Source: a virus
Strand: one strand, 5' to 3'
IMG/VR virus record: IMGVR_UViG_3300033148_003376
Location: 39,594-103,593 of that record
Length of the DNA: 64,000 bases
Part shown: positions 1-64,000 of the stretch, piece by piece
How the letters are laid out: the number at the start of each line of letters is the position of its first letter
How positions within the stretch are numbered: the first letter of the stretch is position 1
Made by a program: the position numbers and the translations under genes
Notes under the pieces: generated by a model
Told to the model about the DNA's origin: nothing
The model's input: the letters and a program-made list of their open reading frames with translations, nothing else
Database searches by the model: none

Positions 1-520
1 TATCTTCGTCCTCGATGGATCCGATGATAGTCTCCTCTAGCGAGTTTATGACACCGTGTACTTCCTCGTCGTCGAAGATAATACCTACGATCTCCTCGAT
101 GTCTTCTTCACGAGCAATGCCGATAACCGATTCATCGTCGACAATGCCTATAACGTTTTCAGAACAAAGCGAGATGAACGACGACGACTGTGCTTTCAGC
201 TTTTCGATCTCTTCGAGAATATGTGACGAAGCCGTATCATATCGATAAATATCTTCCCCGGCATTGTATGTGATATCTCGTTCCGTATACCCGGCGTCAC
301 GAAAGATCTCATAAACAGCTCTGATCTCAAAGACGTCCGGAGGGAAAACAAGAGCTGACTCATGGAAATATGAATAAGTCCCATCTCCGTTTCCAGCCAT
401 GGGAATAGGATCTGGTTTCCAAAGGGATCCGTCCGGTGCTTTGAGACGTGCTCGAACAAACCTATTGGTTTCGAGATGGCCAAGAACGAGATGTAAAACG
501 ATTGGATCCCCGGCTTGCAT
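1..520 (-). CDS. hypothetical protein, partial (runs off left end)
   Basis: Not in the ORF track because it has no stop in the window. Read manually: ATG at 520 abuts the stop of 521..1216; open frame MQAGDPIVLHLVLG...; acidic C-terminal part with repeated (V/I)xG(I/V)(I/V)xxEE-like units. Confidence 0.75.
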   Translation of the reverse strand, partial: MQAGDPIVLHLVLGHLETNRFVRARLKAPDGSLWKPDPIPMAGNGDGTYSYFHESALVFPPDVFEIRAVYEIFRDAGYTERDITYNAGEDIYRYDTASSHILEEIEKLKAQSSSFISLCSENVIGIVDDESVIGIAREEDIEEIVGIIFDDEEVHGVINSLEETIIGSIEDED

Positions 521-1216
521 CTAGTTTTCCTCATGCCCTATCGTTCTCGCCTTTACTCGACAATTGTCATCTCCAACTGATCCGCTGACATTCAAACGGA
601 TTGTCGGATCTATTCCATCTCCAGCGTCCGTGTCGATATGTCCTTGATAGCTGCAGCATTCGTGGAATGGTTCCACTCCTACGGCATAGACACCACCGAT
701 TGCCTTCCATTCATCGTTTAATTTTATCTCAATTTCAGCGCAGAGATTCTTGCCAGGTTCATTGATGTATCCATATAGGATGATATCCGTGATGTCTACG
801 TGCTTACCATCTGCCGGTGTCCATATATCCTTGATTTCTGCCTTATCGGTATTAGCTCCTTTAATCTCTGAATAATCCTTCCGGATATGAATGTTCGCGT
901 ACTTATTGGAGTCATGTGTAGGATTGTTAAAATTTCCAGGATTGTTCTTGTCTTCATAAAGTGGTTTACTTTCACGAACAATATTTCCTTTTAACCACTT
1001 GTCTCCCTCTGCAGGATCTGTCAAATCTTCGGTTCCATCGGTAATCAGTATCTTTGCCGGATTTGACCAAAGATGTTGATTCACCTTCGAGTTATTAGCG
1101 AATGCTTCGCGTTCGAATTCCGTTTGGATCGTATAGTATTCACCAGGCTGAATAACATGGGTTAAATAGTCGTCTTCTATCTCTTGTATATTTTTAACTT
1201 TGACCGTATCGTTCAT
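521..1216 (-). CDS. hypothetical protein, probably virion-associated
   Basis: 231 aa ORF tightly coupled to neighbours in the structural operon. Confidence 0.7.
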   Translation of the reverse strand: MNDTVKVKNIQEIEDDYLTHVIQPGEYYTIQTEFEREAFANNSKVNQHLWSNPAKILITDGTEDLTDPAEGDKWLKGNIVRESKPLYEDKNNPGNFNNPTHDSNKYANIHIRKDYSEIKGANTDKAEIKDIWTPADGKHVDITDIILYGYINEPGKNLCAEIEIKLNDEWKAIGGVYAVGVEPFHECCSYQGHIDTDAGDGIDPTIRLNVSGSVGDDNCRVKARTIGHEEN

Positions 1217-1219
1217 CTG

Positions 1220-2044
1220 CTACCTTTTCGCTACAATTACTTTGATTTTCGTTTTAGCTGGTTTAAGTCCGCTTTTATATGTGATTCTACAACCTAAACC
1301 ATCACCTGCATCAAGGCTGATATTGAGTTCTTTATTGAGATATCCACGATCCCCACTGATTACATCAGGAGCTGAATCACTGTCGTATATTAGAGTGATA
1401 GTATCATCCATTTTAGCTTTATATATTCTAACTCTGAAAATTCCGGTTTTATGTCCAATGCTATTTGACCAGGCAAATCGTCTGAAGTATATGTCATAAG
1501 CTGTTGGCTCGTATACATCGTTAGATGCTACATTGAAAAAAGACTGTAAATAATCGTCCTGGATGTTATTGGACTGAGTACCGAATTCAAATGAATCGGT
1601 ATCATTTTCAATGGCACCGGACTTGGCATACTCAATAGCATGTTGTGCGGTATTTGCTGGTAGTGGCCAACCAAGGTATGTGTTTTCAAAACCGATGATC
1701 TGGGTACCAGCCCGGTAGTAGATCTCACCGTTACCACTGGTCGCATCGAGTATGGCTTCTTTGACTTTTAATATGAACCACGATTGGCCAGAACCGACGA
1801 CTTCGTCAATCGTGTAAACCCCGGTAGCCACTCCAGTTGTGATTTTCAACCAATCCCATTCAGCGACTTGGGGAAGCTTGAAATCGACACTTGTAACGAA
1901 CGTGACAGTCTTCGTCGCTGCTACAACAGATACTATGGTCAGTGATGGCTGAAATGGAGAATGAGCGAACCCTTGAGACCAGAGTTCGTCCTCGTCGACC
2001 ATAGAAAGATCGGCCATGTCTTGTTTGTTGAGACGATTGACCAT
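1220..2044 (-). CDS. hypothetical protein, probably virion-associated
   Basis: 274 aa, beta-rich composition, 1-nt overlap with upstream ORF. Confidence 0.7.
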   Translation of the reverse strand: MVNRLNKQDMADLSMVDEDELWSQGFAHSPFQPSLTIVSVVAATKTVTFVTSVDFKLPQVAEWDWLKITTGVATGVYTIDEVVGSGQSWFILKVKEAILDATSGNGEIYYRAGTQIIGFENTYLGWPLPANTAQHAIEYAKSGAIENDTDSFEFGTQSNNIQDDYLQSFFNVASNDVYEPTAYDIYFRRFAWSNSIGHKTGIFRVRIYKAKMDDTITLIYDSDSAPDVISGDRGYLNKELNISLDAGDGLGCRITYKSGLKPAKTKIKVIVAKR

Positions 2045-2490
2045 TACTTCTTGGTGGTCCTTTTACACGGAGTGACCTTCTTCTTGGTCACCGGTTTCTT
2101 CGTCGGTGCTTTCTTCTGTGCTGTCAGACGATTCTTCTCAGCCTCGTACTTTTTCCGATCATCGCGCTCTTTGAGTTCCTTGTCGATGAAATTCTGAACA
2201 GCTCTTTGAACTTCGAGAGCTTGTGCGATGTAGACTTCACCTTTGGCAATGTTGAGTGCAAGTTGACGATTGGTATTTTCGAGTTTCACCGCAAAGGATC
2301 TGGCATAACTTTCGAACACACAAATCGAACCGACATCGAGAACACCCAAATCCTTTGCTTTTTCGAGCGTCCGTTTGAGCGTTCCTATGTTCGCATTGAA
2401 CTTGTACAGGTCAAAACTCGGAACCGCTTGTGGTTGTCTTCCATCTGCCATGCCATTAATCTCCCATCCAGCGGGTGGACCGAAGTCCAC
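2044..2490 (-). CDS. hypothetical coiled-coil protein with basic tail
   Basis: 148 aa, GTG start, Lys-rich C-terminus (KKAPTKKPVTKKKVTP). Confidence 0.65.
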   Translation of the reverse strand: MDFGPPAGWEINGMADGRQPQAVPSFDLYKFNANIGTLKRTLEKAKDLGVLDVGSICVFESYARSFAVKLENTNRQLALNIAKGEVYIAQALEVQRAVQNFIDKELKERDDRKKYEAEKNRLTAQKKAPTKKPVTKKKVTPCKRTTKK

Positions 2491-2503
2491 CCTATGTTAC
2501 TTA

Positions 2504-4390
2504 TCAAGTGTCATCGTAAATGCGAAGAACAACGACTTCACCAGGATTGACTTGAGTCCAGAAACGAATCTGGGTATTGGACACTTCTTCATACTGTTGG
2601 TCATCGAGTACCGCACTCGTATCGTGAACCAAATCGCGACCACGGAGATCGACACTCATATGGAGACCGCGATATCCAGTATCCATCTTGTAGGTCGAGA
2701 CGGACGGATCAGAACCAGTGGCAAATGGAATCGTCCAGGCTGTTCCTTTGGGGATTGGAGTTCCTACCGGTACCACGTAGATGATCTTGGTCATGACCAT
2801 TCCACCAGACGCTCGCTTGTCGAGTTCGTTGATGGAAGACGTGACTGTTTCACCATCGGTGACGACGTTGTTCTCGTCATACGTCAGATTTCCGATGATA
2901 TCATTTAGGGCATTGAAAGCGTCTTCGGCTGTGTCAGGATCGTCCTTGAATGCGTAGAAATCGGTGGTATTGTTCCAATCCCAATCACCAGCGACTTCAC
3001 CGTCTGCAACACCGAGCATCGACCACAGATGTTGCATCTCCTCGTGGGATTCGGCGTCACCCAAGACGCTTCCGATCCACTGACGACGACCATCGGCTTC
3101 GTCTCTCTCGATCCATTTGATTCGTTTTGGCAGAAGGAAGAAGATCGACGTCGGATCTGGATCGTCGCCGGTCATATCGAGAGTATAAGCGCCAGACGCG
3201 TCAAACAACTTGACTTGAACGTCGGTACCTTCACCGAGAGCGGTATAGGTATAGACGATGCCTTCGACAACTCCGAAAAGCTGGAGAGTAGCATCGTTAC
3301 CGGATGGAACCTGGAGTTCGACCTCGCTTGCTCCCGTGATGACTAGCTGTCCAGAAACATCGACTGCAGGTGTACCAGCGAGAGCCGCATTGATATTAGA
3401 AATCACGGTAGCAAGGGAATATGACCCACCGACACCAAGATCTCCCGTTACGTCGACCTCGACTGCGCCAGCGTCGTCGACATCTACCTTGATATTGTAA
3501 TTGCTCGTATCGAGAGCGGCGAGGTTCAAACCCTTGCCATAGACAGCCGCGTAGGTCGAATCGGCACCGTCGATAAGCTTGCCAAAGACTACCGACCCGT
3601 TGGAACCGAGAAATTCTTCTTTGGAAACCATGTCGATGACATCGACTTTGACGTACTTATCAGCCGCGCCTTCATCGTGATAGGTATTTCCAGCCGATTC
3701 GAAGATGAGTAGACCGCGACGATCGGCCGCGTCCGCGTATCCAAGATCGCTTTTGACCTGGACAGTGCCATCTCCCTGTTTGACTGGGTAAGACGCTCCG
3801 TCGTTATCGTAGATGACCGGCTGAAGATCGGTTTGGGTTCCGAGCCAGTTATCAGCCAGAACCTTGAGAGACAGCTTCTCGTTCTTGACTGAACCTGCGT
3901 CGGTATCAGCGGCGTCAAAACCACGCGGCATTGGTTGTGCCCAGATAGGAGACCCGTGAGTCGGATCAATGATCTCAGCAAGCTGGGTCATGACCAGATT
4001 TTCTTGGTCTTCCATGTTGGGTTCGTTATGGATTTTCCACGCGAGACCCGATTCACTTGCAGCGAGATCCGGAGAAATCGATACATTTGATGCATCAATC
4101 CAGCCGGTGATCTTGTAGAATCCGGCATTTCCGACACCTGACGTCGGGATGTAGATCCATTTTTGAACATGTGCTCGGGTGAATCCAGCCAGTGTAGTAT
4201 CCCGGAATTTACCGAGATCCGCACCGTCAGAACCGTTAGCGCCTGTCAGGATCGAAATCCCGACTTTTTCCGCGATGATAGCTTTTTCAGCTTCGGTGAT
4301 ATCATCCTTGTAATTGACGTTCGAAGAAACGTCTTCCCGCGGATTCACTCTGTTCGCAAGTTCTTCGGTGTGTACTCCTGAAAAAGCCAT
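2504..4390 (-). CDS. putative virion structural protein
   Basis: 628 aa acidic, Gly/Asp/Thr-rich ORF in the tail/fibre region. Confidence 0.7.
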   Translation of the reverse strand: MAFSGVHTEELANRVNPREDVSSNVNYKDDITEAEKAIIAEKVGISILTGANGSDGADLGKFRDTTLAGFTRAHVQKWIYIPTSGVGNAGFYKITGWIDASNVSISPDLAASESGLAWKIHNEPNMEDQENLVMTQLAEIIDPTHGSPIWAQPMPRGFDAADTDAGSVKNEKLSLKVLADNWLGTQTDLQPVIYDNDGASYPVKQGDGTVQVKSDLGYADAADRRGLLIFESAGNTYHDEGAADKYVKVDVIDMVSKEEFLGSNGSVVFGKLIDGADSTYAAVYGKGLNLAALDTSNYNIKVDVDDAGAVEVDVTGDLGVGGSYSLATVISNINAALAGTPAVDVSGQLVITGASEVELQVPSGNDATLQLFGVVEGIVYTYTALGEGTDVQVKLFDASGAYTLDMTGDDPDPTSIFFLLPKRIKWIERDEADGRRQWIGSVLGDAESHEEMQHLWSMLGVADGEVAGDWDWNNTTDFYAFKDDPDTAEDAFNALNDIIGNLTYDENNVVTDGETVTSSINELDKRASGGMVMTKIIYVVPVGTPIPKGTAWTIPFATGSDPSVSTYKMDTGYRGLHMSVDLRGRDLVHDTSAVLDDQQYEEVSNTQIRFWTQVNPGEVVVLRIYDDT

Positions 4391-4412
4391 GACGATCCCC
4401 CGTCGAAGTGAT

Positions 4413-4691
4413 TTATACTCGTGTAAAGTTATTCATCCACAGAAAATCCTGTGGATATGGTGGTCTGTAGAAGTCTATCGCAGTGCCAGTTTTATCCGTA
4501 TGGATTACATCGAAATCGATACCATCATACATCTCTCGACCGTTTCGTATGATCATAGGACGAACATACTCAGCCGGATCGTAATAAAATGAAAATGGTG
4601 GCGTGAACAGCGTGTTCGTTTCGTCCTTGTCCCCACTCAGTGGAACGTTGTTTAGGAGTGCGAACGCGCCAATTTTCTGTGCAACAGCCAA
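4413..4691 (-). CDS. small hypothetical (putative virion) protein
   Basis: 92 aa ORF, operon context. Confidence 0.65.
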   Translation of the reverse strand: MAVAQKIGAFALLNNVPLSGDKDETNTLFTPPFSFYYDPAEYVRPMIIRNGREMYDGIDFDVIHTDKTGTAIDFYRPPYPQDFLWMNNFTRV

Positions 4692-4694
4692 TGG

Positions 4695-5009
4695 TCATAA
4701 GCCTTTTGGTCTTTTCTTTTTGTTTTTGGAATTCTTTCGGATCTCGTCTATCTCGGAGACAGCTTCGTCGTGTCTGTCTTGGATCTCTTCGTTTGTTGTG
4801 ACAGTCGACGACTGGTCTTCTATCTTTTTTTCGTCGGTTTGTTTTTTGATGTAAGCTTTGTTTTGCTTGTATTTCAGGTATCCGAATACGAGGAAAAATA
4901 AACCTACGATCCCAGCAATAACAACGCCTGACCATCCAGACGAAAATGTGTCTGACAATTTCCCGAGTACAGTTTCGAAATCTGTTCCATTCACAGTGCC
5001 CACTCCCAT
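4695..5009 (-). CDS. single-pass membrane protein with charged coiled-coil tail (spanin/holin-like candidate)
   Basis: TM segment GVVIAGIVGLFFLVFGYL followed by a charged helical tail. Confidence 0.55.
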   Translation of the reverse strand: MGVGTVNGTDFETVLGKLSDTFSSGWSGVVIAGIVGLFFLVFGYLKYKQNKAYIKKQTDEKKIEDQSSTVTTNEEIQDRHDEAVSEIDEIRKNSKNKKKRPKGL

Positions 5010-5920
5010 GTACCTCGATCGTACGTACCGATGACGAGTCGTCCTTTGATAGTGATAAGTCGTAGTGTGTATTTTTCGTCTACTTTGAACTTTTTGAACG
5101 TCACCGAGTTCGTGATCGCGTAACGGCGATTGAGAACAACAATCGAAACAGCTTCATCACCGTAAACGGACAGACTGTCGTTTTCTATTTTTATATCTGG
5201 AATTGGGAGAGGGATGTAATCCTTATTGTACTTTGCGACCAATACAGTAAAGAGATGGTCGGCGTACACCGGAGAAATGACGACGCCTTCAAGAATACAC
5301 GGCGTCATTACTGTCTGAGAAACGACATCATTGATATCGACTTCAACGAAGCCTTCTTCAAGAGGATACTTTTCATTGTATGACTTCCCACATCCTCGGA
5401 AGTAAACATCTACCTCTCCATCACCACCGATTTTCATTTTAAGGAGTTTAGACAAGGTTCCGGGAGTCTTGAAAATGTCTCCGGTCCAATCGTCTCCTTC
5501 GTCAACTGCTTTGATGGTGATATGACCTTGCATCGAGCGAACGATGAGTTTACTCTTATGCTGCTTAGGCAACACTGGAGTCATCGTCACTGTGATAGTA
5601 CAGCTTTTGTTGGCCTTGCCTTGCAATGGGATCTTGATGTACTGGGATCTTCGATAGTTCTTGAGAAAATCGACACTACAGGCTTTTGAGTAGGCTCTTA
5701 GTGTGCCCTTGTAATAGGCATAGACTGAGATCTTTACCTTTGAAAGATCCGATCCCGTCTCGACCTTGCATAAGGCAAGACCGTTTGAGATCTTGCCACA
5801 TGCAGAGATTTCGAGAGTAGGAAAATTCGCGTCAATGGATGAGATGACAGGATCGTCACTGAGACGTGCCAGACATCCATTGAACACGAGAAAAATGAGA
5901 ACGGTCGTGAGTATTCTCAC
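4991..5920 (-). CDS. putative lipoprotein
   Basis: GGAGG upstream of GTG at 5920 (GTGA overlap with the upstream stop); N-terminus MRILTTVLIFLVFNGC is a hydrophobic stretch ending in a lipobox-like NGC. Confidence 0.55.
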   Translation of the reverse strand: MRILTTVLIFLVFNGCLARLSDDPVISSIDANFPTLEISACGKISNGLALCKVETGSDLSKVKISVYAYYKGTLRAYSKACSVDFLKNYRRSQYIKIPLQGKANKSCTITVTMTPVLPKQHKSKLIVRSMQGHITIKAVDEGDDWTGDIFKTPGTLSKLLKMKIGGDGEVDVYFRGCGKSYNEKYPLEEGFVEVDINDVVSQTVMTPCILEGVVISPVYADHLFTVLVAKYNKDYIPLPIPDIKIENDSLSVYGDEAVSIVVLNRRYAITNSVTFKKFKVDEKYTLRLITIKGRLVIGTYDRGTWEWAL

Positions 5921-6390
5921 TTCGTCTCCTCCGGTTTTTTGAGCCATTTACCAACCCAGTCGAGAAATCCGCCTACTTTCGGACCCACACCCGGGATCTC
6001 TTTGACGGCCTTGAAAAGCTGGTGAAGAGCCATGGCACCTACACCGGTTGTCATCGTAAGAATGACTGCATTTGCGGACCAGTCTGTGACACCGAGAAGC
6101 ACAACAGCGAGTGAGAGTAATGCTGGGACTAGGAACTTGATGTACTTCGGGAATTTGTCCCAAAGGTATTTCCGAAAGAGACTGTTTTTGATGAGTCCGA
6201 TGAAAACGACGATGACTGCCGAGAGACCCGCTTGCCATCCGAGACTTTGCCAGGTATAGACAGCCTGGATAGATCCATCGAGAATCTCGTCGACAGGAAA
6301 ACCCTGTTCTACTGTCTGTGCCAGAATTGTAATGGGTGTAAGGATTGCGACTATCACCAGAGTGAGAAGAGAGAAGAGTCTTGTTTTCAT
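5917..6390 (-). CDS. multi-pass membrane protein (holin-like candidate)
   Basis: AGGAGG before ATG at 6390; N-terminal hydrophobic segment plus about three further TM segments. Confidence 0.6.
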   Translation of the reverse strand: MKTRLFSLLTLVIVAILTPITILAQTVEQGFPVDEILDGSIQAVYTWQSLGWQAGLSAVIVVFIGLIKNSLFRKYLWDKFPKYIKFLVPALLSLAVVLLGVTDWSANAVILTMTTGVGAMALHQLFKAVKEIPGVGPKVGGFLDWVGKWLKKPEETK

Positions 6391-6532
6391 GTATGTCCTC
6401 CTGGATAATGTTTTCAAATTAACAATAAAACATAAAAATTTATTCTATGGTACGTCACCGAGTACCAGCCAAGACGTGAAGATGAATCCGATACCTGGTA
6501 ATGTCGAAAAGTGTTATTTTTTTTTGTTTCTG

Positions 6533-8380
6533 CTAATCAGCCCACGCCATTTTGCCGGTTGCTTCACAATCCCCATATACCATGAACGATGTCAACGAGC
6601 CCCCAGAGAATCGTACAAATATTGTGCCCGCGCCATTATCGCAACGTGCCCTAACGAAAGCGTCGATATTAGTTGTGTTTTGCCCCGCAGTTACTGCCTG
6701 TCCGCCTTCATATCCACTAGCAAAAGTCGTTCCCGACATTACTAGTGTGAAGGTAGAAGTTGCTGTTAGTGTAAAACCTATTTGAAATTTGACCCACCAA
6801 ATATCGCCAACTTTTTTATATGGTGTGAAAGTGCCTTTTGTAAGAGTAAACCCTGCATCATCAGAACACACTTCAAGCGTGGAATCATCAGATGGGCAAT
6901 TTGCAGCAGCCCCACCATCAACAGCAATATAATCTTTTCTACCAAGCTCCGTATCCCTTGGATGGGAATTACCAATGAAACTGGGCAAAGCCATCGCATC
7001 AGGCCCTGGTCCAACCACGATATCAGCAAAATCAGAAGCATCAAAAGCACCTGCTCCCCAGTCTACACAAATTGTATCTGAGTCCAGCTTGACAATTGCT
7101 TTGTCTAGGAAGGCATCGGCAGCGGTCAATACCCCAATAAGAATACCTAAAGAATTATCCCAATATTCTATTCGGATTCCGGCAAAAGTAGGATCGATCG
7201 TTGTTGTAACGTCTGAGTAGCCTGCTTCGCAATCAGTCGTTCCACCTGCGCTTGTGACTCTGATCGTCTCGCTATTGGTTCCGGTTGCTACGCCGCTTGT
7301 GTTGCTTGTCCATCCTGTAATTGGGACGGTTGCCCAGCATTCTATAAAGTCAGTATTAGCCCATGTGAATGGTACTGTGGCACTTAAAAGCGTCGCTTTT
7401 TCATATGTCGTCTGATCTTCGAGGATCGTTACCCATAGACTGTTTGAATCGGCGTATTTGGTCTGCCCTATATAAGATGCTGTCCCAGTATCGCTAAGGT
7501 GACATTGACCCTCTACGACTGTCGGAGTACCGGAGTATTTGGATGTGTCTATCGTATAGCCCGATGGTAAATCAAAAGTTAGTGCAGTGTCATCGGGGGC
7601 ACCGCTTAGAGACACTCTGATTCTCAACTTCATCTCTTCGCCTACTCGATTCCAATATCCATCTACAGTTGTGTTTGCCGACCAAGTTGCTCCCGGTGTA
7701 TAATTCGTCCAGTCCGAAGCATTGAAGGTCTTCACATTCGCCCACGACACGCTGTCTTCCGGCCTTTCGTCATACATGACAGACCAATTCGTAGTACCCA
7801 CGGCAGTCCTGACAATACCTATCTTGACGTACCTCTCAGGATTCGGATTTCCCGATGTATTGAGCCATGCCACAAAATTGGTATCTTCGATTTGGTAACA
7901 CGTTCGTTCAGAATCAGTCGTAGTGGTTTCCGTCAATCCGTGTGTATCGAAACCGAATCCATATCTGGAGTCTACAGCCAATGCGTCCAAAAACGTCACA
8001 TCTCCTTGAGTAACACTTACATCGGTAGCAATATGTGCTTCAGTCGTACAAGGAGATGCATCGCAGGTGCAGAACAAGGTACCATTGTGGCGTTTCGTTC
8101 CACTTTTGACATTGACCACTGTGAGACTACCATACATTGGTTTGAACGATGAGTCGCCTGACGCGCCCCAAGAGGGAATCCCATATCCATCCGTGATGAG
8201 ACATTGGCCAGCTTCTCCACCTTCGCTCGACGATCCCAAGGATATCTTGCCAAGTTTAAACAGTCCTTTTCCCCGCATGTTGATACTTCGTTTCATAGGA
8301 GCTGCAGTATTCGGAACAGCAACAGCCCCAGTCAGAAACGGTAGAAACATAAAAAGAATCAGAAATTTCATGTATTGCAT
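6533..8380 (-). CDS. fibre/receptor-binding-like protein with N-terminal signal-like peptide
   Basis: 615 aa, GGAGG RBS; Thr/Gly-rich; fibre-like motifs (AGQCLITDGYGIPSW; WTNYTPGATW...GYWNRVGEEM); N-terminus MKFLILFMFLPFLTGAVA. Confidence 0.55.
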   Translation of the reverse strand: MQYMKFLILFMFLPFLTGAVAVPNTAAPMKRSINMRGKGLFKLGKISLGSSSEGGEAGQCLITDGYGIPSWGASGDSSFKPMYGSLTVVNVKSGTKRHNGTLFCTCDASPCTTEAHIATDVSVTQGDVTFLDALAVDSRYGFGFDTHGLTETTTTDSERTCYQIEDTNFVAWLNTSGNPNPERYVKIGIVRTAVGTTNWSVMYDERPEDSVSWANVKTFNASDWTNYTPGATWSANTTVDGYWNRVGEEMKLRIRVSLSGAPDDTALTFDLPSGYTIDTSKYSGTPTVVEGQCHLSDTGTASYIGQTKYADSNSLWVTILEDQTTYEKATLLSATVPFTWANTDFIECWATVPITGWTSNTSGVATGTNSETIRVTSAGGTTDCEAGYSDVTTTIDPTFAGIRIEYWDNSLGILIGVLTAADAFLDKAIVKLDSDTICVDWGAGAFDASDFADIVVGPGPDAMALPSFIGNSHPRDTELGRKDYIAVDGGAAANCPSDDSTLEVCSDDAGFTLTKGTFTPYKKVGDIWWVKFQIGFTLTATSTFTLVMSGTTFASGYEGGQAVTAGQNTTNIDAFVRARCDNGAGTIFVRFSGGSLTSFMVYGDCEATGKMAWAD

Positions 8381-8413
8381 TTATGACCTCCAAAAGATTT
8401 GTATATAAATACC

Positions 8414-8440
8414 AAAAGAGACTCGGCTAAAGACTCTCTA
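8414..8440 (-). terminator. possible intrinsic terminator after 8438..9499
   Basis: Minus strand AGAGAGTC-7nt-GAGTCTCT followed by Ts; stem has one mismatch. Confidence 0.35.
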
Positions 8441-9499
8441 TTCTACCTCTTTTACCAATACACGGAAATTACCGTCTTCATTAACTTCTGTGTTGAGTCT
8501 AACAGTATTCGCATCTGGCGCAGTTCTTCTGAATGTCTCCGTGACATCTTCGTAGTTGCCGTCTTTGTCGAGAATCCTGACAACCGACTTCTCAGCATTC
8601 AGATTTTTCTCGCTCGTGTCAATGTCTTTTTGAGACTGATTTGTAAACGTCACATCCCAATACCCCGACGCTTCACCAGCTTGAACTTCGAAAACCAAAA
8701 CCCGAAGATTCAGGGTTTCTGCATCTTCGGTCGCGAGTCTTACAGTATTCGCATCTGGTGCAGTCCGTTTGAATGTCTCCGTGATGTCTTCATAATTGTT
8801 ATCGACGTCAAGAATGTGAGCAATACACTTCTGAGCGTTGATATTGTGTGCGCCAACGTTGACATCTTTTTGTGATTCAGCGGTGAACGTGACGAGATAA
8901 GAGTTCGAGAATACTCCCCCACCTCCACCCGCGCCACCGAATGGCAATACTTCGAGGTTGGCTTTCAACGGTGTCTCAAAATTCCATGTACCTGGGGTAC
9001 CATCGTTTTCGAGTCCAATAACAACACGTGTTATCGCTCCAGTAGAGAACAAAGGATCTCCCGCCAATGCGAGTGTATCTCCTTCAGTACCCCAAACGAC
9101 ATACCATTTTCCTCGTGGTGAGTCGCTTCGAAGTTCAAGACCCATCTTGACCCATTTCGACGCAGATATGGATTCTCCGAGTTCGGGATCTGCCGAGAAA
9201 TCCTCGGTCGTATCTCCGTCTGCAATGTCGATCGTACTCTCTACAGGGTCGACATCGGTATTGGAGATCTGTGGCAAACGTAATTTTCTACGAGTCTGTG
9301 TACCACCGGATCCATTTGTTTCGAGTATCGAAACCGTTCCTGGACCTATTGTAATGACAGTATCCGAGAGTGATACCTGGATCGGTTCTCTGAATCTCGC
9401 GTTGAGAAGAGTGGTTTGATTGTCGAGGAGTTCATCCTCTCCTGATCCGATCTCATCACGTACTGCGTCGTCGTGTATTTGATTCAATTGGACTGTCAT
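8438..9499 (-). CDS. putative virion protein with duplicated C-terminal domain
   Basis: 353 aa; two ~80-aa repeats (VTFT..SQKD....NA.K...ILD.D.NYED.TETF.RTAPDANTVRL.TE......RVLV.EV). Confidence 0.7.
   Translation of the reverse strand: MTVQLNQIHDDAVRDEIGSGEDELLDNQTTLLNARFREPIQVSLSDTVITIGPGTVSILETNGSGGTQTRRKLRLPQISNTDVDPVESTIDIADGDTTEDFSADPELGESISASKWVKMGLELRSDSPRGKWYVVWGTEGDTLALAGDPLFSTGAITRVVIGLENDGTPGTWNFETPLKANLEVLPFGGAGGGGGVFSNSYLVTFTAESQKDVNVGAHNINAQKCIAHILDVDNNYEDITETFKRTAPDANTVRLATEDAETLNLRVLVFEVQAGEASGYWDVTFTNQSQKDIDTSEKNLNAEKSVVRILDKDGNYEDVTETFRRTAPDANTVRLNTEVNEDGNFRVLVKEVE
8441..8915. repeat. tandem 240-nt internal duplication
   Basis: acagtattcgcatctgg occurs at ~8502 and ~8742 with similar flanks; period 240 nt. 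Confidence 0.85.
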
Positions 9500-9684
9500 T
9501 TAGTCACCTTCTTTTTGGATCGTTTATGGTCACAATCCTTCGCGTTCAGAAAATATGCATGAAAGATCTCACAGAAATAGACTTTCTTTTTATTTTCGAT
9601 GACGAATGATAGAAACTTGCAGTCATCGCAGTTTTTGAGTTTTTTCTTATACTTACGTGGAGCTGTAGTGATAGTAATAGACAT
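9496..9684 (-). CDS. small basic Cys-rich protein
   Basis: MSITIT...CDDC...C...C; ATGA overlap with the downstream gene. Confidence 0.5.
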   Translation of the reverse strand: MSITITTAPRKYKKKLKNCDDCKFLSFVIENKKKVYFCEIFHAYFLNAKDCDHKRSKKKVTK

Positions 9685-9711
9685 GTAAATTCTCGTGTGC
9701 AAGAAGTGAAT

Positions 9712-10032
9712 TTAGCTCTTCTTGATAAACCTGATTCGTCCATCTTTCGGTACTGCATTTGCAGCCTTGAATATAATTGTAGTCGCCGTTGCTGATACTT
9801 CATAGTCGAACTCAACGCCATCGTGTTGACCAGCCCCGTTGTATTCAACCTGGAGTTCATCTGTCGACGAATCATACGTTTCACCATTCGGGAGTGTAAA
9901 CGTAAGGTGATCAGCCGAATATCCGGAACCAGATACACCAATTGCCGTCGTGACAAGAATGGTCTTGTCATAGTGGGTAATAGTGGTGAGAACCGCTGTA
10001 GGTATTCCATTGACTGTCTGTGTTACTTTCAT
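9712..10032 (-). CDS. small putative virion protein
   Basis: 106 aa; LQVEYNG..Q..G..FDY motif resembling small beta-domains in neighbouring fibre proteins. Confidence 0.65.
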   Translation of the reverse strand: MKVTQTVNGIPTAVLTTITHYDKTILVTTAIGVSGSGYSADHLTFTLPNGETYDSSTDELQVEYNGAGQHDGVEFDYEVSATATTIIFKAANAVPKDGRIRFIKKS

Positions 10033-10050
10033 GAAAATACCCTATTTACA

Positions 10051-10088
10051 TCCCGTCGGATCCCAGTTGTAATAGGGATCCGACGGGA
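10051..10088. other. perfect 14-bp stem-loop downstream of the 511-aa fibre gene
   Basis: tcccgtcggatccc-10nt-gggatccgacggga; no U-tract on the minus strand, so it may be a processing/stability hairpin or a weak terminator. Confidence 0.7.
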
Positions 10089-10119
10089 ACAATTGCAGTC
10101 AGAAAACGTCTACGGAAGA

Positions 10120-11655
10120 TTACGCTGCAGCGTTGATTTCGACCAATTGCGGTTGCAAGATGACCTTGTCAAGAGCCGATGCGATCCCGAGCAGGTAGAT
10201 AACCGAACTCGCGGTAGTGGGAGCGGTCTTCGTTGCTTCACCAGTAGTCTCGGACACGTAAACCCTTTTCCCGAGATCGAAGTTTGCCGTTTTCGAAGGA
10301 GTGACTTCACCAGCAATCTGAACCAGACCGGATGCCTCGTCGGCAATGTTGGCTTTCACAACTCCGACGATACCTTCGCAGGTAGCGATCCCCGATGCAT
10401 CACCCGCGATGATCTCGCCAGCTACCGTGATCGACAGTGCCACGACTGTATTTGCGTCCAGTTGACCACCCGTGTTGTTTGTGAAAGATACGGCTGCGGC
10501 TGCGTAGTTGTCTACATATGCTTTGACCGATTGCTGAGTCGGAACATGAGCATTGCTGTCGGAAGACATGTCGTCTTCGTCAATACCGGGAAGATGTTCG
10601 TTGGAAACAAATCCAGTCAGACCGTCATGGGTCAATGCATCGACGTATGCCTTGACTGATTGCTGAGTCGGTACTTTGACGGCACTGTCGTCGTCCATAC
10701 CGTCTTGATCTACAGCGGGAAGATGCTCATTGCCGACAAACCCGGTGAGACCGTCATGGGTCAGTGCATCAACGTATGCTTTGACCGATTGTTGAGACGG
10801 TGCTTTCGAGTCGTCATTGTCGTCCATGGCATCTTGGTCGAGGAGCGTGAAATGCTTTGTGCCATCGCCGAGATGGGTATCGATCTGACTGTGGGTGTTG
10901 TCTCCTTTATTTGCCAGGTCGACGTGGTCGGTGACCGATACTGGGCGAAGTTCCCATGCAGGAGTGTCATCAACGTACAGAGCGTCCTTGTTGTCTGCGT
11001 CACTGTATGCGACGTAACCTTCTACCGGTGTAACTGCTACCCAGGTGTCTGTTACGAATTCGACGATATCGCCAGCGCTGGCACCATCGTAATTCGCATG
11101 AGGTTCGCCACCATCTACGGACAGAATGTAACGATACCCATTGGTCTCATAACCAGCACCACCAGGTTCAGCCGTGTTGTCAGCGACGATGGCTCTGACT
11201 GCCGTTCTTCGACTGTAGCCGGTCGAAAGAGCGTTCAATTGAGTTTGGACCGCCGATGTTACACCATCCAAGTATCCCAGTTCGGTGTCGGTAACAGCCG
11301 TGGCAACCGGGATACCATTGGCGTCAGACGCCAGCGCACGGTTTGCCGTGATAGCAGCCGCTTCGACAGTCGCACCACCACTTGATTTCATGACGCGGTT
11401 GTTGTTGAGTGCCGTTGACGAGTTTGTACCACCGTTGGCAACCGGCAAAACACCGGTAACTTCCGACGTCAACCCGATATCGCCCGATGTGAATTTCTTG
11501 TCAGCATCGACCTTCAACGGCTTCGACGCAGTTACGCCAGCCGCGCCGATCTGGAAATTGTCAGCCTTGAGAAAATTCCCGGTTGCACTCAGGTCGACGG
11601 TTGACGGAATACCACTTGCTGGTATTACCCTTACTTTGGTAATCGTTTCTGCCAT
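10120..11655 (-). CDS. tail fibre-like protein
   Basis: 511 aa; VTGVLPVANGGT and TELGYLDGVTSAVQTQLN fibre motifs; three repeats ending PxQQSVKAYVD. Confidence 0.7.
   Translation of the reverse strand: MAETITKVRVIPASGIPSTVDLSATGNFLKADNFQIGAAGVTASKPLKVDADKKFTSGDIGLTSEVTGVLPVANGGTNSSTALNNNRVMKSSGGATVEAAAITANRALASDANGIPVATAVTDTELGYLDGVTSAVQTQLNALSTGYSRRTAVRAIVADNTAEPGGAGYETNGYRYILSVDGGEPHANYDGASAGDIVEFVTDTWVAVTPVEGYVAYSDADNKDALYVDDTPAWELRPVSVTDHVDLANKGDNTHSQIDTHLGDGTKHFTLLDQDAMDDNDDSKAPSQQSVKAYVDALTHDGLTGFVGNEHLPAVDQDGMDDDSAVKVPTQQSVKAYVDALTHDGLTGFVSNEHLPGIDEDDMSSDSNAHVPTQQSVKAYVDNYAAAAVSFTNNTGGQLDANTVVALSITVAGEIIAGDASGIATCEGIVGVVKANIADEASGLVQIAGEVTPSKTANFDLGKRVYVSETTGEATKTAPTTASSVIYLLGIASALDKVILQPQLVEINAAA
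10510..10860. repeat. three ~123-nt tandem repeats in the fibre gene
   Basis: Protein repeat H(F/L)...D(Q/E)D.M..D....P(S/T)QQSVKAYVD(ALTHDGLTGFV.NE), 41-aa period. Confidence 0.85.
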
Positions 11656-11717
11656 GACTTAATTCCCCTTGTTCAATGTTGTTATTTGGTGGTAACTAAC
11701 CTATATAAACAGATATT

Positions 11718-12062
11718 TCAGTCTGTGTTTTTGAAATGTCTGATGATGTGGTACGTCACAGATCCACCCAAGACCTTGTTGATGTCTTTCGAGACTTTTG
11801 TGAAATACTTGTCAGATCGCTTGAGGATCGCTTGAATCTTCTCCTCGTCTTCCTTGGTGTGTATCCAAAGTGTATTATTGACGACTGTAGCTTTCTTTCC
11901 GTTTTTGGCACGTTCGACTAAAATCTTTTCTAGATCATCCTTGTTCGAAATTCCGTCGATCTTGCCCTTAGTCGGAACAGACTTTGCCACACGCATTTTC
12001 GATTGTGGTTTTTTGACAACTCGTTTTTTCGGTGTTTGTTTTTTGGATACACGTTTTGCCAT
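11718..12062 (-). CDS. basic hypothetical protein
   Basis: Lys-rich N-terminus MAKRVSKKQTPKKRVVKK. Confidence 0.65.
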   Translation of the reverse strand: MAKRVSKKQTPKKRVVKKPQSKMRVAKSVPTKGKIDGISNKDDLEKILVERAKNGKKATVVNNTLWIHTKEDEEKIQAILKRSDKYFTKVSKDINKVLGGSVTYHIIRHFKNTD

Positions 12063-12063
12063 G

Positions 12064-14652
12064 TTATGCAATTCCCCATGGTGAAATGTTCATGTTGAGA
12101 CCGCCATTTTCCCAGAACCCAGCGAACATTTGCCAGAATCCTGAACCACCACTTGGTGGTGAAATTGTCAATTTTCCAAGTTCAGCTCCGAGGTAAACCC
12201 ACGTGTTATCCGAAGGAACAGACCCTTCGATGAAATCGTCATCTTCAATGACACCCGCTGGAACAAATCCATTTGTCTGAAATGGAGTAAGCACTCCATG
12301 TTCTTTTGTTTCTCTGATAATACCTATGACACTGGCCTTGATTTGGGTTGTCCAGTCAGCATATGAAATTGCGGTACCAGAGATCTTTCTGATGAGACGT
12401 CCCTTTTTCATCTCACCACCGGAACCGTTCAATAGACGTCGATACGGTGAAATCCTGATAGCAGAATCTGGAGCATCTGCAGTCGTGTAATTCATCTCTC
12501 CATCATCAGATATCCAGATACCGTCTTTACCTGCAGTGATAGGATTCGACGATTGACGCGACATGATGACACCAGTCGGATCGAGAAGACCCGCGATCTC
12601 AAAGTCTCCATTGATCTTCATCAACTTCTCACCACCAGGACCATTGATCTCGATCGGTTCGCCAGATGCTATCGTAATGACTCTACCACCATCATACGCA
12701 CTCTGAAGAGATCCTATAGAGCCACCAGGACCAACACCGGCTACCTGTTTGATCGAAGGAGCGATGACGAACTTGAGAATGGCACCAACCGGAACTATTT
12801 TCCGTGTCCGAATCTTGTTGACGTAGTCGTTCTCAGCACCGTCTTCTTCGAAATCCTGGTCAACAACGTTACCGTCTCCAGATATATCGAGATCAACACC
12901 AGGAGTAAGTCCAGTCGCAATCAGGAAGCCTTTGGAACCAGGTGTATTGCTCACACCACCGATGATATAGTGCTTCTCGTCTGATGCATCCTTATAGGTA
13001 TACGTAGCTCTGACTTCTGATAAATTAGCTCCGTCGAGAAATGAAAGAAGACCGGTACCGGTGCTATATCCAGAAGGTGTGAACGCTCCTGCAATTGGGA
13101 TCTCTGCTCGTTCAGCTTCGACACCGTTTTTCAAAACTTGGAGTTCAGCTCGACCATTTCGATAATTCTTGAGAGCGTCTGAATTTCGACTATCAAGAGG
13201 GATCGTGATCAAATCACCTGGGTTGTACGGACTTGTTACTCTCTTTGGTTCTTCGTAGACCCACGTCCGCGTTATTTCCCTTCCATCAAACAGATAGACA
13301 GACTGTGCGGCGACAACACCGACGATATAGATTCTACCGTCAAGATGTCCAGCGGTATCAGGTTTGAGTGGAGCGGTATTTATTTTACCTTTCACGAGAG
13401 CCGAATTGGTTCTCATGACCCAGGCACCTTTGATCGTACTGAAAGCCGATAGATCAATAACAGAACCAAGACCGTCATCGACCGTAATCCTACCTTCGTA
13501 CCCCTCGGATAAAACTGACGGTGTAACGTTGACAAGAACGGCAGTTTTCTTGAGCGTGTTTTCCGAGATCGTCAAGAGAGAAACGTTTGTCTTTTGGTTC
13601 ACACCTTTGAATTCAATCGTGAACCCGCTCGTGAAATTACCAGATACATCAACAAGATCAATCGTTGTGAGATCTTCGAGTCGAGATTTCAGAGCATTGG
13701 CTGTAATGTTGTACGTGAGAAGACCGGTCTCAGCTCCGAGAAAAGATACTTTCCAAGTACCCTCGTCTGGAACAGCGTCAAATGAGATCTTCTGTGTTTC
13801 ATTTCCACCGGCAGAAGGAGCACCATACACCCTACCAGCTATTTTCACGGAATCCTGATCGCCGATGATCAAATAATCATCGTTCGAGAAATCTGTGACA
13901 TCGTCGAGCTTGACGATCCCTGTTCCATCACCATCGGCTATGAATCTATGCGAAGTATAAATATAGGAATAGAGGATGTCATCTTCGACGAGAGATCCGA
14001 TAGAACCGGCTGGAAGTGTCGTTTTTCCGTAGAACGGAAGTAGGATCTCAAAGTCATTCGACCAGTCAAGTGTCGAATTGAGGTAATCAACAACCCCACC
14101 ACCTTTGAGTCGTATTCCTAGTCTTTGCTTCAAGTAGTCATCGAAGTCGACAAGATCATCGAGTCGTCTTCTGAACTCAGGATGTGCAACCGGATCCAAA
14201 TTGTGTGCTGAGATCTCACCAGCCTGTGTGTATTTCCAATCGAACAGTTCTTCGAGGACTACGTTAGTAATGGCTATTTGGTATCTGAGTGATACAGATC
14301 CGTCTGGATTGTATTGAACCGAGTCGACATCCGGATGGTAAATCGCGAGCAGAAACTCTACATTCAAAGAGTCTCGTGCGTAAATACAGACTTCTTCAAT
14401 CTTCTTGACATCGACTGATTGTCCAGAGGGAATACGACAGATCATCTCTTGGGTGTGTTCGTCGATAGATGATTTGCCTGAGATCGGAGCCTTGAACCAC
14501 TGGTCCACGTTTGGTGCCGTTCGGGTCGGATCAAACGCACCTTTCGTGGTCGATACCCCGAAATCGGTTGGGAAGATCTTCCAACCTTCATTGGATTGAG
14601 CATCTTGGCACTTTAACAATCCTAGATTGGTCAATGTACCTATTGTGGCCAT
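12064..14652 (-). CDS. tail fibre / baseplate-attached fibre protein
   Basis: 862 aa; N-terminus TLTNLGLLK..A resembles tail-collar fibre attachment domains; HNLDPVAHP motif; follows the wedge genes. Confidence 0.65.
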   Translation of the reverse strand: MATIGTLTNLGLLKCQDAQSNEGWKIFPTDFGVSTTKGAFDPTRTAPNVDQWFKAPISGKSSIDEHTQEMICRIPSGQSVDVKKIEEVCIYARDSLNVEFLLAIYHPDVDSVQYNPDGSVSLRYQIAITNVVLEELFDWKYTQAGEISAHNLDPVAHPEFRRRLDDLVDFDDYLKQRLGIRLKGGGVVDYLNSTLDWSNDFEILLPFYGKTTLPAGSIGSLVEDDILYSYIYTSHRFIADGDGTGIVKLDDVTDFSNDDYLIIGDQDSVKIAGRVYGAPSAGGNETQKISFDAVPDEGTWKVSFLGAETGLLTYNITANALKSRLEDLTTIDLVDVSGNFTSGFTIEFKGVNQKTNVSLLTISENTLKKTAVLVNVTPSVLSEGYEGRITVDDGLGSVIDLSAFSTIKGAWVMRTNSALVKGKINTAPLKPDTAGHLDGRIYIVGVVAAQSVYLFDGREITRTWVYEEPKRVTSPYNPGDLITIPLDSRNSDALKNYRNGRAELQVLKNGVEAERAEIPIAGAFTPSGYSTGTGLLSFLDGANLSEVRATYTYKDASDEKHYIIGGVSNTPGSKGFLIATGLTPGVDLDISGDGNVVDQDFEEDGAENDYVNKIRTRKIVPVGAILKFVIAPSIKQVAGVGPGGSIGSLQSAYDGGRVITIASGEPIEINGPGGEKLMKINGDFEIAGLLDPTGVIMSRQSSNPITAGKDGIWISDDGEMNYTTADAPDSAIRISPYRRLLNGSGGEMKKGRLIRKISGTAISYADWTTQIKASVIGIIRETKEHGVLTPFQTNGFVPAGVIEDDDFIEGSVPSDNTWVYLGAELGKLTISPPSGGSGFWQMFAGFWENGGLNMNISPWGIA

Positions 14653-14664
14653 CGTCTCACCATC

Positions 14665-15465
14665 CTACAACGTACCAACCGCGATGCCACCGCTAAACGA
14701 ATAATCGGTGAATCCGGCTGCAATGATGTTCGTTTCAAAACTCGCCTCATATTGTAAATCGAGAGCATCGAGTCTCGGGAAGATATAGTGTTTGATAAAA
14801 ATCTGGAGTTTAGTCAGAGTCTCGATCGGATTGGGAACAAGAGATTCATTCATATTAATTTCCATATCGAATGTCTGAAGCTCTGCCTCGTTCCCTCCGG
14901 ACAGTCTCACCGACGCGATCGACGATACAAGACTGTCATCCCCAGCGTCGTGAACCACTCTTAGATATGGATTTGCTGTATTCCAATCATCCACAATCTG
15001 TGCGATGGTCTTGATCCCGTCGAAATCAAGTACGATCGAATCTCCGATTCCCCCAACATCGACAGCTTCGTATGTCACACCCTCGTGGGTCGCACGAGAT
15101 TTTTGGTCAATCGACTCCCACCATTCGGTGATATTGAACTCGAACCCGAGGATTTTCAAAACCAGCTCAAGACCGTCTCGATGACTTTTGAGAAAATGCA
15201 CAAGGTTCAAGATCGAGTGCATGATGTCATATTCAACGTTCGTCAGAGTATCGATTACATTTTTGATGTATCCATAACCCGACTCGATGATGACTTCATC
15301 AATAACACGAGTTCTAACGAACTCAGGACCATGGTATTTGTATTTTACATCCTTGAGTTCTTCCTCTGACTTGTCGATCACATAGTCGAGCATCTCAGCC
15401 AGCTTTATGTAAAGCGACCGTTCTCTCAGCTTTTCAGGAATGAGTTCAAGGGAGTTGAAACCCAC
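14665..15465 (-). CDS. baseplate wedge subunit (T4 gp7 / P2 gpI position)
   Basis: Follows gp6-like gene; LKS.RDGLELVLKILG...ITEWWE motif. Confidence 0.55.
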   Translation of the reverse strand: MGFNSLELIPEKLRERSLYIKLAEMLDYVIDKSEEELKDVKYKYHGPEFVRTRVIDEVIIESGYGYIKNVIDTLTNVEYDIMHSILNLVHFLKSHRDGLELVLKILGFEFNITEWWESIDQKSRATHEGVTYEAVDVGGIGDSIVLDFDGIKTIAQIVDDWNTANPYLRVVHDAGDDSLVSSIASVRLSGGNEAELQTFDMEINMNESLVPNPIETLTKLQIFIKHYIFPRLDALDLQYEASFETNIIAAGFTDYSFSGGIAVGTL

Positions 15466-18400
15466 TATGTCTCCACGGAAATATTCTGTTCAATATTATA
15501 GTATTCGTTGAATCCCAGTCTATCAGGAGATTTCTCCGGGTCTTTCGCGGCCCATTCTACATTTCCGTCTCTCACGGTGTCGTTCTCGACAGACGGCCAT
15601 GTTGGTTCACTGTCTGATATGTTCCCGAGAAAATTCATACACTGAAACATGAGAGTCTCTGTCCCAGACTCTACCGGATCTGTAGCAAGAACGTATTCAG
15701 ACAGTCTATACCGTGTCCCAGGTTGCCACGCGGCCGGATCACCACTCTTTTCGACAGCAATCCAAACGATATCTTTGTCGTAGACAGTCTCGTCTTCGGT
15801 CGTTGGCCATATAGGTTCTGGATCTATGGCGTCTTGGGTTGTCGAGGGTGTAATCGTAACATCGCCCACGCCGATGTCTTTGAGATTGGATGCCAGTGGT
15901 TCACCTTTGGTTTCTTCAGTAATCGTAAGAGTAATAGGAGCAGAACTTGCAGCAAGTGTACTGGCAGATACAGTCATCTCAGGTACGTTCGCGAGAGCAA
16001 GAGCACTTTGGAATGCAAACGTAAACCCAGCCGAATAGTCTCCACTTACCACTATATCACCAGCACCGACACCAGTGAGAGCTTCAAGAGCTGATTGTAC
16101 CGCTGCAGCATTGTCGTTGAATGCGATATCAGCAGTTTCTTCACTGTCGAATGTGAGTCTCCAAACACCGCTGTCTGGAACATAATCGAATTCGACTTTT
16201 TGCTCTTCATCCTGTCCTGCGTCAACCGGACGTCCGTCCGTGTCTGTCGTGATGACAATCGCAACCTGTTGACCATCAGGAAGCCATTGACCCGGGTTGA
16301 GAGGATCTGGGATCTTTTGATCGTAGAGACTATTGTAAGCAACGGTCATCTGAGGTACATCGATAAGCGCAAGCGCTCCTTGAAATGTGACCTCGAAACC
16401 CGACGCCTGACCAATCGTGCCTGTTACGACAACGTTTCCTGCGCCTATGTTCGGGAGAGCTTCGAGTGCAGCTTGTACCTGTGCAAACGTCGCATCATAT
16501 CCAAGAAGGACTGTTGTCTTCGTGTCGTATGTGACACTCCATTGACCAATGACAGGATCGAGGGAAAACCCGATATCCTGAACTTCATTTGCACCAGCGT
16601 CCGCTGCACGTCCTTCGGTCGTTGTACTCGGTGTTGCTGTTACGGGAGTCGCAGAAACGAGAGTATTGGCCGAGTCAATTAGGAGTACAACATCCAGTTT
16701 AATGTTCACGCCTTTGAACGTGATCGTGAAATCTGGCCACGCGCCAGTGACTTCGATCTCATCGATATTCGAAAGAGCTTCGAGAGCAATCTTGAGATCG
16801 TCTGCAAGGATGTTGAACGCGAGTGTCCCGGTTTCCTGTCCATCGAAAGTCAGCTTCCAGTTACCTGCGTCAGGAGTAAGATCTGCAGATATGGATTGGA
16901 TCTCGTTGATACCTTCATCTGTGAATTCCATTTCCGGTTGGGTCTTGTTCGCATCGTCTCCTTCAAACTCGACGAGAAACCCAATCTCAGGACCAGGTAA
17001 AACACTCACAACAACATCCGAAAGAGTATTGAGAGATCTCAATGCACTTTGGACGTCTGCGTCTGTAGCATCCCATGCAAGGTTCGAAGTCTTCTCATCA
17101 CCGAAATGAATTCTCCACGTACCACTCGCGGGTAAAACGTCAAAAACAATCTTCTGGATCTCAAGAGATGTGTTGGAATAGAGTTTTTGATCGATCATCC
17201 GGTACATGAATCGATTGTCCACCGATGGCATGGCGAGATCATTGAGAGCATAGTCAGTATCAGCAACCCATGCACCCGGGAACGGTAAAGCCTTCTTTTC
17301 ACAACGCCATACCACGTTGTTGTCTTCGATAATCTCACCGACTTGGAGTGGCCATGTAGGTTCAACGAGACCTGATTTTCTGAACACTCTTGTAAGTCTG
17401 AACACGAAATCAGACGATATCGTCTTGGGTACGACATAGGATCCTTGTTCCTTCCAGATCTCTTCTTCCCATCTGTCTCCATGGATCTGGATTCGAGTTG
17501 TCTTGATATACGCAAGAGCCTCTATTGCTGTTTCTAAATCTGTGAGATCGATCGTCTTTTCAAGGGTAAGCTCAAACGGATCGAGATCGATTGTCTTTTC
17601 GATATCAACGCTATCCGTGCCTTCAGAAATAATAGACTCGATGTCGTTTTCAGGATTACCACCAGCCTGGAGAAGCTTGATCGCGATGTCGAGTGTAACT
17701 GGGTTTCTAATGGGATGTGTTATCGTCGGAGGAGCAAGACCCATCGTCCGTCTTGAGAGCAGATCATTCAATATCGAATCTATTTCGTTTCCGAGAGTCG
17801 CAACCCTGACGGTAAAACCAGTGTTGATATCCTCAGACGTACCAGCACCGACTCCGAATTCCGTGTCGTAAACAGTAACGATCTTGCCACTGATGTAGAC
17901 ATCAAAATCTCCAACTGTGTCGAGCTTCGTCTTGACCGCTGCAGCAACCGTTTCCGCGACGTCATCTTTCGAGATCGTAACTTCGAGACCAATCTTTCCA
18001 GAAATGTTGGGGTCCGATCCTGTTCCATCTACATTGATCCAAAGGTAATAGTTGTTGAGTGTTGAATAAAGGTATAGGTATTTGTTTTGTAAACTCTCGT
18101 TGTCGTCGTGCTTTGACGTAATCTCGATTACTTGGAGAGTCTCACCGAACAGAGCCATATCCTCTCTAGAATACGTCAATTCGATGACTGCAGGAGAGAT
18201 GTCTCTCCAGTTTGTGTCGGCGATAATAGTCCGAAGGAATTTGAAGACCTTGGCGTAGTCTTCACGCGCTTCGACCAATTTTTGAGTCTCATGGAAAAGA
18301 GGAGCATTGACCTTGATCTCTTTGATAGTCTCGGGACGAGTATATGCATTGTCCACTTCATATGTGTTCAGTGTGCCATAGATGAAGTTGATGTCAGACT

Positions 18401-19118
18401 GGGAATACTCGATGTCTTTGAGTTCGAGGTATTCGATCTTGAGAACATCTCCGACTGCATATCGGACCTTGGCATCGGAGTCATTCATATAGATGACATC
18501 GACCGCTCCATTTACATTCGAAACAACTGCGAATTTATCCTCATTCAAATCTCTGATACGATCGGATATCTCGACTTCGACATCGTTCAAAAGAACTCTG
18601 ACGTCATTCGAGACCTTGTCTTGAGTGTAACGAAAGATGTCCGGATCTTCTGTATCGACTGTTTTCTCTTCGCTTCTCAGATCCCCCGCAGCCGCGAGAA
18701 TTGTTGTCTGAACACCCGCGTTGACAGTCGTGTCTTCGAGAGCAATAAGATCTTTGTCTTTGAGAACACCGATGATCGAGTATCGTGTGATGGTACCCGT
18801 GATGTTTGGTGTAATAGTGAGTCTGAGATGAACATTGCTACCTCGGAAGACAGAATAACCGAGAAATTGTCCACCCGCAGTCACCGAGCTTCGCGCACGT
18901 GCGTAGGTCCAAAATGCTTCACGACGACTGATAATATTGTTGTAAGACAACAATGCTGAAAGACCGGCGACAATTTCGATTTTGGTCTGTCCGGTAGACG
19001 ACGCAAAGAAATCGGCCCATCTCGCAAAATCAGGTTTGGACTGAACGAACCCGGTCACATCAGATTTAGCACCCGACTGTGATACGGTCGTTGGATCTAT
19101 TATGAATGTTTCAGTCAT
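15465..19118 (-). CDS. baseplate wedge protein (T4 gp6 / baseplate J-like) with inserted repeat domains
   Basis: 1217 aa; WADFFASSTG..EIVA, REAFWTYARARSSV....LGY, ETIKEIKVNAP......V.AREDY are gp6-type motifs; follows gp25-like gene. Confidence 0.85.
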   Translation of the reverse strand: MTETFIIDPTTVSQSGAKSDVTGFVQSKPDFARWADFFASSTGQTKIEIVAGLSALLSYNNIISRREAFWTYARARSSVTAGGQFLGYSVFRGSNVHLRLTITPNITGTITRYSIIGVLKDKDLIALEDTTVNAGVQTTILAAAGDLRSEEKTVDTEDPDIFRYTQDKVSNDVRVLLNDVEVEISDRIRDLNEDKFAVVSNVNGAVDVIYMNDSDAKVRYAVGDVLKIEYLELKDIEYSQSDINFIYGTLNTYEVDNAYTRPETIKEIKVNAPLFHETQKLVEAREDYAKVFKFLRTIIADTNWRDISPAVIELTYSREDMALFGETLQVIEITSKHDDNESLQNKYLYLYSTLNNYYLWINVDGTGSDPNISGKIGLEVTISKDDVAETVAAAVKTKLDTVGDFDVYISGKIVTVYDTEFGVGAGTSEDINTGFTVRVATLGNEIDSILNDLLSRRTMGLAPPTITHPIRNPVTLDIAIKLLQAGGNPENDIESIISEGTDSVDIEKTIDLDPFELTLEKTIDLTDLETAIEALAYIKTTRIQIHGDRWEEEIWKEQGSYVVPKTISSDFVFRLTRVFRKSGLVEPTWPLQVGEIIEDNNVVWRCEKKALPFPGAWVADTDYALNDLAMPSVDNRFMYRMIDQKLYSNTSLEIQKIVFDVLPASGTWRIHFGDEKTSNLAWDATDADVQSALRSLNTLSDVVVSVLPGPEIGFLVEFEGDDANKTQPEMEFTDEGINEIQSISADLTPDAGNWKLTFDGQETGTLAFNILADDLKIALEALSNIDEIEVTGAWPDFTITFKGVNIKLDVVLLIDSANTLVSATPVTATPSTTTEGRAADAGANEVQDIGFSLDPVIGQWSVTYDTKTTVLLGYDATFAQVQAALEALPNIGAGNVVVTGTIGQASGFEVTFQGALALIDVPQMTVAYNSLYDQKIPDPLNPGQWLPDGQQVAIVITTDTDGRPVDAGQDEEQKVEFDYVPDSGVWRLTFDSEETADIAFNDNAAAVQSALEALTGVGAGDIVVSGDYSAGFTFAFQSALALANVPEMTVSASTLAASSAPITLTITEETKGEPLASNLKDIGVGDVTITPSTTQDAIDPEPIWPTTEDETVYDKDIVWIAVEKSGDPAAWQPGTRYRLSEYVLATDPVESGTETLMFQCMNFLGNISDSEPTWPSVENDTVRDGNVEWAAKDPEKSPDRLGFNEYYNIEQNISVET

Positions 19119-19124
19119 AAGATA

Positions 19125-19493
19125 TCACTTTGTTATTGACGTCCTGTATTCAAACTTCTGATCTTCAACACCCTGTATTTCGAAGACAAGATAGAGATCA
19201 AATTCATGATCGTCCAGGTTTGGTGTTATGACCGTGAGTCTGTCATCGATTATGACTCGTCTTTCCCATCTCTCTACCATCGCAGTTACCGCTCTGAAAA
19301 CAGACAGCGCGGAATCCTCACTCATCATTTCAAAGATTTCGTCTTCGAGGAAATTTCCGAAATTGACATTGAAAAGACGCTCACCTACAAGTGTCTCGAA
19401 AATATTATCAAGAGACTGATACACAGCCTCTACCTTTGTAAGTAGAGCCTTGTCTTCTGGTGTGTACGAGTTGACATCACTGTAGATAGTCAT
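19125..19493 (-). CDS. baseplate wedge / sheath initiator (T4 gp25-like)
   Basis: AVYQSLDNIFETLVGERLFNVNFG...ERWERRV motif. Confidence 0.9.
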   Translation of the reverse strand: MTIYSDVNSYTPEDKALLTKVEAVYQSLDNIFETLVGERLFNVNFGNFLEDEIFEMMSEDSALSVFRAVTAMVERWERRVIIDDRLTVITPNLDDHEFDLYLVFEIQGVEDQKFEYRTSITK

Positions 19494-20707
19494 ACAAAAA
19501 ATGCCTTAAATGCTCGTAACGCGTTCATCGCATACTCTTCTACTTCGACTCGTGCAGTTAACGTCGCTCGCCATCTGTCTTCGGCGTCTTGTCTGGCTTG
19601 TTCGTTGTCGTAGCTTTCTCCCGCCAAAATCTCCTCTATGGCGTCTTCGATACCCGCTGTACCAAGTGTACCAGCCACGAAGAGGATCATCGCAGTGTAC
19701 TTATTATCAACGAGATCCGACATTGCATCATCTCTAAGAGACTCCTTGATATACTCAGTACCACCTGTAGATTCGGGGATATCCAGAACATAAATACCAG
19801 TCGCGTTGAGTGCAGCTTTGAACTGGTCCACGAGTTCTTGGAAATCTTTGACTATATCGTTGAGTGCTTCGACTTTCTTTTCGATGATTTCGATAAGTGC
19901 AATGACCGGATCTTCAGCTTGTAAAAATCCTTTCAACATGGCGAGCACTTTTAATAACAGCTTTCTGGTGTCGTCGATAAGTGGAATCGATTTGAGTGTG
20001 AATCCTATCCAATCTGGATTGGTTGATATGGGTCGAAGAGACCCACCGGTCTCCAGGTTTGCCATCCTCAATAATCTATTGAGAAGGTCTAAAAACTCTT
20101 GGTATCCAAAAACACTCGTAAGACCTTCAAGAATAGTCGCAAATGGTCCAACGCCCGGAGCCGTTACCATGATACCGAATCCAGTCACATTCGACGAACT
20201 CGTAAACACTGGTCTATTGAGATCTCCACTATCTCCGAAAGAATCGATCGCCTTGTTGATCGTCTCACCTGGTGTCAGAGTCGGAATTCCGAACTCGTCA
20301 TATTGTATTGGAGCACCTGTAAACGCTGCAGCACTCAGGTTGTAAATGTCGTCCATGTTTTCAGCGTCGAAAAGAGAGATGTCTCCGGTACTGGCAACGT
20401 TGGGTTGTAGGTTGAACGGTTGAACTACGATAGCGTGAACACCCGTACTGAAAAGATCGATAATAAGCTTTTCAAGCTCATCAATCAACGCACCAAGAAG
20501 CGCTTTAAACGGGTCAGTCGCTCCCTTGTACAAAGCTTTGGCTATCCCTAGAGCTGTCGAGACGATGTCGAGAGCCGTCGAAACTTTGCCAGCAAATGTA
20601 CTAACTCCGGTCAGAAATTGATTGATCTCGTCCGGTACCTTGGGTATGAGATCTGTCTTCGTCCAGGACAAACTTGATAGTCCTCGCTTTGTGTTCGAGC
20701 ATGACAA
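19490..20707 (-). CDS. hypothetical baseplate-region protein
   Basis: ~400 aa helical protein; alternative TTG start at 20671 with upstream GAGGA. Confidence 0.7.
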   Translation of the reverse strand: MSCSNTKRGLSSLSWTKTDLIPKVPDEINQFLTGVSTFAGKVSTALDIVSTALGIAKALYKGATDPFKALLGALIDELEKLIIDLFSTGVHAIVVQPFNLQPNVASTGDISLFDAENMDDIYNLSAAAFTGAPIQYDEFGIPTLTPGETINKAIDSFGDSGDLNRPVFTSSSNVTGFGIMVTAPGVGPFATILEGLTSVFGYQEFLDLLNRLLRMANLETGGSLRPISTNPDWIGFTLKSIPLIDDTRKLLLKVLAMLKGFLQAEDPVIALIEIIEKKVEALNDIVKDFQELVDQFKAALNATGIYVLDIPESTGGTEYIKESLRDDAMSDLVDNKYTAMILFVAGTLGTAGIEDAIEEILAGESYDNEQARQDAEDRWRATLTARVEVEEYAMNALRAFKAFFV

Positions 20708-20783
20708 CCTCTCGTTCCAAAACGCGTGTGAGATTGTTCATGATATTGTCCAAATTCTTGAACGTGGGTTTTTGCCATGGCAT
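20601..20783 (-). CDS. small hypothetical protein
   Basis: TAATG coupling to the upstream stop; helical 60 aa. Confidence 0.45.
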   Translation of the reverse strand: MPWQKPTFKNLDNIMNNLTRVLEREVVMLEHKARTIKFVLDEDRSHTQGTGRDQSISDRS

Positions 20784-21379
20784 TACGATACAGTTCCTTG
20801 GCCTTTGCCGGTAGCTGGTGCAGGTGGTTGAATCGGTGTTCCCGCGATGACAACATTTCCGGATGCTTTTCTGAATGCTTGACCTACTCCTTGTGCCATC
20901 GCGTTCGAAAGCTTCGGGAGGTTTTCACCGACAAGAGTCTTTGAAACACCTTGCGATGTGATGTTTCCCTCAATTTCTATCGGTGTGACTGGAATTGATC
21001 CCACGTCTATGACACCAGCTCCTACAGCTACCAGTGGATGTGATGATGTAAGAGTCACTTGTGCAAGTTCCAATTCAAGTGCATCGGCATATGCCGAGAT
21101 GATCTTTGGGGTATTTTCACCGACAAGTCCTTTGAGTACCGCATTGGCCAAGATGGTCGTTTTCAGCTCTGCTGCAGTGATGCCTATGATTCCAAGTCCA
21201 GTACCGACTCCAGGTCCACCACTACCACTATCTGTCGTCGTAAATGGTTTCCCCACGATGCTCATGATTGTTCCGGTAGAACATGCTCCGGTGAGCTTCG
21301 GCATATCGGGACCGACGATCGCCTTTGATGTAAGATTGGCGATCATGACCTGATTCATTCGGAAATCGAGGATCGGCAT
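20783..21379 (-). CDS. hypothetical baseplate-region protein with internal repeats
   Basis: 198 aa; three (I/L)VG(P/E)x.PK(L/I) repeats. Confidence 0.7.
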   Translation of the reverse strand: MPILDFRMNQVMIANLTSKAIVGPDMPKLTGACSTGTIMSIVGKPFTTTDSGSGGPGVGTGLGIIGITAAELKTTILANAVLKGLVGENTPKIISAYADALELELAQVTLTSSHPLVAVGAGVIDVGSIPVTPIEIEGNITSQGVSKTLVGENLPKLSNAMAQGVGQAFRKASGNVVIAGTPIQPPAPATGKGQGTVS

Positions 21380-21388
21380 GACTCGTCA

Positions 21389-21598
21389 TTACAGTGAGTT
21401 GTAAAATTTTGTCGCAGCATCATCCAATGTTTTGAACAAGGAATCTGCCTTTTTCTGTTTGTCTTTTGACGCTTTCTTGATCATGGCTTTTGCCAACTTG
21501 GTGAACTCGTCCCATGCGGCTGATAGTTCGTCAAACGAATTGTCTTCCGCCTCATTCAATTTCTTGACTCTTTCCAGAAAATCTTTTGCTTTACTCAT
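21389..21598 (-). CDS. leader-tagged small protein (putative capsid-internal)
   Basis: AGGAG RBS, ATGA coupling; leader MSKAKDFLERVKKLNE. Confidence 0.75.
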   Translation of the reverse strand: MSKAKDFLERVKKLNEAEDNSFDELSAAWDEFTKLAKAMIKKASKDKQKKADSLFKTLDDAATKFYNSL

Positions 21599-21981
21599 CG
21601 CTCTGACTCCTTGTTGAATGCTTCCATGACCGTGAAAAGATGTTCTGCAGGACCCTCGATATAATCTGTATAACACTTCGTACAGTATGCTCTTGTAATA
21701 GACTCGATTCCTATATCGAGGTTCACTATGATTGCAGGTTCTTCCGAATACTTCTTGAGATCCGTTGGAATGTGATTGATCTTGCCGTCAAACGGTGATT
21801 GCTGTCTCACCGTCATAATGTGAACGATCTCGTACGGCACATCGACGAACTCACGAGGATCAATATCAGGATCGAAATCCGGGTTCGGAACCCTCTTCAT
21901 CTTCGTCTCGGTGACAGGTTCACCGGGAGGATAGAGCTTCAGAATCTTCTTACATGCTGCACATTTTCGAGGTGTTGCCAC
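21595..21981 (-). CDS. putative zinc-binding protein
   Basis: CAAC ... CTKC pairs; GTG start with GAGGA. Confidence 0.65.
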   Translation of the reverse strand: MATPRKCAACKKILKLYPPGEPVTETKMKRVPNPDFDPDIDPREFVDVPYEIVHIMTVRQQSPFDGKINHIPTDLKKYSEEPAIIVNLDIGIESITRAYCTKCYTDYIEGPAEHLFTVMEAFNKESER

Positions 21982-21993
21982 GGGTCCTCACAC

Positions 21994-22722
21994 TCAGGTA
22001 CGTTTTCGTTTTTCCAGTTCGGATTTGATCCATTTTTTCGCAATCGGATTGGTGGTCGATTTCCTGGCAAACTTGGCGACTTCTTTCCAGACCATGGCAA
22101 GAACTTTGTCATCGCTCGTCTTTGGATCACTGTTATCCACGACGATGAAGTTCTTGCCAAAGAGATTCTGAAACTTACCAATGTTGTTTTGAACATCGTT
22201 CCATGCTTTGGTTATTGCTTCCACACGGACTGTTCTTCCACCTCTTTCACCTCTTTGTTTATTCCGTTCAATTGCAACATCCAGTGACGTATTTACGAAG
22301 ATCATGAACGCATCATAGCCAAGTTCCTCGAAGTTCAATTTCTGACCCTTGATCTTGTTGTAATCTTTGGCAGTTCCATCAATGAGTAGACCCAAGCGAC
22401 CGTTGAGATACTGTTTCAGTTTTGACCCAGTCAATGTCTTGGCTTTTTTTCTAATCTCTTGTGATTTTTCGAACTCCTCTTTAGAAAGCTTTGTGAAGTC
22501 GAGAGAAAGACCAGCCCGGGTCAAAAATAATTCAACCAAATCATCGGAATTCACCGCTCTAAAGCCGTGTCCACCTGTTGTATGTTTGCCGACGAAACCT
22601 TTACCGGATCCCCCGCCCCCAGCCATGAACACGGCTTTGAAGATAGAAGGATCATACACACCCTCATTGATAAGGACTGCCTGTCGCACTCGTTCTAAAA
22701 CCTGTGCCGCTCTTGATGTCAT
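21994..22722 (-). CDS. leader-tagged P-loop kinase (zeta-toxin/AAA_33-like)
   Basis: AVFMAGGGGSGKG Walker A, VNSDD, LLIDGT, AIERNKQR..RTV lid; leader MTSRAAQVLERV...LINE. Confidence 0.8.
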   Translation of the reverse strand: MTSRAAQVLERVRQAVLINEGVYDPSIFKAVFMAGGGGSGKGFVGKHTTGGHGFRAVNSDDLVELFLTRAGLSLDFTKLSKEEFEKSQEIRKKAKTLTGSKLKQYLNGRLGLLIDGTAKDYNKIKGQKLNFEELGYDAFMIFVNTSLDVAIERNKQRGERGGRTVRVEAITKAWNDVQNNIGKFQNLFGKNFIVVDNSDPKTSDDKVLAMVWKEVAKFARKSTTNPIAKKWIKSELEKRKRT

Positions 22723-22744
22723 GGAAATATCCTCGTGGTAAATT
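22716..22744 (+). promoter_or_regulatory. possible degenerate antisense sigma70-type promoter
   Basis: ATGTCA-17-TAAATT with TG extension; spacer tggaaatat..tcgtg resembles the 62103 copy; palindrome absent. Confidence 0.35.
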
Positions 22745-22769
22745 TTGTATTTGAACGTAATGAATTATC

Positions 22770-23042
22770 TCAGGTTTCTATGTGCTTCTTGCCATCGATT
22801 GTGACACGGACATCCCCTTCATCCGTAAGATCGTTGAAGGCGTCTACAACCTTCTTGATTATCTTGTCGTCGACTGGTTTTCCAACGTCGTACGTACTAT
22901 ACGAAATCCATTTATTATTCATAGCTATGAAGACTTCGATTTTACTTCCAGGCTTCACAGTCTTCTTGATGGATGTGGCCAGATCTTCTTTTGCTTCATT
23001 TGCCTTCTTGATCACGTCCAAAAATTCTTTTGCGATACCCAT
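22770..23042 (-). CDS. leader-tagged small protein
   Basis: AAGGAG RBS; MGIAKEFLDVIKKANEA. Confidence 0.8.
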   Translation of the reverse strand: MGIAKEFLDVIKKANEAKEDLATSIKKTVKPGSKIEVFIAMNNKWISYSTYDVGKPVDDKIIKKVVDAFNDLTDEGDVRVTIDGKKHIET

Positions 23043-23087
23043 GAGATTCTCTCCTTAAAATAAACATCTGTTTACATGTTATTCGTC

Positions 23088-24044
23088 TTATCCTATTTGT
23101 ACCGTTGGAACACCAATCTTAGGTTTTCCCGATGTCAAATCTTCGATCGGATCGCTAAACGTTGAGATACCAAATCCACCCAAAACCTTATTGAGACTCA
23201 CAATAAGACCCCTGATATCGTACGGTCCAACAAGAGCCGTTTTCTCTACCGGTCCAGTTATCACAGTCTGTGTGAGTCCAAGACCAATCGTTTCAGTTTT
23301 TTTCAACGCCACAAGACTGGTCTTCTGTCCACCTACTGACTCGCCCCGGTTTCCCGTCGTCGATTCTGATAGACTTCCACCCGTAGATCTTTGCACTCCA
23401 CCAAGAACCTCTTCCAAAAGACCACCTGATACCTCGGTCGTCTTGTTACCGACAGTCTCGATAAGCTCATCGACAGTCACTCGTTTGATATCTCCGGTGT
23501 CTTCCTGTTCTCCAGCTTGGTTGGTGGTTATTTTTCCCGTCTCGAAATCCAGGATGAGTGAAGTCTTTCCGTCCGCCGACTGGAAATTGAGTTTACGAGG
23601 TCCTTTAATGGTAACAGACCCATCAGACTCAACCTGAAAACCAAATCCACTTGGGTGAAGATACTCGCTGATCTTCTTGGCCTTGTTCGTAGTGAATTGT
23701 TGTCCTTGTTCGTCTCTTGATCCATACGTGTTCGGATAATCCTCGTTCACGGGACCTGTCTGAGTAAGAGTCGATTCCCACGAACCAATGTAGAACCCGC
23801 TGTAAATGTCTCCGTATGGAAAGATGATCTCAATTTCACTTCCGAGACTTGGGATCTTTACATCATTCGAAGTACGTCGAGGATAGATCCACGGGAGTTT
23901 GTCAATAGTACCTGCGAGTCTGCCAGCGATCACAGCTTTGACACGACGAAGTCTATCGGGATCGTCGTTGTTCATCACGACACCACGATGAGGTTTGGAC
24001 AGACCTTCGGAAGGTTTCAAAAAATCATTTGCTTTGATAAGCAT
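23088..24044 (-). CDS. baseplate central spike (T4 gp5 / VgrG OB-fold plus beta-helix; no lysozyme domain evident)
   Basis: GVVMNNDDPDRLRRVK...LPW...P.LGSEI OB-fold; VGxxxTxxV-type 8-residue repeats at the C-terminus. Confidence 0.85.
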   Translation of the reverse strand: MLIKANDFLKPSEGLSKPHRGVVMNNDDPDRLRRVKAVIAGRLAGTIDKLPWIYPRRTSNDVKIPSLGSEIEIIFPYGDIYSGFYIGSWESTLTQTGPVNEDYPNTYGSRDEQGQQFTTNKAKKISEYLHPSGFGFQVESDGSVTIKGPRKLNFQSADGKTSLILDFETGKITTNQAGEQEDTGDIKRVTVDELIETVGNKTTEVSGGLLEEVLGGVQRSTGGSLSESTTGNRGESVGGQKTSLVALKKTETIGLGLTQTVITGPVEKTALVGPYDIRGLIVSLNKVLGGFGISTFSDPIEDLTSGKPKIGVPTVQIG

Positions 24045-25207
24045 CAGATGTGTTGTCCCCTTACCTCGTTGAGTGATTCCCTACACATCTCAACAACCGT
24101 AGCAACCTGGTTCTTTTGGGTCGTCCGCGCTACTTTCGTTACATAGTAGAGACCCGTTGCAAACTCTGAAGAAGCTGTCGTATTTCCAAGTCCAGGATCC
24201 TTGAACATCACAAGATCGAGTATCTTTACCGGTTTGAATACACCTTGGAAACTCGTTGTTACCTTCAAAGCACCGAAACTTATGAGCCTCGTGAGATTAT
24301 TATAAAACGCGTTCCAGTAGTTCTCATGGAGATTCTCGTTCCTAGTATTGATACCAAGGAAATGGTTACCCATTTCACTTCGCTTGGCTATCTTCGACGC
24401 CAGTGCGAGAAGAGTCTTGTTCTCTCCCCTAATGATCTCCGTTAGTCCACTCTCTATGTCATATACTGCTCTTTCTTTCGTGTATCCGACGAGGTTGTTG
24501 ATGAACCCTGAGTTCGACTGGATGACTGGATCCGGATCAATCAGGATTTCTTTTTCATCGTCCTCTGGGTTGACCGTGAACTTCCAGGCATATGCCTTGT
24601 TTCTTACAGGATCCTTACCGGCGTCTTTGATGTCTTTCAGGATGTCCTTTAGAATAAATGTGCCGTCAGATGCAATTCCGACAGCCGGGAACGAATCAGG
24701 TAGATGAGAATGCATCCAAAGATCATTAACGAATTTTCTATCTGTGAAGTTGGGTTGTATCCAAATTTGCTTATCTTCTGATACATCTATATTCGATTCG
24801 AAGTGGGGGAAATGTTTCGCTGTAATCTCTTTGATGACTTCGACGCCAGATTTTTCGTCGCTCAAAAAGACGTTCGACGGTGTGATGTAATCGATCGCAG
24901 AATAGAATCCGTTAGCCGAAATAGATCGTTTCGCATGTCCCCCCGGTGTAGCTACAAACCTTGCCGTATACAATTTGGTATCGAGGAGATCCTTGTTTGA
25001 TCGTCCGAACGACAGTTCGATGTCATTTGTCTCGTTCAAAAGACCCATGATCTTGTCGTTTCTTGTCGTGAATCCTATCTCGAATGTAGGGAGAACATTT
25101 CCGACTTCCTCGACAAGAGTCAAAGTCTCGAAATCATCCCGATTAAGGAAGTCTTTCTCGTCCCCAACATCGAATTTGAGAAGGTATTCACCATCGACGC
25201 CTATCAC
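24044..25207 (-). CDS. baseplate hub protein (T4 gp27-like)
   Basis: 387 aa between the gp53-like and gp5-like genes; C-terminal TGLYYVTKV....V.EMCRES motif. Confidence 0.65.
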   Translation of the reverse strand: MIGVDGEYLLKFDVGDEKDFLNRDDFETLTLVEEVGNVLPTFEIGFTTRNDKIMGLLNETNDIELSFGRSNKDLLDTKLYTARFVATPGGHAKRSISANGFYSAIDYITPSNVFLSDEKSGVEVIKEITAKHFPHFESNIDVSEDKQIWIQPNFTDRKFVNDLWMHSHLPDSFPAVGIASDGTFILKDILKDIKDAGKDPVRNKAYAWKFTVNPEDDEKEILIDPDPVIQSNSGFINNLVGYTKERAVYDIESGLTEIIRGENKTLLALASKIAKRSEMGNHFLGINTRNENLHENYWNAFYNNLTRLISFGALKVTTSFQGVFKPVKILDLVMFKDPGLGNTTASSEFATGLYYVTKVARTTQKNQVATVVEMCRESLNEVRGQHI

Positions 25208-25560
25208 TATACCACCGCTGTTTGTCGTGATTTTAATGAAAAGAATAGATCTTCGACGTCTTCGAGACTCGGATACTTGATCTGGAGACCTGGGACGAGA
25301 CTTCGATAATCGAATATGTCATTGTAGATCAACAGGATCCACCAGTATTGCATGTCGGTGTAGATATTACTCGAAAGTAAATCCGGTCGACCTTCTTCGG
25401 CTTGTATTTCGTAGATTCCAAATACAGTCAGATCTCTCAAGTCTCCGAAGAACGCACTCGTCAAAGGATCGTAGCCACCATCTTCAATCAACTCCATGAA
25501 CTTCGCCATGTCGTAGCGTTCTTCAGAGATGATATCGAGATTGATGAAGTGTCTAGACAT
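25207..25560 (-). CDS. baseplate wedge LysM-like protein (T4 gp53-like)
   Basis: EGRPDLLSSNIY....WWILLIYNDI motif. Confidence 0.85.
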   Translation of the reverse strand: MSRHFINLDIISEERYDMAKFMELIEDGGYDPLTSAFFGDLRDLTVFGIYEIQAEEGRPDLLSSNIYTDMQYWWILLIYNDIFDYRSLVPGLQIKYPSLEDVEDLFFSLKSRQTAVV

Positions 25561-25563
25561 AGG

Positions 25564-26295
25564 TTACTGTTCACCTCCTGTAGGAGTAGCGCCACCAGCA
25601 ACCCCTACACTCGGAGCAGTGAATTGAAAAAAGTATCTTCTGAAATCCGAGAACGTAATATCCCGAAACGGAGTAAACGATATTATTCCACTTGCATACA
25701 ACGGTGAACCATTCGTTACGATTATCTTGGAGATATTGAAGTTCACATCTTTCATAAGTAGATTTCGTGCTCTGAACCATTGTCCCAATGACACTGCAAT
25801 CGTTGTGTCTATTTCCGGTGTGTCCTCTGTGGTCACGGATGGTTGATACCCAAGTGGAGCAGACATAATACCTGCTTTGAGACCAAGAATTTCTGTATCA
25901 AGTGCCATAATAGTTTCATATGCTTTTTCAACTTCTTCGAGCACGTTATCACTGTCTCGGATAACTGTGAAGATGAGTGGTAAACTAAAAATCGGTCTCG
26001 CTGTACCAGTCCAGACAGATGTCGTTTGAACCTTAGACTTCAATATCACCTGTGGTACCTGTATCTTGACCATACTCGCAAGCGCGGATACACCCGCCAT
26101 CATACTAGATAGACTCTCTTGTCTGGCAGATACAAACGGTTCGTTATATTGAGCTGTCATATTTATAGGAAAATCATCGGTCATAAACCCGACAATCTGC
26201 TTTTCCTTTTTGTCGATCTTCGACCGGTATGCAACGACGATACGTGCATCGAGATTCGAAGTAATTTTGTCGATATCCAGGTATGCATCAGCCAC
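25564..26295 (-). CDS. baseplate tail-tube cap/initiator (T4 gp48-like)
   Basis: Position after tape measure; WTGTARPIFSL..F and G.PLYA....SF motifs. Confidence 0.55.
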   Translation of the reverse strand: MADAYLDIDKITSNLDARIVVAYRSKIDKKEKQIVGFMTDDFPINMTAQYNEPFVSARQESLSSMMAGVSALASMVKIQVPQVILKSKVQTTSVWTGTARPIFSLPLIFTVIRDSDNVLEEVEKAYETIMALDTEILGLKAGIMSAPLGYQPSVTTEDTPEIDTTIAVSLGQWFRARNLLMKDVNFNISKIIVTNGSPLYASGIISFTPFRDITFSDFRRYFFQFTAPSVGVAGGATPTGGEQ

Positions 26296-28711
26296 CGGTT
26301 ACCCCTGTCAAACCCTGATTCATAATGGATAACTGAATATCGTCAATCTGCGTCTTCCTTGTAACGGTCTGCGGAGGTTGTTCCATATTGACATTGATAG
26401 ACTGTTTCCCCTGTCCCGCGACCAGCTTTTTCATCTCATTCAGAAGAGCTTGCATGATACCTGGGTCCTCAGACGCCGCCTTCGTAATCATATCGATGGC
26501 TTTTTCAGGACTCATCATCTCGGGTTTCGATTCCCGGGTTACTTCTTCAGGCTTGGTTGGAGTAATGAAGCTCTCGATGAACTCTTTGGCCCCTTCTGGT
26601 AAAAGCCAGCTAGGTATATTATCGAGAGCCTTTTTGAGAAATCCTTTGGCTTTTCCCATCACACCGGTATCGCCAAAAATTAGATCGACACCACCGCTTA
26701 TGTATTCGCCCACCTTGTCAATATCGACGACCGATGCTACGACGGTCTTGATCTTGTCGAACACTTTCCCGGCTTTGGCGAGGAGACCCTCTTTACCATC
26801 GAACAGCCATGTAATACCTTTTTCAATACTATCGAGGTTGTTAACCACGAATCCAATCGGAGTCATATCGAAGACGGTTTTGAAAAAGGCACCTACCTTT
26901 GGAAGCAATCCTTTACCCTTTTCAAATAGCCATGACATACCGTCTTCGATCCACTCGATACTCGTGTTGATTCCTTCTCCAATGGTACTCATGACACTCG
27001 ACAAGAATTCGCCCGTTTTAATGAGAAGACCTGTGGTCTTACCATACAGCCAACCCATACCTTCTTTGATCTCATCCCAATAATGAATGATCGCACCGAG
27101 TGGTGGAAAACTCCATGCCAAGAGTTTGAGGTAGTGAGCTGTCTTGGCCAAGATTCCTTCTTTTTCACCGAAGAGGAATTTCGTTCCCTTGTCGATCCAT
27201 TTGAACACGTCTTCGGATTCAGCTAAACCAAACGTCAATCCTGATATCGCACTTGCAAGACCGGCTTGAACTTTGGTTCCGAATTTTACCTTCTGACCCG
27301 GTTTGATTCCCGCGATCTCGGCTGCATTGGTGAATCCTTCGGAAAAATCCCAAAGAGCCATACCGACCGCGAGAGCTGTCCCGAGACCAGGAATAGCTTT
27401 CGCCGCACCTATGCCGATTCGACCAACTTTCCCAAGAACTTTGAGTCCTCCTTTGAGTCCGAACTTTCCAGCTTTACCAGCTTTGGCTAAAAGACCTGGT
27501 TTTCCAGGTACCGAAGGTTTAGGTGTTGGTACTCTACTCGGCGCAGCAGGAGCTTCTTCTCCACCACCAAAAAGACCGCCAAGACCAATCGCGCCCGCAG
27601 CTAATCCTCCGAGACCGGCTACCTTTCCAATAAGACCGCCACGTCGACCGAGGAATCTACCTGCTCGTCCTAAAACTCCTGGTCCACCTCTTCCACGACG
27701 AAACGCACCAGTCGCTCTACGACTTGTAAGGATCTCCGGTTCTCGTCTGAAAAACCCACGTGCTCGACCTACGGCACCCCTACCACCTCGACCGATTGCT
27801 CTTGCACCGCGAAGTCCACCACGACCCAATCCCATCGCTCCACGTCCAGCGAGCATCATTGGATCGATTCCAAGTTGATTCAGTATAGGGGAAAGTCCAC
27901 CAAGACCAGTCTGAGCTAAGAGTAGATCTGTGAGACCACCACCGATCGCTCTTCCACCTGATACAAGACCGGCATTCTTCTCGAAGAAATCTTTCAGACT
28001 GTCGCCACTCTTGGTCTGTTGTGTCATCGCGTCTTCGAGTTTCTCGTTAGTGAGAAGAAGTCCCTCGACACCGTCATCGATCTCGGTGAGTTTTCCTACA
28101 ATCTTGTCGTCGCTAATATCCTCTTTCATACGAGTGAGCATCTCGCGGGTCATCTTGGTATCGTCGAGATTCGTTCGTTTGAGTTCCTTGAGGTCTTTTG
28201 AGGATACGCCATTGCTTTGAAGAATCCCGGTAAGATTTTTCAGCATTCCCTTCCGGGTCTTCTGGTCGATATCCTGATTGGTGAGAAGTTCATCGAACCG
28301 ATCGATCATAGTCGAAAGATTCGTTTCGAACGTCAAACCAGCACTATCCATGGCCAGTGTGATTTCAGACATACCTTCGTTCAGTTTTTTTGCTTCCTCG
28401 TTAGAAACCTTCTCGCGTTTGAGAATTTTCTGTACGATATCTTCTAGTGCTCCACTCTCCACTTCCTGAACCACACTTGCAAGTCCAGGTTGTTCCACGA
28501 CCAGTGTTTTTATCTTCTCGATCTCTTTGACAAGGATGGTCTTCGTAAATAGAAAACTCTGACCGACGCTCGCGATCTCGTTATGTGTCTTCTCCTCTTC
28601 AGAGACAAAGACATTCTGTGCTTTGTTGATAAGACTGGTCATCGCCGCATAACCCTTCTTCACGGGTTCGAGCGTTTCCTTGACCAGTTTGAATCCCTTG
28701 TCTTCAGGCAT
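26288..28711 (-). CDS. tape measure protein
   Basis: 807 aa helical; Gly/Arg-rich and hydrophobic central part (KAIPGLGTALA); repeated WLF..KEG(I/L)L.K units; follows the chaperone genes. Confidence 0.75.
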   Translation of the reverse strand: MPEDKGFKLVKETLEPVKKGYAAMTSLINKAQNVFVSEEEKTHNEIASVGQSFLFTKTILVKEIEKIKTLVVEQPGLASVVQEVESGALEDIVQKILKREKVSNEEAKKLNEGMSEITLAMDSAGLTFETNLSTMIDRFDELLTNQDIDQKTRKGMLKNLTGILQSNGVSSKDLKELKRTNLDDTKMTREMLTRMKEDISDDKIVGKLTEIDDGVEGLLLTNEKLEDAMTQQTKSGDSLKDFFEKNAGLVSGGRAIGGGLTDLLLAQTGLGGLSPILNQLGIDPMMLAGRGAMGLGRGGLRGARAIGRGGRGAVGRARGFFRREPEILTSRRATGAFRRGRGGPGVLGRAGRFLGRRGGLIGKVAGLGGLAAGAIGLGGLFGGGEEAPAAPSRVPTPKPSVPGKPGLLAKAGKAGKFGLKGGLKVLGKVGRIGIGAAKAIPGLGTALAVGMALWDFSEGFTNAAEIAGIKPGQKVKFGTKVQAGLASAISGLTFGLAESEDVFKWIDKGTKFLFGEKEGILAKTAHYLKLLAWSFPPLGAIIHYWDEIKEGMGWLYGKTTGLLIKTGEFLSSVMSTIGEGINTSIEWIEDGMSWLFEKGKGLLPKVGAFFKTVFDMTPIGFVVNNLDSIEKGITWLFDGKEGLLAKAGKVFDKIKTVVASVVDIDKVGEYISGGVDLIFGDTGVMGKAKGFLKKALDNIPSWLLPEGAKEFIESFITPTKPEEVTRESKPEMMSPEKAIDMITKAASEDPGIMQALLNEMKKLVAGQGKQSINVNMEQPPQTVTRKTQIDDIQLSIMNQGLTGVTGG

Positions 28712-28879
28712 CTAAGTTCTGAGTCCTTTCAAAATCTTATCGTAGTGTCTTCGTACCGTAGCATAGTCCATGAACTTGATGTGATACGCGTTAACCACAT
28801 TTCTTGTTGCCAAAACGTATTCGATCGCGTTTAGGACTTTTGGACTCACGAAACGGTAATAGGAGAGCTTGACCTCCAT
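28712..28879 (-). CDS. tail assembly chaperone second ORF (possibly frameshift-expressed)
   Basis: Overlaps the 3' end of 28791..29789 in the +1 frame; stop directly abuts the tape-measure ATG. Confidence 0.5.
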   Translation of the reverse strand: MEVKLSYYRFVSPKVLNAIEYVLATRNVVNAYHIKFMDYATVRRHYDKILKGLRT

Positions 28880-29789
28880 CAAGCTCGACAGGATACCTAT
28901 AATCACAGAGTTTTTCCTTAGAACCCTCTTCAGAGTCTTCTTCAGAAATCTTGACGGTACATTTGATTTCAAATGGCTTCAAACCATGGTGTAAAAAGTC
29001 ATTCACCTTTTCAAGGTATTGTCCGTCCTCGATATTAGCACGATAAAATTTGTCATATACATCATCAAAATCTTCATAGATCTCATCCCGGTTCACACAT
29101 TGCATAACATGCATTGCAATTTCATCGTTTTCTTTGCCCATTTCGATGAGATCCAAGTAATCGCCGACTGTGACAGGCATGAAAACATGATCTATCCCAC
29201 CGAACAAATCAACTACAATAGGTAGCTCTGGTTTCTCGGACGGATCGATATCGTCGAACAAATCGTTATAATCGAAAGACTCCGTTTCTATGGGGTACTT
29301 GTCCCGTCCCTTGCATTTAGGACACGCACACACCGCAATGAATTTTTCACTTCCGAGTCCAGAAATCTGTCGTAACAATGCTATATAAAGGAAGTCCGAC
29401 AATGTGATATCACGTTTGTTGAAATTCGTCTCAATGCCTCTGAGAACAAATTTTATTTTTTGTTCCTCGGACATCTTGGAGTCAGAAGATTTCAACACCT
29501 CGCCATAACTGTACATCCTATATGTAATAGACGGCGAAGGCATTTTACTTCGGTAAGACAAACCCTTGGAAGGTAGCTGATCAAGATCGAGAGACACGGT
29601 TGAAAGATCAGTATTACCTTCCAGCTCTCCACCAGATCTGTCTTCGATAGGTTCGACGTTGCTCGCGTTGTCTGGAGCTGGAGATATTTGTTCTGGAGCT
29701 GGAGATGTTTGTTCTGGAGCTGGAGATGTTTGTTCTGGAATTCGATTGAACTGTCTTACCTGTCCCCGATTTTTTCTCTTTACTTTCAT
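28791..29789 (-). CDS. baseplate hub assembly / tail chaperone (T4 gp26-like)
   Basis: LPSKGL.Y, ITLSDFLYIALLRQIS, CPKC, F.P.TVGD, HGLKPFEIKC...C motifs. Confidence 0.7.
   Translation of the reverse strand: MKVKRKNRGQVRQFNRIPEQTSPAPEQTSPAPEQISPAPDNASNVEPIEDRSGGELEGNTDLSTVSLDLDQLPSKGLSYRSKMPSPSITYRMYSYGEVLKSSDSKMSEEQKIKFVLRGIETNFNKRDITLSDFLYIALLRQISGLGSEKFIAVCACPKCKGRDKYPIETESFDYNDLFDDIDPSEKPELPIVVDLFGGIDHVFMPVTVGDYLDLIEMGKENDEIAMHVMQCVNRDEIYEDFDDVYDKFYRANIEDGQYLEKVNDFLHHGLKPFEIKCTVKISEEDSEEGSKEKLCDYRYPVELDGGQALLLPFRESKSPKRDRIRFGNKKCG
29671..29739. repeat. 21-nt tandem repeat x3 (PEQ(T/I)SPA)
   Basis: tctggagctggagat(a/g)tttgt three times plus a partial copy. Confidence 0.9.
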
Positions 29790-30280
29790 GCGACCTTTCC
29801 AGCAACGACTAATGTCGCCGGTGTAACAATTATGTCACCCGAGCCAGTTCCCAACCTGGAAAATGATCCTTTCGGGAACACCCAGTATGACCTGTTGTCG
29901 ATATCGTTTTTCGCGCTGTCGAGGGTTTGAATCTGGATTTGTTTCACACATCTGGCCAACGGAGCAACACGACGAGTCGTATTGAGATTCAAAATCTCCT
30001 CGTTGATCCACGTTTCAAACCACTTCGCAAGAACCTTTTTCTCGTTATCCATGAATGTCATTGTAACTTCATGTAACGACGTGTGAGATGGGATCTCATA
30101 GGAGGTATTGTAGAGAGTGAACGCATACGTTTCGAGCTTGGCAATCTCTTCACCAATGTCAATCGCGGGAAACCACTTATCAAACGGGGAAGGAGCGTCA
30201 GGAAAGCGAACGTCCCACTGATACTCCTTACCCCATTGGATGGATCTGACCTGATCTTGATTCTCGAGAAAGGAAGCCAA
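29786..30280 (-). CDS. tail tube-like protein / tube initiator (gp19/gp54 fold)
   Basis: EVTMTFMDNE...WFETWI, resembling the tube gene's ITLTFLEDT...FLKAW. Confidence 0.65.
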   Translation of the reverse strand: MASFLENQDQVRSIQWGKEYQWDVRFPDAPSPFDKWFPAIDIGEEIAKLETYAFTLYNTSYEIPSHTSLHEVTMTFMDNEKKVLAKWFETWINEEILNLNTTRRVAPLARCVKQIQIQTLDSAKNDIDNRSYWVFPKGSFSRLGTGSGDIIVTPATLVVAGKVA

Positions 30281-30283
30281 AGG

Positions 30284-30565
30284 TTACTTCCCCTTTCGTA
30301 AGGCATATAGAGGATTAAACACATTTTTTATCATACTGTTTTGTAGGTCCGTTTCGACTTTCATCATGAGTCGATTCAAAGCATAGATGTCAGCACCACC
30401 TGGGGCACTATTGGTGAGCATCCCCATCGCATCTCTGACTTTCGACATACCTCTGCTAATTTCTTTACTGGTAGTTTCGGGATCTGGAAAATCTTTGATA
30501 TCCAGTTGTATTTTCTTCTCGTTGAGTCGAACCTTATCCAAAAAGTCCTTTGCTCTTGTGGTCAT
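30284..30565 (-). CDS. leader-tagged small protein
   Basis: AGGAGG RBS; MTTRAKDFLDKVRLNE. Confidence 0.8.
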   Translation of the reverse strand: MTTRAKDFLDKVRLNEKKIQLDIKDFPDPETTSKEISRGMSKVRDAMGMLTNSAPGGADIYALNRLMMKVETDLQNSMIKNVFNPLYALRKGK

Positions 30566-30643
30566 CGTGTCCTCCTAGACTACTTACCTCTAAAACGAGC
30601 GTGTATCACGACACATCAGACAAAGTACCATTCAGATACCTGT

Positions 30644-31174
30644 CTAAGAAGCTTCTCCGTCGGTGAAGTAATTGTAACTCACGGTTACCGTGGGTTTCAC
30701 TGTGTCGCTACCTTCGCCGACAAGTTGAGCACTGGCTTCATCGTCTGACCAAAACGCTCCATGAAGCTTGAAAAACCATATACGATTGTTGTCTCGATCG
30801 AGCTGGTAAAGTGTGATCTCACCCTCGATTTCATTCTGTGGTTTCTTCTTCCCGGTATTGGGATCCCAACACGCATCGCGCCACGCCTTGAGGAACTTGC
30901 GAATAGTGTTCTTGGTGTCTTCGAGGAATGTCAACGTGATCGAGTCGGAATAGGTCGGAACACCACTTTGCCGAATCTTGTGACCACGGACATTTCCTTC
31001 GACTACAGCATCGGTCAGTTTCGGAACATCGGCTGATTCGCACCTGACGTTGAGAGCTGCACTGGTAAACTGTCCAGCAATCGCAGGGGGTGGAACTGTG
31101 AATTCGAAATCCCAGCTAATAAGTAGTGCGAGATCTCCGATCTGTCTTACCTGTTCATGTGTAGGTCGTCCCAT
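30644..31174 (-). CDS. tail tube protein (T4 gp19-like)
   Basis: Follows sheath; RCESADVP, G.PTYSDSITLTFLE, FKLHGAFW, VTVSYNY. Confidence 0.85.
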   Translation of the reverse strand: MGRPTHEQVRQIGDLALLISWDFEFTVPPPAIAGQFTSAALNVRCESADVPKLTDAVVEGNVRGHKIRQSGVPTYSDSITLTFLEDTKNTIRKFLKAWRDACWDPNTGKKKPQNEIEGEITLYQLDRDNNRIWFFKLHGAFWSDDEASAQLVGEGSDTVKPTVTVSYNYFTDGEAS

Positions 31175-31242
31175 TTTCTTAGTCCTTTCTCGGATCAAAG
31201 ATCAAATCCTGGTGGACCACAAGGATCCACCAGAATACAAAA

Positions 31243-33222
31243 TCAAACGAGTTCTTCTGCCAAAGTGAAATCGAGTCCGGTCGACGTTATGATGGTCTTG
31301 AACGGAACGTACTCGATGTCTTGTGCAGGTTTGACAAACAGCCAGAGGTTCATCCGGTGTGCGTCGACGTCTTCTGAGTCGTTGTTGTCACTACTGCAGA
31401 CAACCCTGAACGCATAGACACCGGTACGACCTTGGATGTTCCCCATGTACGTGGTCACGAGACCCGTAGCACGTCCTTGTTCTGCCGGGTCGTTCAGCTC
31501 GAAAAGGAAGTCTTCGAGAGCTTCAGCGACTGCAGGTTTGATGACAATGAGGAGCATACGGACATGTATCCGGTCAAGAGCGGAGGGTGTCGTCCAAAGG
31601 GTCTTTTGACCCCAGATGGCAAACCCTTTACCTTGTTTGTACCGGAACGGATTGATTCCATTATCGTAGAGGAGATCCATCTCTCCTTGGTCGTACTCTC
31701 GACGAAGACCCTTGATCGTGAGTCGTCCGCGTTTCCAACCTGCGGCTGGGAACCAGAGTTCTTCAGTCGCTGCAGTCTCACAGATCGCCGCAGCCGCGAA
31801 CCCATCCGGAGAGATATAAATATCTCTGTCGTTGAAACGATCGTAGACCAGAGAGCTACCGGCGTAGATTCCCGCGTACGACGAGTTCAGAGCGAGTGTG
31901 GTCTTCCGGTAATTCACCACCTCGGTCATGTAGTCTGCTGCGTCTTCAGCGGAAAACGGAGTCGACAAGACTGCGAAGGAATCATCACGGTTCTCCGCAA
32001 GAGTCGCGAGATGTTGTTGGTAGTTGACCGTTGCCCAGCCACCATCCATGATGACCGTGAGCAGTGTCGAATCAGGATTTTTGAGAGCGTCAACAGCTAC
32101 GATCATCTCTGCGTCAGTAACAGCAGAACCGTTGTCTCCACCATTCAAGGCAAGAACGGTCGCCTGGTCTTTCGGAAGAACCGTGTTGGCAATCAAGATG
32201 TTGTCGATCGCCCTGATGTATTTCGAGGAGAGCAATCTGTCCTCTACATACATGTTTCGACCGTACCCATCCTTTAGACCTTGTACTCTCGAAAGGGTAA
32301 ACGATTCGACCGGAGTCGCAACGTTGTCTCTGTAGTACACGTCAATGACAAATGCTCCAGCTACTTTGACGTAGTCGGGATTTGTCGTATAGGTCGTCAC
32401 CTTGATCTTGATGTCATCGTTCCAGATACCCTGGTTGGTACCGTAGATGAGGATCGCTTCGTCAACGACGTCAACCTCGTCCACACCTTGTGTCGTAACT
32501 GAGAATGTTACACCGGCGTTAACATCGACCGCATCTGACACATCGCCTTTGTCAGCTTTTGTGAGAACAAATGCCGCTGTCGTCGGAACCGGTGCTGAAT
32601 ACTCAGTCAAAGCAGCCAAAGCAGCCGCAGTTTTTACAGCAACCTGAATTGCCGTATCAGCCGCAACCACATCAACTTTCACAGCGGTTCCGGTGAGACC
32701 GGGATCAGTCTGGGTATTCGCTCCATCTGTTACATCATACCAGATGTAGTGTAGATCGCCCGGTGCTTGCCATGCCCTACCAACACCATTGAAATCAAGA
32801 GTTGAAGCTACAGGACATGTCACTTCCGTCACTTCTGCAACGCCTTCGACATCCGGATTGTCATCGAAGACATACGCAGACGGGTCCACGAGACCGGCTG
32901 GAAGTGCAAAGTTGTCCGTACTCGACGAGATCGTCTTGAGCGACAGACCTCCGTAGAGTGCGTCTTTCGCCGCTCTTACCGTCCACATCTTGTTGGTTTT
33001 TTGGAGAGCGGTAAGAGCCGAAAAAAACGAAAGGTCGTGTCCGACTTCGATCTTCCCGTTGGGTGTGAAATCGTTCAAGAGCTTCGTGTCACTCGTGACT
33101 AGAACCTTCGAGTTGACAGGACCTCTTGGTGCTGGAATCGCTATACCGCAGTATGGACCAGGAAAACTCGGTACACGTGCGCTGAGATCCAACTCTGAGC
33201 GTTGAACTGCTGGTGCTCCCAT
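31243..33222 (-). CDS. tail sheath protein (T4 gp18-like)
   Basis: 659 aa; APAV..SELDLS N-terminus, WFPAAGWKRG, LYDNGINP, IWGQKTL, ALDRIHVRML, FELND, VKPAQDIEYV. Confidence 0.95.
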   Translation of the reverse strand: MGAPAVQRSELDLSARVPSFPGPYCGIAIPAPRGPVNSKVLVTSDTKLLNDFTPNGKIEVGHDLSFFSALTALQKTNKMWTVRAAKDALYGGLSLKTISSSTDNFALPAGLVDPSAYVFDDNPDVEGVAEVTEVTCPVASTLDFNGVGRAWQAPGDLHYIWYDVTDGANTQTDPGLTGTAVKVDVVAADTAIQVAVKTAAALAALTEYSAPVPTTAAFVLTKADKGDVSDAVDVNAGVTFSVTTQGVDEVDVVDEAILIYGTNQGIWNDDIKIKVTTYTTNPDYVKVAGAFVIDVYYRDNVATPVESFTLSRVQGLKDGYGRNMYVEDRLLSSKYIRAIDNILIANTVLPKDQATVLALNGGDNGSAVTDAEMIVAVDALKNPDSTLLTVIMDGGWATVNYQQHLATLAENRDDSFAVLSTPFSAEDAADYMTEVVNYRKTTLALNSSYAGIYAGSSLVYDRFNDRDIYISPDGFAAAAICETAATEELWFPAAGWKRGRLTIKGLRREYDQGEMDLLYDNGINPFRYKQGKGFAIWGQKTLWTTPSALDRIHVRMLLIVIKPAVAEALEDFLFELNDPAEQGRATGLVTTYMGNIQGRTGVYAFRVVCSSDNNDSEDVDAHRMNLWLFVKPAQDIEYVPFKTIITSTGLDFTLAEELV

Positions 33223-33243
33223 GGGACTCCTCCTTCCTACTTG

Positions 33244-33501
33244 TTACAGTTTGGTTGCGAAGATTCCCGTGGGGAGCTTCTCTAGTTTTTCGATATCCGG
33301 AACGATGAACGGGTCTTTGGGATTAGCTCCCGCTCGCGCTGGAACGACAATGTTTGTCTTGTCATATTTCAGAGGAACGGCATGTCTCAGTCTCGAAAAG
33401 AGTTTTCGAGCGTTCGGACCATACTCGTTCTTCTTCCACTGCGCCTTCTTTTTGGATTTTGGTGAAGCACCAGGTGGTGTTACACTCGTGTTTTTTGCCA
33501 T
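33244..33501 (-). CDS. small basic hypothetical protein
   Basis: GGAGAGG RBS before MAKNTS. Confidence 0.65.
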   Translation of the reverse strand: MAKNTSVTPPGASPKSKKKAQWKKNEYGPNARKLFSRLRHAVPLKYDKTNIVVPARAGANPKDPFIVPDIEKLEKLPTGIFATKL

Positions 33502-33511
33502 TGCCTCTCCC

Positions 33512-34183
33512 CTATGAACTTGGTTCAACTTTGAATTCGCGAACTGTTTTATATTCGGTGCGATATTTGGATACGTCTAAGAAGGTATTGATCTGTGCAT
33601 TGATCTCCAAGATGATCTTTCCAGTGCCTTTGAACACCGGAAACCCTCCGCGTACGATAGCCGATGACGTGTAGAGTTTGTAATCAATACCCTCGTAATT
33701 GACAGTCAGATCATCGAGAGCATTGTAAATGACACTATACTCGTACACTCCACCAATACCAGGTAACGTGACATCGATATTCTTGATGCTCGCGATGTTC
33801 TCTTCGACGAGGTATTCTACCTCGAAATTCTCCATGTCATGCATCTCGTCATGACAATAAAAGAACTGGATCTCCATTTCCCCGTTGAGCACACTGAAAA
33901 GTTCTACTGTACCGTCGAAGATCTCGCCTTTGGTTTTCAATTTGTGAAGACGACGACCGGAACCTAATCCTGACCATCTGAGAGGAGTTCGTTTGAATGC
34001 GATAAGAGGAAAAGCGTCTTTTACAATGTCGAATGTTTCGTTGTCAGCTCTTAGCTTCGTGATTGCAGTTTCAAATGAGAGTTGCTCGTCATAGACAAAC
34101 TTCAGACCCGGATTCAACGCCGTACACTTTTGCATGAATCGATCGAGCACGAGAACTGGTGTTGATATGACATTGATGGTCAA
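33512..34183 (-). CDS. tail terminator / sheath stabiliser (T4 gp15 position)
   Basis: 223 aa upstream of sheath; FPLIAFKR motif; synteny. Confidence 0.5.
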   Translation of the reverse strand: MTINVISTPVLVLDRFMQKCTALNPGLKFVYDEQLSFETAITKLRADNETFDIVKDAFPLIAFKRTPLRWSGLGSGRRLHKLKTKGEIFDGTVELFSVLNGEMEIQFFYCHDEMHDMENFEVEYLVEENIASIKNIDVTLPGIGGVYEYSVIYNALDDLTVNYEGIDYKLYTSSAIVRGGFPVFKGTGKIILEINAQINTFLDVSKYRTEYKTVREFKVEPSS

Positions 34184-34227
34184 GAATATATCCTCTCACC
34201 CAGCCTTGAACAAAATCTGACAAATCG

Positions 34228-34518
34228 TCATGTCAACCCGTCCATGGCTTTGATCTTCTCGATCAAAAATGGAATATCCTTGCTCAGTGTCACAGGTACA
34301 CCGTTGATCTGGATGTCGAACAGGATGTTCCCGAGTGCGGTAAAGAAGTCGGAAAGCTCGTAGAGCTTCTTCTTTTCAACTTCGTCGTGGGTCTTCTCAA
34401 CGAGTTTCCCGAATTTCCGGATCGCGGCGATCGTGTCCTTGCGCTTGGCAAAGTCAATTTTCTCGGAGATATTTGCTTTGTCGATACGATCGATTAATTC
34501 TTTTGCAGGACTATTCAT
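34228..34518 (-). CDS. leader-tagged small protein
   Basis: MNSPAKELIDRIDKANISE. Confidence 0.75.
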   Translation of the reverse strand: MNSPAKELIDRIDKANISEKIDFAKRKDTIAAIRKFGKLVEKTHDEVEKKKLYELSDFFTALGNILFDIQINGVPVTLSKDIPFLIEKIKAMDGLT

Positions 34519-34531
34519 GATGATATCCTTT

Positions 34532-34933
34532 CTAATCGCCTAACGATGCGAGTTTGAACCACGAAAAGATCTCCAAGAAATATCCCTTGCCTTCTGGGAC
34601 TTGAAGACTGAACCGTCGTGTCCTTCCATCGAGAGTCTTATAAGAGATACGTCCTCCTGATTTTGGGATGTCAGATTTCGTCAGAAGAAATGTCTCATTC
34701 AGCGTTCCCGAGGAAAACGGTCCAAATACACCAAGTTCATCGGTAAGTATGATTCCGGTGAACTTGACCGGTTCGTCTGCAACGCTTCCAGATGCTTTCC
34801 CGTAGACCTTTGTGTAGACATTCTTCACCATCTCATAGTAATCGAATTCAATTCCGATCTTCGGTTCAAGAGCCTCGTACGCCATAGCGTATTTTGTTTG
34901 GAGGATCTCCTCCACACGCTTGATATACGTCAA
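34532..34933 (-). CDS. putative head-closure protein (gp14 position)
   Basis: 133 aa; TKVYG motif; synteny between neck and tail-terminator genes. Confidence 0.4.
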   Translation of the reverse strand: MTYIKRVEEILQTKYAMAYEALEPKIGIEFDYYEMVKNVYTKVYGKASGSVADEPVKFTGIILTDELGVFGPFSSGTLNETFLLTKSDIPKSGGRISYKTLDGRTRRFSLQVPEGKGYFLEIFSWFKLASLGD

Positions 34934-34937
34934 TTCG

Positions 34938-36941
34938 TTATCCTAGTGCGGGTCGTCGTTTCGGTGTTTTAAAACCTGGTGTTCGCTTTGGAGTTTTGAG
35001 TCCAGGTGTCGGTTTTCGTTTGAACGTCGCCGATTTCTTCACAACTGGTTTTTTCTTCACAGTCTTTTTCTTGGGACGAATTCCCTTGATACCTGTTACT
35101 TTTCCTTGCACGAGTCCTGCTCCGATCAATACTCTTATGAGAGCTGAAATGTGTTTGCAAAACCCGAGGATGTTCTTTGGGTTTCTCTCCGGTCGATCTT
35201 TGGTCTTGCGGATATATCGACGCCAATTTCCGATGAGCGACTTTTTGTCGTGGAGTGGCTTCTCCCAACCAAAGCGGAAATCGGGACAATTATGTACAAA
35301 TACACCACTTGAACAATCGGTATTACCATCTATATCTACTGCGAAATTCCCATACTTTTCTACGGTAAAACAATAAACATCTTCACATCCGTCTTCTTTG
35401 ACCGAGACCACTTTATGGTTAAAGTTAGGATCTTCTTTCACAAGATCATACATCCCCACTGACCGCTTCATTATCTGAATGGGAAGATCCAGTGCTGACA
35501 CATGTCTTCTAATCGCATCGAGGAAGTGATGAAATTGTGAATAACCAAATTTAGTCTGATAAGAAGATGTCAAACGAAATGAACCATTGGATAAAGATAT
35601 GAGCCAGTTCCTAAGAACGTTAGCTTTTTTGAAATTTTTACTTTTCAATAATGACCATGACCCATCCTTTTGAGCGTCTATCATCTGCTTTCTAACACGT
35701 TCACGATGTTCGTCTGTTTGAAAGTGATGACGTCCTTCTGTGACAGCTTTCCTATTTACTTCCGTCGCCTTCGCTAAACCATGACTAGTGTCGATAGACC
35801 CGTCTGCGAGTTTCCTTTTCCGGGTATCAGATTGTCTCTTCCTTACTTCTAGTGTATTACCAGCGACCCTGCATTTCTTGACAAAGTCGTCTATTTGTCC
35901 TCTTTGTCTTCGTGTCTCTACAGCTTTCATTGAAATTTCAGATCTCTTCCCCGGAGACATCGCAAGCCAGCGTTCGAGTACCTTTCCATGGAGACCTAGT
36001 CGTCCCTGAGTCTCACGCATCTTCTTCACAGTCTCCGGATTCTTCATCGGATTCTTGTCACCAGCCATCCTTTCATGGTGGAGCTTGTTATGCTCATACC
36101 ATGACATTCTCTGAATGTTGGATGGTGTATTATCTCTCTTGTTAAAATTTCTATGGTGTCGTATCGTTCCGGCTGATTTATCATAAACGTCGGTTTCTAT
36201 ATTGTAAGAATCCGACAAAGAATGTGTTGTTTCCCATTTGTCGGACCCTTGGTATACTTCCTCGTATCCTTCCATGAATGTTTTGTCAGAAAGCTTTCTA
36301 TAAAGTGGTTCAATCGAATCACCAGATGTCAATTGGTCAGCTCGTAAATAATGACCGTTTTTCAAAAGGAATTCATGATCGGGTGTACATCTAATAGAAT
36401 TTCCATTATCGAATGTGATTTTCAACAGTTTAGCATTTTCTTCTTTGACCTCACATGTATGGGCTCTACCAACCACTACCTTTTCACAATCAACATCATA
36501 CGAAAATACGAAGAACTCATTTCTCCCGATCAAATCTCGTATTGGAATGGATGTCCCATCGGCAAGTGGTATAAGAGTATCTCCAGTGAAGCAAGAGCAC
36601 TTTATTTTCACCGGATTTTTACTCAAACGAGGTGGCTCATAATACATGAGCTTCGTAGCGACCTTCACCGGTATCCAGTTTTCTTTTTCTTTCTTATCGG
36701 AAAACTTCACGTCCCCGAACTGAGCATATGTCGTGTACCGTGCAACCTTTTTTGGTATCCCTTTCTTACCGGTAACTTCTACAGCACCCGCAGGATCACC
36801 TTCGACTGTACCCTTGTAAAGAATCATCTTCACACCGACCATAGGCACAGTCACGATCTCGATGACATCCCGGCGTTCATACTTCGTGTAGTCCCGGAAA
36901 GGCTTCATCTGTTTTGCAATTTGGGTAAACGACATAGCCAT
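34938..36941 (-). CDS. SWIM zinc-finger protein interrupted by an intein
   Basis: Spliced extein reads KIKCS|CPDFRFGW...FCKHISAL (CxC...CxH); 232 aa after splicing; basic TPKR-type tail. Confidence 0.85.
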   Translation of the reverse strand: MAMSFTQIAKQMKPFRDYTKYERRDVIEIVTVPMVGVKMILYKGTVEGDPAGAVEVTGKKGIPKKVARYTTYAQFGDVKFSDKKEKENWIPVKVATKLMYYEPPRLSKNPVKIKCSCFTGDTLIPLADGTSIPIRDLIGRNEFFVFSYDVDCEKVVVGRAHTCEVKEENAKLLKITFDNGNSIRCTPDHEFLLKNGHYLRADQLTSGDSIEPLYRKLSDKTFMEGYEEVYQGSDKWETTHSLSDSYNIETDVYDKSAGTIRHHRNFNKRDNTPSNIQRMSWYEHNKLHHERMAGDKNPMKNPETVKKMRETQGRLGLHGKVLERWLAMSPGKRSEISMKAVETRRQRGQIDDFVKKCRVAGNTLEVRKRQSDTRKRKLADGSIDTSHGLAKATEVNRKAVTEGRHHFQTDEHRERVRKQMIDAQKDGSWSLLKSKNFKKANVLRNWLISLSNGSFRLTSSYQTKFGYSQFHHFLDAIRRHVSALDLPIQIMKRSVGMYDLVKEDPNFNHKVVSVKEDGCEDVYCFTVEKYGNFAVDIDGNTDCSSGVFVHNCPDFRFGWEKPLHDKKSLIGNWRRYIRKTKDRPERNPKNILGFCKHISALIRVLIGAGLVQGKVTGIKGIRPKKKTVKKKPVVKKSATFKRKPTPGLKTPKRTPGFKTPKRRPALG
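35289..36593 (-). mobile_element. intein (435 aa) with HNH-type endonuclease domain
   Basis: Block A CFTGDTLIPLADG; block B IRCTPDHEFL; block F DVYCFTV...NF; block G VFVHN followed by Cys+1; internal IRHHRNFNKRDNTPSNIQRM...EH..LH. Confidence 0.95.
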
Positions 36942-36952
36942 GAAATTGCGTC

Positions 36953-37303
36953 CTAGACGAGGTTTCCGTCGATCTTCTTGATGCCTTCGAGAATCGAAAT
37001 CATCTCGTCGAGTTCTTCCTTCATCTTCGTAGCTTCGGACATGGGAAGACGAGCATATTTGTCCACGGTAATATTGACGAAGAATCCCTTGGTGTCCGCC
37101 CCAAGAGATGCATACCTGTTTTCGACGTATATTCCATTGAATCCGTATTCTGTTGAATACGCCGCAGCGCTGAGACCTTTGCTTTTCAAAAGATTGACAA
37201 TCTTCTCAGCTTTTGCGAGATCGATCTCAAGCTTTCCTTCACTGACAGCGAGAACAGATTCATTGAGATTCTCGAGAAATTTTCCGGCGATTGACTTAGA
37301 CAT
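36953..37303 (-). CDS. leader-tagged protein
   Basis: GGAGG RBS; MSKSIAGKFLENLNES. Confidence 0.75.
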   Translation of the reverse strand: MSKSIAGKFLENLNESVLAVSEGKLEIDLAKAEKIVNLLKSKGLSAAAYSTEYGFNGIYVENRYASLGADTKGFFVNITVDKYARLPMSEATKMKEELDEMISILEGIKKIDGNLV

Positions 37304-37305
37304 CG

Positions 37306-37944
37306 TTATCCTCCGTAAGATAGATAGAAATCCCCGAACTCTTCAGTCAGTTCTTCCTTCGCTTCGTCTTCCATTTCTTTGCCTTCGGAGACGAGTTCAG
37401 AAGCATCATCTGTAATAGGGAAGTCTTCGACTGTGAATGCTCGGCGGGATCTGCCGACGATCTGAAGAAATCGTCCGGTAAGAAGCTTGAAAAAGACATC
37501 TGCGCCATCATCGATCGTGCTGAGATTGTACGAATCTAGATCCGACGTGTTACCGTCTTTGACAACAGCGTGTTTGTATACTGCAACGATGTCATAGATA
37601 CCAGGGGATGGTAGATAGAGGATCGGGTTACGATACTCCCATGGAGCCTCAACTTTTTTGAATTTATATGCGAACGAATCCATGAGTTGCCAAAGAGGTA
37701 CCCCGGCAATACGCACCGGTACCACGTTGGATATCCAATCTGGAATATCGCCAGTAAATGTGTAGGTACGAACCGACGCGTTTATATTGAACTTACGCGA
37801 CTCTGGTGCATATCGGCTGTACTTACCAAGGACAGAGCGAACCAAGACGACAAATTTGTCGATCTTGACTTCAAGGTTTTCGGCTCTGACGATGAACTGA
37901 CTGGATTCCAACAGGACTCGATCAAAAATTTCCTGAAGGGTCAT
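37306..37944 (-). CDS. neck / head-tail adaptor (T4 gp13-like)
   Basis: Downstream of capsid gene; C-terminal IVGRSRRAF...DASELVSEG.E.E.E..EEL pattern. Confidence 0.6.
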   Translation of the reverse strand: MTLQEIFDRVLLESSQFIVRAENLEVKIDKFVVLVRSVLGKYSRYAPESRKFNINASVRTYTFTGDIPDWISNVVPVRIAGVPLWQLMDSFAYKFKKVEAPWEYRNPILYLPSPGIYDIVAVYKHAVVKDGNTSDLDSYNLSTIDDGADVFFKLLTGRFLQIVGRSRRAFTVEDFPITDDASELVSEGKEMEDEAKEELTEEFGDFYLSYGG

Positions 37945-37963
37945 ATATCAGCCTCGTCGGATG

Positions 37964-38254
37964 TTACTTACCGCGTCCCTTTGGTTTCGGATCTGTCTTC
38001 GGGGGATTCTTCGGATCGGAGTTCGGTTCGAGTTTCGGAGGATTCTTGGATTCGGTCTTGATTGCCGCGTCGTATGTGATCTCGACGGTTTTCATAGCTT
38101 CGAGAGATTCAGCGTCGTGTTTGTATGGAGCGTACTCTTCCTCGGTTTTGAAAAGGTGTGAGTCGTCCTTACTGAGCGTGATTGTTTTGATGGCTGGATT
38201 CCCGGCACCAAGTAGCGACTGACCTTTGAGAATGTTCTTGACTATTATCTTCAT
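37964..38254 (-). CDS. small hypothetical protein with Pro/Lys-rich tail
   Basis: GGAGA RBS; KNPPK repeated. Confidence 0.65.
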   Translation of the reverse strand: MKIIVKNILKGQSLLGAGNPAIKTITLSKDDSHLFKTEEEYAPYKHDAESLEAMKTVEITYDAAIKTESKNPPKLEPNSDPKNPPKTDPKPKGRGK

Positions 38255-38281
38255 CAAATGTCTCCCAGGATTTATGAAAGT

Positions 38282-38312
38282 AAAAACCGGGGAACCCCGA
38301 AGGATTCCCCAG
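38282..38312 (-). terminator. intrinsic terminator after major capsid gene
   Basis: GGGGAATCC-TTCG-GGGTTCCCC then GGTTTTT (cUUCGg tetraloop). Confidence 0.9.
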
Positions 38313-38355
38313 TGAATGTATGACTAATTGTCACAAGTGGCCTATACCACAAGGG

Positions 38356-39489
38356 TTACGTGATGGTCAACTTGGTAATGTACTGTGCCACAAGCGTTTC
38401 CGCCGCGCCCCAGGCTGCACCCGCTCGCATTGAGCCCAGAGGGTTAGGTGCCTCGGGGATCGTTCCCGTGATGAGGAGTGGCATAAAAGGGGCCCAGATC
38501 GCGGGCGCTTCGAAAATCGTGCCACCATTCCATACACACAGGATTTCAGCCAGCGGTAAGATTGCTGCTTCGAGTACACGAACCACGGTTACGCCATTCA
38601 ACGTTCCGTACACGTGTGCGCCGAGAGCTTTTCCATCGGCCAATTTCTCGAATCCAGGCATGACAGAGATCGTCGTGCAAGCGTCTTTTCCGGCGATGAG
38701 AAGAGAGATGATTCCACGGCCACAGTTTCCAGTGAGTACGCCTTCGGCTTGTGCGACCGCTTTTTTGAAAGACAGCCAGTGTTCGTAATCGGAAATGTTC
38801 GTCGGAGGAGCTTCCTGCCAGTTGGTATTTCCGATGGCACTAGCGTTCATGCTACGAATCAGGTCACCTGCGATCTCACGGTTGATCTCGGTCGTGAGTC
38901 GAGTTGCGAGTTCGTCTTCCGCAACCATGCCGAAACGCTTCATGAGAGCGAATTCTTGCATGAGTCCGATGCGTCCCTTGAGAGCGTACATGTGACTCAT
39001 GACAGTCTTGCTGTCCATGAAATCTTCGATGATCGGAAGATCGGTCGAGAGTTCGTAGTTGGCCTGACCAGATGCGTAGATCTTCTTGGCGTCGAGACCG
39101 ACGTCGTCGGTGACTTTCAGAATCACCGCACCGGTAACGTGGTTGATGGTACCGGAAAGTCCGATCCCGTAGAGTACACCCAATCCAGTCGCGGAGTCAG
39201 TTTCAACATCTTTGGCGACAGCGACACTCTCTGCAATGCCTTCGATCGTGATCTTGAGGGTCTGAGACCTGATGGGAAACATCGCTGCAGGAAGAGTGAA
39301 ACCGTATCCTTCGGTACCCGATGTGATGGTAGCGCCTGTGTCCAGGGGACCGAGCAGGTTCGATGCGTATCCCACTGGAGTCACGATACCGGTACGTGGG
39401 TTGACGACTACGTCACCAGCGGCTTGGGAACCTTTGGTTGTCGCTGAACGCACGTTCTGAAAGTAGACTGTTCCCTTCTCGTCGTCGAT
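38356..39489 (-). CDS. major capsid protein (T4 gp23-like), exon 2
   Basis: IDDEKGTVYF...; EDELATRLTTEINREI; G.ISLLIAG; VYGTLNG; AIWAPFMPL; in frame with exon 1 after splicing (490 aa total). Confidence 0.9.
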   Translation of the reverse strand: MDDEKGTVYFQNVRSATTKGSQAAGDVVVNPRTGIVTPVGYASNLLGPLDTGATITSGTEGYGFTLPAAMFPIRSQTLKITIEGIAESVAVAKDVETDSATGLGVLYGIGLSGTINHVTGAVILKVTDDVGLDAKKIYASGQANYELSTDLPIIEDFMDSKTVMSHMYALKGRIGLMQEFALMKRFGMVAEDELATRLTTEINREIAGDLIRSMNASAIGNTNWQEAPPTNISDYEHWLSFKKAVAQAEGVLTGNCGRGIISLLIAGKDACTTISVMPGFEKLADGKALGAHVYGTLNGVTVVRVLEAAILPLAEILCVWNGGTIFEAPAIWAPFMPLLITGTIPEAPNPLGSMRAGAAWGAAETLVAQYITKLTIT

Positions 39490-39771
39490 CATTTGTGTTC
39501 ACTACGAGTCGTTAATCCGTAGCCGGGACGAAACCCAGCTCATGCTTTCACATGAGATCAGACTATATCTTCATCCTTCTCTTTGCAGAGGTAGGATGTC
39601 CCCCATTTCCACCCACTTGGGTGTACGCTCGTCAAGAGCTAGTCGTTGAACCTTCTCAATTTTCATTGAGCTTGGCTGCTGATTGTCATATCTATTATTC
39701 ATAGACTTAGAGTTTCCAGCAATTAAAGGGATTATCACATGACGTCTCCGTCATGCGGCCCGTCGAAGTTC
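39490..39771 (-). ncRNA. group I self-splicing intron (282 nt, no ORF) in major capsid gene
   Basis: P AAUUGCUGGAAA (39713-39724), Q AAUCAGCAGCCAAG (39671-39684), R GGUUCAACGACUAG (39639-39652), S AAGAUAUAGUCU (39560-39571); 5' exon ends in U pairing with IGS GGGC; last nt G; splicing restores IQP|IDD. Confidence 0.92.
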
Positions 39772-40110
39772 AGGCTGAATCGTCGCGATGATGGGAATCA
39801 CACTGGAACCCATCACGGCAGTAATCACATCCCATGCGACGTTCGGAATGAGACCGAGTGCATTCGTGTTGCTCTCGCTGATCATGCCTCGGTGTCTCAT
39901 CAGAGCCATGTATATTTCGTACTGGTCCAGTTGTTTTCCGAGTGCATAGTAGTCTTGTACTCCGGGGGAACCGCCACGGTGTTTCGCCAGGGGGGAACCT
40001 TCCAGAGCTTCCATCTGAGGTTTGTACGCTTTGAAGTAACGATCGATCGATTCCTCGATCTTGACCATTTCCTCGTCCAGATTGATGTTGCCTTGCATTG
40101 GAGCACCCAT
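39772..40110 (-). CDS. major capsid protein, exon 1
   Basis: AGGAG RBS; prodomain ending MISE|S; ...VIPIIATIQP matches the gp23 ...GVQP motif. Confidence 0.9.
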
Positions 40111-40183
40111 GAATATTTCTCCTATTGGTAGTTGTTCGTGTCAATTTCGGCACCGAGAAGTGTCGGCTACCAAAGGAATTCGC

Positions 40184-41839
40184 TTACTTGTTCATGACCG
40201 GCTTGACTCCGCTTCTGAGACCGCTCAGGTTTGCCATGATTCTCGCGGCTCTCGAACCTGAAGCTTTGTAGCTCTCGCGGATCGGCTCGGGTTTGGGATC
40301 TCCGTTGTCATCCCTTTTCTTGTACTGAACCAGATTCGCGTTTTTTTCTTTCAGGTCTTCGAGGAAAGTCCGTACCTCTTGCATTCCCTCTTCGACTGTT
40401 TTGGTTTCGCCTTTGCCCATCTTCGTATAGGTATTGAAAACGGTCGACTCGTCGAACCCGAGTTCTTCGCCGAGTTCCTTACAGTCTACTTTTGCCTTGT
40501 CGTCTTCCATGGACTCAGCCATGCTGTCTGCTTCGTCGATGCATGTTTTGACTTCTTCGACGGAACCGCTTTCGAGGTACCCATCGATCGTCTCTTTGGC
40601 TTTGCTGAGAGTTTCACGGACTTGCTCGGGAGTTGATTCCAGATCGTTCCAGCGCGACAAGAGAGCCATGCCTTCAGTGATGGATTTTTGGACTTCTTCG
40701 AGAGGACCAAGTTCCTGGAAGGCTTTCAGCTTTTCGAGGATCTCTTCACCCTTCCTGATAGACTCGCGGACCTCGTCGACTTCGCCGATTTCCCGGTAGG
40801 CTTTCAGATCGGTTTCGAGACGATCGAGTGCTTCGTTGATCTTACCGGGTTCACCGAGTTCCTGGTACTTTTTGAGAACGTCTCCGTCTTCGTTGAGAGT
40901 CTGAAGGTTCTCTTTCAGATTGTTGTTTTCGTCGGTGAGAACGGCATTCACGCCCTTGGTCTCTTCCAGTGTACCGAGAGCCCTTTCGAGGTCGAGCTTC
41001 AGCTTCGCGCTTTCGTTACTCAGGTTTTCGATCAGGGTGTCTTTGGGATCTACTGCTTGTGGCATATCGTCATCCTCTCTTGATGTTTGTGTGTTTTCGT
41101 TCGTGGGTATGGGAGCGTCGTTTTTACCTTTATGGTAATTGTTCACCACGACACTCGACACGTTGCCTTGGATGCTGACTGTCTTGTCTCCTTCGATATC
41201 TGTCGATGGGTCTTCTGTCGACTCACCGAAAACCTCATTGAGGGATTCAGCTATCTGTGGGTTGGCTTCCAAAAATCCAGGTTCCATTACAAAATCAAAC
41301 CCTTCGAGGAAGAAATTGTCAGGATCCACGCAGGGCATTCCGTCCTTTTTGCCCTTGTATTTGCCTTTGGCACGTGATGATGAAAACAATTCGCAACCTG
41401 CTCGTTTGACAGTGTTCAAAATCTGACCCGCGGGAGTGTTGAGAATCCACGCCTCGCCATATCCTTTGATCCCGTTGTGGTTTTCCTTGAGGTCTACCAC
41501 TACATGAGAGATCTTGCCGTCCAGAAGAGCCTGGTCGTTGATTTCCTGCTCGTGTCCGATCGTCCCGAACATCCTCTTGCCTTTGAGCTTCTCTAGGATA
41601 GTCTTCTTGACGAGTTGTTTGAGCCAAACAAGAGCCTCGTAGAAGCGTCCGTTCCTGGACTTACCGTCGAGAACGAAGAAAGGTCCCTTGATCTTGCCAA
41701 GAATGGCCGGTCCTTGACCACTCGTCTTCGCTCCAGATTCGGTCAAGATCTGTTCAGCATCGGCTTGAGACTGATCGTCCGCGTCCTCATAGACAAAGTC
41801 AGACGCAGGTGTGAAATCATCACGCAGGATTTCCATCAT
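40184..41839 (-). CDS. prohead protease (T4 gp21-like) fused to scaffolding domain
   Basis: SRNGRFY, GTIGH, ISH, ILNTPAGQIL, SSRAKG, FDFVMEPGF.EA; Glu-rich coiled-coil C-terminal half; GGAGG before ATG 41839. Confidence 0.9.
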   Translation of the reverse strand: MMEILRDDFTPASDFVYEDADDQSQADAEQILTESGAKTSGQGPAILGKIKGPFFVLDGKSRNGRFYEALVWLKQLVKKTILEKLKGKRMFGTIGHEQEINDQALLDGKISHVVVDLKENHNGIKGYGEAWILNTPAGQILNTVKRAGCELFSSSRAKGKYKGKKDGMPCVDPDNFFLEGFDFVMEPGFLEANPQIAESLNEVFGESTEDPSTDIEGDKTVSIQGNVSSVVVNNYHKGKNDAPIPTNENTQTSREDDDMPQAVDPKDTLIENLSNESAKLKLDLERALGTLEETKGVNAVLTDENNNLKENLQTLNEDGDVLKKYQELGEPGKINEALDRLETDLKAYREIGEVDEVRESIRKGEEILEKLKAFQELGPLEEVQKSITEGMALLSRWNDLESTPEQVRETLSKAKETIDGYLESGSVEEVKTCIDEADSMAESMEDDKAKVDCKELGEELGFDESTVFNTYTKMGKGETKTVEEGMQEVRTFLEDLKEKNANLVQYKKRDDNGDPKPEPIRESYKASGSRAARIMANLSGLRSGVKPVMNK

Positions 41840-42238
41840 AAGATGCCTCCGTTTTATGTTCAAAACTCATAGCTGTCATGAAGTGATGATCAAGAAATGA
41901 GATGTAGACGAACGTAGAAGGTTTTCGTAGGGAAAACGAATCTCGGGTTGGTTTACTATATAGCCTATTCAATAGTTAAAGCATTCTAAGGACTCCTTTA
42001 CAATTTTGTATTTTGATAAACATCGACACTTTGCCAGGTGTATTCATGAAGATATTGGGATGAGTTCAATTAGGAACGATGTTCGTTTAGATGGGTAGGG
42101 TCAGTCTTTTTTCTAAGACATTTCAACGTCTCTCGACCAGGAAGCAGTCATAATAGAAGTTTGAACGTTTGGTAGACTCAGATAGATTTCGTCCTTAGAC
42201 GTGTCTAAGTATCATCAAACTTCTTTTCCAAGACATGT

Positions 42239-42937
42239 TTATCCTACGATCATTTTTACTGCGTCAACGTAACAAGGCTCATCTTCATTTCGCTTTGCCA
42301 AGATCTCCTCGAACTGTCTGAGTACGTTTTCAAACTTCCTCGACTTCGCATCGGCGATCTCGGATATGAGATATTTCCGTTCCACCATTCTCGTGAGTAA
42401 TTCAACATCGTCTTTGTCGATGTTCTCATCAAAGGCGTAGACCTTCTGTTCGATACTACTCAATGCAGCATAGGCGTCTTCGTAAAAAATGAAATAGTCC
42501 ACGTACACGTCCACCGACATATAGAAATGAGACTCGATCAACAGATGTGTCTTTGCAGACGCGATAGCCTTGAGGGTATCGAGAACGATATCAACGGATT
42601 CGTTCTTATTGCCGACTAAGCTATCGCTCCTATAAAATTGTCGAGTCGCGATGAATCGAGCCAGACTTCGATGGAACCGTTTTCCAGCGGTCGACCGATG
42701 AAAGCGTTTGATTCCTTTCATGATTTTATATCGAAATTTACGCCACTCTGCTTTCGTGACTTGAGATCTTCGGAAGTCGACGAGCTTGGGTATGAACAGG
42801 CGACGTTTCCGGATGACCATCTCGACAAGCTCTGCAGTCGGTTTGAAATCCTTACCAGCAGAGATCTCAGACATGAGATCCATCCTCTCGGCTTCGACCA
42901 AGAACATCATAATATCGTCTTTCGAAGCAAACTTCAC
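42239..42937 (-). CDS. putative prohead core protein with basic segment
   Basis: AAGGAG then GTG at 42937 (GTGA overlap); RRSQ..K..WR..R...GIKRFHRST.GKRFHR. Confidence 0.6.
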   Translation of the reverse strand: MKFASKDDIMMFLVEAERMDLMSEISAGKDFKPTAELVEMVIRKRRLFIPKLVDFRRSQVTKAEWRKFRYKIMKGIKRFHRSTAGKRFHRSLARFIATRQFYRSDSLVGNKNESVDIVLDTLKAIASAKTHLLIESHFYMSVDVYVDYFIFYEDAYAALSSIEQKVYAFDENIDKDDVELLTRMVERKYLISEIADAKSRKFENVLRQFEEILAKRNEDEPCYVDAVKMIVG

Positions 42938-43245
42938 ACCGATCTCCTTGATAGCATAGACTTTTTCCCACACGCTATGATAAAATTGTCCACCTTGGTT
43001 ATGAGACACTTCACTGAGTTTTTCTCCATGTACTTGACGCTTTTCAACATCGTCAACATGTTATTGATGTCATGGACCTTCGATGGATATCTCCGCACGA
43101 CGGACTCAAGTGCTTTGATCCTCTTCTCGATCTCACTGTCATGTCCATTTCTCTCGATGATATCAAGAAATTGTCTAGCGAGACTTTTACCCTTTGGAGA
43201 TGATCCGACTGGTGCTGTTAAACAGGCGTCGTGCATATTGCTCAT
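42934..43245 (-). CDS. hypothetical protein with leader-like motif; start uncertain
   Basis: Contains KSLARQFLDIIERN; stop coupled to the next gene. Confidence 0.55.
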   Translation of the reverse strand: MSNMHDACLTAPVGSSPKGKSLARQFLDIIERNGHDSEIEKRIKALESVVRRYPSKVHDINNMLTMLKSVKYMEKNSVKCLITKVDNFIIACGKKSMLSRRSV

Positions 43246-43402
43246 CCTCCGTCGTGTACGCTGTGTTCAGTATAGCAATCGCAGTCTGGATGTCACGTCT
43301 AGCAGACCCGTCGGATTCCTTGGCGTACCTCGATGAAAGCTTGTGGGTACGTCTCAGGATCTGAGTGTAGATCTGCGCGGATTTGGGATTCTTCTTGGCC
43401 AA
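43187..43402 (-). CDS. small helical hypothetical protein
   Basis: 71 aa, TTG start, operon context. Confidence 0.6.
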   Translation of the reverse strand: MAKKNPKSAQIYTQILRRTHKLSSRYAKESDGSARRDIQTAIAILNTAYTTEDEQYARRLFNSTSRIISKG

Positions 43403-43415
43403 AGCTATGCCTTCG

Positions 43416-43886
43416 TCAATGTTCCAGGTTCACTGACCCGTCGTCCTTGATCTTGAAATCGAAACCAGAGAGTTCTTTCTTGACGTTCTTCCTCATCATC
43501 CTGAGATACGACACGATGGCCTTCATGACAGATGAAATGAACTTCGTCCTGTCGGGTTCAGGTGTATTGAGAAATCCCATCTCTACGCTCGATACTACCT
43601 TGGAAATCGTCTGTTCATCCTTCGACCCAGTCCTGAACTTCGACGGTACCGCCATGTAGAAATTATTCAGCTCGTACCCGTCGCCGGTCTTACCAATATC
43701 GAGAACGATGTTCAAGTCGGTCTTGCCTTCGTAGTAAGCATAGTCGTCTTCGACGTCGACGAATCGGTCTCGCTTGGCCTTGATACCGAACTTGGACAGG
43801 ATCTCTGTGATGATCTTGACAAACTCGTTGTCTTCGACGCCTTCGGCTAGACGACACGTGGATAGAACATCATGAACAATAGACAT
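43416..43886 (-). CDS. leader-tagged protein
   Basis: GAGGT RBS; MSIVHDVLSTCRLAE. Confidence 0.7.
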   Translation of the reverse strand: MSIVHDVLSTCRLAEGVEDNEFVKIITEILSKFGIKAKRDRFVDVEDDYAYYEGKTDLNIVLDIGKTGDGYELNNFYMAVPSKFRTGSKDEQTISKVVSSVEMGFLNTPEPDRTKFISSVMKAIVSYLRMMRKNVKKELSGFDFKIKDDGSVNLEH

Positions 43887-43900
43887 GCGTGACCTCGTAT

Positions 43901-44674
43901 TTATGCACCCGTTACCTTGTAACCCTTCGGCGTTTTCTGCTTACCCAGTTTGGATCCCTTCCTGACCTTGAGTGATTTTTTCAATGCACGAGAGATCTGA
44001 GATTTCTTGCTCTTCCTTTTCGCGACTCCCTTGCGAATCCCAGCTTTTTGTTTCGCTGTTAGATGACGTCGTTTTTTCCTTTTTACCAAAGTGAGCTTGA
44101 CCTTTTTCCCACCTCTTACCACTGTCTTGAAGCGTTCGTCAATCTCATAGACATCGTCGCCGAATTTGATCTTGTCGGTACCGCTCTCGATGAAGACTAT
44201 CTCGTCGTCGAAGACTGCGACATAACACTCCTCGATTTCACCGGTCTCCGAGTCGGGTATTCCGTCGATATCACCAGCCTGAAGAATCGTAGACAGTGTC
44301 GACTTGTTCATCCATGTCAGATCGGCGAGTTCGATTGTCTCGACGAAACCGTCTCTGTTGATGGTCGGTTCCACCGTACCGAGATCGACAATAATGTGTT
44401 CTTCGTCCATCTCGTCGCCGACGATCATAGCAAACGGTCCCTCGACTGGATCCATTCCGAATAAGACAGAAGAAACGTCTCCTTCGTAATCCTCGAACGT
44501 AACAACGATGTCTCCGTCCCCAAGAGGATCAACTCCTTTGACCACGACGCCATCGAAATCGAACTCGGCTAGTTTGCCCGCGAAAGCATCCTTGACCGCT
44601 TGTATACTTCGCACACCGAGATTGGGAAAACCGAGATTGTGCATTTTCTTCAGAACATCTCCAGCTCGTGACAT
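43901..44674 (-). CDS. prohead core protein (T4 gp68-like C-terminus), leader-tagged
   Basis: Leader MSRAGDVLKKM; acidic body; IDE|RFKTVVRGG...LTAKQK..IRK...R very basic tail. Confidence 0.65.
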   Translation of the reverse strand: MSRAGDVLKKMHNLGFPNLGVRSIQAVKDAFAGKLAEFDFDGVVVKGVDPLGDGDIVVTFEDYEGDVSSVLFGMDPVEGPFAMIVGDEMDEEHIIVDLGTVEPTINRDGFVETIELADLTWMNKSTLSTILQAGDIDGIPDSETGEIEECYVAVFDDEIVFIESGTDKIKFGDDVYEIDERFKTVVRGGKKVKLTLVKRKKRRHLTAKQKAGIRKGVAKRKSKKSQISRALKKSLKVRKGSKLGKQKTPKGYKVTGA

Positions 44675-44686
44675 ATCGTCCTCCTA

Positions 44687-44740
44687 TTGACATGCGATTG
44701 ATTTCATGTTAAATTTCGCAGAATTTTAATTCTACGAAAA
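44687..44740 (+). promoter_or_regulatory. antisense sigma70-type promoter plus palindrome, copy 1
   Basis: TTGACA-17-TAAATT with TG extension; tttcgcagaatt-tt-aattctacgaaa at 44714-44739. Confidence 0.75.
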
Positions 44741-44741
44741 A

Positions 44742-45770
44742 TCAATTTTCAAACATCTCCAAGTCACCACCGTCAATCCTCGGACCAAGACTATCAGCCA
44801 CAATCTCCAGCTCGGGTGATGCAATTGGTATTGGTGGCGATGTCGGCGTTGCAGGTTTCTGCTTATCAGCCAGTTTCTGATTGAACTTTCGGATCTCCTT
44901 GACGATATGTGTCGAGTAGAACGTGATCGCTTCTGTCGCCAGCTTATTGAGCGATCTCACTTCACTCTTGTCCATACCAAAGAGTTTCACCATGTTGTCT
45001 ACCCACCAGGAAATCGGCATACCGAACATGGCCAACTGCCATCCAAACGGTGTCCATGGGTCAAGGTGGTCAGCAATCGCTTTCGTGATCAGAGCTGAGA
45101 TAGCCTGTGGTGTATTGAGAAGCTTTTCATCGTGCAACACACGGTTCGCTGCTTTGACATCGGCTGTCAGCATACCCTTGTTCGGTCCCCTCATGATCGG
45201 TCGGACAAACTTCTTGTCTTTCATATCCGCAAGAAGAATCTCGACATTCGGTTCCGTTGGGTTCTTCAGAAAATTCAAGACCTGGTCCTTGAGATCACTA
45301 GGAACGATGCCAGCTTGTTTTGTTACGAACTTTTCCTTCTCGGTAATTTCCTTCTCGGCTGCATTGAAGATCTGGTTCATCTGCTTTTTGTACTTCTCGT
45401 ACTGGAGCTTGAGGTACTCGCGGAACTTCTCGGTCCTGTCTTCGGGAGGTATCTTCTTGACCCTGGCAAATCCGACACCAAACATTTTCTCGGCGTCACG
45501 TTTCGAGAGAAACACCGATTTGACGAGTATTGGTTTGAGACTCCGTATGTTTTTCAAATCCCTATCAAGATCTTGGTATATCTTGACGACCACCTCGGGA
45601 ACACTCAACCCGGCATTGTCGAAGAACCCCATGGTAAGAAGAGCAGTAAACGGTTCGCGTTCAAACACATAGAGTCTACCGGTTTTAGTCTTGTAGATCT
45701 TTGACGGTTCCATAGCACCGCGCTTTTTTGCGGCTTCGATGAGGAGTAGTAGATTCTGTACGAGATTCAT
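44742..45770 (-). CDS. leader-tagged hypothetical protein
   Basis: AAGGAG RBS; MNLVQNLLLLIEAA; 342 aa. Confidence 0.75.
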   Translation of the reverse strand: MNLVQNLLLLIEAAKKRGAMEPSKIYKTKTGRLYVFEREPFTALLTMGFFDNAGLSVPEVVVKIYQDLDRDLKNIRSLKPILVKSVFLSKRDAEKMFGVGFARVKKIPPEDRTEKFREYLKLQYEKYKKQMNQIFNAAEKEITEKEKFVTKQAGIVPSDLKDQVLNFLKNPTEPNVEILLADMKDKKFVRPIMRGPNKGMLTADVKAANRVLHDEKLLNTPQAISALITKAIADHLDPWTPFGWQLAMFGMPISWWVDNMVKLFGMDKSEVRSLNKLATEAITFYSTHIVKEIRKFNQKLADKQKPATPTSPPIPIASPELEIVADSLGPRIDGGDLEMFEN

Positions 45771-45780
45771 TTGATTCTCC

Positions 45781-46881
45781 TTACAACGCGTTCATCTTTT
45801 CCAGGAAATCACTTGCGACTGAGCCATACTCTACATGACTTTCCCAGATCGCATTCTTATTGTATTCCTTCAACTCGGCAGTCATGTAGTCTATCATCTT
45901 GGATTCTGATGAGATCTTTTTCGATTCTTTCATGAGTCTCACAAAGAACTCGATGGTCGCCAGTGATTCAGGAAGCGAAACAGCCGCAATCGGAGAGATC
46001 CGCTTGTTTTTACCGTAGAGACCGTTGATGTGCCAAGCAGCGACCTTGAGCATTGTCGTACGGAAGATCATGAGTCTGAGTTCATCCTTGATCGGAATGA
46101 CCCATGTGTCTTTACTGTGGTACTTCGCGCCGATTCGATCGTTGAGTCCGGTCTCGAAATCCCGTCGCTTGAACTTGCGTTTCTTCTTCCCGGCGAAGAT
46201 GTCGGTGAGTTTCTTGACCGGGAATAGCTTTGATGGAGTCGCGAGATCTCTCGTGTTCTTCTTCGAGTCCCAGGTACGTTTTCCCATCTTCTGTTTGAGT
46301 CCATCATGATAGAGATGGAGATCCACGTAGAATGGGAATGTTGCGCCTTCCTCGCCGCCACCGAGAGATGTTTCGAGTCTCACCTTGTATAGTGAAACAT
46401 CGATCTGAATATAAAACACCAGAGTTCGATCCGGTGTGAAAAATTCGTATTCAAGAAGTACGAGATCGCCATATAGACCAGTCGGTATTTTCTCGACCTC
46501 GCTATATTTGAGAGTCTTCCCTGAGTACTTCTCGAAATACTTCAGGTAGACATCCGGTTTGAACATGTCTTTGAGGAGCTTGAGAACGATCGTGGACTTT
46601 CGTCTCTTCTCTTCGGCGTCCGCTTCCCGTTCGGCTTGTCGACTGGATATTGATGTACCTTTACCGGTACCGTGTTTTTGTAGATACTCGTATGCCGCGT
46701 TGACCTTTTGTTGCATCTCGGTCGTACCACCTCGATCCGGATGGTGTTTGAGACTGGCCTTTCTGTAGACTACCTTGAGATCGTAGTCCTGGGTCGGATC
46801 GATCTCAAGAACTTCCATGGCCATCTCTGAGGTCATGTTGAATTCGAGAATAAGGTCGAGGAAGTCGGATGCGATAGTCAT
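45781..46881 (-). CDS. J-domain (DnaJ-type) protein, leader motif at both ends
   Basis: EVLEI...LKVVYRKASLKHHPDRGG..EMQQKVNAAYEYL; N-term MTIASDFLDLILE, C-term SVASDFLEKMNAL. Confidence 0.88.
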   Translation of the reverse strand: MTIASDFLDLILEFNMTSEMAMEVLEIDPTQDYDLKVVYRKASLKHHPDRGGTTEMQQKVNAAYEYLQKHGTGKGTSISSRQAEREADAEEKRRKSTIVLKLLKDMFKPDVYLKYFEKYSGKTLKYSEVEKIPTGLYGDLVLLEYEFFTPDRTLVFYIQIDVSLYKVRLETSLGGGEEGATFPFYVDLHLYHDGLKQKMGKRTWDSKKNTRDLATPSKLFPVKKLTDIFAGKKKRKFKRRDFETGLNDRIGAKYHSKDTWVIPIKDELRLMIFRTTMLKVAAWHINGLYGKNKRISPIAAVSLPESLATIEFFVRLMKESKKISSESKMIDYMTAELKEYNKNAIWESHVEYGSVASDFLEKMNAL

Positions 46882-46888
46882 GATTTCC

Positions 46889-47092
46889 TCACTTGATTCC
46901 GAGTCTCGAATAGAGAAGCCTGATATCGTTCGCAGTGCTACTCAGGGCACCGATCGCACCAGCGAGTTCTCGCTTGACTCTCTTGTTGTCTGTCGCTTTC
47001 GATTCGGTATTCATCGCCTGGGTACCCGAATCGATCGCATCGAGAATATCTTTCTTGTCTTTGATGAGTGTCTTTTCATCTCCGAATGGCAT
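46889..47092 (-). CDS. small hypothetical protein
   Basis: 67 aa, AAAGGA RBS. Confidence 0.6.
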   Translation of the reverse strand: MPFGDEKTLIKDKKDILDAIDSGTQAMNTESKATDNKRVKRELAGAIGALSSTANDIRLLYSRLGIK

Positions 47093-47105
47093 GATGATAT
47101 CCTTT

Positions 47106-47366
47106 CTACCGAATTTTGAGCTTCTTGTATTGTGACATGATGTAGCTTCTCTTTGACTTCAGTTCATTGATCGCGTAGTCGATCACCCTCGCGAGTTTTT
47201 GATCCGTTAACACGATCTCCGACCTCTCCATCTGGAGATTCGACACGGCTTTATCGATAGAGTCCATGACTGCGATTTCACTCTTTCTCAGAGCCTTGAC
47301 ATCGGAGTATTCCGGCTTCGCAATGGCTTCTTCGATGGTGTCGTTAAGATCTTGTACAAGGCTCAT
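47106..47366 (-). CDS. leader-tagged small protein
   Basis: GAGGTG RBS; MSLVQDLNDTIEEA. Confidence 0.8.
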   Translation of the reverse strand: MSLVQDLNDTIEEAIAKPEYSDVKALRKSEIAVMDSIDKAVSNLQMERSEIVLTDQKLARVIDYAINELKSKRSYIMSQYKKLKIR

Positions 47367-47376
47367 GATTCACCTC

Positions 47377-47437
47377 TTGACTTCAGTTTCACTTTATGGC
47401 AAAATTCGCGGAATTTCGTTTACGTAATCCCACGAAA
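47377..47437 (+). promoter_or_regulatory. antisense sigma70-type promoter plus palindrome, copy 2
   Basis: TTGACT-17-CAAAAT with TG extension; ttcgcggaatt...aatcccacgaa with longer loop. Confidence 0.65.
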
Positions 47438-47438
47438 C

Positions 47439-47663
47439 TTACTCGAACTTCCAACCTGAGTGTTTACCATCAAGAATAAGTTCGATTTGCTCCTTAGCTG
47501 CTTTCTCGCTGGCGGCATTCGTACTGATTTGATAAACGTTCGTCGGTCCTCCTTCATCATCGTTCAGGTCAATTTTGACATTGAAACTAAACTTGAGAAG
47601 CTTGGCCTTAGACTCGTTACATGCTTTCTTGATGTCATCCAGAAATTTCTTCGCAATTCCCAT
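47439..47663 (-). CDS. leader-tagged small protein
   Basis: AAGGAG RBS; MGIAKKFLDDIKKACNES. Confidence 0.8.
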   Translation of the reverse strand: MGIAKKFLDDIKKACNESKAKLLKFSFNVKIDLNDDEGGPTNVYQISTNAASEKAAKEQIELILDGKHSGWKFE

Positions 47664-47674
47664 GACTATCTCCT

Positions 47675-48652
47675 TTACGAACACATATTCAAAAGACGAT
47701 CTGCTTTCGACTCCGCTGGCTTGCCTTCGAAGTTCTCGACGAGTCTTGGCATCTTCCTACCAAGCTTATTGAACTTGGACTCCGGTGCAATGGTCAGATC
47801 CGGTGACGCGACCGACGACAGTCTTTTCAAAGCGTCTTCCAGTTTGTGATCGAGTAGATAATGGGAGATGATCAACTCTCGCAGATGTGCAAATGAGAAC
47901 CCGTCGGTGCGCTCAGAGAGTGCCTTGATCTGATCCGGCTTCTCGATTCCCTTGAGCTTGTGCTTGAGGTAGATCAGACGACCTTCTATCGGAGGATGTC
48001 CCACGTGAATGGTGTAATCGAATCTACCGGGACTCTTGACCCGTTCCGGGATCCGATTCAGATAGTTCGTGGTCGCGATGTAACAGACTCCGTCTACTGA
48101 CATGTTCCCATCGAGAAGCTGAAGGATCTCGTGTTCTCCATATTGCACCAGCTTGTCGAGATCTTCCATGATGCAAAGAAGCTTACGATCCGGTTCGACT
48201 TCCTTGAACATGCGAATCGCGTTGATTGTGATCCCGAGAGACTGGGTATAGAAAACGACGTCGTCCTTGGCGAGTGTGTCCTCGACGAGAATCTTGATCG
48301 CCGACGATTTACCGGATCGATGAGGTCCTTCGAGGAGCATTCCACGGTTATGCAGATACCCGATGTCGTGATACTTCTTTCCCTTCTTCCAGAACTTTTC
48401 GATCTGTGTGAGGATTTCGACATGTTCTTTCATGGGAAACCGGAGAAGCTCATCGCTCTTCAGATCCATTTCCTGGAAATAGACTCCCGCTTGATTACGA
48501 GATGGAACGTAGACACCGGGTTTCAATCTCTTGATGATCTCGATGTCCTCGGGAGCAGGTTTGCTCATACTCCCCTGTTGAATGTATTGTACGAGTTCAC
48601 GCTTTTTCTCTACAGCTTCGCACATACTGAGGAGTCTATCCGCTTTACCCAT
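47675..48652 (-). CDS. AAA+ ATPase (classical AAA clade, BCS1/FtsH-like module), leader motif at both ends
   Basis: GMLLEGPHRSGKS, LLCIMEDLD, ATTNY...PERVKSPGRFD, TDGFSFAHLREL; N-term MGKADRLLSMCE, C-term ESKADRLLNMCS. Confidence 0.88.
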   Translation of the reverse strand: MGKADRLLSMCEAVEKKRELVQYIQQGSMSKPAPEDIEIIKRLKPGVYVPSRNQAGVYFQEMDLKSDELLRFPMKEHVEILTQIEKFWKKGKKYHDIGYLHNRGMLLEGPHRSGKSSAIKILVEDTLAKDDVVFYTQSLGITINAIRMFKEVEPDRKLLCIMEDLDKLVQYGEHEILQLLDGNMSVDGVCYIATTNYLNRIPERVKSPGRFDYTIHVGHPPIEGRLIYLKHKLKGIEKPDQIKALSERTDGFSFAHLRELIISHYLLDHKLEDALKRLSSVASPDLTIAPESKFNKLGRKMPRLVENFEGKPAESKADRLLNMCS

Positions 48653-48696
48653 GAGAGATATCCTTTCAAACCAAGATGATATTTTGGGCATACCTT

Positions 48697-49104
48697 TTAC
48701 GATATACTTGATTGGTTTCCGTCGTTGATCACGTACAATGTCAGTTTTCCTGGTCCAACGGCTGCGCCGTAATACTGTGCAGCGATCTTGGCCAAGTTTT
48801 CCTTCGGGAAACCTGAGATCTCGACCCTATAGAGACCGCTCACGGTAAACTTATAGTTCGGTAGAAGAGTCACGATACCAGTCGTCTCGTCTCTCACAGA
48901 CGGATCATATTCGTTGGTGTCATCGTCGACGATCATCTTCTTGAGCTTGATCTCAAGACCCGTTTCGTCACCCTTCGTGTATTCAACGTAGAGTGCCATT
49001 TTCTGGGTGTTGAGTGTGTTGAACTCTCCCTCGTTGCCAGCGAACGCGCTTGTGAGTAGTACGTCGTCGAAGATCTTCACGGTTCTCTCCTCAATGTTTC
49101 CCAA
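48697..49104 (-). CDS. hypothetical beta-rich protein
   Basis: 135 aa, TTG start. Confidence 0.6.
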   Translation of the reverse strand: MGNIEERTVKIFDDVLLTSAFAGNEGEFNTLNTQKMALYVEYTKGDETGLEIKLKKMIVDDDTNEYDPSVRDETTGIVTLLPNYKFTVSGLYRVEISGFPKENLAKIAAQYYGAAVGPGKLTLYVINDGNQSSIS

Positions 49105-49160
49105 GCCACTTCATCAGTTGATTGAGCGCCTTAGACATCTGTGGTGCAATGGTATCGGTG

Positions 49161-49412
49161 TCATTTTCCGAGCTTCGTCATGACAGCGTTCTTGTTTGCG
49201 TCCCACTCATCCACGAACCACTTGACCAGCTCGGGATCCTGATCGTAGTTTTTGGAGACGTACTCGACGATGGAGTCCTTATTTTCGATGTCGATGCCTT
49301 TGCCTTTCGCGTGTTCGATCGCCGCGAGAACGACAGAGAGGAAACTTTCGTCCATCTCGTAGAGTTTGGATTCGTTGACTACGCTCTGAAGGTCTTTTGC
49401 GGTTGCTGTCAT
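49161..49412 (-). CDS. leader-tagged small protein
   Basis: AAGGAG RBS; MTATAKDLQSVVNES. Confidence 0.75.
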   Translation of the reverse strand: MTATAKDLQSVVNESKLYEMDESFLSVVLAAIEHAKGKGIDIENKDSIVEYVSKNYDQDPELVKWFVDEWDANKNAVMTKLGK

Positions 49413-49577
49413 GATTACGCTCCTTTACATTTATTGATCAAAAAGCCTTGACTTCTACTTCATCATTCTATTACATACCGTCTGCACCAACGACAGACGA
49501 CGCAAATTCTTCAAAGCCCCACCACACATCTTCCTAGATTCACATCACGTTCCTCTTCGTCGTCGTCGTGTGTAATC

Positions 49578-49868
49578 TTACTTGTTCTCAAGTCGAAAGA
49601 TGAGATCCCTGCTTTGGATCGTCCCGACCGAAATGATATCCATGGACTGAAGATTTTTCAAAGCAGTCGCATCTACTCTGAATGCTTTCTTACCTACGAT
49701 CTCCAGCATGAGTGTCGGTCCACTCTTCAAGACACGGTAGTATTGTTTCTTACCCCAGAAGTTTTGAAGGTCTCTGATGTTCTTGTCGTTGATACCTTCG
49801 ATGTCTTCTGCTTTGACCATGTCGTTGGATTCTTGAATTGAATTCAAAAGATCTTTCGCGATACCCAT
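49578..49868 (-). CDS. leader-tagged small protein
   Basis: GGGAG RBS; MGIAKDLLNSIQES. Confidence 0.8.
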   Translation of the reverse strand: MGIAKDLLNSIQESNDMVKAEDIEGINDKNIRDLQNFWGKKQYYRVLKSGPTLMLEIVGKKAFRVDATALKNLQSMDIISVGTIQSRDLIFRLENK

Positions 49869-49879
49869 GACAGTCTCCC

Positions 49880-50161
49880 TTACTGTGATTTTTCTGGATA
49901 ATGTCTATCCACGAAAAGCCATGCCGCTTTGACATTCTTCCCGGTGAGACTCTCGATTCTCACTAACTCCTGCCATGCCTTGATCTTGTCGTCTTTATAT
50001 TCGAGAGAGAATTTCAAAGACGAATTCCATCTTTCTCTGGTCTGACTCGGAAGACGGCCGAGTAGGTCCATGAGATCGTGTTTGTCTTGTATGGACAGAA
50101 CCGGTGTTTTCACTTTCTTTGCTTCTCCGATGGCATCGAGTAAGTCTTTCATGATACTCAT
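49880..50161 (-). CDS. leader-tagged small protein
   Basis: AAGGA RBS; MSIMKDLLDAIGEA. Confidence 0.8.
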   Translation of the reverse strand: MSIMKDLLDAIGEAKKVKTPVLSIQDKHDLMDLLGRLPSQTRERWNSSLKFSLEYKDDKIKAWQELVRIESLTGKNVKAAWLFVDRHYPEKSQ

Positions 50162-50172
50162 GATGATTCCTT

Positions 50173-51777
50173 TCACGACTCCATTTCGTTTGTTTCGTCT
50201 TCTACCTTGATCACTCCAGTCAAGCCGATCATGTTGAGCTGTTGACCGAGGAATTTGGCGAATGCTTCCATGTCGACTTTCTCGGCAAGGGGAGATTCTT
50301 CGTCTTCGGTGAGGTTGTTCAGGAAGTCATTGATATTACTCAACATATTCACGGACGTGTCTAAAAACTCGAGTTTGTCGATATTGTCTATCTCGATGAG
50401 CTTGTTCCTGAAGTCAACGACAATATCATCATCTTTCGCGCCTATGCCTTTATTCGCCAAATGAATCTGACAAACACGTCTGACACCATCCCGAATAGCT
50501 CTTTGGATATTTTTTAGACGACGAAGATACCTGGCATAGCGTCTGAGGATCTCGCCTTTATCCATGCCTTCCGAAAGGAAGATGACCTCATAGAGTACAC
50601 CGATAGAAGAGCAACACACCTTTCTGAGATCTTCTATAGACGCGAGTAAATCGTCGGGTTCGTCGGATTTGTAATCCATCTTGTTCACGGTACCCTTATC
50701 ACCAAAGATAGGAATACACTTGAACTTGCCAGCGGTACCCAGAACGTTTTCGAGTGTCATCTGACCTTGGCTGACATCGATAGCGATCTTCTCGTTGATG
50801 ATGCCTTCGAGCCGACGACAGACTCGTGTGGCTTTGTCGAGATCATACCCAGGAGGAACCTGGATACTGAGGATCGTTCCGCTAGTCATCTTCTGAAGCT
50901 TCGTCGCTGGGACAAGCTGTTCCATCAATTCCAGCTCTTTGAACTTATTGATCACTGGATATATGACACCTTTACCCACACGAACGAATCTCGGGATATT
51001 AGCGAAGCATGTCTCAGGGTCTTTGACACCATAATGCTTCTGGATATCGATTCTGATCTTCTTACCCGGGAGTGTGAATATCGCGTAGTCTGAACTATCT
51101 TTCAACTTGAGTGTGTACCCGTGTCGACCAGCCGCAAGTTCGATGTACCCGTCGATCTTCCTACCTTTCGAAACCGCGAGTACGGTACCCTGTTCAACAC
51201 AGTCGATAAGTTCTTCGAGACCACCTTTATTCGAGACCTTCGGCTTGAGGATGTATTCGCCGTAGCGGAGCACGTCCGGTAGGATATCGAGAATAAGCGT
51301 ATCGAATCCAATCCGCTCGTCGAGGATCTTCAGCTCTTTGTTTATATGTTTGTTTTCTGAAGATACCGACAGGACTTCCCCGCTTGAGACTTCCGGAGTA
51401 AGCGCGTCTTCCACCATCTGATCGATGATGACATCGACGAGGTAGAAATCAGAGATCCTGTCGATCTCCTTGATGATGTTTTTTCGGAGACGAGATACTC
51501 TGGTGTACGCGGCAACCATTGACGTGGACGCGAACTTGTTCTTCATGAGACTGCGAATGTCCGCGAGACTTTCAGCGAGAGATCCATAGTCGCTGACATT
51601 GAGAGTCGTTTTCAGGATATCCAGTTGTGATTCGTTGAGACTACTCAAAGACTCGATGACCGAGTTGACCGGACTAGAGAGATCCTCGTCTCCAACGACA
51701 TCTGTTACCGCTGCAGTCATAGCACGAGTTCTCGTATCAACTGGTGTCTTGGATTTCTTTTTACGTATAAATGGCAT
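50173..51777 (-). CDS. portal protein (T4 gp20-like)
   Basis: 534 aa between terminase and protease; VDVIIDQMVEDAL, DVLRYGEYIL, ELELMEQ, LRRYARYLRRLKNIQ. Confidence 0.75.
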   Translation of the reverse strand: MPFIRKKKSKTPVDTRTRAMTAAVTDVVGDEDLSSPVNSVIESLSSLNESQLDILKTTLNVSDYGSLAESLADIRSLMKNKFASTSMVAAYTRVSRLRKNIIKEIDRISDFYLVDVIIDQMVEDALTPEVSSGEVLSVSSENKHINKELKILDERIGFDTLILDILPDVLRYGEYILKPKVSNKGGLEELIDCVEQGTVLAVSKGRKIDGYIELAAGRHGYTLKLKDSSDYAIFTLPGKKIRIDIQKHYGVKDPETCFANIPRFVRVGKGVIYPVINKFKELELMEQLVPATKLQKMTSGTILSIQVPPGYDLDKATRVCRRLEGIINEKIAIDVSQGQMTLENVLGTAGKFKCIPIFGDKGTVNKMDYKSDEPDDLLASIEDLRKVCCSSIGVLYEVIFLSEGMDKGEILRRYARYLRRLKNIQRAIRDGVRRVCQIHLANKGIGAKDDDIVVDFRNKLIEIDNIDKLEFLDTSVNMLSNINDFLNNLTEDEESPLAEKVDMEAFAKFLGQQLNMIGLTGVIKVEDETNEMES

Positions 51778-51790
51778 TAGACGTCCTTGT

Positions 51791-52144
51791 TCAATTTGGA
51801 ATTATCGTCGTGACAAACGTAGTCGGGAAAACGTGTCCGTCTACAATCTTCGATTTGAATTCACCCGTCATCTTGTAACCGATCATGTCGACAAGTTTCT
51901 TGAGTCTCCTGGTGTACGCCTTCTTGTCTTTTTCGATGTACTGTTCCAGGGTCTTGTACTCAACAGTGATTTCTTTTTCTTTCTCAGTGGTGTTGAGAAG
52001 TCTCGCTGCTTTCACCGCTGTGTATCCAGACCCAAAACTCAGATCACGATCTTTGTTCAGGATCTCGATATTCCTGTGAAGAATGATGTGACCTGGAATC
52101 ATACTTCTCTCGACGAGATCCAGGAATTCTCTTGCGATACCCAT
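51791..52144 (-). CDS. leader-tagged protein
   Basis: MGIAREFLDLVERS. Confidence 0.8.
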   Translation of the reverse strand: MGIAREFLDLVERSMIPGHIILHRNIEILNKDRDLSFGSGYTAVKAARLLNTTEKEKEITVEYKTLEQYIEKDKKAYTRRLKKLVDMIGYKMTGEFKSKIVDGHVFPTTFVTTIIPN

Positions 52145-52161
52145 GATTCATCTACCTTCGT

Positions 52162-52662
52162 TTACTTTGCCTTGTCGACGATCTGAACAGCAGTCTTGAG
52201 CTGTTTCGAGAATTTCTCTGGGATCTTCCTTCCGGACCTGACGAGGGAATCGAACAACGTCTTCGCGATATGTAGATCTCCTTCGATACCGTCAGAGTTT
52301 TCGTCGAGGACTTCGAGAATCTTCTCATCGTCTATTCCGAGATGGTTCGAGACTGTCTTGAATTTCTGCTCAACACCTGTGATGTGATTGCCGATGTCTT
52401 CAGCGTCGTCGAATTCCGTCTTGATCTCGGTAAGTGCAGTGTCAAGAGCTTTGGCTACATCTTGACACTCATTGCTCACGAACGACTCGATCGTATCGAT
52501 GTAGGAGAACATCTCTTGAAGCAACCCGTCTTCTTTGGCTCTTGTTTCGAGATCGACCAGGTCTACCGTTGAAAGAGTGCGTCGAAAATCGAATGACTTG
52601 ATTCTACCGAGTTTAGTCTTGGCTTCATCGAATTGTTTGAGAATGTCGTCTGCTCTACCCAT
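52162..52662 (-). CDS. leader-tagged helical protein
   Basis: GAGGT RBS; MGRADDILKQFDEA. Confidence 0.8.
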   Translation of the reverse strand: MGRADDILKQFDEAKTKLGRIKSFDFRRTLSTVDLVDLETRAKEDGLLQEMFSYIDTIESFVSNECQDVAKALDTALTEIKTEFDDAEDIGNHITGVEQKFKTVSNHLGIDDEKILEVLDENSDGIEGDLHIAKTLFDSLVRSGRKIPEKFSKQLKTAVQIVDKAK

Positions 52663-52703
52663 GATAGATTACCTCTTTGCTTTCGTTTCTATCGTCTCAA
52701 AAA

Positions 52704-52732
52704 TTATATACTATGCGTAGCATAGTATATAA
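52704..52732. repeat. perfect 13-bp AT-rich inverted repeat
   Basis: ttatatactatgc-gta-gcatagtatataa. Confidence 0.85.
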
Positions 52733-52755
52733 AAATCCTTTAGTCCAGTCTTTTC

Positions 52756-52810
52756 TTGACTAGGGTTTTGACGTATGATAGAATTCGTGAAATTTTAAAT
52801 TCCACGAAAA
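52756..52810 (+). promoter_or_regulatory. antisense sigma70-type promoter plus palindrome, copy 3
   Basis: TTGACT-17-TAGAAT with TG extension; ttcgtgaaatt-tta-aattccacgaa at 52784-52808. Confidence 0.8.
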
Positions 52811-53125
52811 CTACCTGATACCCAACGACATCTTCGCATGATCACCATGGTAATAAACATTTTTCTTGTTCGGATGTGGCTCGACCTTGTCGATGAGATC
52901 CATGGCTTCACCCTTGTTACCCGCGTCAATGAAAAACGCCACACCGTTCCCGGCATTGGCATTGACGACAGTCTGGTCCCAATTCAGTCCACCGACCTTG
53001 CCTGACATCTTGGCTTTCTTCTTAGCCTTTTCGAGATTTCCGACGTACTTCTCGTCTGCCCACATTATGATGGTTTTGCTCACGGCTTCGCGTACTTTCG
53101 TAAGGACATCTGATGCTCGACTCAT
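52811..53125 (-). CDS. leader-tagged protein
   Basis: GGAG RBS, ATGA coupling; MSRASDVLTKVREA. Confidence 0.8.
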   Translation of the reverse strand: MSRASDVLTKVREAVSKTIIMWADEKYVGNLEKAKKKAKMSGKVGGLNWDQTVVNANAGNGVAFFIDAGNKGEAMDLIDKVEPHPNKKNVYYHGDHAKMSLGIR

Positions 53126-53562
53126 TGGTATCTCCGTGAAAGCGTCTTCGTGATAAACAATCTTCTCTTCGACGACTCGTGATGATTCGTACAGAACTTT
53201 CTCGACATCAAACGTGGAGTATCCAGACAGCATCTACCGATCACCCTTGGTGGAATCTTTGAGAGGAGATTCACCTGAAGGAGTGAGATATCCCGGGAAA
53301 TGTACCGTCGCCATTCGCGAAGGTTGTGAAGCACTTTACCGGTTCCGTCAAGATGATGAATCATATGGATCGGAAATCCGGTCTCGCAGGTGAGTAACGG
53401 TGGAGACTCATACGTCTGTCCAATTGAGATTACTGACCAACCGGAACTGTCCACATCATCGCCGACGTAGTTGGTCGACCCGGGCCATGGAATATTCTGT
53501 ATGTCTGGCCAACGAAGATCCATGTTTCTGTAATATCGTGGATATAAAGACTCCGCTCCCAT
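53122..53562 (-). CDS. hypothetical protein
   Basis: 146 aa, GAGGAG upstream, stop coupled to the next gene. Confidence 0.55.
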   Translation of the reverse strand: MGAESLYPRYYRNMDLRWPDIQNIPWPGSTNYVGDDVDSSGWSVISIGQTYESPPLLTCETGFPIHMIHHLDGTGKVLHNLREWRRYISRDISLLQVNLLSKIPPRVIGRCCLDTPRLMSRKFCTNHHESSKRRLFITKTLSRRYQ

Positions 53563-53574
53563 TCGATCATCTCC

Positions 53575-54246
53575 TCACTGCCAGTTTCCGATGATCTTCT
53601 CTGCTTCGAGAAGCTTGTCGAGAAGGTTGTTCAATCCTTCGACGCTGTCTTTGATATGGAAACCCTTGCTACCGAGATCCATGTTGAAGTTCTCGCTACC
53701 CGTCGAGAAAGGAATCTCTCCGAAATAGTTGAACTTGATGACTCCTTCGCCGGTCTCGTCATCCACCGTTACCTTGATGAAATCCTTCTCTCGTTTCTGG
53801 AGCATTTCCAAGAATGACTTGGCACCGCTCTCGAAGTCTTTGAAGTCTGCCTTCTTGATCGGTTTCATCTTCTCATTGAGAGACTCGGTAAATTCAGTAG
53901 AAAGAGCCTTGATCTCGGCTGGTGTCATGATCGACGACATACCCGAAGGCCAACCGGTGACACCACCTTTGTTGCTCGGGTTCGCCCACCTGAAAAGAAC
54001 GGGTGCGCTGTTGAGACCAGTCCGACCGGTATTGTACACGGTGACATCAACGGCTTGTGCGTCTGGATACTTCTTCAAGATCGTACCAAGAACCTTCTTC
54101 GGGTTCTTGAACTTGTCAATATCCGAAAAGGGGAGATTCTCCGTCTTGTAACTACCCGGTGTATTCACTCCGATGGTTATGTGCGGACCATCGAATATTT
54201 TCTTAGCTTCCTTCATTCGCTTGAGGACTTCACTTGCTTTGGACAT
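53575..54246 (-). CDS. leader-tagged two-domain protein
   Basis: AAGGAG RBS; MSKASEVLKRMKEA; internal FTESLNE linker. Confidence 0.8.
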   Translation of the reverse strand: MSKASEVLKRMKEAKKIFDGPHITIGVNTPGSYKTENLPFSDIDKFKNPKKVLGTILKKYPDAQAVDVTVYNTGRTGLNSAPVLFRWANPSNKGGVTGWPSGMSSIMTPAEIKALSTEFTESLNEKMKPIKKADFKDFESGAKSFLEMLQKREKDFIKVTVDDETGEGVIKFNYFGEIPFSTGSENFNMDLGSKGFHIKDSVEGLNNLLDKLLEAEKIIGNWQ

Positions 54247-54823
54247 CACTCTTCTCCTTCTTTGGTGGTATAACGATCTTGCATTCGACGAAGTCATACA
54301 ACGGTTGTCCCCATTTAGGAAGCACTGTTGTTTTCTTGATGTACCACTTACCCGATATATCCTTGTCCTTGATCATGATGAACTTCCCGGATTTGGTTGG
54401 TTTCTCCGAGAGGATATAGTACCGGTGGCGAGCCTTGCCAGTCATAGAGTCGAACGATGCGACGATGCTTTGAGCGAGTTGGTTCTTTGGAACACATTTC
54501 ACCTCGATCTCGTCGGCTTTGATCGGCTTACCCGATGCTAAGGCAATAACCACCGTTGGCATGGCAATACAGATTCGAAAGAGTCTCATCATATCAGTCT
54601 CCTTTCGTTCAATGACGACTGCGTAGAGTCCGGTCACCAGCGCAAGAATAAAATATGGAATACACGTGCCGAGTGCAACCATGAACGTGATTACTCCAAA
54701 GTCAATCGGATTCTGGGACATGTTCACAGCCGGGATAATGATCGCTGAAAAAGATCCAATTCCGAATCGTACGTACCATGAGAGGATCACATCCTTGGTG
54801 ATAATCGACGTCTTCTCTGTCAT
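54230..54823 (-). CDS. membrane protein
   Basis: About three hydrophobic segments in the N-terminal half. Confidence 0.7.
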   Translation of the reverse strand: MTEKTSIITKDVILSWYVRFGIGSFSAIIIPAVNMSQNPIDFGVITFMVALGTCIPYFILALVTGLYAVVIERKETDMMRLFRICIAMPTVVIALASGKPIKADEIEVKCVPKNQLAQSIVASFDSMTGKARHRYYILSEKPTKSGKFIMIKDKDISGKWYIKKTTVLPKWGQPLYDFVECKIVIPPKKEKSDVQSK

Positions 54824-55254
54824 GACTTCACCTTTCTCAGGGATCCCAGATTTACACGGTAGACCATCCCGTCTTCAGACGTAACAGACGCCTGTCCGTA
54901 TCGGGGAAGAATCCTGCTCACGGTATAGACATGATCCTTACCGTGCTTCGTTATCATGTCCCGCTCGATCTGGTTCGTCGGTTTCGAGAGTTTGACGGAG
55001 ACTCCCTTTTTGATCCCATTGTCGTTGGCTTCGTCTACGTGGTCATCGTCATCGGGTTTGTAACAACTACACTCTTTCACCGCTTTTGGCCAGATGTCCT
55101 TCCATGGACACTTGTCTCCCTCCTTGATCACGCCACGTTTTGTATTCTTACATCCTGGGACACAGACATCATCTTTGAAGTGAGCGCAGATAGTTCCCTG
55201 GTTTGCTTCGTTTGCTTTGTCGATTGTATCGAGGAGATTGTTGACGAGGGTCAT
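54820..55254 (-). CDS. leader-tagged protein with Cys-rich domain
   Basis: MTLVNNLLDTIDKANEA; six Cys; linker HVDEA. Confidence 0.75.
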   Translation of the reverse strand: MTLVNNLLDTIDKANEANQGTICAHFKDDVCVPGCKNTKRGVIKEGDKCPWKDIWPKAVKECSCYKPDDDDHVDEANDNGIKKGVSVKLSKPTNQIERDMITKHGKDHVYTVSRILPRYGQASVTSEDGMVYRVNLGSLRKVKS

Positions 55255-55281
55255 TGGTGAAGTCCTTTCAAAGAAACAAAG

Positions 55282-55854
55282 TCATAGGAAAAAGATGTCT
55301 TCTATTTCCAATTCTTCCCATTCAATGTGATCGTCTTTGTGAAAATCAGGGGACACGACGAGTATAGATCCATCGTAATCACGTCGTGTATAAAGCGAAC
55401 TATTAAACCAGTCCCGTACTCGATCTTCGGAAGAAGGATTGTCCACTATGATATAGTCTGCAGATATTCCAGCGATAGCGCACCCAATAGCATCAAACCG
55501 ACAGAACCCTCCCTCTGCAGTCTCGATATTGAATCTTGTGGGACAATTCTGTTCTGTCAATTCTATGGAAAATTTGGACATGGTCTCACGAGCAAGATTC
55601 GCTGTCCATTTCGCAATTTTCATGTCCCTGGAGATTACGAGTATACGAGCTTTCGGACGGGTGTCCAGGATGTGCATCGGGAGTACAGCGGAGATCAACC
55701 CGTCGCCGTCGTAGTCATTCGACGTCTTGATCAGAAAATGAGATTCTTCTCGGTTCACAAATCTAGCAAGAAGATTCCACATTTCCATTATCCGCCGATC
55801 CATCTCTGGATTCTCTCTGTTCAAACAAGCGTCGAGTTCTTCAATAGATGACAT
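55282..55854 (-). CDS. degenerate paralogue of the terminase large-subunit ATPase domain
   Basis: Colinear with TerL N-domain: LISAVLPMHIL/LVSRRLPAYIF, AIGCAIAGISADYIIVDN/GVGAGITGLGGHYLLIDD, VRDWFNSSLYTR/ILDWYRSTFYTR; Walker A absent. Confidence 0.75.
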   Translation of the reverse strand: MSSIEELDACLNRENPEMDRRIMEMWNLLARFVNREESHFLIKTSNDYDGDGLISAVLPMHILDTRPKARILVISRDMKIAKWTANLARETMSKFSIELTEQNCPTRFNIETAEGGFCRFDAIGCAIAGISADYIIVDNPSSEDRVRDWFNSSLYTRRDYDGSILVVSPDFHKDDHIEWEELEIEDIFFL

Positions 55855-55869
55855 GAGCTTCCTTTGGTT

Positions 55870-57381
55870 TTAGAATTTATACCCGAATAGTCGTCGTACT
55901 TCTTCACCAACTGAATAACCTTGACCATCACTGCCCGCGAGAGCATCGAGCCAACTCGCCGAATGAAGCTTCAAAAGTGCTTGGCTCGACGAGTCCGTGC
56001 GATCGTTCGTCGCCGCATTGGGAAACGACACAAGCTCATCAATATAATCTTTGACCCATGGCGCATCGATAGTAGTAGGATCCGGTACCCAGATATTCCC
56101 TGCTTCAAATTGAGGAGAAACAGCACGTAAACGCGCTACCTTGGAATCTTGTCCTGGATTAAACCCAGTGACACCAGGAACGTGTTCACACATCGTCTCG
56201 ATAACTGCTGGACCATTGGCTTTATCCTCGACGGCGTGTTCTATTGACATCGGCCATTTCCCAGCCATGTCTTTCATCGCCGAAAGAGTCCCGATAAATC
56301 CCGTACGCTCGTGATACATATCGAGTAGATATCTCCGAGGACCAATCGTCCCCCAGACAGTCCCACAGACAAACGAGTTGTTATCACCGGCTTTGAAGTT
56401 ACAGTCCCACGATGTCATGATCACATCGAACTGTTCGATCGGTGGCATCTCTCGATATTTTCGGAACCATGTCCGCTCAATGATGTTTCCGGATTCAGGA
56501 GAAGGTCTTTGCTGATACAGTGCGTTCCAGACCTGGGTACCGAGAGATGCTTTGATCTTCGCGAGTCGTTCGAGGTTATATTTCCATTCCCAAAGAGGAT
56601 CTCCGATTTTACGTGGGTCGTCTGGGTTGCTATCATCCTCTTTTACCGCTGGAAAATTGACGAGTACCCATTGGTCTGCGTCTTCGTCTTCAGCCATGAA
56701 TTCAAGGAGAGAACCAATAAGGTCCGCTTCATGCCAACGTGTAGCGGTAATGAGAATTCCGGCGTCTTTTTCCGCTCTCGTATAGAATGTACTGCGATAC
56801 CAATCGAGGATAGTTTTTCTGGTCGTCTTCGATAACGCTTCTTGCATGTTTTTGAGAAAGTCGTCGATTAGAAGATAGTGTCCTCCAAGTCCTGTGATCC
56901 CGGCTCCAACTCCAGCCGAACGATATGCTCCTTCATAATTGACGATTTCGAAGAGATCTGAATTCCGAAGATATGATCCATGTGCTGTCGTACGGACGTT
57001 CTTAGACCAGAGTGTTGTATTTGGAAAGACCTGTTGATACTCGTTCGAATCGATGATCCGCTGAACATCGCGGTTCATTCTTGATGCAAGGTCGGATCCG
57101 TATGAACATGAGATGATCGACGTGTTGGGATTTCTGCCGAAAATATATGCTGGTAATCTCCTAGAAACTAGCTCGGATTTTCCATGGCGAGGTGGCATCG
57201 TAACGATGAGTCTTTTGATCTCACCTCTGATGAACTTGTCAAGGACTTCACAAAGAACGGCATGGTGCCAATTTACCTGATAGTCCTTCTTCGTGTACGT
57301 CGTGAAATCGAGCAGACTCCTCCGCGCGAATTCTGCGTCAATCGAATTTACAGTGACTGGGACTTGGATAGGTGCGTTCAC
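55870..57381 (-). CDS. terL: terminase large subunit
   Basis: MPPRHGKS Walker A, LLIDD Walker B, TRWHEADL, ALYQQRP, SWD nuclease, VEDKANG, FPNAATNDRTDSSSQAL. Confidence 0.95.
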   Translation of the reverse strand: MNAPIQVPVTVNSIDAEFARRSLLDFTTYTKKDYQVNWHHAVLCEVLDKFIRGEIKRLIVTMPPRHGKSELVSRRLPAYIFGRNPNTSIISCSYGSDLASRMNRDVQRIIDSNEYQQVFPNTTLWSKNVRTTAHGSYLRNSDLFEIVNYEGAYRSAGVGAGITGLGGHYLLIDDFLKNMQEALSKTTRKTILDWYRSTFYTRAEKDAGILITATRWHEADLIGSLLEFMAEDEDADQWVLVNFPAVKEDDSNPDDPRKIGDPLWEWKYNLERLAKIKASLGTQVWNALYQQRPSPESGNIIERTWFRKYREMPPIEQFDVIMTSWDCNFKAGDNNSFVCGTVWGTIGPRRYLLDMYHERTGFIGTLSAMKDMAGKWPMSIEHAVEDKANGPAVIETMCEHVPGVTGFNPGQDSKVARLRAVSPQFEAGNIWVPDPTTIDAPWVKDYIDELVSFPNAATNDRTDSSSQALLKLHSASWLDALAGSDGQGYSVGEEVRRLFGYKF

Positions 57382-57388
57382 GGGTGTA

Positions 57389-57571
57389 TCATTTACCCTG
57401 TCTTGGAGATGTGGAGAGCGATGTCCGTCGACCGTCTACCATGTATTCGTGTAGAAGACATGTGTACCACGGAGCTTGTACATACGGAGATGTAACGACT
57501 AGATATTGATCGCTACTGTGTTTGTTCAGTAGAACACGGTTATACCATTTCTCTATTGTAGGAGTGTTCAT
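57389..57571 (-). CDS. small hypothetical protein
   Basis: 60 aa, ATGA coupling. Confidence 0.45.
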   Translation of the reverse strand: MNTPTIEKWYNRVLLNKHSSDQYLVVTSPYVQAPWYTCLLHEYMVDGRRTSLSTSPRQGK

Positions 57572-58242
57572 ACGTCGCCTTCTCCTCCGACTGTTTGAAT
57601 CTCGAACGAATACACTCCGTCTTTTTCTTTGACGCTGGTGTTCAAAACATATCTTGATCCTTTCGGCGCAAGACCATGGGTACTGTATTTATTGATCTTG
57701 TACTTTCTTAGGATCTTTCTGATCTTATCCATAGAGATTGTTCTTGAAGCATCTTCTACAGCAACTCCATCCGTGCCACTGATCATGATAGATCCGCCGA
57801 AATCTCCATCGGGTTTCGTAATCTCTGTCACTTTCAGGTTGAAGCTCTTTGCTACCTTGTTGACCATCGACGTAATAGTCTTCCAAAGACCTCCTTGTAT
57901 CTTCGTAATCTGTACAGTGATAATCTCGGGACTTCCACCCGAAAGACTGCCGATCACGAAGTCTTTCGGAACAATCGCTTTGAGTTGGTCTCTGATCTCT
58001 TCAGATCGACGTACGATTTCATCTCTGGACATCTCACCGGTGTCCTTGTAGTAATCAAACATGATGACAAGGGTATCTTTTCCGTGTTGACGAACCTTGT
58101 AACCAGATTGTATCTTGCGTTTCGTCCATATCGACGTTTTCAATCCAAGCTTTTTGAGATAAGGCAAAATGGCTGTAGGCTCAACAGCGAGCATACCCAT
58201 CGCTTCTTCAATGACGTCAAGAAGATCTCGTACGATTCCCAT
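57568..58242 (-). CDS. leader-tagged protein
   Basis: AAGGAG RBS; MGIVRDLLDVIEEA. Confidence 0.8.
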   Translation of the reverse strand: MGIVRDLLDVIEEAMGMLAVEPTAILPYLKKLGLKTSIWTKRKIQSGYKVRQHGKDTLVIMFDYYKDTGEMSRDEIVRRSEEIRDQLKAIVPKDFVIGSLSGGSPEIITVQITKIQGGLWKTITSMVNKVAKSFNLKVTEITKPDGDFGGSIMISGTDGVAVEDASRTISMDKIRKILRKYKINKYSTHGLAPKGSRYVLNTSVKEKDGVYSFEIQTVGGEGDV

Positions 58243-58254
58243 TTTCTTCTCCTT

Positions 58255-58743
58255 TTACGCGGCTCTTGTGCCACCATGTGGAATTCTCTTTGCAAGACCT
58301 ATGATCAGCTCGTCTGCCTGACCCATGATCCTCTTTTGATCTTTCTCCGGGAAGCTATCTATGTTCTGCAGTTTGAATCTCATCTGGTCAATAGAGTGGA
58401 TATCCTTGGGGAACATCTTCTTGAGATTCTTGAGTGCTACGAGTTGTTGATTGACTCGACCACCTTGTGCCTTCTCGATGAGACTGAGAAGATCCTCGAC
58501 GAGGGATTCTTTCGGCGCGGGTCCGTATGTCTTTCCATATCGAGCACGGATCTCTTTTCTCTTCTCTATCGAGAGACTGTACCAGATGCTACCGATAGTC
58601 TGTCGGATCCGTTCGTCGTCGTAGGTGGGACTGGATTTCTTGATATCCTTTACCATCTTGTCCCACCATTCAGATGGTGCCTTGAGGCTAGGCGCAGTCT
58701 CCGCTTTTTCAACGAGACTGAGAAAGGATTGTACTAGGTTCAT
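58255..58743 (-). CDS. protein with two leader copies (fusion of two tagged modules)
   Basis: MNLVQSFLSLVEKAE and internal ESLVEDLLSLIEKAQ. Confidence 0.8.
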   Translation of the reverse strand: MNLVQSFLSLVEKAETAPSLKAPSEWWDKMVKDIKKSSPTYDDERIRQTIGSIWYSLSIEKRKEIRARYGKTYGPAPKESLVEDLLSLIEKAQGGRVNQQLVALKNLKKMFPKDIHSIDQMRFKLQNIDSFPEKDQKRIMGQADELIIGLAKRIPHGGTRAA

Positions 58744-58988
58744 GATACTTTCCCCAGTGAAAACTTGACTTCGTGTACATTGAATTCCAGACCATCAGAC
58801 GTACAATTCAAATTGGTAACATGGTTGGTCTTGACGACCACGTTAGTATCAGGGGCTTTGAAAGTAATCTTGTCCTGTGTGATTACATCGACTCTATAGA
58901 GACCACTTACAGATGTTCCAAGTGTAGTCATGGAAAGCCTGACTTTCTTTCCGAACAGGCTTATGAGATGGGTTTGTAAATTCATCAT
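58740..58988 (-). CDS. hypothetical protein, paralogue of 58985..59239
   Basis: Shared LQ..L....M.T.G..VSGLY..D....KI...T.DG..F.V..V.F.L pattern. Confidence 0.7.
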   Translation of the reverse strand: MMNLQTHLISLFGKKVRLSMTTLGTSVSGLYRVDVITQDKITFKAPDTNVVVKTNHVTNLNCTSDGLEFNVHEVKFSLGKVS

Positions 58989-59239
58989 CTCAGATGAAAC
59001 TCTACGTTATTGACTGTGAAGGTGAATCCGTCAGTGGTGTACTTCAAACCCTTGATGTACTTCGTCTCGATAACAATCCTCGTACACGACTGAATGAGAA
59101 TGATTTTCTCGTCAGAAACATCGTCGATCTTATAGAGACCCGACACGGCAAGTCCGTGTGTCAACATGGTGACTTTGAGTCTATCAGGAATGGATGTCCT
59201 GAGATAATCTTGAAGTGTCAAAAGATGTATCCTCTTCAA
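58985..59239 (-). CDS. hypothetical protein, paralogue of 58740..58988
   Basis: Same shared pattern; TTGA/ATGA coupling. Confidence 0.7.
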   Translation of the reverse strand: MKRIHLLTLQDYLRTSIPDRLKVTMLTHGLAVSGLYKIDDVSDEKIILIQSCTRIVIETKYIKGLKYTTDGFTFTVNNVEFHLR

Positions 59240-59562
59240 CCTTGTGCGAGTTCCTTCGGTAGGATCGGAAGCTTTCGAATATGTTTCTCGATCGCAGCCT
59301 TGGTACTGCTCACGGTACCACCGGCTCTGAACGACGTCGCGATGAGGTATCCCTTCGGTAGCTTGTCGTCGTCATGGAAGACATCGACGACTCCGTATAC
59401 GTCCTTCTCCGGGTCGTTCGGTATGTAGACAAGACTCGCCTTTCCGCCTTTGACGCTCAGAAGATGATGAGCTTGTTTCGCAAGCGTCGTCGCAGTCTCC
59501 TCGACCCACTTCATTACCTTGCTCTCATTGATAACTTTGAGAAAATCTCTTGCCAGCGTCAT
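59236..59562 (-). CDS. leader-tagged protein
   Basis: MTLARDFLKVINES. Confidence 0.8.
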   Translation of the reverse strand: MTLARDFLKVINESKVMKWVEETATTLAKQAHHLLSVKGGKASLVYIPNDPEKDVYGVVDVFHDDDKLPKGYLIATSFRAGGTVSSTKAAIEKHIRKLPILPKELAQG

Positions 59563-59566
59563 AATC

Positions 59567-59953
59567 TCACTCCCATGGTTCTTTGGACATTTTACCTTCT
59601 ATCGCTTTGATGAGTGCATCTCTTGTGTACGGTTTGTAAATAATGTAATCAAATAGTTTCTTGTTTTCAACAATGCCACCAGTCGACGCGACAATCCTTG
59701 GACATTTATTCAGTGTCTTTCTGAGCCAACGAGTGAAATCCTCGCCGTTTCCACCGTCTCCGTTCATCTTTATGTCACAAAGAATGACATTGATGTCTAT
59801 CGTCTTAATGATCTCCGCTGCAGACTTGAGCGTGGTAGCAGTAAGGATATAGTAAGACTGATCAGAGAGAAATCGTTTGATGACGTCGAAGACCCATGGT
59901 TCGTCTTCAATGATGAGGATCGTTTTCGTTTTCAGTCTCCTCTTGACAAACAA
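59567..59953 (-). CDS. single-domain response regulator (CheY-like receiver)
   Basis: ILIIEDE, VILCDIKM (phosphoacceptor Asp), NG.D, IVASTG, YKP; start codon uncertain. Confidence 0.85.
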   Translation of the reverse strand: MFVKRRLKTKTILIIEDEPWVFDVIKRFLSDQSYYILTATTLKSAAEIIKTIDINVILCDIKMNGDGGNGEDFTRWLRKTLNKCPRIVASTGGIVENKKLFDYIIYKPYTRDALIKAIEGKMSKEPWE

Positions 59954-59971
59954 AGTGAAATTTGTTATACT
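59943..59971 (+). promoter_or_regulatory. sigma70-type promoter for 59989..60237
   Basis: TTGACA-17-TATACT with TG extension, then GGAGG and ATG. Confidence 0.85.
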
Positions 59972-59988
59972 AAAGATGGAGGTTAATT

Positions 59989-60237
59989 ATGACAAAAAAA
60001 CATCCATACGGATATGACCACACAACAGGCGAAGGTCAGAAACGTCTCATGTACGAATCAATTGGGTTCGACATTACCAAAAAACAAGAGACGCCATCCT
60101 ATTACGAAGATGGTGAAACAGGGTCTGATCCAATCCTCGACGACAATGGAAATCCAACAGGTAAAATCAAGATGTATCCTACCGGACGAATCGTCGACCG
60201 AACAACTCGTCTGAATGCGTATCAACCGAAGAAATAG
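59989..60237 (+). CDS. hypothetical protein; only well-supported plus-strand gene
   Basis: Consensus promoter, GGAGG RBS, fills a gap in the minus-strand gene series. Confidence 0.8.
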   Translation: MTKKHPYGYDHTTGEGQKRLMYESIGFDITKKQETPSYYEDGETGSDPILDDNGNPTGKIKMYPTGRIVDRTTRLNAYQPKK

Positions 60238-60455
60238 TCATACCATTCTTCGTCCGTCGTACGAATGAGCATTCCAATCGTCTCACCTGGAAAGTCACTC
60301 GTGTGACCACCGGCATCTCCCTTTTCAAGAGCTTTGATAGCCTTGGGAATATTCTTCTGAACTCTCTTGAGCCATTCGATCGCCGCTTTGGTCATCTTGG
60401 CTTCATCGCCTTGACCCTCGTTACATGCTTTCAAGAAATCCTTCGCTATGGTCAT
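60222..60455 (-). CDS. leader-tagged small protein
   Basis: MTIAKDFLKACNEG. Confidence 0.8.
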   Translation of the reverse strand: MTIAKDFLKACNEGQGDEAKMTKAAIEWLKRVQKNIPKAIKALEKGDAGGHTSDFPGETIGMLIRTTDEEWYDYFFG

Positions 60456-60459
60456 TTGA

Positions 60460-60801
60460 TCATTCCCTTTCATCGATACAGTTGATTCGTCCCTTGTCGA
60501 TGGCTTCCTCGGTCTCTCCCTCGTCGAGGTCTTTCATCTCGACGGTAAGGTTTCTCTTATCATGCCAGCAATCACCACAGTACACGATCTTACCGTTCGT
60601 GATGTGAAAATGGCAGACTTGTCGAGCGGTCTTCGGTCCCATAGTGACCTTGATCGATGGCTTCACTGTGGGACAGTCAAAGTCTCCGTTGAAATCCCAG
60701 TTCGGTTCCGCTGGTTTGACCTGGAACGCGTGTATCGTCTTACATCCTGGACACCAGAAGTTGTACTGTGTAGATTCACCCCAGCGTTTGACTTTTGACA
60801 T
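60460..60801 (-). CDS. DUF6527-like metal-binding protein
   Basis: FWCPGC...H....W.FNG....PT..PSI....CH..IT.G.I.YC.DC.H pattern recalled for this family. Confidence 0.65.
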   Translation of the reverse strand: MSKVKRWGESTQYNFWCPGCKTIHAFQVKPAEPNWDFNGDFDCPTVKPSIKVTMGPKTARQVCHFHITNGKIVYCGDCWHDKRNLTVEMKDLDEGETEEAIDKGRINCIDERE

Positions 60802-60804
60802 AGG

Positions 60805-61161
60805 TCACTGATCCGATGTTTGAACTTTGAAAAAGTACGACCCTTCATCTTCGATAACCTCTGACGCGTAAACAAAGAGCTTTCCGCTAGGTGCCTTTTC
60901 AAGAGTATCGAAGACTTTGATTCCGTGTTTCTTCCCTACTGAAACAAGTTCTTTCAATATCGAAGATCGTGCCTTTTTCGTTTTCGATTCGTCGTCGCCT
61001 TGTATCTCAATACCACCCTCATCTCCATCCGGGTCAAACAGATCATTCAGCTTGAATCCCTTGGCATTCTTCTTGACGACAGCCTCGACATCTTTCCAGA
61101 TCTTTCCAACCGCTTCATTGGCCTTCTCGACGGTCTCCAACACGTCCTTCACGATTCCCAT
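60805..61161 (-). CDS. leader-tagged protein
   Basis: GAGGAG RBS; MGIVKDVLETVEKANEA. Confidence 0.8.
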   Translation of the reverse strand: MGIVKDVLETVEKANEAVGKIWKDVEAVVKKNAKGFKLNDLFDPDGDEGGIEIQGDDESKTKKARSSILKELVSVGKKHGIKVFDTLEKAPSGKLFVYASEVIEDEGSYFFKVQTSDQ

Positions 61162-61209
61162 GACAACTCTCCTCATGAATTTGATTCAACCATTTCATAA
61201 ACCGTTGCT

Positions 61210-61401
61210 TCATACTCCTTTTACGAACTCAACCCAATGTCTCGTCGACGCGGCTTTCATTCCCATCTTCACCTGACGCAGTTGAATGAAATTGACGATC
61301 TCGTCGACGGACTTCCCTTGTGCCTTGAGCCGTTGGATCATGTCTTCAACCGACTCTACTGACGCCTCGATCATGTCAAGAAATTTCTTCGCGATTCCCA
61401 T
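61210..61401 (-). CDS. leader-tagged small protein
   Basis: MGIAKKFLDMIEASVES. Confidence 0.8.
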   Translation of the reverse strand: MGIAKKFLDMIEASVESVEDMIQRLKAQGKSVDEIVNFIQLRQVKMGMKAASTRHWVEFVKGV

Positions 61402-61405
61402 GACT

Positions 61406-61759
61406 CTACTCCTTCGTTAGTTCGTAGTAATCTTCAACTATTTTCAACCCCTTCCCACCAGGAAAAGGATCGTGTACAAGCTCACCGTCTTTCACGACGA
61501 CTGCATGAGAGACACCTTCATGTCTTGGAGATGGTCCACTCGCGATAGCATACCCAGGTGGTGGATCTTCCTCTGAGTATATATCCCAGTCCTTTGACCA
61601 GATAAAATCGACCAGTGCGATATGATAGTCTTCCTCGTCATGGAAATGCGGGACATCATTAATGTCTATCTCCATGATCGAAGCAATACACGCGGAGAGA
61701 CAGTTTCCCCTGGTACCGGCTTTCTTGTCATGGAAGATGGTTTGAAAAACTGGGATCAT
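61406..61759 (-). CDS. papain-like (C39-type) cysteine peptidase-like protein
   Basis: Q...GNCLSACIAS (Cys), HAVVV (His), VHDP (Asp). Confidence 0.6.
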   Translation of the reverse strand: MIPVFQTIFHDKKAGTRGNCLSACIASIMEIDINDVPHFHDEEDYHIALVDFIWSKDWDIYSEEDPPPGYAIASGPSPRHEGVSHAVVVKDGELVHDPFPGGKGLKIVEDYYELTKE

Positions 61760-61761
61760 GA

Positions 61762-62091
61762 TCAACCAATGATTGTCCACTCGACTTGCATCGTTGCATC
61801 TTGTCCCATCATCGTGTTGACGTCAATCCTGACTTCATGGCTCGTGCCGTCATCGAACTCGACCATAGGTGTATACCGAACGGCAAAATCTCGCGAAGGT
61901 TTATTGAGTCCAAGACCACTCATCATCTTGATCGGATTCGGCCAATCGATAGATTTGACGTCCTTTTTGAAGACCTTCTCGATCTTGGTCTTGAGGTCAA
62001 CCTTGGTAATCTTACCACCGGCTTGTGCTTCATTGACTTGGTTCGCTTCGTTGATCTTGTCGAGTAATTGCGCTGCAGGACTCTTGCTCAT
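61762..62091 (-). CDS. leader-tagged protein
   Basis: AAGGAG RBS; MSKSPAAQLLDKINEANQVNEA. Confidence 0.8.
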   Translation of the reverse strand: MSKSPAAQLLDKINEANQVNEAQAGGKITKVDLKTKIEKVFKKDVKSIDWPNPIKMMSGLGLNKPSRDFAVRYTPMVEFDDGTSHEVRIDVNTMMGQDATMQVEWTIIG

Positions 62092-62102
62092 GACTCTTCT
62101 CC

Positions 62103-62156
62103 TTGACATGTGGAAATATTCGTGATAATTTCCGTGGAATTTTATTCCACGGAAAA
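62103..62156 (+). promoter_or_regulatory. antisense sigma70-type promoter plus palindrome, copy 4
   Basis: TTGACA-17-TAATTT with TG extension; perfect tttccgtggaat-ttt-attccacggaaa at 62129-62155. Confidence 0.75.
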
Positions 62157-62164
62157 GTTACTTC

Positions 62165-62536
62165 TTACTTCTTGATCCCCTGGTCCTTCAAGATATCGTC
62201 GAGTAGGTTCCGAAACTTCACGTCGTCGAGGGTTCCACCCGCTTTGGTGTACGCATCGTAAATATCAGAGCCCCTCGAATTCTTCTCGTCGTTGTAGCTC
62301 TTCACCAGGAGATTGATGTCTTTCAACTCTTTCTTCCCAAGCGGAGTTCGATCCGTCTGTCGTCGATACGACGAAAGGACACCGACTTCCGCGACTCCTC
62401 CGATGTCGTCGAGAGACTTGTACGGTTTCAGGTCGGGAAGCTTCTTCGGTCCACGGAGCTTGTCGAACTCTCCCCAGAGAAACATATCCCTCGACGCTTC
62501 TTCGATGGACTTGAGAAGATCTTTAACGATACCCAT
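62165..62536 (-). CDS. leader-tagged protein
   Basis: AAAGGA RBS; MGIVKDLLKSIEEA. Confidence 0.8.
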   Translation of the reverse strand: MGIVKDLLKSIEEASRDMFLWGEFDKLRGPKKLPDLKPYKSLDDIGGVAEVGVLSSYRRQTDRTPLGKKELKDINLLVKSYNDEKNSRGSDIYDAYTKAGGTLDDVKFRNLLDDILKDQGIKK

Positions 62537-62571
62537 GATAAATCCTTTCCGAGCGATCAAATATGACCACG

Positions 62572-62904
62572 CTAGCGACTTCCGAAACGAATAGCATCGG
62601 CTATTTTACATGTATTCTTTTCTCTCTGCTCCACTGTCCCAGCTTGTTGTTTTCCACTCAGGTACCAGTCATAGAGATGGCCTATCTCATGATGAATCGC
62701 TTCACCGAACTCGATCGCGTTTAGACCTTTTGTCACAAGAATCTCATTTCCCTCATTCGGGTAATGAATTCTAGCAACGACGTCATCGGTGATCTTCTCT
62801 ACAATTCTCATTCTGACCGGTATATGGATTTCAACAACATCAGTCATTGTCTTTCGATCTCCGGTATTTTCCACGACCCATACATACAAACCATGATTCT
62901 TCAC
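62572..62904 (-). CDS. small HExxH zincin-like metallopeptidase
   Basis: AIHHEIGH with a downstream Glu (QRE). Confidence 0.6.
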   Translation of the reverse strand: MKNHGLYVWVVENTGDRKTMTDVVEIHIPVRMRIVEKITDDVVARIHYPNEGNEILVTKGLNAIEFGEAIHHEIGHLYDWYLSGKQQAGTVEQREKNTCKIADAIRFGSR

Positions 62905-63284
62905 ACGGTGATATACGCGACGACTTCGTACTGGTTATCTTTTCCAGTGAGATCGTGCCAGGAGACGTTCAATCCGACATTACTCACCGACTGTGGTGAA
63001 TGTGGATCGTCGGTCTTGAATTCAAGGTTGAACAGATGGGTACCTTTTTCTTTCTCGCGAAAGATATCAGCAGAGACGACATCTGCGATCTGGATGTCAT
63101 GTTTGTCGAGTACACCGTGGATCTTGTTCACGGCGTCACCATGAGACTTGAATCGACCGTTCCCGTCGAACCCAGCTTTTCGTAGATCGTCGTTGATCTT
63201 CGAGCCGAGTTTCTTGTCTAGCTTCGCACCGATGGACTTCTTTGCTTCAGCGACTGTGTTAAGAAGGTCTTGTACGAGAGTCAT
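62901..63284 (-). CDS. leader-tagged protein
   Basis: GGAG RBS; MTLVQDLLNTVAEA. Confidence 0.8.
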   Translation of the reverse strand: MTLVQDLLNTVAEAKKSIGAKLDKKLGSKINDDLRKAGFDGNGRFKSHGDAVNKIHGVLDKHDIQIADVVSADIFREKEKGTHLFNLEFKTDDPHSPQSVSNVGLNVSWHDLTGKDNQYEVVAYITV

Positions 63285-63307
63285 GGTGATGGTCTCCATT
63301 AAAACGA

Positions 63308-63856
63308 TTAAACCGATATGATGTATTTATCCTTGAATCTCTTGTATTCATTCTTCGTCATGACCTGGTGTGCCATAACGATCCGTCGTCTATCTGGACC
63401 TTTACCCGAATAGTCCCATAGAACACCGTCAATCACAGACATGGAATGACCTGGTGTCCCTATGAGGAATTTCCCCTTTGGAAATGTCTTGATGAATTTA
63501 CTGATTGACATATTGGGTTTAAACTTGGCATAAAAAGATTTGACCAAAGTCTTCTCATTATATTTCCAAGACGTACCATCCTTGGATCGAAACGATGCCC
63601 TGAACGCAACAGAACCTGGAATGATACGTTCGATGTCAACGAGTTCGAATCCGGCGTCTCGAAGAACTTCAATATTTCCAGATGTGCCGAAGATACACTT
63701 GTCTGATGAAACGTCAAACGCTTCGAGAGAAAAATTAGTACACCGACCATGTCCTTTGAGGGAAACATACTTTACTGACTTGCCATCGAATATAGCACCG
63801 CTCGTTTGGATCTCGGCTTGTTCAATGACATTTAGAAGGTCTTGCACGAGAGTCAT
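63308..63856 (-). CDS. leader-tagged papain-like peptidase candidate
   Basis: MTLVQDLLNVIEQAE; GRCTNFSL (Cys), GHSMSVIDG (His), LWD (Asp). Confidence 0.7.
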   Translation of the reverse strand: MTLVQDLLNVIEQAEIQTSGAIFDGKSVKYVSLKGHGRCTNFSLEAFDVSSDKCIFGTSGNIEVLRDAGFELVDIERIIPGSVAFRASFRSKDGTSWKYNEKTLVKSFYAKFKPNMSISKFIKTFPKGKFLIGTPGHSMSVIDGVLWDYSGKGPDRRRIVMAHQVMTKNEYKRFKDKYIISV

Positions 63857-63862
63857 GGTTGG

Positions 63863-64000
63863 TTATTTCCTCTTGATTACTTTCAAGACCAAATACTTGA
63901 CAGGTTTCGGTGGAGAAGTAACCAGATTGATTGCACCGATGGGTTCCCAAGGAAACCTATCATCATTCAGTCCTTTCCGAAACTCATCTACCCCAGACGA
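63863..64000 (-). CDS. hypothetical protein, partial (3' end only)
   Basis: Open frame from window end to TAA at 63863 (...KPVKYLVLKVIKRK*). Confidence 0.55.
   Translation of the reverse strand, partial: SSGVDEFRKGLNDDRFPWEPIGAINLVTSPPKPVKYLVLKVIKRK

Follow-up and report, generated by a model that had tools for sequence, protein, structure and literature searches.

Genomic setting of ORF190

The question raised by this locus was whether a short open reading frame directly behind the large terminase gene (terL) of an uncultured phage encodes a second, catalytically dead copy of the TerL ATPase domain and, if it does, what such a protein might do. The window, by which we mean the whole stretch of 64,000 nucleotides that was analysed, comprises bases 39594–103593 of the 103,593-bp IMG/VR virus record IMGVR_UViG_3300033148_003376, which has a completeness of 57% according to CheckV. 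The region of interest is a late operon on the minus strand, from an uncultured myovirus, and around the open reading frame, designated hereafter as ORF190, the operon contains genes for a tail sheath (phrog_23), a head maturation protease (phrog_207) and a portal protein. The portal gene (50173–51777) was identified by a weak T4-type match of 22.4 bits, just below the Pfam cut-off of 22.9, and is separated from terL by about eight lineage-specific genes. The features on which the analysis is based are as follows (positions are those of the window, strands follow the window convention).

55870–57381, minus strand: resident terL, 503 amino acids, GTG start, intact Terminase_6N and Terminase_6C domains (phrog_38, E 7e-102)
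55858–55864, minus strand: Shine-Dalgarno-like AAGGAAG with the ORF190 ATG 3 nt further on; similar GGA-type sites are found at other genes of this genome
55282–55854 (stop included), minus strand: ORF190, a catalytically dead TerL ATPase-domain paralogue of 190 amino acids, as judged by homology, fold and coding score
55696–55725, minus strand: degenerate Walker A, residues 44–53 TSNDYDGDGL, with Gly50 in the Lys column, Asp51 in the Ser/Thr column and Asp47 in the Arg column
55435–55458, minus strand: degenerate Walker B, residues 133–140 DYIIVDNP, first Asp kept, second replaced by Asn139
55330–55356, minus strand: degenerate motif III, residues 167–175 VSPDFHKDD against TRWHE-DD in the family; Thr, Arg and Trp gone, His172 and Asp175 kept

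A preliminary description of this DNA, made from the letters alone, had reported an intact frame of 190 codons with a ribosome-binding site at 55282–55854, and both the ATG start and the AAGGAAG at 55858–55864 were recovered here. The start codon lies 15 nt past the TAA of terL (55870–55872), and ORF190 and terL, both on the minus strand, share one reading frame with the TAA and five sense codons in between (55852–55872). No terminator-like site was found between the two genes, in a scan whose promoter and terminator counts were overall at the level of shuffled sequence, and neither RNA families nor an intron were detected near ORF190. With only 15 nt separating it from terL in this late operon, and no terminator in the gap, ORF190 is most likely produced jointly with TerL.

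The stretch from 50173 to 57381 has the appearance of a mosaic head module that combines the T4-type portal (weak match) with a phrog_38 TerL. The GTG start of terL has a weak ribosome-binding site, and the 57381–58242 segment upstream holds only an ORF of 60 amino acids and a tagged ORF (see below) of 224 amino acids. No small terminase was recognisable in this segment, and the TerS of vir524, the closest named relative, had no match anywhere in the record.

Several other genes of the window were noted. At least 16 otherwise unrelated minus-strand proteins encoded between 30284 and 63856 share the N-terminal sequence G-I-A/V-K-D-L-L-x-x-I-E-E-A, a putative capsid-targeting or cargo tag. Sixteen tagged proteins scored 9.7–13.9 bits against an HMM of this leader, and neither ORF190 nor TerL is tagged. 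Examples are encoded at 47439–47684, 49578–49868, 49880–50176, 51791–52144, 54820–55254, 60805–61176, 61210–61401, 62165–62560, 62901–63299 and 63308–63856. Pfam searches identified a DnaJ-domain protein (366 amino acids) and an AAA ATPase (338 amino acids) among the tagged genes at 45781–48691. Two tandem paralogous small genes at 58740–59239, encoding 82 and 84 amino acids (33% identity, E 5e-17), had no family match, and a stand-alone response-regulator receiver protein of 128 amino acids (PF00072, 52 bits) is encoded at 59567–59953, upstream of the packaging genes.

Sequence homology and predicted fold

A BLASTP comparison of ORF190 with the resident TerL gave an alignment of 178 residues (E 2e-11, 21% identity) that was colinear with TerL residues 46–222, in agreement with the colinearity to the TerL N-terminal domain proposed in the preliminary description. 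Against an HMM of the family ATPase domain, built from 48 family TerLs with ORF190 left out, the protein scored 91.6 bits over HMM positions 23–191. Searches with phmmer/HMMER of 1.84 billion representative proteins returned, besides ORF190 itself, 80 other proteins at E-values of 1e-6 to 1e-3; those tested among them were TerLs of the phrog_38 type, and all 61 of the 61 aligned had intact motifs. The identity of ORF190 to any TerL was at most 30%. Its only PHROG match was phrog_4758, an ATPase-only terminase family (E 1.2e-5). No Pfam family was matched at E ≤ 1, so the threshold for Terminase_6N was not reached, and nothing meaningful was found in NCBIfam or in PADLOC, the library of the latter consisting of defence and not of anti-defence proteins. 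ORF190 is homologous to the ATPase domain of TerL, at a level of similarity far beyond chance.

An AlphaFold2 model of ORF190 for which a TerL alignment was given as input reached a pLDDT of 86.8 and a pTM of 0.83, and the single-sequence model had a pLDDT of 36.9. Because the former could lean on the TerL alignment, the alignment-free match in the ESM Atlas matters: there, the model of the exact ORF190 sequence had a pTM of 0.71 and matched clusters of TerL proteins with a TM of 0.80–0.82. Comparison of the ORF190 model with solved large terminases gave the following similarities.

PhiV-1 TerL (8dgc_E, the chain from the Avs3 complex): Z 17.1, 169 residues aligned, rmsd 2.7 Å
P74-26 TerL: Z 16.2
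T4 gp17: Z 15.4
Sf6 gp2: Z 15.0
HK97 TerL: Z 14.3

TerLs headed the PDB ranking, with generic DEAD-box and NAT10 helicase folds scoring lower, and among the best 30 matches in BFVD every one with a name was a terminase. Structural similarity to TerL, which the preliminary description had put forward as a check, was present in both comparisons (Z 14–17 to solved TerLs; TM 0.80–0.82 in the Atlas). As modelled, ORF190 is a compact RecA-like core of the ATPase domain of phrog_38/T7-type TerLs.

Loss of the catalytic motifs

All 62 aligned family members have the lysine of Walker A and the Asp-Asp pair of Walker B, and the R-W/L-H of motif III is nearly invariant among them. ORF190 alone deviates, with Gly50-Asp51 for Lys-Ser, Asp47 for the P-loop arginine, Asp138-Asn139 in Walker B and PDFH for TRWH. 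The replacements listed in the preliminary description, of the Walker A sequence MPPRHGKS by TSNDYDGD, of the Walker B sequence LLIDD by IIVDN and of TRWHEAD by PDFHKDD, were all exact in the alignment. It had also described the nuclease domain as absent, and ORF190 indeed ends 15 residues past motif III and has no Terminase_6C match. Missing, in addition to the whole nuclease domain, are about 10 residues past Walker B, about 10 past motif III and the lid. Retained are LPxxILxxxP, GxGxxIxGxxADYIIVD, DWFxSxLYTR, the core strands and the final core strand (W-x-hydrophobic). ORF190 is acidic (pI 4.6, net charge -15), whereas the ATPase domain of the resident TerL is neutral (pI 7.0, net charge 0).

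With replacements at the Lys and Ser of the P-loop, at the second acidic residue of Walker B and at the TRW of motif III, ORF190 is very unlikely to bind or hydrolyse ATP in the canonical way or to handle DNA. That it is a pseudo-ATPase acting by binding only is a well-supported prediction.

Evidence for a real gene

Under the codon model of this genome the ORF190 frame was the best of six (+0.09 per codon), and its coding score fell at the 12th percentile among the ORFs of 150 amino acids or more in this genome. The probability of a stop-free frame of 190 codons by chance is about 1e-5. In a substitution-only simulation of neutral evolution started from the ORF190 sequence, the frame was still open in 3% of cases at 30% amino-acid change, in 0.2% at 50% and in 0 of 2000 at 70%. 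The terminal branch of ORF190, at 3.1 substitutions per site, was five times as long as the median for the family (0.62). No nucleotide repeats or nucleotide similarity beyond chance were found between ORF190 and terL. An antisense ORF of 174 amino acids on the plus strand (55327–55851) had a negative coding score and was dismissed as a shadow frame.

ORF190 is a real gene with a frame kept open by selection. Because neutral decay rarely leaves a frame open at such divergence, most of the divergence must have arisen under selection for an open, foldable frame, counting the periods before and after the loss of catalysis together. The earlier argument for a pseudo-ATPase and against a recent pseudogene is upheld by the TerL-ATPase fold, the loss of catalytic motifs that do not vary in the 62 relatives, the positive coding score, the simulation of neutral decay and the lack of a nucleotide repeat shared with terL.

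Origin and distribution

In similarity to ORF190 the resident TerL ranked only 81st of 83 (23.5 bits, against 35–44 bits for the others), and at positions where ORF190 shows the family consensus (AD...DxP) the resident TerL has derived states (GH...DDF). A free tree placed ORF190 apart from the resident TerL; a sister relation of the two was not rejected by the AU test (p = 0.24). Descent from a T4-type gp17 as a relic was ruled out, ORF190 grouping with phrog_38/4758 and not with the T4 TerL family.

No orthologue of ORF190 was found in 5.8e9 clustered proteins by a word-based search or in 1.84e9 representatives by HMMER, making it a singleton. Its matches in a phage collection included no P1-type records. 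A second ORF resembling the TerL ATPase domain was present in none of 85 related terL loci (TerL identity 33–62%), 76 of which had at least 700 nt downstream of terL. Scans of metagenomes and IMG/VR with TerL returned no close relative having a downstream region. In the relatives inspected, the ORF directly after terL encoded 475 amino acids (vir524) or 832 amino acids (L001). Within the whole record, terL and ORF190 were the only TerL-like sequences, and there was no third. An early ORF of 162 amino acids with a GRRSGKT P-loop (genome positions 14857–15345; L011:1858–2346) was considered as a piece of a terminase and rejected, as it resembled neither TerL nor a PHROG family.

The nearest named TerL to that of this phage (51% identity) belongs to a Caudoviricetes genome of 38.5 kb assigned to Methanomicrobiales. 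The contigs that carry the closest relatives of the resident TerL are 10–62 kb long, and for one a methanogen host has been assigned.

Comparison with known systems

ORF190 shares its predicted RecA-like core with the phrog_38/Terminase_6N TerLs, of which PhiV-1 TerL and T7 gp19 (8DGC, 9O4E, 4BIJ) are the nearest solved; beyond these, the next solved relatives are P74-26, T4 gp17, Sf6 gp2 and HK97. It differs from the phrog_38 TerLs in failing every catalytic feature, in having no nuclease domain and in being acidic instead of neutral.

The nearest published analogue, and the only stand-alone TerL-like protein that we found, is T4 vs.8, which has intact motifs. This protein is a stand-alone homologue of the ATPase domain of T4 TerL that is toxic together with EcAvs2 and whose role is not known (PMC13601566). 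Like vs.8, which is about 200 amino acids long, ORF190 is encoded by a separate short gene, consists of a TerL-ATPase-like domain only and occurs in a phage that also has a complete terL. Unlike ORF190, vs.8 keeps both Walker A and Walker B (PMC13601566). It furthermore belongs to phrog_1488, derived from a T4-type TerL, which was not among the matches of ORF190, and its gene is located in the early region and not beside terL, where ORF190 lies. Similarity between ORF190 and vs.8/phrog_1488 was not detectable by BLASTP (best E 1.0).

Split terL genes, which consist of an ATPase-only part (phrog_4758) and a nuclease-only part (phrog_5573), offer a second comparison, phrog_4758 being the best PHROG match of ORF190. 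In contrast to such genes, ORF190 adjoins a complete terL and has dead motifs, and no nuclease-only partner follows it, the next ORFs (144 and 197 amino acids) having no terminase match. The clamp-loader delta-prime subunit, a dead paralogue that keeps its fold, may offer an analogy for a regulatory pseudo-subunit, with only the ASCE fold in common with ORF190. We found no published description of a dead TerL paralogue.

Possible functions of ORF190

Among the explanations considered we ranked first, as a tentative reading, that ORF190 is a non-catalytic binding partner of the phage's own packaging machinery, a role which we infer from the position of the gene, its very probable co-expression with terL, the kept scaffold and the precedent of dead ASCE subunits. 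Regulation by an inactive subunit is familiar from ASCE ring ATPases, clamp-loader delta-prime being one example, and TerL mutants without catalytic activity assemble together with the wild type. The TerL-ATPase scaffold of ORF190 would occupy a surface that normally receives the ATPase domain of TerL, on a neighbouring TerL subunit or on another component of the motor, and would keep TerL inactive or unassembled, or modulate it, up to the point at which the motor is built on the portal. At such an interface the acidic loop present instead of the P-loop could stand in for the phosphates of the nucleotide. ORF190 probably acts in the cytoplasm and is not loaded into the capsid as cargo, because it is without the N-terminal cargo tag of this phage (no match to the leader-tag HMM even at E ≤ 1000). 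A C-terminal tail mimicking a conserved portal-binding tail of TerL was also considered and dropped; the family has no conserved C-terminal motif.

Several points count against a packaging partner. If a dead subunit entered the motor ring, one would expect packaging to be poisoned. The resident TerL appears not to be the closest relative of ORF190, and its sequence gives no sign of co-adaptation, since it is poorly similar and is derived where ORF190 is consensus-like. ORF190 is a singleton, and all 85 related packaging modules do without a partner of this kind. Its coding score, finally, is only at the 12th percentile.

Immune evasion, which we ranked second and consider unlikely, would have ORF190 blunt the sensors of the TerL ATPase domain (Avs1–3, Upx), either as a non-activating decoy for the sensor pocket or as a shield for monomeric TerL. 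For recognition by EcAvs2 and Upx the ATPase domain of TerL suffices, and sensors of this type seem to be directed at monomers (PMC13601566; PMC13581612). The best structural match of the ORF190 model was PhiV-1 TerL as bound by Avs3, production at the same time as TerL would suit the need, and the long branch of ORF190 fits a gene in an arms race. TerL-like non-terminase activators such as T4 vs.8 have been speculated by the authors who described them to be anti-defence proteins (PMC13601566). Set against this is the way in which terminases are read: SeAvs3 reads the active-site residues of TerL and the bound ATP, and in EcAvs2 a bridging ATP contacts the ATP of the terminase, in addition to charge complementarity (PMC13601566). 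These published recognition modes speak against ORF190 as a simple decoy for Avs2 or Avs3, which depend on the active site and its ATP; ORF190 lacks a P-loop and carries a net charge of -15 instead of 0, so the features that are read are lost or inverted. A protein of ATPase fold that binds a sensor would more likely trigger it, as vs.8 does, and we found no published description of a terminase-like decoy. We consider it decidedly unlikely that the acidic loop, by mimicking a nucleotide, would cap the inter-subunit face of monomeric TerL (or the sensor pocket) and hide TerL from Avs/Upx until assembly on the portal.

It is likewise unlikely, in our estimate, that ORF190 is a relic of an old partial duplication of terL, or of a displaced terL, left open by luck or weak selection. 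Its singleton status and absence from the 85 related loci, its low codon score for this genome and the loss of the catalytic residues would all fit a relic, and a duplication from the resident lineage was not rejected (AU p = 0.24). Such an origin is difficult to reconcile with an open frame of 190 codons (chance about 1e-5) when neutral change of 30–50% leaves 3% to 0.2% of frames open, with a Shine-Dalgarno site of its own and with a core fold and structural motifs that are complete while specifically the catalytic residues are gone; no nucleotide similarity to terL remains, either. Interference between phages, in which ORF190 as a dominant-negative mimic would poison the phrog_38-type TerL motors of competitors or satellites and the resident TerL would have diverged enough to escape, seems improbable to us. 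Packaging interference by small binding proteins has a precedent in satellites, where SaPI Ppi and PICI Rpp act on TerS, and ORF190 is closer to generic TerLs of the family than to the resident TerL. The argument is purely inferential, however, and among thousands of TerLs the top scorer is bound, through sampling alone, to exceed any individual TerL. Read-through of the terL TAA, yielding a C-terminal extension of TerL in the form of a TerL-ORF190 fusion of 699 amino acids, is the most improbable of these explanations and one to which we attach hardly any weight. It would make use of the shared frame, which remains open for 195 amino acids after the TAA, but a shared frame is expected by chance in one third of cases and is probably a coincidence here. 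ORF190 has its own Shine-Dalgarno site and ATG, the C-terminus of TerL is already full length relative to its homologues, and read-through of TAA is rare in prokaryotes.

As ORF190 is a singleton of an uncultured phage, its study will be possible only by heterologous expression. Among the proteins of tailed phages none is more conserved than TerL, which is also a principal target of pattern-recognition immunity in bacteria. A dead, acidic copy of only the domain that is sensed, probably produced alongside the working enzyme, could point to a further level at which the packaging motor is controlled or, alternatively, to a new way to hide a protein that is unable to mutate away from its sensors.
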